Positions 1 to 22,629 of a stretch of 22,629 bases of DNA are shown piece after piece. The notes beneath the pieces were generated by a model, which did not search any database, was not told the origin of the DNA, and was given only the letters and a program-made list of their open reading frames with translations. The DNA comes from Spirulina sp. (lineage in GTDB: Bacteria > Cyanobacteriota > Cyanobacteriia > Phormidesmidales > Phormidesmidaceae). Each line of letters opens with the position of its first letter. Within the stretch, counting starts at the first letter, position 1. Position numbers and translations under genes: made by a program. The stretch spans positions 1-22,629 of the forward strand of contig JBIPSI010000051.1 of the NCBI GenBank assembly GCA_044070495.1, in the 5' to 3' direction.

Positions 1-13
1 AGGAGGTATAGGG

Positions 14-238
14 ATGCAGTGTCCTGAATGCGGTGGCACCCATATCCGTAAGAATGGGAAAAAGCAGGGTAAGCAAAATCACATTTGCGTGGCCTGTGGC
101 CGTCAGTTCATCGACCGATACGAACCCCATCGGGGCTATCCTAACGACGTCAAACGCGATTGCCTTCGTCAGTACGTCAATGGGTCTGGCTTCCGGGCCA
201 TCGAGCGCACGACCGGGGTGCATCACACTACTATCATC
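14..238 (+). pseudogene. IS1-family transposase N-terminal part (InsA-like zinc ribbon + HTH), truncated by an IS4-family element
   Basis: CPECGG...CVACGRQF zinc ribbon and GFRAIERTTGVHHTTII helix-turn-helix typical of cyanobacterial IS1. The frame runs into the IS4 inverted repeat at 238. No catalytic InsB part is present in the window. Confidence 0.85.
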
Positions 239-1553
239 CTGACTGCCTGACACATCTTTATGCGGCCTCCCAAGGGGGTAGCTGACACCGCACGGCCTGG
301 ATTCTAGAGAACCAGATGCGGTCATAATATTGGGCTTCCGCTTGTTTAGAGGCAAAACAGGGTTCAGGGTCAACGGTGAATAGGGGGATGGGTGTGAGCC
401 GTGGACGGCCTTTGTTGACCGCCCCCTTGAGCCATCGAAGGCCGATTTTGAGATAGCTAATACCCCGAATCCAATGGGGGTCAACCTGAGAGCGGAGGGC
501 ATCGCCTTGAACGGCCATGCCCTGGGTGGTGCCATAGAGGATGGCAACAGCCGCGACCAGGTAAAGACGCTCAAGGGCTTGGGCGGAGCGGATGCCGGAG
601 GCTTCGAGGTCAAAGACCCCCGATTTTGAATCCAAGAAAAGTTCCTCGACTCGGAACCGCAGGGCGTACTGCCAGAGGGTATTGAGGGACGGTGGTTCAT
701 CGGTAATGACGGCCCAAGGTTCCTTGACCCCTTTGACGTTGGCCAGAACGAGGTTGCAGCGCCAGCGCCCATCTGCCCACAAGCCAATGCCCTCATAGCA
801 TCGGGCTTCCCCCTTGGGGGGCCAAAGCGTGCCGACCTCAACCGGAAAACGACGGGGGCCATGCACCATGACGTCACTGGGCAAGCGTAAACCGTAATGC
901 CAGCGACTTTGGCTCAGCCACGCCAGCAGGTCATGGTTGGCAAACCCTCGGTCGGCTAACAGCATCCCGTCGGGGTACGACCGCAACAGCCGATGGGCCA
1001 ACCGCAGCATCGGCAAATACCGCTCTGTGCTGACGGTGGCACTCGAATGCTCCAAAACTCGCCACAGCAGGGGCACCGCCCGCCCACAACAGGTCACCGA
1101 TAGGTGAATCATGCAATACCGATTCCACAGCACCGTTGTATCGAGGGCTAGGTAGAGTCGCCGTCCCTTCCACCGATGGATAGCGGCCAAGACCAGGGGC
1201 ACGTACAGACTTTTGACCCGCACCCGACGATTGCTCATAAACCGCTGCCACCGTCGTTCGGTGCTTTGCGCTTGGCGGGCGCGACTGGGCCACATAGGCT
1301 TCCCACTCCGGCAGGCTCAACCGACCGCTGCACACCAGCGCCGTCACCATCCAGGCCAGCGCTTTGAGGTGCCGTAAATCCCGACGATGGCTATATTGAC
1401 GCAGCAATGACAGCACTTGATCATAGAGACAGGTGGTGGATGACATGGCAAAGACCCTGAGATACGCAAATTCCAGCGTCTCATGTCACCTCACCTTTTC
1501 CCCTCCCACCACGAGGTTTCAAGCCTTTCACCCACTTCTGTCAGGCAGTCAGG
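238..1553 (-). mobile_element. IS4-family insertion sequence (~1.3 kb) with perfect 15-bp terminal inverted repeats
   Basis: CCTGACTGCCTGACA at 238-252 and its exact reverse complement TGTCAGGCAGTCAGG at 1539-1553 enclose a DDE transposase. CTGA(C) ends resemble IS10/IS50, so the true ends may be 239 and 1552. The flanks are not duplicated. Confidence 0.9.
258..1446 (-). pseudogene. IS4-family DDE transposase, frameshifted near 1290
   Basis: N-terminus MSSTTCLYDQ...EWEAYV (frame of ORF 931..1446) continues as PSRARQAQSTERRW (frame of ORF 258..1295). An extra G in tat-gtg-g-ccc-agt explains the shift. DDE motifs ALDTT and ADRGF and the YREK signature YALRFRVEELFLDSK are present. Confidence 0.85.
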
Positions 1554-1582
1554 TGGTGGGCAGTGCCCACCCTACTTGCTAG
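1553..1582 (-). repeat. Inter-cassette repeat copy A (REP half only, cut by the IS); perfect GTAG-type REP
   Basis: GTGGTGGGCAGTGCCCACCCTACTTGCTAG. Minus strand reads GTAG-GGTGGGCA-C-TGCCCACC. It matches the right halves of copies B-D and overlaps the hicB stop codon. Confidence 0.85.
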
Positions 1583-1797
1583 GCGACTTGTAGAGTTCTG
1601 GGGACTGGGATAGGTTCTCCTTCGGCTTGCCATGCTTCTAGGTACATTTCGATAACTTCCTCTCCGTTGCGGATGGCTTCCTCGCGGGTTTTACCGTGGG
1701 TGCAGGGCATGATGACGAGTTCGGCGAATTCTGGAATGGTAACGAGAAAAAGCTGATCCTCATCTGACCATTGGACAATCATGCTGTATCGGTTCAT
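1579..1797 (-). CDS. hicB: HicB-family antitoxin
   Basis: YSMIVQWSDEDQLFLVTIPEF...CTHGKTREEAIRNGEEVIE is the HicB pattern. It overlaps hicA by 4 bp (ATGA). Confidence 0.9.
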   Translation of the reverse strand: MNRYSMIVQWSDEDQLFLVTIPEFAELVIMPCTHGKTREEAIRNGEEVIEMYLEAWQAEGEPIPVPRTLQVA

Positions 1798-2018
1798 GGG
1801 TTTTCCTCTTTTCTCAGGGTTTCTAGTTCGACGAGTAGGGTTGTGAGTTGTTTTTCGAGATAAAGGGGTACGTCGTCGCCATCTTTGCCAGGTATAGTTA
1901 GCGTTTTGCCGATGAGTGGGTGTCGCCAGCGTTCGTGGCTTCCTTTGCCTCGTTTGGGTAGGTAGACAAATCCTTCACGAGAAATCTGGGCTTTGAATTC
2001 TCGGATTTTTCTAGGCAT
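1794..2018 (-). CDS. hicA: HicA-family toxin (mRNA interferase)
   Basis: 74 aa basic protein with GF...RGKGSHERWRHP motif, directly upstream of hicB. Confidence 0.9.
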   Translation of the reverse strand: MPRKIREFKAQISREGFVYLPKRGKGSHERWRHPLIGKTLTIPGKDGDDVPLYLEKQLTTLLVELETLRKEENP

Positions 2019-2078
2019 GGAGGGTTTTTCTTAGAATTGAAGGATGAGGATAGATTATCTCGAGTCTAGTGGCTTGCG

Positions 2079-2151
2079 CTATGCCGTTGTAGAAAAGGGG
2101 CTGGTGATGGGATGTGGGTGGCGTGGTGGGCAGTGCCTACCTTACTTATAG
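2079..2151 (-). repeat. Inter-cassette repeat copy B
   Basis: CTATGCCGTTGTAGAAAAGGGGCTGGTGATGGGATG core (2079-2114) followed by GTGGTGGGCAGTGCCTACCTTACTT. It lies between the PIN stop codon and the hicA start. Confidence 0.9.
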
Positions 2152-2156
2152 AAAAT

Positions 2157-2543
2157 TCAGTCCCAAATGCGTTCAATTGGATAGGCGTCAAAGGCGGTAT
2201 CTACGCTGACGATGGTGAGAGCATGGCTGATTGACTGGGCGATTATGATGCGATCAAAGGGATCGCGGTGGTGTAGTGGCAGTTGGCTAAGTTTGATTGT
2301 ATCTTTAATTGAGATAGGTAGTAGTTGAAATCTGGTTGCATTGAATTTTGTTTCGATGTCGTTGAAGTCGGTGGCGAGGGCTAGTTTGCCTAGGGATAGT
2401 TTAATGGAGATTTCCCAGAAGCTTGCGATGCTAACGAATACATTATCGGTCTGTTCGATGCGATCTCGAAGGGGCATTGGTAGCATCGGATCGTCTTCGG
2501 AGAGCCAGATAAATGCGTGAGTGTCTAGCAAAAGAGAACTCAT
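2157..2543 (-). CDS. vapC: PIN-domain (VapC-type) toxin
   Basis: LLLDTHAFIW, SIASFWEISIK, HHRDPFDRIIIAQ and VSVDTAFDAY are PIN motifs. Confidence 0.92.
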   Translation of the reverse strand: MSSLLLDTHAFIWLSEDDPMLPMPLRDRIEQTDNVFVSIASFWEISIKLSLGKLALATDFNDIETKFNATRFQLLPISIKDTIKLSQLPLHHRDPFDRIIIAQSISHALTIVSVDTAFDAYPIERIWD

Positions 2544-2776
2544 TACATATAATCCTTAAAGTCTTCTAGTGGCTCGTTGAAGTCGTCTGGAAGGGGTAAG
2601 ACGAAGGTTCCTTTCATGGAGCCTGCTAGCGGTTGTTTTTGTGGAAGAGAAGCTGCTGCTTCTGGGCTGGGATTAGCGTATTGGCTAGCGAGAAACTCTG
2701 TATACAGAAAAACAGCTTGCTTGACGGAATCAGGCAGTTTTTCAATGTTCTTCAAAATTGCAGATTCTAGTGTCAT
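2543..2776 (-). CDS. DUF2281-type antitoxin (VapB-like)
   Basis: MTLESAILKNIEKLPDSVKQAVFLYTEFL...AGSMKGTFVLPLPDDFNEPLEDFKDYM. Its stop overlaps the PIN start (TAATG). ATG at 2776 is preferred to the TTG inside the repeat. Confidence 0.82.
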   Translation of the reverse strand: MTLESAILKNIEKLPDSVKQAVFLYTEFLASQYANPSPEAAASLPQKQPLAGSMKGTFVLPLPDDFNEPLEDFKDYM

Positions 2777-2816
2777 TAGTGAACCACCTATAGTTACTGA
2801 TGCCGTTACTCCTGAC

Positions 2817-2913
2817 TTTAGACTCTTTGCCAATAATTTCTATGCTGTTGTAGAAAACGGGCTGGTGATGGGATGTGGGCGGTGTGGTGGGCAGTGATTA
2901 CCCTGCTTGCTAG
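2817..2913 (-). repeat. Inter-cassette repeat copy C
   Basis: TTTAGACTCTTTGCCAATAATTTCTATGCTGTTGTAGAAAACGGGCTGGTGATGGGATG...GTGGTGGGCAGTGATTACCCTGCTTGCTAG. The core has 2 mismatches to copies B and D. It ends in the same CTTGCTAG as copy A. Confidence 0.9.
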
Positions 2914-2921
2914 TTTTCGGC

Positions 2922-3554
2922 CTATGTTTTCTTGTTAGAGATAGCAGTAAAAAGCTGAATTAAGCTCAGCAGATTAATGTCTCGCCAGTTGATAGCAACG
3001 GTGCTTTGCATGGTCAATTCACCTTGCTGAAGATCAAGGTTAAGGGCTGAGCCATCTTGGATGTTATGAAAGAGAGCATCGACTAAACGAAGTTGAGCTT
3101 TAGGAAGCATGTAATACACCAAATCGCCCTCTAGTCTGACACCTTCGGGTAGAGTTTGGCCGGGGATATAGCCACCAAGAAAGGTACTCCATCCGGAGAT
3201 AAGGATGCGATACATAAATGAAGAGGATTCAACTTGGGGCTTTTGGAGAAGGCGAAGCTGCCCTTCAACTAAATCGCCTTTGATACAGATTTTTTCAGGA
3301 ATGAAGTGAATTTTGGCTTTAATTTGGTTTTGCTCGATAGTGGCCAGCAACCCCTGTTGAGGATCTGGTTCTAGAGCAGTAAGTTGATCTACTCGCTGGA
3401 TGGTCTTTTGGCAAAGTAGCTCAACCGTTTTTGCTTTAAGCGTCAGGGCATGGGCAGGGGCATCGATAACGATGTAATCCTCCACCTGCTTCTGGAGCAG
3501 TTTGCCAGAGTTTTTGGCTGCGTTGCTGAGTTGATCAAAGAGTTTCATCGGCAT
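2922..3554 (-). CDS. Hypothetical protein (210 aa)
   Basis: Long open frame co-oriented with its neighbours, ending just before repeat C. No family recognised. Confidence 0.7.
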   Translation of the reverse strand: MPMKLFDQLSNAAKNSGKLLQKQVEDYIVIDAPAHALTLKAKTVELLCQKTIQRVDQLTALEPDPQQGLLATIEQNQIKAKIHFIPEKICIKGDLVEGQLRLLQKPQVESSSFMYRILISGWSTFLGGYIPGQTLPEGVRLEGDLVYYMLPKAQLRLVDALFHNIQDGSALNLDLQQGELTMQSTVAINWRDINLLSLIQLFTAISNKKT

Positions 3555-3641
3555 TTATCATCCACAATATGAATAGATTAAGACTTCTAACAGAATCACC
3601 CAACTTAGAAAACAGGCTTTCTCGTCTACTAAATCAGAATT

Positions 3642-4001
3642 TCAACGAATCAGATCTTGGTATAGATGTGCCGCTATTTCTTGATAAACTTCTGTGATTT
3701 TAATGGGATCAGTCAATCGAAAAAGATTTAAGATAGTTTGATTGAAAATGGGATCTTCATCAATTGCAAGAACTATTTCTAATTCTCCTGAAACTCTGAG
3801 TACATATAAAGAGGAATCATATTCACCTAGATCTAGAACGTGGGGAATACAATATAATAATTCCTGAAGATCATTGAAATCACTATCTGAAACAAGACTT
3901 GCAAAATCATTAATTTCACTGATAATTTCGTCTTTTCTGTCCTGGCTTAGGCGACGAAGATCCTGCTCAAAGGCTGCGGTTGACTCAATCAGGATATCCA
4001 T
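3642..4001 (-). CDS. Hypothetical protein, possible RelE/ParE-like fold
   Basis: ILIESTAAFEQDLRRL start and SSLYVLRVSGELEIVLAIDED resemble the RelE/ParE pattern, but the protein is acidic and has no adjacent antitoxin. Confidence 0.55.
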   Translation of the reverse strand: MDILIESTAAFEQDLRRLSQDRKDEIISEINDFASLVSDSDFNDLQELLYCIPHVLDLGEYDSSLYVLRVSGELEIVLAIDEDPIFNQTILNLFRLTDPIKITEVYQEIAAHLYQDLIR

Positions 4002-4059
4002 GGCAATCCAAGATACTAGACACCTAACTTTAGGGATAAGCAGCCGCTACTTGTTACGT

Positions 4060-5223
4060 TTAATTATAGTCTATCACCTGAGATAGAGAACTCGCTATGT
4101 AATAGCTTAGCTTTACGGGGACTGCGTTACCAATTTGCCGCATGGATTCTGTCCAGGCTCCGGTAATCCTGTAATGATCAGGAAAGGTTTGGAGGCGTTT
4201 GGCTTCAAGGGTTGTGAAATAGCGTATCTTGCCGTCTTGATAGCGAATCATATTTTCTCCGCCAGGAACGCCATGATCTCCGGCTTTGAGGGTTTTGGAT
4301 GGCATATCGATATAGCTTCCGGTGTGGCCTGGGTAGGCTCTAGCTCCTTCTCTCAGGATATGTTCAGCATCAAAACTGCCTTCAAGGTCGGGTTCTGGAA
4401 GATCGCTAAGTTGATCTCGGACAGTTTGCCACGGTTTTAGGGGAGGTGCAAATAGAGCGGGCTGTTGAGTAAGTTGCTGAATGCGTTGTTGAGTTTTTGT
4501 ATCTAAGTACTCGATACTTGAGGGCTTAATACCATGTTTCTCCCAATAGTCGCCGCTGACAAATTGTGACCATAGCAGAGAGTCTAGCGAGTGGGACTCT
4601 TTTGGAAAAGACCAAGCAACATTTAGATCTTCTCTGATGCCGACGATAAAGACCCGTTCACGACGTTGGGGAATTCCGTAGTTGGCGGCATCTAGAAGAC
4701 GAAAAATAACGTTATATTTTACTCCGCTATACTTTCCTGATGTGTGGATTTTTTCTAGCCTGATGAGGTGATCTTGCCAGGATTCTGATTCTTTGCAAGA
4801 AACTTCAGGGTATGTCAGTCTTAGAAGGATGTATTCAAAATAGTTGTTAAAGGATTTTCGGAGAAGTCCTTTAACGTTTTCAAAAATGAAGGCTTTAGGT
4901 GTACAAATGCTAATTGCTTTGCAGGCATAGGGAAACATATCACGTTGGTCGGTGTTCCCGCTGTGCTTTCCACCAATAGAAAAAGGTTGGCAGGGTGGGC
5001 CACCGGAGATGATATCGATATGACCAAACTGATTAAAATCAAAGGATCTAATATCTAAATTATGAATCAGTTGGCTGGGATAGTTTTTAGATAGCGTTTG
5101 ACAGGCATTTTTATTAATTTCAACTAGGGCTTTGTGCTGAATGCCAGCCATTTCTAAGCCCTTAGCGAGTCCTCCGGCTCCTGCAAATAATTCTAGACAA
5201 GATAGCTTAGACATTTTCTTCAC
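4060..5223 (-). CDS. DNA (cytosine-5) methyltransferase of a type II R-M system
   Basis: Motif I LELFAGAGG, IV GGPPCQPFS, VI FIFENVKG, VIII PQRRERVFIVG, IX EAKRLQTFP and X QIGNAVPV. It overlaps the end of the endonuclease gene. The start may be the ATG at 5214. Confidence 0.96.
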   Translation of the reverse strand: MKKMSKLSCLELFAGAGGLAKGLEMAGIQHKALVEINKNACQTLSKNYPSQLIHNLDIRSFDFNQFGHIDIISGGPPCQPFSIGGKHSGNTDQRDMFPYACKAISICTPKAFIFENVKGLLRKSFNNYFEYILLRLTYPEVSCKESESWQDHLIRLEKIHTSGKYSGVKYNVIFRLLDAANYGIPQRRERVFIVGIREDLNVAWSFPKESHSLDSLLWSQFVSGDYWEKHGIKPSSIEYLDTKTQQRIQQLTQQPALFAPPLKPWQTVRDQLSDLPEPDLEGSFDAEHILREGARAYPGHTGSYIDMPSKTLKAGDHGVPGGENMIRYQDGKIRYFTTLEAKRLQTFPDHYRITGAWTESMRQIGNAVPVKLSYYIASSLSQVIDYN

Positions 5224-5851
5224 TGTTCAATCTAGACATGAAAGTTTCAATGCTTTTGAGCAAGTCTTCTCGGTTGGCATGAATGCCTTGGCACTTTTCT
5301 GCCCAAGGACGGCCAGGGTGACAAACATCCCAGTCTGATTTGGCTTGTTCGTATCGACCTTTGCCGGGGTCATGATTACCAAAGCCGTCAATTAGAGTGT
5401 TCCAGATGGGTTGGTAGGTTCTAATGAGGGCGGCTTCTACGGTGCCGATTAGGTCGCTTTCTTTGCCTTCGAGGATCATGAAGCGGCAGAAGAAATCTTC
5501 CTTACCTAGATCTTGAGCCTGATCGATGCTGCGGCTATGTTCGTTAAGGCGGCTGTTTAGCTCGAAGCTACGAGTTTCGGATGAGGTTTGTCTAGCTTGT
5601 CGCCAGCCTTTGGGGACGGCTTTTCCGACATAGATGGGGATATGAAAGGCGGTTCTATTAATGGTATGAAATCTAGAATAGATGCCAGATTTAGCGATGC
5701 AGTATAGGGCATAAATTCCTGTGCCATGAAAGCGTTCTGGAACAGGGAGAGGATAGACGGGAGTGCCGTTGAAGAAGCGGATGGTATCTTTTATGATTTC
5801 ATCGAAGTCTGAAGAAGTATAGACGTGCTGAGAACGGTCAAATAGATTCAT
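5207..5851 (-). CDS. Eco29kI-family (GIY-YIG) type II restriction endonuclease
   Basis: GIYALY...PIYVGKAVP, RLNEH, VEAALI...PIWNTLIDGFGNHDPGKGR motifs as in Eco29kI/Cfr42I. 214 aa, adjacent to a C5 methyltransferase. Confidence 0.9.
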   Translation of the reverse strand: MNLFDRSQHVYTSSDFDEIIKDTIRFFNGTPVYPLPVPERFHGTGIYALYCIAKSGIYSRFHTINRTAFHIPIYVGKAVPKGWRQARQTSSETRSFELNSRLNEHSRSIDQAQDLGKEDFFCRFMILEGKESDLIGTVEAALIRTYQPIWNTLIDGFGNHDPGKGRYEQAKSDWDVCHPGRPWAEKCQGIHANREDLLKSIETFMSRLNSEENV

Positions 5852-5860
5852 AGATTAGGG

Positions 5861-5954
5861 TTTAGCGCTTTGCCAATAATTTCTATGCCGTTGTAGAAAA
5901 GGGGCTGGTGATGGGATGCGGATGGCATGGTAGACAGCGACCGCCCTGATTACT
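5861..5954 (-). repeat. Inter-cassette repeat copy D
   Basis: TTTAGCGCTTTGCCAATAATTT followed by a 36-bp core identical to copy B (5883-5918) and a degenerate REP half ATGGTAGACAGCGACCGCCCTGATTACT. It fills almost the whole gap between the GIY-YIG stop and the endonuclease start. Confidence 0.9.
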
Positions 5955-5962
5955 TTGGATTA

Positions 5963-6775
5963 TTAGTTAAAATTTCCTAGCTGGAGTAGTGTTTCAGAAA
6001 AACTTGAGCGCTCACAATTTGTAAACCCTAAACACAGGTAACTTTTCTTGAATTCAGAGAATCCTGGCATATCGTTAAGGACTACATAATCGCTTTTGAA
6101 GATTCTTGAATTTCCTCCATAAACTATAAAGACTGGATCATAGAGGCCGTTTTCTTCATAGCCATAAGGTATAAAGCAACTGATTAGAATATAAATTCTT
6201 TCTCGCCTGTATTTTTCTAGAATTGATAGGTCGTAGTCCTGTGCATTTTCGTAATCCTCAAAAATCCCAGAGGCAATCAAGAAAATTGGTCTTGAATCAC
6301 TAACTGCCTTCGTTATCATAGTCAACTTGCCTGTGTTTACTCCTAATTCATCACCGTTTTCAGCATCAAAGTGAGCACAGTAACCAGATTCTTTTACATT
6401 ATGAATTTGAACATATACTGGGCCGTGTACAGTTTTAGGGTTAGGATCGCAAGGCACAGATGTATTGTTAATGGGTGGATTGTAGAAGTCTATAGCCTGT
6501 TTCTCAAGCCTTTTCAGGGATTGATCAACATCTTGAATTTTCTCTACCATTTTTGGTGGCAATGTTCTAAAACGAATCTCTACATCGCTAATAGACTCAA
6601 ACTGACTCTTTCGATGGTGATTGATATGTCTTGCCTTTAAATTTCTTGAGAGGCCAACATACATTACAGGCTCGTTTAAGTTGCCAACAAAGTAGATTCC
6701 AGGTAAAGATGGTAAGCCTTGACGTTGGCTATAAGAAAGGCAGGACATCTGCTTCCAGTGAAGATTTAGTTTCAT
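5963..6775 (-). CDS. GIY-YIG nuclease-domain protein with unrecognised C-terminal domain
   Basis: LPSLPGIYFV...MYVGLSRNLKARH...LEKQAIDFYNPPIN. ATG at 6775 is preceded by a GAGGT Shine-Dalgarno sequence. Confidence 0.85.
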   Translation of the reverse strand: MKLNLHWKQMSCLSYSQRQGLPSLPGIYFVGNLNEPVMYVGLSRNLKARHINHHRKSQFESISDVEIRFRTLPPKMVEKIQDVDQSLKRLEKQAIDFYNPPINNTSVPCDPNPKTVHGPVYVQIHNVKESGYCAHFDAENGDELGVNTGKLTMITKAVSDSRPIFLIASGIFEDYENAQDYDLSILEKYRRERIYILISCFIPYGYEENGLYDPVFIVYGGNSRIFKSDYVVLNDMPGFSEFKKSYLCLGFTNCERSSFSETLLQLGNFN

Positions 6776-6957
6776 CGACTTACCTCTGGCAGGTTGCGTT
6801 TTGCTAGATAAGGTATCTAGAAGGCACCTCAAAAAATACAAGCCTTATTGAGAATAAAAATGAGATCCCAATGGTTTTGGATTCCAAAAATTCGCAATAA
6901 GATAATTGATTGAGGTGCCCTAGACGTTATCGAGCCTGGTTATTTCCGTTACCAACT

Positions 6958-8382
6958 CTACCGATACACCTCCCGAATCACACCCCCATCAGCCGCCACC
7001 AGTTGTACATGGAGCGGCATTTGCCCTGCGGCGTGGGTGGAGCAGGAGAGGCAGGGGTCGTAGCAGCGGATTCCGGCTTCGACGCGGTTGAGAAAGCCTT
7101 CGGGAATGTCTTCGCTGTGGATGTAGTGTTTGGCGATTTGGGTGACGGTTTTGTTCATGGCCAGGTTGTTTTGGCCCGTGGCGATGATCAGGTTCACCTT
7201 TTGGACGAGGCCGTTGTCGTCTACTTTGTAGTGGTGGAAGAGGGTGCCACGGGGGGCTTCGCTGACGCCGACCGCTTCTAGGGCGTTGACTCCAGCGTGG
7301 GCGCGGACGCGGGTGGAGAGGATGTCGGGGTCATCCATGAGGATTTGGATGTGCTCTAGGCAGGCGAGGATTTCCACCAGGCGGGCGTAGTGGTAGAGGA
7401 AGGAGGAGGTGGGTACGCCGCCCGCGTAGTCGCGCAGGTTTTGCAGTTCGGCGTCGGCTTGGGGGGTGCCGATGCGGTCGCAGACGTTGAGCCGCGCCAG
7501 GGGGCCGACGCGGTAGATGCCGTCGGGGTAGCCCATCGGCTTGTAGTAGGGGAATTTGAGGTACGACCAGTTTTCGACCGCTTCGCCGAGGAAGGTTTGG
7601 TAGTCGTCTTCGCTGAGGCCATCGGCGACGATGTTGCCGCTGCTGTCGGAGAAGCGCAGGTGGCCGTCGTAGTGTTCCCAGAGGCCATCTTTGCCGACCA
7701 GGCCCATGAACAGGGAGGGAAACTCGCCAAAAATGCCCACTTCTTCCTTCATGGGGCCGCTGATTAGCCCTTTGAAGATGTCGAGGGCTTTGCGGATGGT
7801 GGCGAAGGATTCGGGCAGGCGGTCTACGATCCAGGCGCGGCCTTCTTCGCTGAGGGGTTCGCGGACGCCACCGGGCACTGTCCAGGCGGCGTGGATTTTG
7901 CGGCCACCGAGGATTTCGATAACTTTCTGGCCAAACTGGCGCAGACGAATTCCGGCGCGGGCCAGGTCGGGGTCGGCGGCGATCAGGCCAAAGACGTTGC
8001 GTTTGGCGGGGTCGCTATCCCAGCCCAGCAAAAAGTCGGGGCTGCTGAGGTGGAAGAAGGAGAGGGCGTGGGACTGGGTGAGCTGGCCCAGATTCATCAG
8101 GCGGCGCAGTTTGTCGGCGGTTTCAGGAATTTTCACCGCTAGGATTTTGTCGCCGGTTTTGGCGGAGCAAATCAGGTGGCTGACCGGGCAAATGCCGCAG
8201 ATGCGGGCGGTGATGCCAGCCATTTCGGTGTAGGGACGGCCCTCGCAGAACTTTTCAAACCCCCGATATTCCACCACATGGAACTGGGCATTGGAGACGT
8301 TGCCCGCATCATCCAAGAAGACCGAAATTTTGGCGTGGCCTTCGATGCGAGTAACGGGGTCGATAACTACGGTTTTTGCCAT
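6958..8382 (-). CDS. hoxH: Bidirectional [NiFe]-hydrogenase large subunit
   Basis: [11 protein letters not shown]1 motif RICGICP, L2 motif DPCLSCSTH followed by a cleavable C-terminal extension. Confidence 0.98.
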
Positions 8383-8393
8383 GGTGGGGTCTC

Positions 8394-8550
8394 CGGGGGG
8401 AGTGGGTGGATGGGGTGGTGGGGTGGTGGGGTGGTGGGTGGGGTAGTGAGGAGGGGGAAATGAGATGGGAGAAAGATCGAGTCAATGACTATCTCGCCAT
8501 CCCACTACCTCGTTATCCCGCTATCTCACGACCTCGCCACCCCACTATCC
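8394..8550. repeat. G-rich short tandem repeats followed by complementary C-rich units
   Basis: (GGGGTGGT)n-like tract at about 8400-8457 and CCCCACTA/CTCGCCAC-type units at about 8493-8550, between the CP12 gene and hoxH. Confidence 0.65.
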
Positions 8551-8553
8551 CAA

Positions 8554-8787
8554 TTAGCTGTCGTACATCAAGCCTTCGATGGCTTCGGGGTTTTCTTCGA
8601 GGTACTTGTCAAAGCCGGTTTGCTTGGGCTTTTGGTGTTGGTGAGACACTTCGGCCCGCATTTCTTCGACGGCATCCCAGGCGGCGGCGGCTTCGGGGGA
8701 GGTTTCGCCCTTCTCAGCCGTTACTTGGTGAGCATAGTCGATGGCCTTTTGTAGCTCTTCATTGAACTCTTTGCTGTCAACGCTCAT
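8554..8787 (-). CDS. cp12: CP12-domain protein lacking all cysteines
   Basis: Core AAAWDAVEEM and a C-terminal FDKYLEENPEAIEGLMYD, where canonical CP12 has YCxxNPxAxECxxYD. GGAGG Shine-Dalgarno sequence upstream. Confidence 0.88.
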   Translation of the reverse strand: MSVDSKEFNEELQKAIDYAHQVTAEKGETSPEAAAAWDAVEEMRAEVSHQHQKPKQTGFDKYLEENPEAIEGLMYDS

Positions 8788-8807
8788 GGTTGTTCCTCCT
8801 AATCGAA

Positions 8808-9359
8808 CTATCCGAATTTAATCATTTCGCGTCCTACCATGTCGGGCTGTTGCCCGTGGAGTAGCGGTTCAATGGTAGCCCGGATGCGATCAGCAGAGGG
8901 AGGGCAACCCGGCATAAAGATGTCTACAGGCACAATTTCGTGGACGGGGGTGACGCGATCCATCAGCTCTGGCACGATGCCGGGGGCGTGGGGAAGCTGG
9001 GCGTTTTCGTCCGCCAGTTCTAGGTAGCCCCGCTTGAGCACACCCTCGGCGCTGTTGCGGAGCATATTCCGCATGGCGGGCACGTTGGCGGTGACGGCGC
9101 AGTCGCCAAAGGAGATCAGCAGCTTGGTTTTGCGGCGCACTTCGTAGATCAACTCTAGGTTGTCTTCGTTGGCAATCGCCCCTTCCACCAGGCACACATC
9201 CACGTTGTTGGGATACTCCTTCAGGTCGCAGCCCACGGGGCTATAGACCACCTCCACCAAGTCGGCCAGGTCGATTAAAAACTCATCCAAATCTAAAAAC
9301 GACATGTGGCAGCCCGAACAACCCGCCAGCCATACCGTGGCAAACCTTATCTTGTCCAT
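8808..9359 (-). CDS. hoxY: Bidirectional hydrogenase small subunit
   Basis: WLAGCSGCHMS, FGDCAVT and PGCPP motifs. Confidence 0.97.
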   Translation of the reverse strand: MDKIRFATVWLAGCSGCHMSFLDLDEFLIDLADLVEVVYSPVGCDLKEYPNNVDVCLVEGAIANEDNLELIYEVRRKTKLLISFGDCAVTANVPAMRNMLRNSAEGVLKRGYLELADENAQLPHAPGIVPELMDRVTPVHEIVPVDIFMPGCPPSADRIRATIEPLLHGQQPDMVGREMIKFG

Positions 9360-10063
9360 TGATGCTTCTCCCGTGCGGTGGATAGAAATTCGAGCTTGTC
9401 GGAGTCGGCCTGTTTTTCGCCCGTGGTGCTGCCCTGCTTAAAGATGGCCCCGGTGGGGCAGGCATCCACGCATTTGCCACAGGAGGTACAGGCATCTACC
9501 TCGCCCCAGGGTTGATTCAACCCGGAGACAATGTAACAAGCCGCGCCCCGATTGCCCACATCCCAAACGTGGGCACCCTCCACCTCGTCGCACACCCGAA
9601 CGCAGCGGGTACAGAGGATGCAGCGGTTGTGGTCAATGCCAAACATCGGGTGGGAGAGATCCACGCCCCGATCTGGGAATCGGTAGGGGAAACGGCTGTG
9701 ATCCATACCCACCTCGATGGCCACATCCTGCAATTCGCAGTTGCCATTGGCCACGCAGATGGAGCACACATGGTTGCCCTCGGCGAAAATTAGTTCCACC
9801 GTCATGCGCCGGTACTCTTGCAGTTTGGGCGTTTGGGTATGGATCACCATGCCCTCCCACACTTCGGTGACGCAGGCGGGCAGCATCTTGTTCATGCCCT
9901 CAATTTCCACCAGGCAGAGGCGACAGGCCCCCACCGGAGTAATGCCCTCCAGGTGGCAGAGCTTGGGGATGGCGACTCCCGCTTCTTCAGCCGCTGCCAG
10001 AATGCTGGTGCCCGCCTCTACGGCAATGTCTTTGCCATCAATATTTAGGGTTCTTACGGCCAT
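9347..10063 (-). CDS. hoxU: Diaphorase Fe-S subunit HoxU
   Basis: Start MAVRTLNIDG at 10063 with an AAGGAG Shine-Dalgarno sequence. Motifs CH...GACRLC, HVCSICVANGNCELQ, CILCTRCVRVC and CTSCGKCVDACP. Confidence 0.96.
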   Translation of the reverse strand: MAVRTLNIDGKDIAVEAGTSILAAAEEAGVAIPKLCHLEGITPVGACRLCLVEIEGMNKMLPACVTEVWEGMVIHTQTPKLQEYRRMTVELIFAEGNHVCSICVANGNCELQDVAIEVGMDHSRFPYRFPDRGVDLSHPMFGIDHNRCILCTRCVRVCDEVEGAHVWDVGNRGAACYIVSGLNQPWGEVDACTSCGKCVDACPTGAIFKQGSTTGEKQADSDKLEFLSTAREKHQWTR

Positions 10064-10064
10064 G

Positions 10065-11090
10065 TTAAGCTCCTTCGCCAGTACATACCAAAACCAACTG
10101 CCCCGACACCGCCCCGCTATCCAGCAAGCGATGGGCCTGGGCCGCCTCCCGCAGGGGCAACCGCTGAGCAATCACCGGACGAATCCGCCCCGCCGCCAGC
10201 CAGTCCAGCAGCAGGGCGAGATCCTGCTTAAACCAGTCGGGGTGGGCCTGCTTTAGCCCGGTAATGCTGTAGAACGAAACCTGCTTGCCATCGGGCCAAA
10301 CCTTGAGGGCTGTCATCAGCCCAAAGGTGGCGGCAAAGGCCAGTTGACGCTGCCGACTCTGCATCGCCGCCGAAAAGCCGTAGCAGAGCAGATGTCCGCC
10401 GGGGGCCAGGGCTTGGTAGGACGGTCGCAAATGCCCGCCACCGATACCGTCAAACACGGCGTCTACCCCGTTTTCCGTCAGGGATCGGACTCTTGCGACA
10501 AAGTCCTCCCGTTGGTAGTCGATGGGAACACCGCCCAGCCGTCGCACTAAGTCATGCTTGGTCGCCGAAGCAGTACCATACATTTCCAAACCTAGGATTT
10601 GGCCGATTTCCAGCAAGGCCGTCCCCACGCCGCCCCCGGCCCCGTGGATCAGCACCCGCTGTCCCGGCTGCAGTTTGGCGATGCGGTGGATCAACTGGTA
10701 GGCGGTGACGTATTGCAGCACCAGACAGGCCGCTTCGTTGGGGTCTACCCCGTCGGGTAGGGGCACCAGTTCGCTAGCCGCCACACAGAGGTATTCGCTA
10801 TAGCCCCCCGTCACCGTTAGGGCAACAACTCGCTGACCCAGGGCAACCCCAGTGACGGCTTCCCCCAGTTGGTCAATTTCGCCCACCACTTCGTAACCGG
10901 GCGAAAAGGGCGGCTTGGGAATACCGGGATACATCCCCTCCCGAATCAGCACGTCCGTATAGGCCGCACCGACCGCCAGCACCCGTAGCCGCACCTGATC
11001 AGAATTCGGGAAGGGCAATTCCGCCTCCTCCACCAGTTGCAGCACCTCGGCATGGCCGTGGCGGGGGATGATCACACGCTGATAACTCAT
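10065..11090 (-). CDS. Medium-chain dehydrogenase/reductase (NADPH:quinone oxidoreductase-like, no zinc ligands)
   Basis: PFSPGYEVVG, GGYSEY, YVTAYQ, VLIHGAGGGVGTA and EAAQAHRLL...GQLVL. AGGAGG Shine-Dalgarno sequence. Confidence 0.9.
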   Translation of the reverse strand: MSYQRVIIPRHGHAEVLQLVEEAELPFPNSDQVRLRVLAVGAAYTDVLIREGMYPGIPKPPFSPGYEVVGEIDQLGEAVTGVALGQRVVALTVTGGYSEYLCVAASELVPLPDGVDPNEAACLVLQYVTAYQLIHRIAKLQPGQRVLIHGAGGGVGTALLEIGQILGLEMYGTASATKHDLVRRLGGVPIDYQREDFVARVRSLTENGVDAVFDGIGGGHLRPSYQALAPGGHLLCYGFSAAMQSRQRQLAFAATFGLMTALKVWPDGKQVSFYSITGLKQAHPDWFKQDLALLLDWLAAGRIRPVIAQRLPLREAAQAHRLLDSGAVSGQLVLVCTGEGA

Positions 11091-11121
11091 AGCGACCTCC
11101 TGGGGTAGCGTAGGCGGCTGA

Positions 11122-11217
11122 CCTTCTCCCTAAATCCCTCTCCCAAGGCGGGAGAGGAACTTTGAAGGCAGCGTCCGGCCCCCCTCTCCTTCCTGGGAGA
11201 GGGGCTGGGGGTGAGGG
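11122..11217. repeat. Two-hairpin palindromic dispersed repeat (CTCTCCC/GGGAGAG type)
   Basis: CCCTAAATCCCTCTCCC-aaggc-GGGAGAGGAACTTTGA...TCCGGCCCCCCTCTCC-ttcctg-GGAGAGGGGCTGGGGGTGAGGG, between hoxF and the MDR gene. Confidence 0.8.
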
Positions 11218-11229
11218 CGATCACGGACA

Positions 11230-12870
11230 TCATACGTTCACCTCTTGGGGAGCCTCTTTGCCGTTGAGGTCGCTGAGGTATTCCGGTTCGATGAGGAGTT
11301 CTTCGTACTCTTCCCGGAAATATTTCAGGGTGCTGAGGACGGGATTAGGAGCCGTTTGGCCGAGGCCGCAGAGGCTGGTGTCGCGCACCATTTCGCAGAG
11401 GGCTTCCATTTTCACCAGGTCTTCGGCGGTGGCTTGGCGTTTGAGGATTTTAGACAGCATGGCGTAGAGCTGCACCGTGCCCGTGCGGCAGGGGACGCAT
11501 TTGCCGCAGGTTTCCCCTCGGCAGAACTCCATATAGAACTGGGAAATGCCGACCATGCTGGTGGAGTCGTCCATCACCACCATGCCGCCGGAGCCCATCA
11601 TGGAGCCGACCTTGCGGAGGGAATCGTAGTCCACCGGGGTATCCAGCATGGATTTGGGAATGCAGCCGCCGGAGGGGCCACCCGTCTGCACCGCCTTCAC
11701 CTCGCCATCGGGGACACCGCCGCCCATTTCCTCCACAATTTGCCGTAGGGAAATGCCCATCGGCACTTCGATCAGGCCGTTGTTGCGGATTTTGCCCGTT
11801 AGCGCAAAGATTTTGGTACCCTTGCTGTTTTCGGTGCCGATGCTGGAATACCAGTCCGCCCCGTTGCGGATGATGGCGGTGATGTTGGCCAGGGTTTCCA
11901 CGTTGTTGATCAGGGTTGGGCAGTCGTATAGCCCCTTCTGCGCCGGGTAGGGAGGCCGAGGCACGGGGTTGCCCCGCCCGCCTTCGATGGACTGGATCAG
12001 CGCCGTTTCTTCGCCGCAGACAAAGGCCCCCGCCCCAATGCGGATGTCGATTTTGAAATCGAAGGGAGAGTCAAAAATTTGGCTCCCCAACAGGCCGTAT
12101 TTCTTGGCCTGCTGAATGCCCTTCTGCAAGCGGGCAATGGCCAGGGGATATTCCGCCCGCACGTAGATGTAGCCGTGGTTCGCGCCGACGGCATACCCGG
12201 CAATCGCCATCCCCTCTAGCACCAGGTGGGGATCGCTCTCTAGGATGCTGCGATCCATAAACGCGCCCGGATCGCCCTCATCGCCGTTGCAGATGATGTA
12301 CTTTTGGCCTTCGGGCATTTTCGCCACCGTGGCCCACTTCAGCCCGGTGGGATAGCCGCCGCCGCCCCGCCCCCGCAGGCCGCTCTTGGAAATTTGATCC
12401 ACCACCTCGGCGGGGGTCATTTCGTAAATCGCCTTGTGTAGCGATTCGTAGCCGCCCACCGCGATGTATTCCTCAATCCGTTCCGGGTCAATTTTGCCGC
12501 TATATTCCCGCACCACCCGCATTTGCCGCGCAAAGAAGGGATGGTTCACATCCCCCTGAATCGGCTGAGCCTCGCCGCCATCCATGGCCTCAATGATGCT
12601 GGCCGCCTGGTCGGGGGTGACTTCTTCATAGAGCAATTCGTCAGGATCCACCTGCACCAGGGGGCCACGGCCACAAAAGCCCATGCAGCCCACCCCCACC
12701 ACCTCCACCCGATCCTCCAGGTGATGATCCGTCACCGCCTGCTTCAAATTGCCGTAGATGCCCATGGCATCCGCCGCCCGACACCCCGTTGAAGTACAGC
12801 AATGTACCCGCACCGGCTTCTGACGTTCCTGTTCGGCCTTAGCGACGGTCTGTAGTTCTTGTAAATCCAT
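11230..12870 (-). CDS. hoxF: Diaphorase FMN/NAD-binding subunit HoxF
   Basis: N-terminal 2Fe-2S domain (VGCMGFCG), GLRGRGGGGYPTG, CNGDEGDPGAFMDR, GAFVCGEETAL and TCGKCVPCR...CGLG. Confidence 0.97.
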   Translation of the reverse strand: MDLQELQTVAKAEQERQKPVRVHCCTSTGCRAADAMGIYGNLKQAVTDHHLEDRVEVVGVGCMGFCGRGPLVQVDPDELLYEEVTPDQAASIIEAMDGGEAQPIQGDVNHPFFARQMRVVREYSGKIDPERIEEYIAVGGYESLHKAIYEMTPAEVVDQISKSGLRGRGGGGYPTGLKWATVAKMPEGQKYIICNGDEGDPGAFMDRSILESDPHLVLEGMAIAGYAVGANHGYIYVRAEYPLAIARLQKGIQQAKKYGLLGSQIFDSPFDFKIDIRIGAGAFVCGEETALIQSIEGGRGNPVPRPPYPAQKGLYDCPTLINNVETLANITAIIRNGADWYSSIGTENSKGTKIFALTGKIRNNGLIEVPMGISLRQIVEEMGGGVPDGEVKAVQTGGPSGGCIPKSMLDTPVDYDSLRKVGSMMGSGGMVVMDDSTSMVGISQFYMEFCRGETCGKCVPCRTGTVQLYAMLSKILKRQATAEDLVKMEALCEMVRDTSLCGLGQTAPNPVLSTLKYFREEYEELLIEPEYLSDLNGKEAPQEVNV

Positions 12871-12893
12871 GATGGTCTCCTGTGGGAGGGGCG

Positions 12894-13068
12894 TTATTGG
12901 TTATTGGGGGGGTAGTTATTCGTTATTGGTTATTGGGGGTTCGTTATTCGCTGTTGGTTCTTTGGGAGGTGTTATTGGTTATTGGGGAGTGGGTTAAAGG
13001 GTCAAAACCAGCAACATGGATCCAACTAATAACCAATAACCAATAACCAACAACCAATAACCAACAAC
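12894..13068. repeat. Heptameric STRR tracts in inverted arrangement (TTATTGG ... CCAATAA)
   Basis: TTATTGG/TTATTCG units at 12894-12985 and AACCAAT/AACCAAC units at 13027-13068, between hoxE and hoxF. Confidence 0.85.
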
Positions 13069-13074
13069 CCAACC

Positions 13075-13605
13075 TCACCCCTCGCCTTCCCAAACTTTTA
13101 TCTTGGCGACGGCTTCCTCTGGCGAGAGCTTGCCGCCCACGGTGCCGTCAAACACCACAGCGGGGGCAATGCCACAGGCCCCCAGACAGCGGGCCGCCAT
13201 TAGGGAAACCTTGCCGTCGGGGGTGGTTTCGCCTAGTTCAATGCCGAGGGCTTCTTGCAGTTTTTCCATCACCTTGTCGCCGCCCTTGACGTAGCAGGCG
13301 GTGCCCATGCAGACCACGCAGGTGTGCGCCCCGCTGGGCTTGAGGGAAAACAGGTGATAAAACGTGGCAACGCCGTAGACCTTACTGAGGGGTAGCTTGA
13401 GGCCGTGGGCGACGTATTGCAACACGTCTTCTTCTAAGAAACCAAAGGCCTCCTGGGCGACGTGGAGCACCTCAATCAGGGCATCGGGGGCATACTGCTG
13501 CCGCTTCATGGTGATGTCGAGGCGTTTGAAGCGCAGATCGGGCTTGGCAGGCTTCTCCTGCTTGGCGGCGGGTTCAACGGTGGTCGTCGTAGCGGTGGGT
13601 GACAT
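13075..13605 (-). CDS. hoxE: Diaphorase subunit HoxE (NuoE-like)
   Basis: VYGVATFYHLF, CVVCMGTACYVKG and ARCLGACGIAP. Confidence 0.97.
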   Translation of the reverse strand: MSPTATTTTVEPAAKQEKPAKPDLRFKRLDITMKRQQYAPDALIEVLHVAQEAFGFLEEDVLQYVAHGLKLPLSKVYGVATFYHLFSLKPSGAHTCVVCMGTACYVKGGDKVMEKLQEALGIELGETTPDGKVSLMAARCLGACGIAPAVVFDGTVGGKLSPEEAVAKIKVWEGEG

Positions 13606-14107
13606 GGCACAACCCTTTATAGATGTCGGTTATCGCCCCAGAAAGAGCCACAACCAAATTAACGGGAAAGAAAAGTGGTGAAAAAGAGCGCTTGAGTTAT
13701 CCAAACTCACTTTCAAAATAATTGGTGTTCGACAAAAAACAATTTAAGAGAATCTTATGATTTCCAGAGGACAAGTCCTCAAAAACAGCACAATAAATGT
13801 GATAGAGAATACTCTACCCTAGGCGAGTCAATGCGTTACAGAAAAGACATTTTGAAGGGATTGGCGACGCAATATCAATGGGCGATTTTAACAACATGAT
13901 CCTTTCAAAAGTCCATCTGGCCAATATTTTGGCTACAGATTCACGTTATCTGATCCCCCGGATAAAAACAGGGTTCTATTCACAGATCTATACTATTTGG
14001 TAATTAGATTGTCTTAAGCTTTCTGATTGCGAACCCCTCAGCTCAAAAACTCATATTTTCTTAAGGATTCCATGGAAATTATCGTAATGCTTCTGACTAA
14101 AGAATAC

Positions 14108-14133
14108 GGCGGATTCTGAAACCCCGCCCCTAT
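14108..14133 (-). repeat. Degenerate GTAG-like REP hairpin
   Basis: Minus strand ATAGGGGCGGGGTTTCAGAATCCGCC forms an imperfect hairpin preceded by (A)TAG. Confidence 0.4.
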
Positions 14134-14479
14134 CAAATTCTGGTACGTCCCCGGTTTAGGTGGGCAAGATCTCCTCGCCATCCGACACTTTGTCGGATGG
14201 TTTGTCGTTTTTCCTTTGAGGCTCAAAATCAGTGAGTAACAGAATCAGGGTCGTTTTCTGGATGGCGCTATATAATACATGAGAACCACTCTCTGACTCA
14301 ACGTCCTGAAACCGCCATGGTGTAAGCTGTTCAACAGCTTTCTGGAAACTTTTGTCAGTCAACCAGGGACAGAACAGTGGGTATGGCGGCGGCGGGTAGG
14401 GGGGATGGGTTGGCCATGGCGGCAGCGGGCAACGGTTGGCCTAGCTTCAGGGCAAGACCTAGGGCTGGGGCCAAACCGA

Positions 14480-14527
14480 ATTTAGAAGTCATGGCAAAAC
14501 GATATTTAGAAGTCATGGCAAAACGAT
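14480..14527. repeat. Exact 24-bp tandem duplication
   Basis: ATTTAGAAGTCATGGCAAAACGAT at 14480-14503 and 14504-14527. Confidence 0.95.
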
Positions 14528-14630
14528 GGGCAGGCGTTTGGGTTTACGCGGCCCTGCAGCTAGCTGGGGGCCTATGTTTTATTCCCTGAGAGTTCGCATC
14601 AGTGGCCCAGACGGTTGGGATGCCCTGGGC

Positions 14631-15347
14631 CTAGTAGCGGAAAATCACCCGTGAGGCCGGTCGGATGTCGGCATGGAGGAAGCCCTTGGCTTGGCCGAGG
14701 CCGATGCCTTTGACCTCAGGCTCGTTTTTGAGCACATTGAGGAGGGTGGCGAAGTTGCCGTTGAGGGGGTAGATATCCACGGCCCGACCGGGAATGTGCT
14801 GGGAGTTGGGCACGCCAATTCTCAGGTGGGCGGGTCGAAACCCAGAGGTGACTCCAATGGATGATCCAAATTTGACCCGAATACGGCCAAACACCTTGGC
14901 CATATTCTGAATATTTTTCACTTCGCTGACCTGGGTGGGGCGACGGGTGAGGTTCTTGGTCATTTCCCCCCAGGTGAGGTAGGAGTTGGGCAAAATCCAT
15001 TCATTGGCATAGACCAAGCCCACGGCGGGCAGCGTCGCGGAAGTCCCAGATTTTGATCCGGCCATGGCTAGGGGTTTTTGGTTTAGCCCCTCCAACTGCT
15101 CCGAGACATTGTCGGGGGGTACCAGTTGGGCCAAAAGATTGAGGGTGGTTTGCCCAATGCCCTTGGGGTATTCCAAATTTTGTTCGGCCTTAAACTCGGC
15201 TAGGGCGGCGAAGGTTTTGGGGCCACATACGCCGTCGGGTTCGCTATCCAAATAGCCCCCCAGCTTGAGCTGAGTTTGAATCCATCGAATAATGTTGGGC
15301 TCTAATTCGTCGATGTTGCGGGGAACCGTGAGGGTAGGTGCTTTCAT
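14631..15347 (-). CDS. Peptidoglycan-binding-domain / peptidase M15 family protein
   Basis: PG-binding motif IQTQLKLGGY...DGVCGPKTFAALAEFK. M15A zinc motifs VTSGFR, SQHIPGRAVD and FLHAD. Confidence 0.9.
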   Translation of the reverse strand: MKAPTLTVPRNIDELEPNIIRWIQTQLKLGGYLDSEPDGVCGPKTFAALAEFKAEQNLEYPKGIGQTTLNLLAQLVPPDNVSEQLEGLNQKPLAMAGSKSGTSATLPAVGLVYANEWILPNSYLTWGEMTKNLTRRPTQVSEVKNIQNMAKVFGRIRVKFGSSIGVTSGFRPAHLRIGVPNSQHIPGRAVDIYPLNGNFATLLNVLKNEPEVKGIGLGQAKGFLHADIRPASRVIFRY

Positions 15348-15499
15348 GGTGTCGTTGCTCCTGAATGGCAGAGAGTCAGCCGTATCCCCCTAGTGTGCCT
15401 GGGTTATCGGAAAATGGCGTTTTTTTTAACCATGGGATACAAACGAAAGCAGGTAGAATTCCCGTTTTTTTGATGCTTCTGCACTGTCCCTAGGACGCC

Positions 15500-15576
15500 G
15501 GGTAGAAAACCCCGGTTTCCACCCTTGAAACGTCCGAATCCCGTAGACGTACCGACGAAGAAACCGGAGTTCTCCC
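15500..15576. repeat. Imperfect inverted repeat of the GAAACCGG/CCGGTTTC type
   Basis: GGGTAGAAAACCCCGGTTTC (15500-15519) pairs with GAAACCGGAGTTCTCCC (15560-15576). Confidence 0.6.
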
Positions 15577-15635
15577 AATCCTGAACCGATGCTCATCGCC
15601 AGCCCCAAAGCCCCCAAAGATGAAACATTCCCAAG

Positions 15636-15662
15636 AAAAAGGACACCCCGGAGGATGTCCTT
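15636..15662 (-). terminator. Intrinsic terminator of the DUF4278 gene
   Basis: Minus strand AAGGACATCC-TCCG-GGGTGTCCTT followed by further T residues, about 40 bp after the stop codon. Confidence 0.7.
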
Positions 15663-15699
15663 GGGCTGCTCCAGCTACAGCGCAAACTGACAAGCCTGA

Positions 15700-16125
15700 C
15701 TAGACCAGTTGATGGAGTTCTTCTTCGAGCTGCTGCACCAACCGTTCATTGCCCTGGGCCTTAGCCACGGCCAAGCGATGATCCAGGGAACGCTGGATAT
15801 TGGTACGGTGGGCAGCGCTAGCTTCCATCAACAGGTGCCGACGGGCCTGCATCACGGGGCTGTCGGCTCCCTTAATTCCCTGAAACACAGGCTGGCGCAC
15901 TTCGGTCTCGGCGCTAACGCTGAGGGGCTTCGGATGGCCTTGGGCCGTGGTTTCATAGCCAACCCCACGGTAGGTATAGCGGGCTATGGGCTGGGGCACG
16001 GGCACATGGCTGGGGTAAGCAAAGGTGAGCGTCCGGCCTCGGTAGCAGCCCGTGATCTCACTGTCTTTCATCTCTAGGGAGAGGGGGGTATGGTCGTACT
16101 CAACACCGCGATAACACAGTTTCAT
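15700..16125 (-). CDS. DUF4278-domain protein
   Basis: Three YRG repeats (MKLCYRGVEY, GCYRG, YTYRGVGY). ATG at 16125 has an AGGAG Shine-Dalgarno sequence. A glutamine riboswitch lies upstream, which is an established association. Confidence 0.88.
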   Translation of the reverse strand: MKLCYRGVEYDHTPLSLEMKDSEITGCYRGRTLTFAYPSHVPVPQPIARYTYRGVGYETTAQGHPKPLSVSAETEVRQPVFQGIKGADSPVMQARRHLLMEASAAHRTNIQRSLDHRLAVAKAQGNERLVQQLEEELHQLV

Positions 16126-16169
16126 AAACGCTCCTGTCAAAAAAGGATTTAACAACGGCTCAAGATGGG

Positions 16170-16268
16170 CGCGTTCCTTCAGGAGACAGCTCCTTACTTC
16201 CGTCTAGGCTCAGAGCGTATTGCCCCATCGGTAATGCAACACCGTCCTAGGGAAGCCCAGATGAACGT
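16170..16268 (-). ncRNA. Glutamine riboswitch (glnA motif)
   Basis: Minus strand ACGTTCATCT-[P2]-AGACGGAAGTAAGGAG-ctgt-CTCCTGAAGGAACGCG matches the glnA consensus (P1 CGTTC/GAACG, CGGAAGTA junction, P3 with E-loop) in the 5' UTR of a DUF4278 gene. Confidence 0.92.
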
Positions 16269-16279
16269 TTAGATATTCT

Positions 16280-16293
16280 GTAGTCAATTTTAC
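16280..16293. promoter_or_regulatory. NtcA-binding site (GTA-N8-TAC), probably repressive
   Basis: GTAGTCAATTTTAC, 11 bp upstream of the riboswitch 5' end, so it overlaps the expected core promoter. Confidence 0.75.
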
Positions 16294-16695
16294 GAAAATC
16301 TCTGGATGTCAACAACTCATAGGATTTAATCTGAAAAGTCGTTTCAGGGGCTGAAACGCTCTCAGAGAAAGGGCTTCACGGGTTAAGGCAAGCCTAAGGT
16401 AGTCTGTAAATCTTTACCACTCACCAACTTGGGATCCAATGTTGTCTCAGATTTTTCCGTCGTCGCCCCTCGATCCGTTACCGCTGCGGTTGCCCCATGG
16501 GGGCTATGTTTAGCCATGCCCCTTGCCCCTAGAGACTTCCTTCAGACAGATCTATGGGTCTTCCCTAAAAGCTTCAATACAGCATAGGTCAATGATCCCA
16601 GGCCATTGGAAAACCATAAAGGGAGGAAATTAGACTATGCTGAAGAGGGGATTTGTTACTCAAAATTTACGTTTCTTTGAGAAGCGTTACAGTCT

Positions 16696-17562
16696 ATGAA
16701 ATGCATTATTAATCGTCGGGCGGAGTTTTCGGCCAGCCATCGCTATTGGCTGCCAGAACTCTCGGAGACGGCCAACGCCGAACAGTTTGGCCCCTGCGCC
16801 AAGGCTCCTGGCCACGGTCACAACTACGTGCTCTATGTGGCCATGGAGGGCGACCTAGATGAGTATGGCATGGTACTCAACCTCTCGGATGTGAAGCACG
16901 TCATCAAGCGTGAGGTGACCAGCCAGCTTGATTTTTCCTATCTAAACGACGTGTGGCCTGAATTTCAGCACACCCTGCCCACCACCGAATTTCTCGCCAA
17001 GGTAATTTGGGATCGCCTCGCTCCCCACCTGCCGATTGTCAATATTCAACTGTTTGAACATCCCGAACTCTGGGCCGATTATCAAGGAAACGCCATGGAA
17101 GCCTACCTCACGATTAGCACCCACTTCAGCGCCGCCCATCGGTTGGCCTCCCCTAAACTCAGCTACGAAGAAAACTGCGAAATCTACGGCAAATGCGCCC
17201 GCCCCCACGGCCATGGCCACAACTATCATTTAGAAGTGACGGTGAAGGGCCAAATCGACCCCCGCACCGGCATGTTGGTAGACTTGGCCCAGTTGCAAGC
17301 CGTCATCGACGACACCGTGGTCGAACCCTTTGACCACACCTTCCTCAACAAAGACATTCCCTACTTTGCCGAAGTGGTGCCCACCGCCGAAAACATCGCC
17401 GTCCACATCCGCGATCTGCTGCAAGCGCCCATCGCCGACCTAGGGGCCAGCCTGCACAAGGTGAAGCTGATCGAAAGCCCCAACAACTCCGCTGAGGTGT
17501 ATTGCGCCGTGGATAGCGCCCCCGTCGCCCAGATCGCTGTGCCTGAACTCGCGGCGGTTTAA
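16696..17562 (+). CDS. 6-carboxytetrahydropterin / 6-pyruvoyltetrahydropterin synthase with two tandem PTPS domains
   Basis: Two copies of FSAxHR...C...HGHNY...G(M)(V/L)...(L/F)D...LN...PTxE...E. Confidence 0.92.
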   Translation: MKCIINRRAEFSASHRYWLPELSETANAEQFGPCAKAPGHGHNYVLYVAMEGDLDEYGMVLNLSDVKHVIKREVTSQLDFSYLNDVWPEFQHTLPTTEFLAKVIWDRLAPHLPIVNIQLFEHPELWADYQGNAMEAYLTISTHFSAAHRLASPKLSYEENCEIYGKCARPHGHGHNYHLEVTVKGQIDPRTGMLVDLAQLQAVIDDTVVEPFDHTFLNKDIPYFAEVVPTAENIAVHIRDLLQAPIADLGASLHKVKLIESPNNSAEVYCAVDSAPVAQIAVPELAAV

Positions 17563-17727
17563 AGACCGTTCCTCAATAACGGCTAGATACTGAGATCGGC
17601 AATCGCCCCCATGCCCAAGCCGCCATTGAGGTCATCGCCACCACCGTACCCATCACGACCGGGGGTAAACAAACCGGATTCGGTATGGATCGTCTGGGCT
17701 TGGGACGACACCCCAGGCTAAGACAGG

Positions 17728-18531
17728 TCAAGCCCGCTGACGCTGACGGCGTTCGCTGCGGTATCGCACATATTCGGCCAGCCCCGACAGCAGGGCCGAC
17801 CCGGTAATCAGAACCACGCTGAGGGCATTGATGTCGGGCTTTACCCCCGTACGCACCCGGCTAAAAATCTCCAGCGGTAGAGGATTCACACCGCCTCCCG
17901 CCGTAAAGCTAGAAATCAGCAGGTCGTCCATACTCAACACAAAGGCCAGCAGACAGCCCGCCAAAATGCCCGGTGCCAACTGCGGAATCAGCACCTTCGT
18001 CATCGCCTGAAAGGGGGTGGCCCCCAGATCCAGGGCGGCTTCCTCTAGGTTGGGGTCTAGGTTTTGCAAACGGCTAGACACCACCACCGCAATGTAGGCC
18101 AAACAAAACACAATGTGGGCCGCAATAATCGTCCACAGGCTGAGGGGCACCGCCACGGAGGTGAGGAACACAAGGGTCGCCACCGCAATGGCAATGTCAG
18201 GGATAATCAGCGGCAGATAAGATACCCCTCGGTAAATACCCTTGCCCCAAAAGCGATACTTCGCCAAGCCAATCGCCATGCAGGTTCCCAACACCGCCGA
18301 CACCGCCACCGCCACCAGGGCGATGGTGAGACTGTCCATCAGGGCCGCAAAAATTCGCCGATCCTGAAACAGCGCCCGATACCATTGCAAACTAAACCCC
18401 TCCCAGTTCGTGCTGTAGCGAGAGCCGTTGAAGCTATACACCGCCAGCACGATAATCGGGAAATACATAAAGCCGTACATCACAGCGGTGAAGAGGCTTT
18501 GCCAGGTCACTTTGGGAAACTGGGGGGACAT
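17728..18531 (-). CDS. potC: Spermidine/putrescine ABC transporter permease
   Basis: Hydrophobic protein with YSFN, LEEAALDLGA EAA loop, FVLSMDD and GVKPDINAL. Confidence 0.92.
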   Translation of the reverse strand: MSPQFPKVTWQSLFTAVMYGFMYFPIIVLAVYSFNGSRYSTNWEGFSLQWYRALFQDRRIFAALMDSLTIALVAVAVSAVLGTCMAIGLAKYRFWGKGIYRGVSYLPLIIPDIAIAVATLVFLTSVAVPLSLWTIIAAHIVFCLAYIAVVVSSRLQNLDPNLEEAALDLGATPFQAMTKVLIPQLAPGILAGCLLAFVLSMDDLLISSFTAGGGVNPLPLEIFSRVRTGVKPDINALSVVLITGSALLSGLAEYVRYRSERRQRQRA

Positions 18532-18534
18532 GGG

Positions 18535-18660
18535 GTTGGTTATTGGTTATTGGTTATTGAGGGAAAGTTCGAGGTTCTTGGTTGGAAGGTGGAAGGTTCT
18601 AGGTTCTAGGTTTAAAGTTCCACCTTCCACCTTTCCAACTTTCCACCCTCTGCCCTCTGC
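18535..18660. repeat. Mixed short tandem repeats with inverted halves
   Basis: (TTGGTTA)3, then GGTTGGAAGGTGGAAGG and (GGTTCTA)2, then complementary TTCCACCTTCCACCTTTCCAAC, between potB and potC. Confidence 0.8.
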
Positions 18661-18661
18661 C

Positions 18662-19585
18662 CTACTGAGAGGTTTCCGTCACCGTGCTGCGGTCGCCGTA
18701 TTTTAGCAGTAGGGCAATGGCGAGGCTGACGGCCAAAATCAGCACCATGCTGAGGGCGGAGCCAAAGCCCCAGGCGCGGGTGGGGCCAAGGAATTGGTTG
18801 TAAATCAGGCGGCTGATGTTCATGGAAGAGGCACCGCCTAGCAGGGTGGGCACGACGAAATCCCCTAGGGCGGCGATGAACACGAGCAGACAGCCCGCCG
18901 CAATACCGGGCAGGGTTTGGGGGACGGTAATTTTCCAAAACCGCTGTTGGGGGTTGGCCCCTAGGTCGGCGGCGGCTTCTAGCAGGCGAATATCCAGCTT
19001 TTCGAGGGAGGCGTAGAGAATCAGCACCATGTAGGGCAAAAAGCTGTAGGTGAGGCCAATCAACACCGCCATGGGGGTATTCAGCCAGTTTTGGCTAGGC
19101 AGGCCCACCACGCCAAAGATAGTATTCAACACACCGCTGGGGCGCAGGATGGTGATCCAGGCGTAGGCCCGCAGCAGCGAAGAGGTCCACAGGGGCAGAA
19201 TAAAGGCCACCACCAGCAGGTTGCGCCAGGGTTTGGGAGACATCAGCGCTAGCCAGTAGGCCACCGGAAAGCCCAGCCCCAGGCAAAGCAAGGTGGAACC
19301 GAGGGCAAAGCCCAAGGATCGCCCGATCACCCGCAGGTAAACGGGCTGCAAAATTTGTAGGTAGTTGCCTAGGCCATAGCCCCCCGCCGGTTGGCCCAAG
19401 CGCAGCCCCGGCACCAGGCTAATTTCGAGGATCAAGAAGGTGGGAATCACCAGCAGCAGGAGCAGCCACAGCCCCGACGGCCCCAGCATCACCAATGGCC
19501 CCAGCCAGCGACGGGGGGCTAGGGTTTGGGCTAGGCGCGATCCCCAATCAGGGGAGGAGGATGACGGGATAGGGGACTCGGCCAT
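18662..19585 (-). CDS. potB: Spermidine/putrescine ABC transporter permease
   Basis: LPLWTSSLLRAYAWITIL, LPYMVLILY and LLEAAADLGA. Start MAESP at 19585 avoids overlap with potD. Confidence 0.92.
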   Translation of the reverse strand: MAESPIPSSSSPDWGSRLAQTLAPRRWLGPLVMLGPSGLWLLLLLVIPTFLILEISLVPGLRLGQPAGGYGLGNYLQILQPVYLRVIGRSLGFALGSTLLCLGLGFPVAYWLALMSPKPWRNLLVVAFILPLWTSSLLRAYAWITILRPSGVLNTIFGVVGLPSQNWLNTPMAVLIGLTYSFLPYMVLILYASLEKLDIRLLEAAADLGANPQQRFWKITVPQTLPGIAAGCLLVFIAALGDFVVPTLLGGASSMNISRLIYNQFLGPTRAWGFGSALSMVLILAVSLAIALLLKYGDRSTVTETSQ

Positions 19586-19615
19586 GGTTGCGGTCGGGAT
19601 GGGGGACAGGGGATA

Positions 19616-19636
19616 GGCGGGCCGTGCCCACCCTAC
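19616..19636 (-). repeat. Solo GTAG-type REP
   Basis: Minus strand GTAGGGTGGGCACGGCCCGCC, the same family as the REP half of the cassette repeat, in the potD-potB gap. Confidence 0.75.
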
Positions 19637-19658
19637 GGGGGCTGCTGTAGGAGGCGAC

Positions 19659-20786
19659 CTAGGCGCTGGTAATTTCCGTCCAGAAGCGATCAAAGAGATC
19701 GTTGCTGGCGGTGTCAATGCTTTGAATGCCCTCACTTTGGGCTAGCACCGACTCCGGTGGGTAGAGGTGAGGGTTATTTCGGATGTTGTCGGGCAGTAGA
19801 TCAAAGGCGGCCTGGTTGGCGGTGGCAAACAGCAAGCGCTCCACGGCGGCTTTGGCCACTTCTGGTTCTAAAACAAAGTTAATCCACTGGTAGGCGGCAT
19901 TCACATTGGGGGCCGAACTGGGAATGGCCAGGGTATCCGTCCACAGGGAGGTGCCGCTGGCGGGAATCACGTAGTCTAGCCGTTCATCCTCTAGGGTGAG
20001 GGCAATGGCATCGCTGGAGTAGGCCATGGCCACCGAGAGATCCCCCGCCAGAATTTCGTTCTCAAAGCCCGTGGTTTTAAAGGCGGCAATGTAGGGCTGA
20101 AGCTCCCGCAGTTTGCCATAGGCCGCCTCAATTTGGGCGGGGTCGGTGGCGTTGTAGGAATAGCCCAACGTCTTGAGGGCCACGCCTAGGGTTTCGCGCA
20201 TGTCGTCGAGCATGGTGATGCGGCGGGATAGAGCCTCCTTGTTGTCCCACAGAAAGGCCCAGTCTGTCGGGCTGCTGGGGGTGACATCGCGGTTGTAGAG
20301 CAGGCCCGTGGTGCCCCAGTTGAAGGGAATGCTGTGGGCATTGCCGGGGTCGTAGGCCGGATTTTGCCACTGGGCCTTGAGGTTACCCAGCCCCACCAGC
20401 CGCCCTTGGTCGAGGGTGGCCAGCAATCCCGCCTCCACCATCTCCGAGACCACGTAGTCGGAGGGATAGAGAATGCTGTAGGCTCCGCCGCCCCCCGCCT
20501 GCATTTTGGTGAGCATACTCTCGTTGGAGTCGAAGATATCCACCACCACCCGAATGCCCGTGCGCTCGGTGAAAGCGGCCATCAGGGCATCATCCACATA
20601 GTTGGCCCAGGTGTAGATGTGAAGGGTATTGGGGTCGCCGCTGCCGCCGCCTGCCCCTGGCCCCGTGAAATTTTGTCGGCAATTGGATAGGGAGACTCCC
20701 GCCACCATGGCCGCCGACCCTTGCAGAAAGCGACGACGACTCCAGGACGGCAAAGTAGGGCGGTGGGGCGGGGGCTTACGAGACAC
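19659..20786 (-). CDS. potD: Polyamine ABC transporter substrate-binding lipoprotein with twin-arginine signal
   Basis: GTG start after AAGGAG. SRRRFL Tat motif and LSNC lipobox. IYTWANY, FDSNE, YPSDY, WGTTG and WTDTLAIP are PotD motifs. Confidence 0.92.
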   Translation of the reverse strand: MSRKPPPHRPTLPSWSRRRFLQGSAAMVAGVSLSNCRQNFTGPGAGGGSGDPNTLHIYTWANYVDDALMAAFTERTGIRVVVDIFDSNESMLTKMQAGGGGAYSILYPSDYVVSEMVEAGLLATLDQGRLVGLGNLKAQWQNPAYDPGNAHSIPFNWGTTGLLYNRDVTPSSPTDWAFLWDNKEALSRRITMLDDMRETLGVALKTLGYSYNATDPAQIEAAYGKLRELQPYIAAFKTTGFENEILAGDLSVAMAYSSDAIALTLEDERLDYVIPASGTSLWTDTLAIPSSAPNVNAAYQWINFVLEPEVAKAAVERLLFATANQAAFDLLPDNIRNNPHLYPPESVLAQSEGIQSIDTASNDLFDRFWTEITSA

Positions 20787-20875
20787 AGCATTCTCCTTGT
20801 CGTGATAGCGGGCAGAGGGATCGGGATGACGGGGCAAACGCTTACTACCCTGACCATACTCATCTAGACGCTGTT

Positions 20876-22042
20876 TTAGGCTAGGCTCTGGTTCAGGGAT
20901 GGTGATGGTGACGAATCCGGCGCAAGCAGGCGGGCATCGGAGGCCGCCCAATAGACGTAGACCGGAGTATCCATGGCTAGCATACCGTTACCGCGATTGG
21001 CTTGGAGCACCGTCAGGGTTTCCCCGGAAGCCAGCCGCACCCCACAGTGCACATGGGTACCGAGGTACATCACATGGCTGACCTGGCCGTGGTAGCAGTT
21101 GTCGGCGGTGGGATACTCCAGGCTGAGGCGGATTTTTTCTGGGCGCACGCTGATGACCACGGGCTGGGGGGCGGTGCTGGGGGCGATCTCTGGGGGACGC
21201 TGCACCTGTACCGTCAGCCCCGTGGGGGTCACCATCTGAACCGTGGCGCTATCTCCCCCCTCTAGGTGCCCGGTTAGCAGGTTGGTATCGCCAATGAAGT
21301 CCGCCACAAAGGGCGTGGTCGGACGGTCGTAGATGTCGCTGGGGGTGCCAATTTGGTCAATCTGGCCCGCATTCATCACCGCAATCCGATCCGAGAGGGA
21401 AAGGGCCTCCTCCTGATCGTGGGTCACCATAATAAAGGTGATGCCCAACTGGCGGTGCAGGGTGGCCAACTCCACCTGCATTTGCTTGCGTAGCTTCAGG
21501 TCTAGGGCACCGAGCGGTTCATCCAGCAGCATCACCGCCGGACGATTGACCAAGGCCCGCGCCAGGGCTACCCGCTGTTTTTGCCCCCCGGAAAGCTGAT
21601 TGGGCAGACGGTCGGCAAAGGATTCCATCCGTACCAGCCGCAGGGCCTCCAGGACGCGATCCCGCACCTGATGGGCTGGAAGCCGTTTAATTCTAAGCCC
21701 AAAGGCAATGTTGTCCCGCACGGTCATGTGGTCAAACAGGGCATAGCTTTGAAAGACGGTGTTCACCGGACGCCGATGGGCCGGAGTGCGCCCCATGTTG
21801 ACCCCCTGGATCAGCACCTCCCCCGCCGTGGGAGACTCGAACCCCGCAATTAAACGCAACGTGGTGGTTTTTCCACAGCCCGATGGCCCCAGCAAACTAA
21901 AGAACTCACCCTGGCGAATACGCAGATTCACTCCCCGCACCGCTGGCTCATCGTTAAAAAGCTTGACCACCCGTCGAAGTTCTACATCGACTTGCCCCTC
22001 AGTAGCGGTGGGTGGGGGCGTGGAGTAAACCGTCTGTGCCAT
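20876..22042 (-). CDS. potA: Spermidine/putrescine ABC transporter ATPase
   Basis: GPSGCGKTT, RRPVNTVFQSYALF, LSGGQKQR, LLDEPLGALDLKLRK and a C-terminal TOBE region. Confidence 0.95.
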   Translation of the reverse strand: MAQTVYSTPPPTATEGQVDVELRRVVKLFNDEPAVRGVNLRIRQGEFFSLLGPSGCGKTTTLRLIAGFESPTAGEVLIQGVNMGRTPAHRRPVNTVFQSYALFDHMTVRDNIAFGLRIKRLPAHQVRDRVLEALRLVRMESFADRLPNQLSGGQKQRVALARALVNRPAVMLLDEPLGALDLKLRKQMQVELATLHRQLGITFIMVTHDQEEALSLSDRIAVMNAGQIDQIGTPSDIYDRPTTPFVADFIGDTNLLTGHLEGGDSATVQMVTPTGLTVQVQRPPEIAPSTAPQPVVISVRPEKIRLSLEYPTADNCYHGQVSHVMYLGTHVHCGVRLASGETLTVLQANRGNGMLAMDTPVYVYWAASDARLLAPDSSPSPSLNQSLA

Positions 22043-22270
22043 GGCAAAGCATCCCCATTGTCCCCCCAACTTTAGCGATCAAATCGCAGATAAACAAGTC
22101 GGCTCCCTAAATTGGAGCCTCTGCCCCTTTCTCGGCTCTGTCCTAGGCCGCCACCGCCTTGTCCTTTTGTTAAACTGTATACATAGACACAGCTTTTTGG
22201 GCATCCTACATATAGGCACGAAGCCCTTAGAGATGCAGATCCCCATTTTCCCCATTAGGAGGTCACGATT

Positions 22271-22384
22271 ATGACAACCGATTTTATGACGGGGTTAGAA
22301 ATCATCGCCATCGTCACCCTCATGACCTTGGTGGTCTGTCCCATGCTGCTGTGGGTGTTGCCGGATCGTCGTGTTGTTTCCTAG
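22271..22384 (+). CDS. Putative 37-aa single-pass membrane protein (below the ORF-track cutoff)
   Basis: AGGAGG at 22257-22262, then ATG at 22271: MTTDFMTGLEIIAIVTLMTLVVCPMLLWVLPDRRVVS*. A hydrophobic stretch of about 20 aa is followed by RR. Confidence 0.6.
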   Translation: MTTDFMTGLEIIAIVTLMTLVVCPMLLWVLPDRRVVS

Positions 22385-22458
22385 GCAAGCCACAGCCAAG
22401 GGGCCATCGGTTAGGTTTCAGGAGAGTCATCCCCTCAAAGTCCTTCTCCCAGCTTGGG

Positions 22459-22617
22459 CTACTAAGTACACACATCTTGCTTTCATACCGCAAGTCCTTG
22501 GAGATCCCCCTAAATCCCCCTTAAAAAGGGGGACTTTGACTCCGGTTCCCCCCTTTTTAAGGGGGGCTAGGGGGGATCGATTCCCTGTATCGTCAAGGAC
22601 TTATGTGTACTTAGTAG
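22459..22617. mobile_element. MITE (159 bp) with 14-bp terminal inverted repeats and a target-site duplication
   Basis: CTACTAAGTACACA (22459-22472) and TGTGTACTTAGTAG (22604-22617), flanked by the direct repeat CCCAGCTTGGG (22448-22458 and 22618-22628). The TIR/TSD boundary is ambiguous by a few bp because the target is near-palindromic. Confidence 0.9.
22503..22578. repeat. Two-hairpin palindromic repeat (CCCCCTT/AAGGGGG type) inside the MITE
   Basis: GATCCCCCTAAATCCCCCTT-aaa-AAGGGGGACTTTGACTCCGGTTCCCCCCTT-ttt-AAGGGGGGCTAGGGGGGATC. Confidence 0.85.
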
Positions 22618-22629
22618 CCCAGCTTGGGA

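Follow-up and report, generated by a model that had tools for sequence, protein, structure and literature searches.

Defence islands vary between strains, and to our knowledge the reassortment of small modules inside them is mostly unknown outside integrons. The attC sites of integrons are imperfect inverted repeats (R''-L''...L'-R'), one strand of which folds into a long bulged hairpin. In pdif modules, 28-bp XerC/XerD sites alternate in orientation around the modules. RAYTs (REP-associated HUH transposases) are regarded as domesticated, and we know of none that moves cargo genes. REPs have been proposed as terminators or mRNA stabilisers, and RAYT is described as cleaving at GTAG (PMC3733652). 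A published precedent for recombination between linker repeats is given by the PeSL motifs of T4-like phages, each described as a promoter with a stem-loop terminator (PMC2839356, PMC4122927).

The window, meaning the whole stretch of 22,629 nt that was analyzed, lies on contig C51 of a 5.3-Mb genome (G000). An array of small modules follows hoxH and includes four copies of one repeat, called the linker below. In the reading direction of the hox genes, the features are as follows.

6958..8382, minus strand: hoxH, the conserved anchor; array homology stops at its stop codon
5963..6775, minus strand: first module after hoxH, a 270-aa GIY-YIG domain protein (PF01541, 4.1e-6)
5861..5954, minus strand: repeat copy D, between the GIY-YIG and Eco29kI modules; the first-position copy and the most diverged (BLAST E 7.9e-20)
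5870..5912, minus strand: apparent exchange core of copy D, approximately 43 nt, placed by metagenome contig breaks at 5870 and 5912 and by alignments
4060..5851, minus strand: type II restriction-modification module, an Eco29kI-family endonuclease (5207-5851; PF09517, 5.6e-70) and a C5 methylase (4060-5223; PF00145, 1.3e-63)
2922..4001, minus strand: a 119-aa ORF (3642-4001) and a 210-aa ORF (2922-3554), no family match
2817..2913, minus strand: repeat copy C, between the 210-aa ORF and the DUF2281-PIN module; the BLAST query (E 5.4e-45)
2157..2776, minus strand: module of a DUF2281 antitoxin-like gene (2543-2776; PF10047, 8.6e-16) and a PIN gene (2157-2543; PF01850, 5.9e-17)
2079..2151, minus strand: repeat copy B, between PIN and HicAB (BLAST E 5.1e-19)
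1579..2018, minus strand: module of hicA (1794-2018; PF07927, 5.1e-10) and hicB (1579-1797; PF15919, 2.6e-6)
1553..1582, minus strand: repeat copy A, cut by the end of the insertion sequence, only the REP part being left (BLAST E 2.8e-3)
238..1553, minus strand: insertion sequence with perfect 15-nt inverted ends (238-252 and 1539-1553) and a DDE transposase in two overlapping frames (PF01609, 2.1e-7)

The four window repeats are real and not chance matches. The repeat search of the window aligned three long copies over 87 nt in register (2064-2150, 2825-2911, and 5868-5954; 72–100% identical) and gave a 30-nt family at 1553-1582, 2123-2152, and 2884-2913 (77–100% identical). When copy C was compared by BLAST with the whole G000 genome (E ≤ 10), 27 places were found: four were the window copies, and the other 23 had E ≥ 0.24 and were at most 34 nt long. 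All copies were direct, and all modules pointed the same way as the hox genes. Followed along the minus strand, copy A overlaps the stop codon of hicB (ORF end 1579). For the other copies, the distances from the preceding stop codon to the copy and from the copy to the next ATG are 6 and 60 nt for copy B (PIN stop 2157, hicA ATG 2018), approximately 8 nt and 40 nt for copy C (210-aa ORF stop 2922, DUF2281 ATG 2776), and approximately 8 nt and 9 nt for copy D (GIY-YIG stop 5963, Eco29kI ATG 5851). Copy B is short of approximately 10 nt of the right end, as is the copy preceding HicAB in G050. The insertion sequence cuts copy A, truncating the window array.

The repeat search, BLAST, and the gene coordinates bear out the claim of the sequence-only reading that four direct repeats lie at module borders. 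A cassette-like layout, which it had also proposed, was supported, and the array was more AT-rich than the hox genes, as claimed (36–47% GC in 2001-7000 vs. 56–62%). That the repeat delimits the modules held at copies A to D and failed at four junction types within 1553-6950 that have no repeat (hoxH/GIY-YIG, methylase/119-aa ORF, 119-aa/210-aa ORF, and the gene pairs inside modules). Pfam confirmed the labels HicB, HicA, PIN, DUF2281, C5 methylase, Eco29kI, and GIY-YIG; the 119-aa ORF, earlier called RelE-like, gave zero Pfam, NCBIfam, or PADLOC matches, as did the 210-aa ORF. These two ORFs are also found together in G005, L056, and G019. Among the six arrays compared below, the GIY-YIG module was seen only in that of G000, the others having other first modules.

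The linker is approximately 95 nt long and composite. Its left 25–55 nt, approximately, are a copy of the dispersed GTAG-tagged REP hairpin element of the genus, with a GTAG tag, a hairpin with an 8-bp stem, and a C-rich tail. The 17-nt REP palindrome has 77 perfect copies in G000, the 21-mer with up to three mismatches has 154 matches, and REP matches occur in 41 of the 52 other genomes of the genus. A Y1 (HUH) transposase gene (C3:236416-236727, PF01797) is accompanied by REP copies at C3:236136 (+), 236160 (−), and 237008 (−), and REP/Y1-type clusters like this one are also present in G053 and G054. The right 35–60 nt, approximately, occur nowhere else in the G000 genome: a profile of the right 62 nt, run against G000, matched three sites with E ≤ 2.2e-12, each of them in the array, and its next match was at E = 0.062. 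By its own account, the sequence-only reading would be refuted by a core scattered genome-wide; such scatter is seen for the left part of the linker and not for the array-only right part. That the whole linker is a dispersed REP element was rejected, the right part being restricted to the array and to 4 of the 173 genomes of the order.

Outside these four genomes, two metagenome contigs and short contigs from four metagenome runs also carried the full repeat. Its place was behind hoxH throughout, with the array-specific part always at one locus. The four array-bearing genomes are same-genus species with HoxH ends 98–100% identical. Complete junctions were compared in six arrays (G000, G005, G019, G050, L056, and L058), and the 18 junctions of this small and related set comprised 16 different neighbor pairs. 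The Eco29kI module had three different predecessors, MNT-HepT had four, and PIN_3 and HicAB had two each. The MNT-HepT/PIN_3/Eco29kI block stands before the unknown-ORF/DUF4160-DUF2442 block in G005 and after it in L056, where MNT is present twice; modules seen nowhere else were present in every array. Relatives differ in which modules they have and in how these are ordered, and the breakpoints lie within the repeat; this was the comparison that the sequence-only reading had put forward. Its picture of modules captured singly, at a site regenerated with each insertion, is disfavored because many module junctions have no linker and because the first module comes straight after the hoxH stop codon, without an intervening repeat, in each of the six arrays.

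The comparison showed that related strains have the same modules in different orders, with exchange points that, judging from the alignments, fall in a near-invariant linker core of approximately 43 nt. Left of the core the sequence is that of the REP family; right of the core it follows the downstream module, the 44 nt there being 0.83 identical if the downstream module was the same (n = 17 pairs) and 0.56 identical in the remaining comparisons (n = 7 and n = 129). Further joins with breaks at window positions 5870 and 5912 were found in short contigs (four metagenome runs, four studies), and one metagenome join links the methylase through 123 nt to DUF2281-PIN, without the 119-aa and 210-aa ORFs. 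The left halves of internal copies were 0.85–0.97 identical, regardless of the preceding module. First-position copies were the most diverged, with left-half identities of at most 0.74 (copy D), 0.71, and 0.79 in three of them and 0.88 in the fourth. The Eco29kI gene was 99.5% identical between G005 and L056, and the adjoining methylase gene was 91.9% identical. This mosaic and the homogeneity of the left halves are probable signs of homologous recombination and concerted evolution.

The locus would best be explained, with a probability of roughly 0.5, as a lineage-restricted variable island at the hoxH stop codon, reshuffled by homologous recombination between linker repeats. Repeat-guided homologous recombination was the third option offered by the sequence-only reading; it now ranks first, and the locus is therefore less novel than an undescribed cassette capture. 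Exchanges would be made by the general homologous recombination of the cell, through unequal crossing-over, loop-out and re-entry of one-linker circles, or exchange with DNA taken up from relatives. The linker would act as homology that travels with the modules, a role like that of the PeSL motifs in T4-like phages. Genes entirely new to the island would arrive through separate, illegitimate events, in most cases immediately after hoxH, and would become shufflable because the linker lies downstream of them. We count in favor of homologous recombination the reassortment itself, the sequence that follows the downstream module, the further joins in the metagenome contigs, the junctions without a linker, the failure of any recombinase to track the array, the narrow range (4 of 173 genomes), and the PeSL precedent. 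This evidence is comparative throughout. The first arrival of the linker behind so many unrelated modules is not accounted for by homologous recombination alone. Also counted against it, a 43-nt near-invariant core in a less conserved repeat would be the look of a recombinase site as well, and the diverged left halves of first-position copies could have been brought in with their modules from unsampled arrays. In addition, direct copies, co-oriented modules, and a unit of short leader, genes, and long 3′ site mirror an integron cassette.

The same features would suit a site-specific cassette system of a new type, analogous to the integron, with a 3′ site on each module, cutting and rejoining in the core by an unlinked enzyme, and excision and re-insertion of circles. 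The linker would then be the REP-derived site of an undescribed system, and a trans-acting tyrosine recombinase or RAYT would excise and re-insert modules at the core of approximately 43 nt. We regard this as possible but doubtful, in both its general and its specific form. Cassette-like units, the narrow exchange core, and the uniform orientation of copies and modules are consistent with it, and the most novel modules occupy the first position, as in integrons. The core also contains a 6-bp inverted repeat with an 8-nt spacer, but this is at approximately chance level (estimate roughly 0.07), and some copies have it disrupted with no compensating change. Hairpin architecture was absent: copies B, C, and D folded as single strands, on both strands, gave z from +0.09 to +0.95 (110–168 of 200 shuffles folded as well), vs. 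−2.0 to −2.8 for the positive control, the hairpin-forming sites beside the true intI of G000. RNAalifold on 14 copies found no conserved RNA structure (covariation term −0.01). With no significant hairpin, R/L boxes, or covariation, the repeat was rejected as an attC site, in agreement with the sequence-only reading.

The enzyme of such a system could be the IntI on C33, a conserved tyrosine-recombinase-like protein of approximately 400 aa, or something unrecognized. G000 does have a bona fide integron integrase (C33:338-1306; TIGR02249, 466 bits vs. a cut-off of 265). However, IntI homologues were found in 29 of 53 genomes of the genus and were missing in two of the four array genomes (G050 and G019). 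PF00589, PF00239, and PF01797 had zero matches on C51, as expected from the earlier claim that the window holds no integrase, and the five PF00589 matches of G000 were all off C51. G050 had only two PF00589 matches, neither at the array locus, and no recombinase was found at its complete locus from hoxH to a core gene. No tyrosine recombinase, serine recombinase, or Y1 (HUH) transposase tracked the array across genomes, and the trans-acting recombinase suggested by the sequence-only reading has no co-occurring candidate. Also against an integron analogue, the first modules have no part of a site on their 5′ side, many junctions have no site, and only 4 of 173 genomes have the system, at a single locus. 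An SCC-like stacked island, whose repeat would copy the 3′ end of the anchor gene and which would have a large serine recombinase linked to it, was rejected, with no repeat copy in hoxH and with serine recombinases off-locus and not specific to array genomes. The pdif/Xer modules were set aside as well, all repeat copies being direct.

We consider it quite unlikely that a RAYT moves the modules as single strands through the GTAG tag and hairpin that head the linker, much as subterminal hairpins are used by IS200/IS605-type elements. The exchange points lie in the core, approximately 40–80 nt downstream of the hairpin and away from the GTAG tag at which cleavage has been reported (PMC3733652), and modules after DUF2442 still shuffle despite a degenerate hairpin. 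The relatives G004 and G044, which have no array, have RAYT-type genes just as the array genomes do. In favor of RAYT action, the Y1 transposase gene of G000 is flanked by REP copies, and the hairpin at the start of the linker is identical to the dispersed REP. The GTAG end of hoxH itself also fits RAYT action, as do two junctions with non-repeat DNA right after GTAG (the distal end of G005 and the methylase/119-aa ORF junction of the window).

Module orders that are not colinear (block order of G005 vs. L056), the second MNT of L056, array-private modules everywhere, and the 99.5% vs. 91.9% mosaic inside one module all argue against a vertical history. Such a history, in which the repeat would be only a regulatory or RNA-processing spacer (a terminator or stabilizer hairpin plus a leader) and the arrays differential deletions of one long ancestor, with no true exchange or capture, seems improbable. 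The position of the repeat right after stops and before starts would suit a spacer, as would the roles proposed for REPs (PMC3733652), the narrow, vertical range, and module identities that roughly track hoxH identity. However, no conserved RNA structure was found, and a consensus scan, which is crude since cyanobacterial promoters deviate from consensus, detected nothing promoter-like in the copies and, on the gene strand, nothing terminator-like.

The swap point is placed here within approximately 43 nt, in a linker built on the host's own REP element, and the same few modules can be traced through at least six arrangements in close relatives. This raises the question of whether a plain repeat and RecA are enough for integron-like shuffling, or whether a hidden enzyme takes part. 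Should homology by itself be enough, other linker-based arrays of this kind may be widespread yet missed, since they are invisible to attC-based tools. If the cassette-system reading were true, cyanobacteria would have a structure-free integron analogue, and a domesticated REP would have been co-opted as a gene-capture site.

Compared with described systems, the linker resembles GTAG REP/RAYT elements (PMC3733652) in its GTAG start, its short-loop hairpin, its location downstream of ORFs, and the copies that flank a RAYT gene. REPs are dispersed and approximately 20–40 nt long, whereas here the REP is fused to 35–60 nt of single-locus sequence, and the composite marks module borders. The pdif (Xer) modules of Acinetobacter plasmids (PMC6449649) are likewise small toxin-antitoxin or accessory modules with a short repeated site, reshuffled between replicons by a housekeeping enzyme; the linker copies differ in being all direct, approximately 95 nt long, and without a dif-like site. 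Integrons, sedentary arrays, and CALINs (PMC4889954) share co-orientation, toxin-antitoxin and restriction-modification cargo, a repeat after each module, a unit of leader, genes, and 3′ site, an order that differs between strains, and the newest-looking modules at the head. In contrast, the linker has no attC hairpin or R/L boxes, the array has no intI or attI, many modules are multi-gene and many junctions site-less, and the true intI lies elsewhere with a different, hairpin-forming site. PeSL motifs (PMC2839356, PMC4122927) differ in belonging to a phage genome rather than a bacterial chromosomal locus, and mini-circles are a PeSL feature; the stem-loop here is the host's own REP. It also counts against the likeness that PeSLs have a promoter and a terminator, whereas the crude consensus scan found neither a sigma-70-type promoter nor a U-tract terminator in the linker on the gene strand. 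What the two share are short composite stem-loop repeats between small non-essential modules of a hyperplastic region, and insertions, deletions, and replacements among close relatives that recombination between the copies, with no dedicated recombinase, would explain.

A repeat search of the window found three long direct copies, 87 nt in register and 72–100% identical, and a 30-nt repeat family added a fourth place. These copies and neighboring features are listed; the array lies behind hoxH, with its genes on the minus strand.

Features in and around the array (window coordinates)
238–1553: insertion sequence of approximately 1.3 kb, with perfect 15-nt inverted ends at 238–252 and 1539–1553
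14–250: fragment of an IS1-type InsA-like zinc-ribbon ORF at the contig end, flanking the insertion sequence on one side
258–1295 and 931–1446: DDE transposase of the insertion sequence, split over two overlapping frames
1553–1582, minus strand: copy A, cut by the insertion sequence, which it flanks on the other side
2064–2150, minus strand: copy B
2825–2911, minus strand: copy C
5868–5954, minus strand: copy D
5870–5912, within copy D: nearly invariant core of approximately 43 nt in the alignment of all copies
8411–8552: spacer upstream of hoxH, with G-rich short tandem units (8411–8436) and a C-rich inverted partner (8527–8552)

The window makes up an entire contig (C51) of this assembly (G000). 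Because copy A is cut, the assembly has lost the array's distal end. With copy C as the query against the same 5.3-Mb assembly, the four window copies were recovered (E from 5.4e-45 to 2.8e-3), and 23 of the 27 places listed were noise, none scoring better than E = 0.24 or extending beyond 34 nt. On the minus strand, the copies began 6–8 nt past a stop codon, except copy A, which overlapped the hicB stop, and finished 9–60 nt ahead of the following start codon. The layout described in the sequence-only reading was confirmed: the four copies stood at module borders, Pfam verified the cargo (HicB/HicA, DUF2281/PIN, an Eco29kI-family endonuclease with a C5 methylase, and a GIY-YIG protein), and G+C content was 36–47% in the array region vs. 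56–62% in the hox genes. The ORFs of 119 aa and 210 aa had no match in the family searches, so the RelE-like label given to one module gene was left unconfirmed. The 210-aa ORF was also considered as a hidden recombinase and rejected, having no family match and only hypothetical proteins as language-model neighbors. In Rfam (window 1–9000, E ≤ 1), all eight matches were weak and to eukaryotic miRNA or snoRNA families, with none within a repeat; the spacer upstream of hoxH had only sub-threshold miRNA-family matches.

That the repeat is not an attC site, as the same reading had held, was borne out. Folded as single-stranded DNA on both strands, copies B, C, and D were no more stable than shuffled sequences (z from +0.09 to +0.95), and the consensus fold of 14 copies had a covariation term of −0.01. 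The same genome carries a genuine integron integrase on another contig (C33, 338–1306, near the contig start; TIGR02249, 466 bits vs. a cut-off of 265), preceded by three tandem 41-nt units (approximately 136–260). An attC-like site at the start of C33 (1–47) formed a long bulged hairpin (z = −2.0 and −2.3), and a similar site lay beside the intI homolog of the same-genus genome G005 (z = −2.2 and −2.8). Because these sites score, the folding test can detect attC-like sites in this genome, and the hoxH repeats fail it. The cassette array belonging to the C33 integrase lies off the contig.

Array modules were found behind hoxH in six loci, comprising the window, three same-genus genomes (G005, G019, and G050) and two metagenome contigs (L056 and L058).

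Module order in the six arrays, read from hoxH (R, repeat)
G000 (window): hoxH / GIY-YIG / R / Eco29kI-methylase-119aa-210aa / R / DUF2281-PIN / R / HicAB / R (cut)
G005 (two contigs): hoxH / AriA/OLD/GajA-like ATPase / R / MNT-HepT / R / antitoxin-PIN_3 / R / Eco29kI-methylase ... 118aa-210aa-DUF4160-DUF2442 / R (half) / Eco57I-type methylase + BsuBI/PstI endonuclease-HicB / end
G050: hoxH / 1053-aa ATPase with PRTase-CE domain / R / antitoxin-PIN_3 / R / HicAB-DUF2442 remnant / core gene
G019: hoxH / 127aa ...; other contig: antitoxin-PIN / R / DUF4160-DUF2442 / R / truncated Eco29kI / core genes
L056: hoxH / 127aa-111aa-(dynamin-like 753aa, 352aa, 283aa)-208aa-DUF4160-DUF2442 / R (half) / MNT-HepT / R / antitoxin-PIN_3 / R / Eco29kI-methylase / R / 112aa-PIN / R / MNT ...
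L058: hoxH / Csx27-like membrane protein / R / MNT-HepT / R / 112aa ...

The G050 locus is complete, since it lies on a 4.3-Mb contig. The 18 complete junctions showed 16 different neighbor pairs, and the orders were not colinear: the MNT-HepT / PIN_3 / Eco29kI block stands before the 210aa/DUF4160-DUF2442 block in G005 and after it in L056, where MNT is present twice. One-way loss from a common array is therefore insufficient, and the idea that the repeat is a static regulatory spacer among differentially lost modules seems improbable to us. In each of the six, the stop codon of hoxH was the exact limit of homology to the other arrays, and the first module had no repeat sequence ahead of it. 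G004 and G044, the nearest relatives that lack the array, had unrelated GC-rich sequence behind hoxH. Many junctions had no repeat (for example, methylase-119aa and 119aa-210aa in the window, 210aa-DUF4160, and endonuclease-HicB in G005).

Far-side core DNA differed among G050, G019, and G005 (stored loci L043 8200–9500, L038 8400–9300, and L039 4546–4649) and matched three different G000 contigs at approximately 75% identity; gene order is thus broken where the array lies. In L056, a four-gene insertion without repeat at either junction (688–5309; a 753-aa dynamin-like GTPase and ORFs of 111, 352, and 283 aa, the last two matching no family) separates the 127-aa and 208-aa ORFs, whose counterparts in the window, the two ORFs of no known family, stand side by side. 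This insert may be an undescribed defense system.

Identity flanking the core was compared among 18 copies, copy A being left out. The 44 nt to the right were 0.83 identical when the downstream module was shared (17 pairs) and 0.56 otherwise (upstream module shared, 7 pairs; neither shared, 129 pairs). The 46 nt to the left were 0.78 identical with the same upstream module (9 pairs), 0.67 with only the downstream module shared (15 pairs), and 0.69 with neither (129 pairs), a weak effect. The left part was homogeneous in most copies; the clear instance of the effect was a degenerate hairpin after DUF2442, seen in three different contexts. Short assembled contigs from mixed communities (four metagenome runs from four studies), placed at a likeness of at least 85%, broke independently at the core edges. 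Relatives are present in freshwater and groundwater communities.

Joints in metagenome contigs (window coordinates)
5870 (loose end): core joined to the PIN_3 leader; some contigs
5912 (loose end): degenerate DUF2442 left half joined to core and Eco29kI; one contig
2918: 210-aa ORF joined to the DUF4160 junction; some contigs
Methylase end: joined to DUF2281-PIN via 123 letters of other sequence, the two unknown ORFs being absent; one 822-nt contig

Three further joints (1976 to 5874, 2893 to 1564, and 2897 to 6958) were disregarded, because their shorter side spans 21–35 letters and they lie within repeats.

The repeat is composite. A 91-nt copy had matches in 58 of the 173 genomes of the order, including 41 of the 52 other genus members, and nearly all of these spanned just its first 30–56 nt or so. 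The 17-nt palindrome that heads the repeat occurred perfectly 77 times in G000, and a 21-mer including the GTAG tag 154 times with at most three mismatches. Clusters of such REP copies with a RAYT-like ORF, in which a C-rich tail follows the hairpin, were also found in two other genomes (G053:C22 and G054:C3). The left part belongs to a family of GTAG-tagged REPs that comes with its own RAYT; this class has been catalogued in cyanobacteria before (PMC3733652). A REPtron in G000 (C3, 236136–237008) contains a 177-aa Y1/HUH transposase ORF (PF01797 match at 236416–236727) between REP copies of opposite orientation.

In G000, the right 62 nt had three matches at E ≤ 2.2e-12, all within the array, and the next best was at E = 0.062. 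Across the order, 12 of 173 genomes matched at E ≤ 0.01; strong matches (E ≤ 8.6e-15, 11 places) were confined to G000, G005, G019, and G050, the species whose HoxH ends are most alike (98–100% amino-acid identity), and the remaining eight genomes had single matches of 22–30 nt (E from 1.9e-5 to 7e-3). A dispersed MITE or REP origin was accordingly accepted for the left part and rejected for the right. A pattern scan of genome contigs returned six stretches, three from one Phormidium record; the other three were partial and chance-like, one lying inside a dprA-like gene. In the metagenome scan, only two of nine stretches were true arrays. A second linker family occurs downstream of icd in G000 (C8, 16132–17739; 6132–7739 in stored locus L120), where three direct copies of approximately 110 nt, with 67–70% identity to the reference copy, flank small ORFs (180 aa and 107 aa); it has the same REP hairpin at its head and an unrelated tail. 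At the far end of the array in G005, the stretch that follows HicB was 75% identical to part of this region.

We put the probability at roughly 50% that the array is a lineage-restricted, hoxH-anchored defense island shuffled by repeat-mediated homologous recombination, in which the linker copies would provide the homology. Left halves were compared among 16 copies, without copy A and two degenerate DUF2442-type copies. Internal copies were 0.85–0.97 identical regardless of the preceding module, and hoxH-adjacent copies had diverged most (best match 0.74, 0.71, and 0.79 for three, 0.88 for the fourth). Diverged copies at the edge are what concerted evolution would be expected to leave in a tandem family. 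The first-position copies of G000 and G050 were not mutual closest relatives, neither being among the other's top four. Within one module shared by G005 and L056 (L037, the G005 array, 11472–12906; L056, 8170–9958), the Eco29kI gene was 99.5% identical vs. 91.9% for the adjoining, overlapping methylase gene; HoxH-end identities among array genomes were 87–97%. This mosaic indicates that gene conversion between relatives operates at the array. The many repeat-less junctions and the first modules without a preceding repeat also argue for plain homologous recombination.

No recombinase tracked the array. IntI homologs were present in 29 of 53 genus genomes and were not found in array genomes G050 and G019. 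G050 had two PF00589 matches, one approximately 53 kb from the locus and one weak and core-like. The C15 tyrosine recombinase of G000 had no close ortholog in G005, G019, or G050, and for a 498-aa serine recombinase present in G050 and G005 no counterpart was found in G000 or G019; genes for serine recombinases and Y1 transposases occurred both with and without the array. This absence counts for plain homologous recombination, and the earlier interpretation (integron-like modules acquired singly by a trans-acting recombinase or HUH enzyme, or by homologous recombination) was supported in part, its last route being the one we prefer. That a new site-specific, integron-like system moves the modules we regard as doubtful. 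In its favor are integron-like traits: the build of each unit (a short leader, then genes, then a long 3′ site), a single orientation throughout, the sharply conserved core, and the novelty of first-position modules, whose diverged copies could equally have come in with them from unsampled arrays; linkers recurring behind unrelated modules have no ready explanation under pure homology. The 6-bp inverted repeat of the core (8-nt spacer) was given little weight, being at about chance level and broken without compensation in some copies. Mobilization by the RAYT is less likely still. Two junctions with non-repeat DNA fall directly past the GTAG tag and hoxH itself ends in GTAG, which hints at some RAYT involvement at the array edges.

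A consensus scan of the repeat found no promoter and no gene-strand terminator. Our literature search, which was limited and is not proof of absence, found no published description of a REP-headed linker array. The published analog of homologous shuffling at such linkers is the PeSL of T4-like phages, described as composite stem-loop/promoter motifs that lie between small genes, drive modular shuffling through homologous recombination, and form mini-circles (PMC2839356, PMC4122927).
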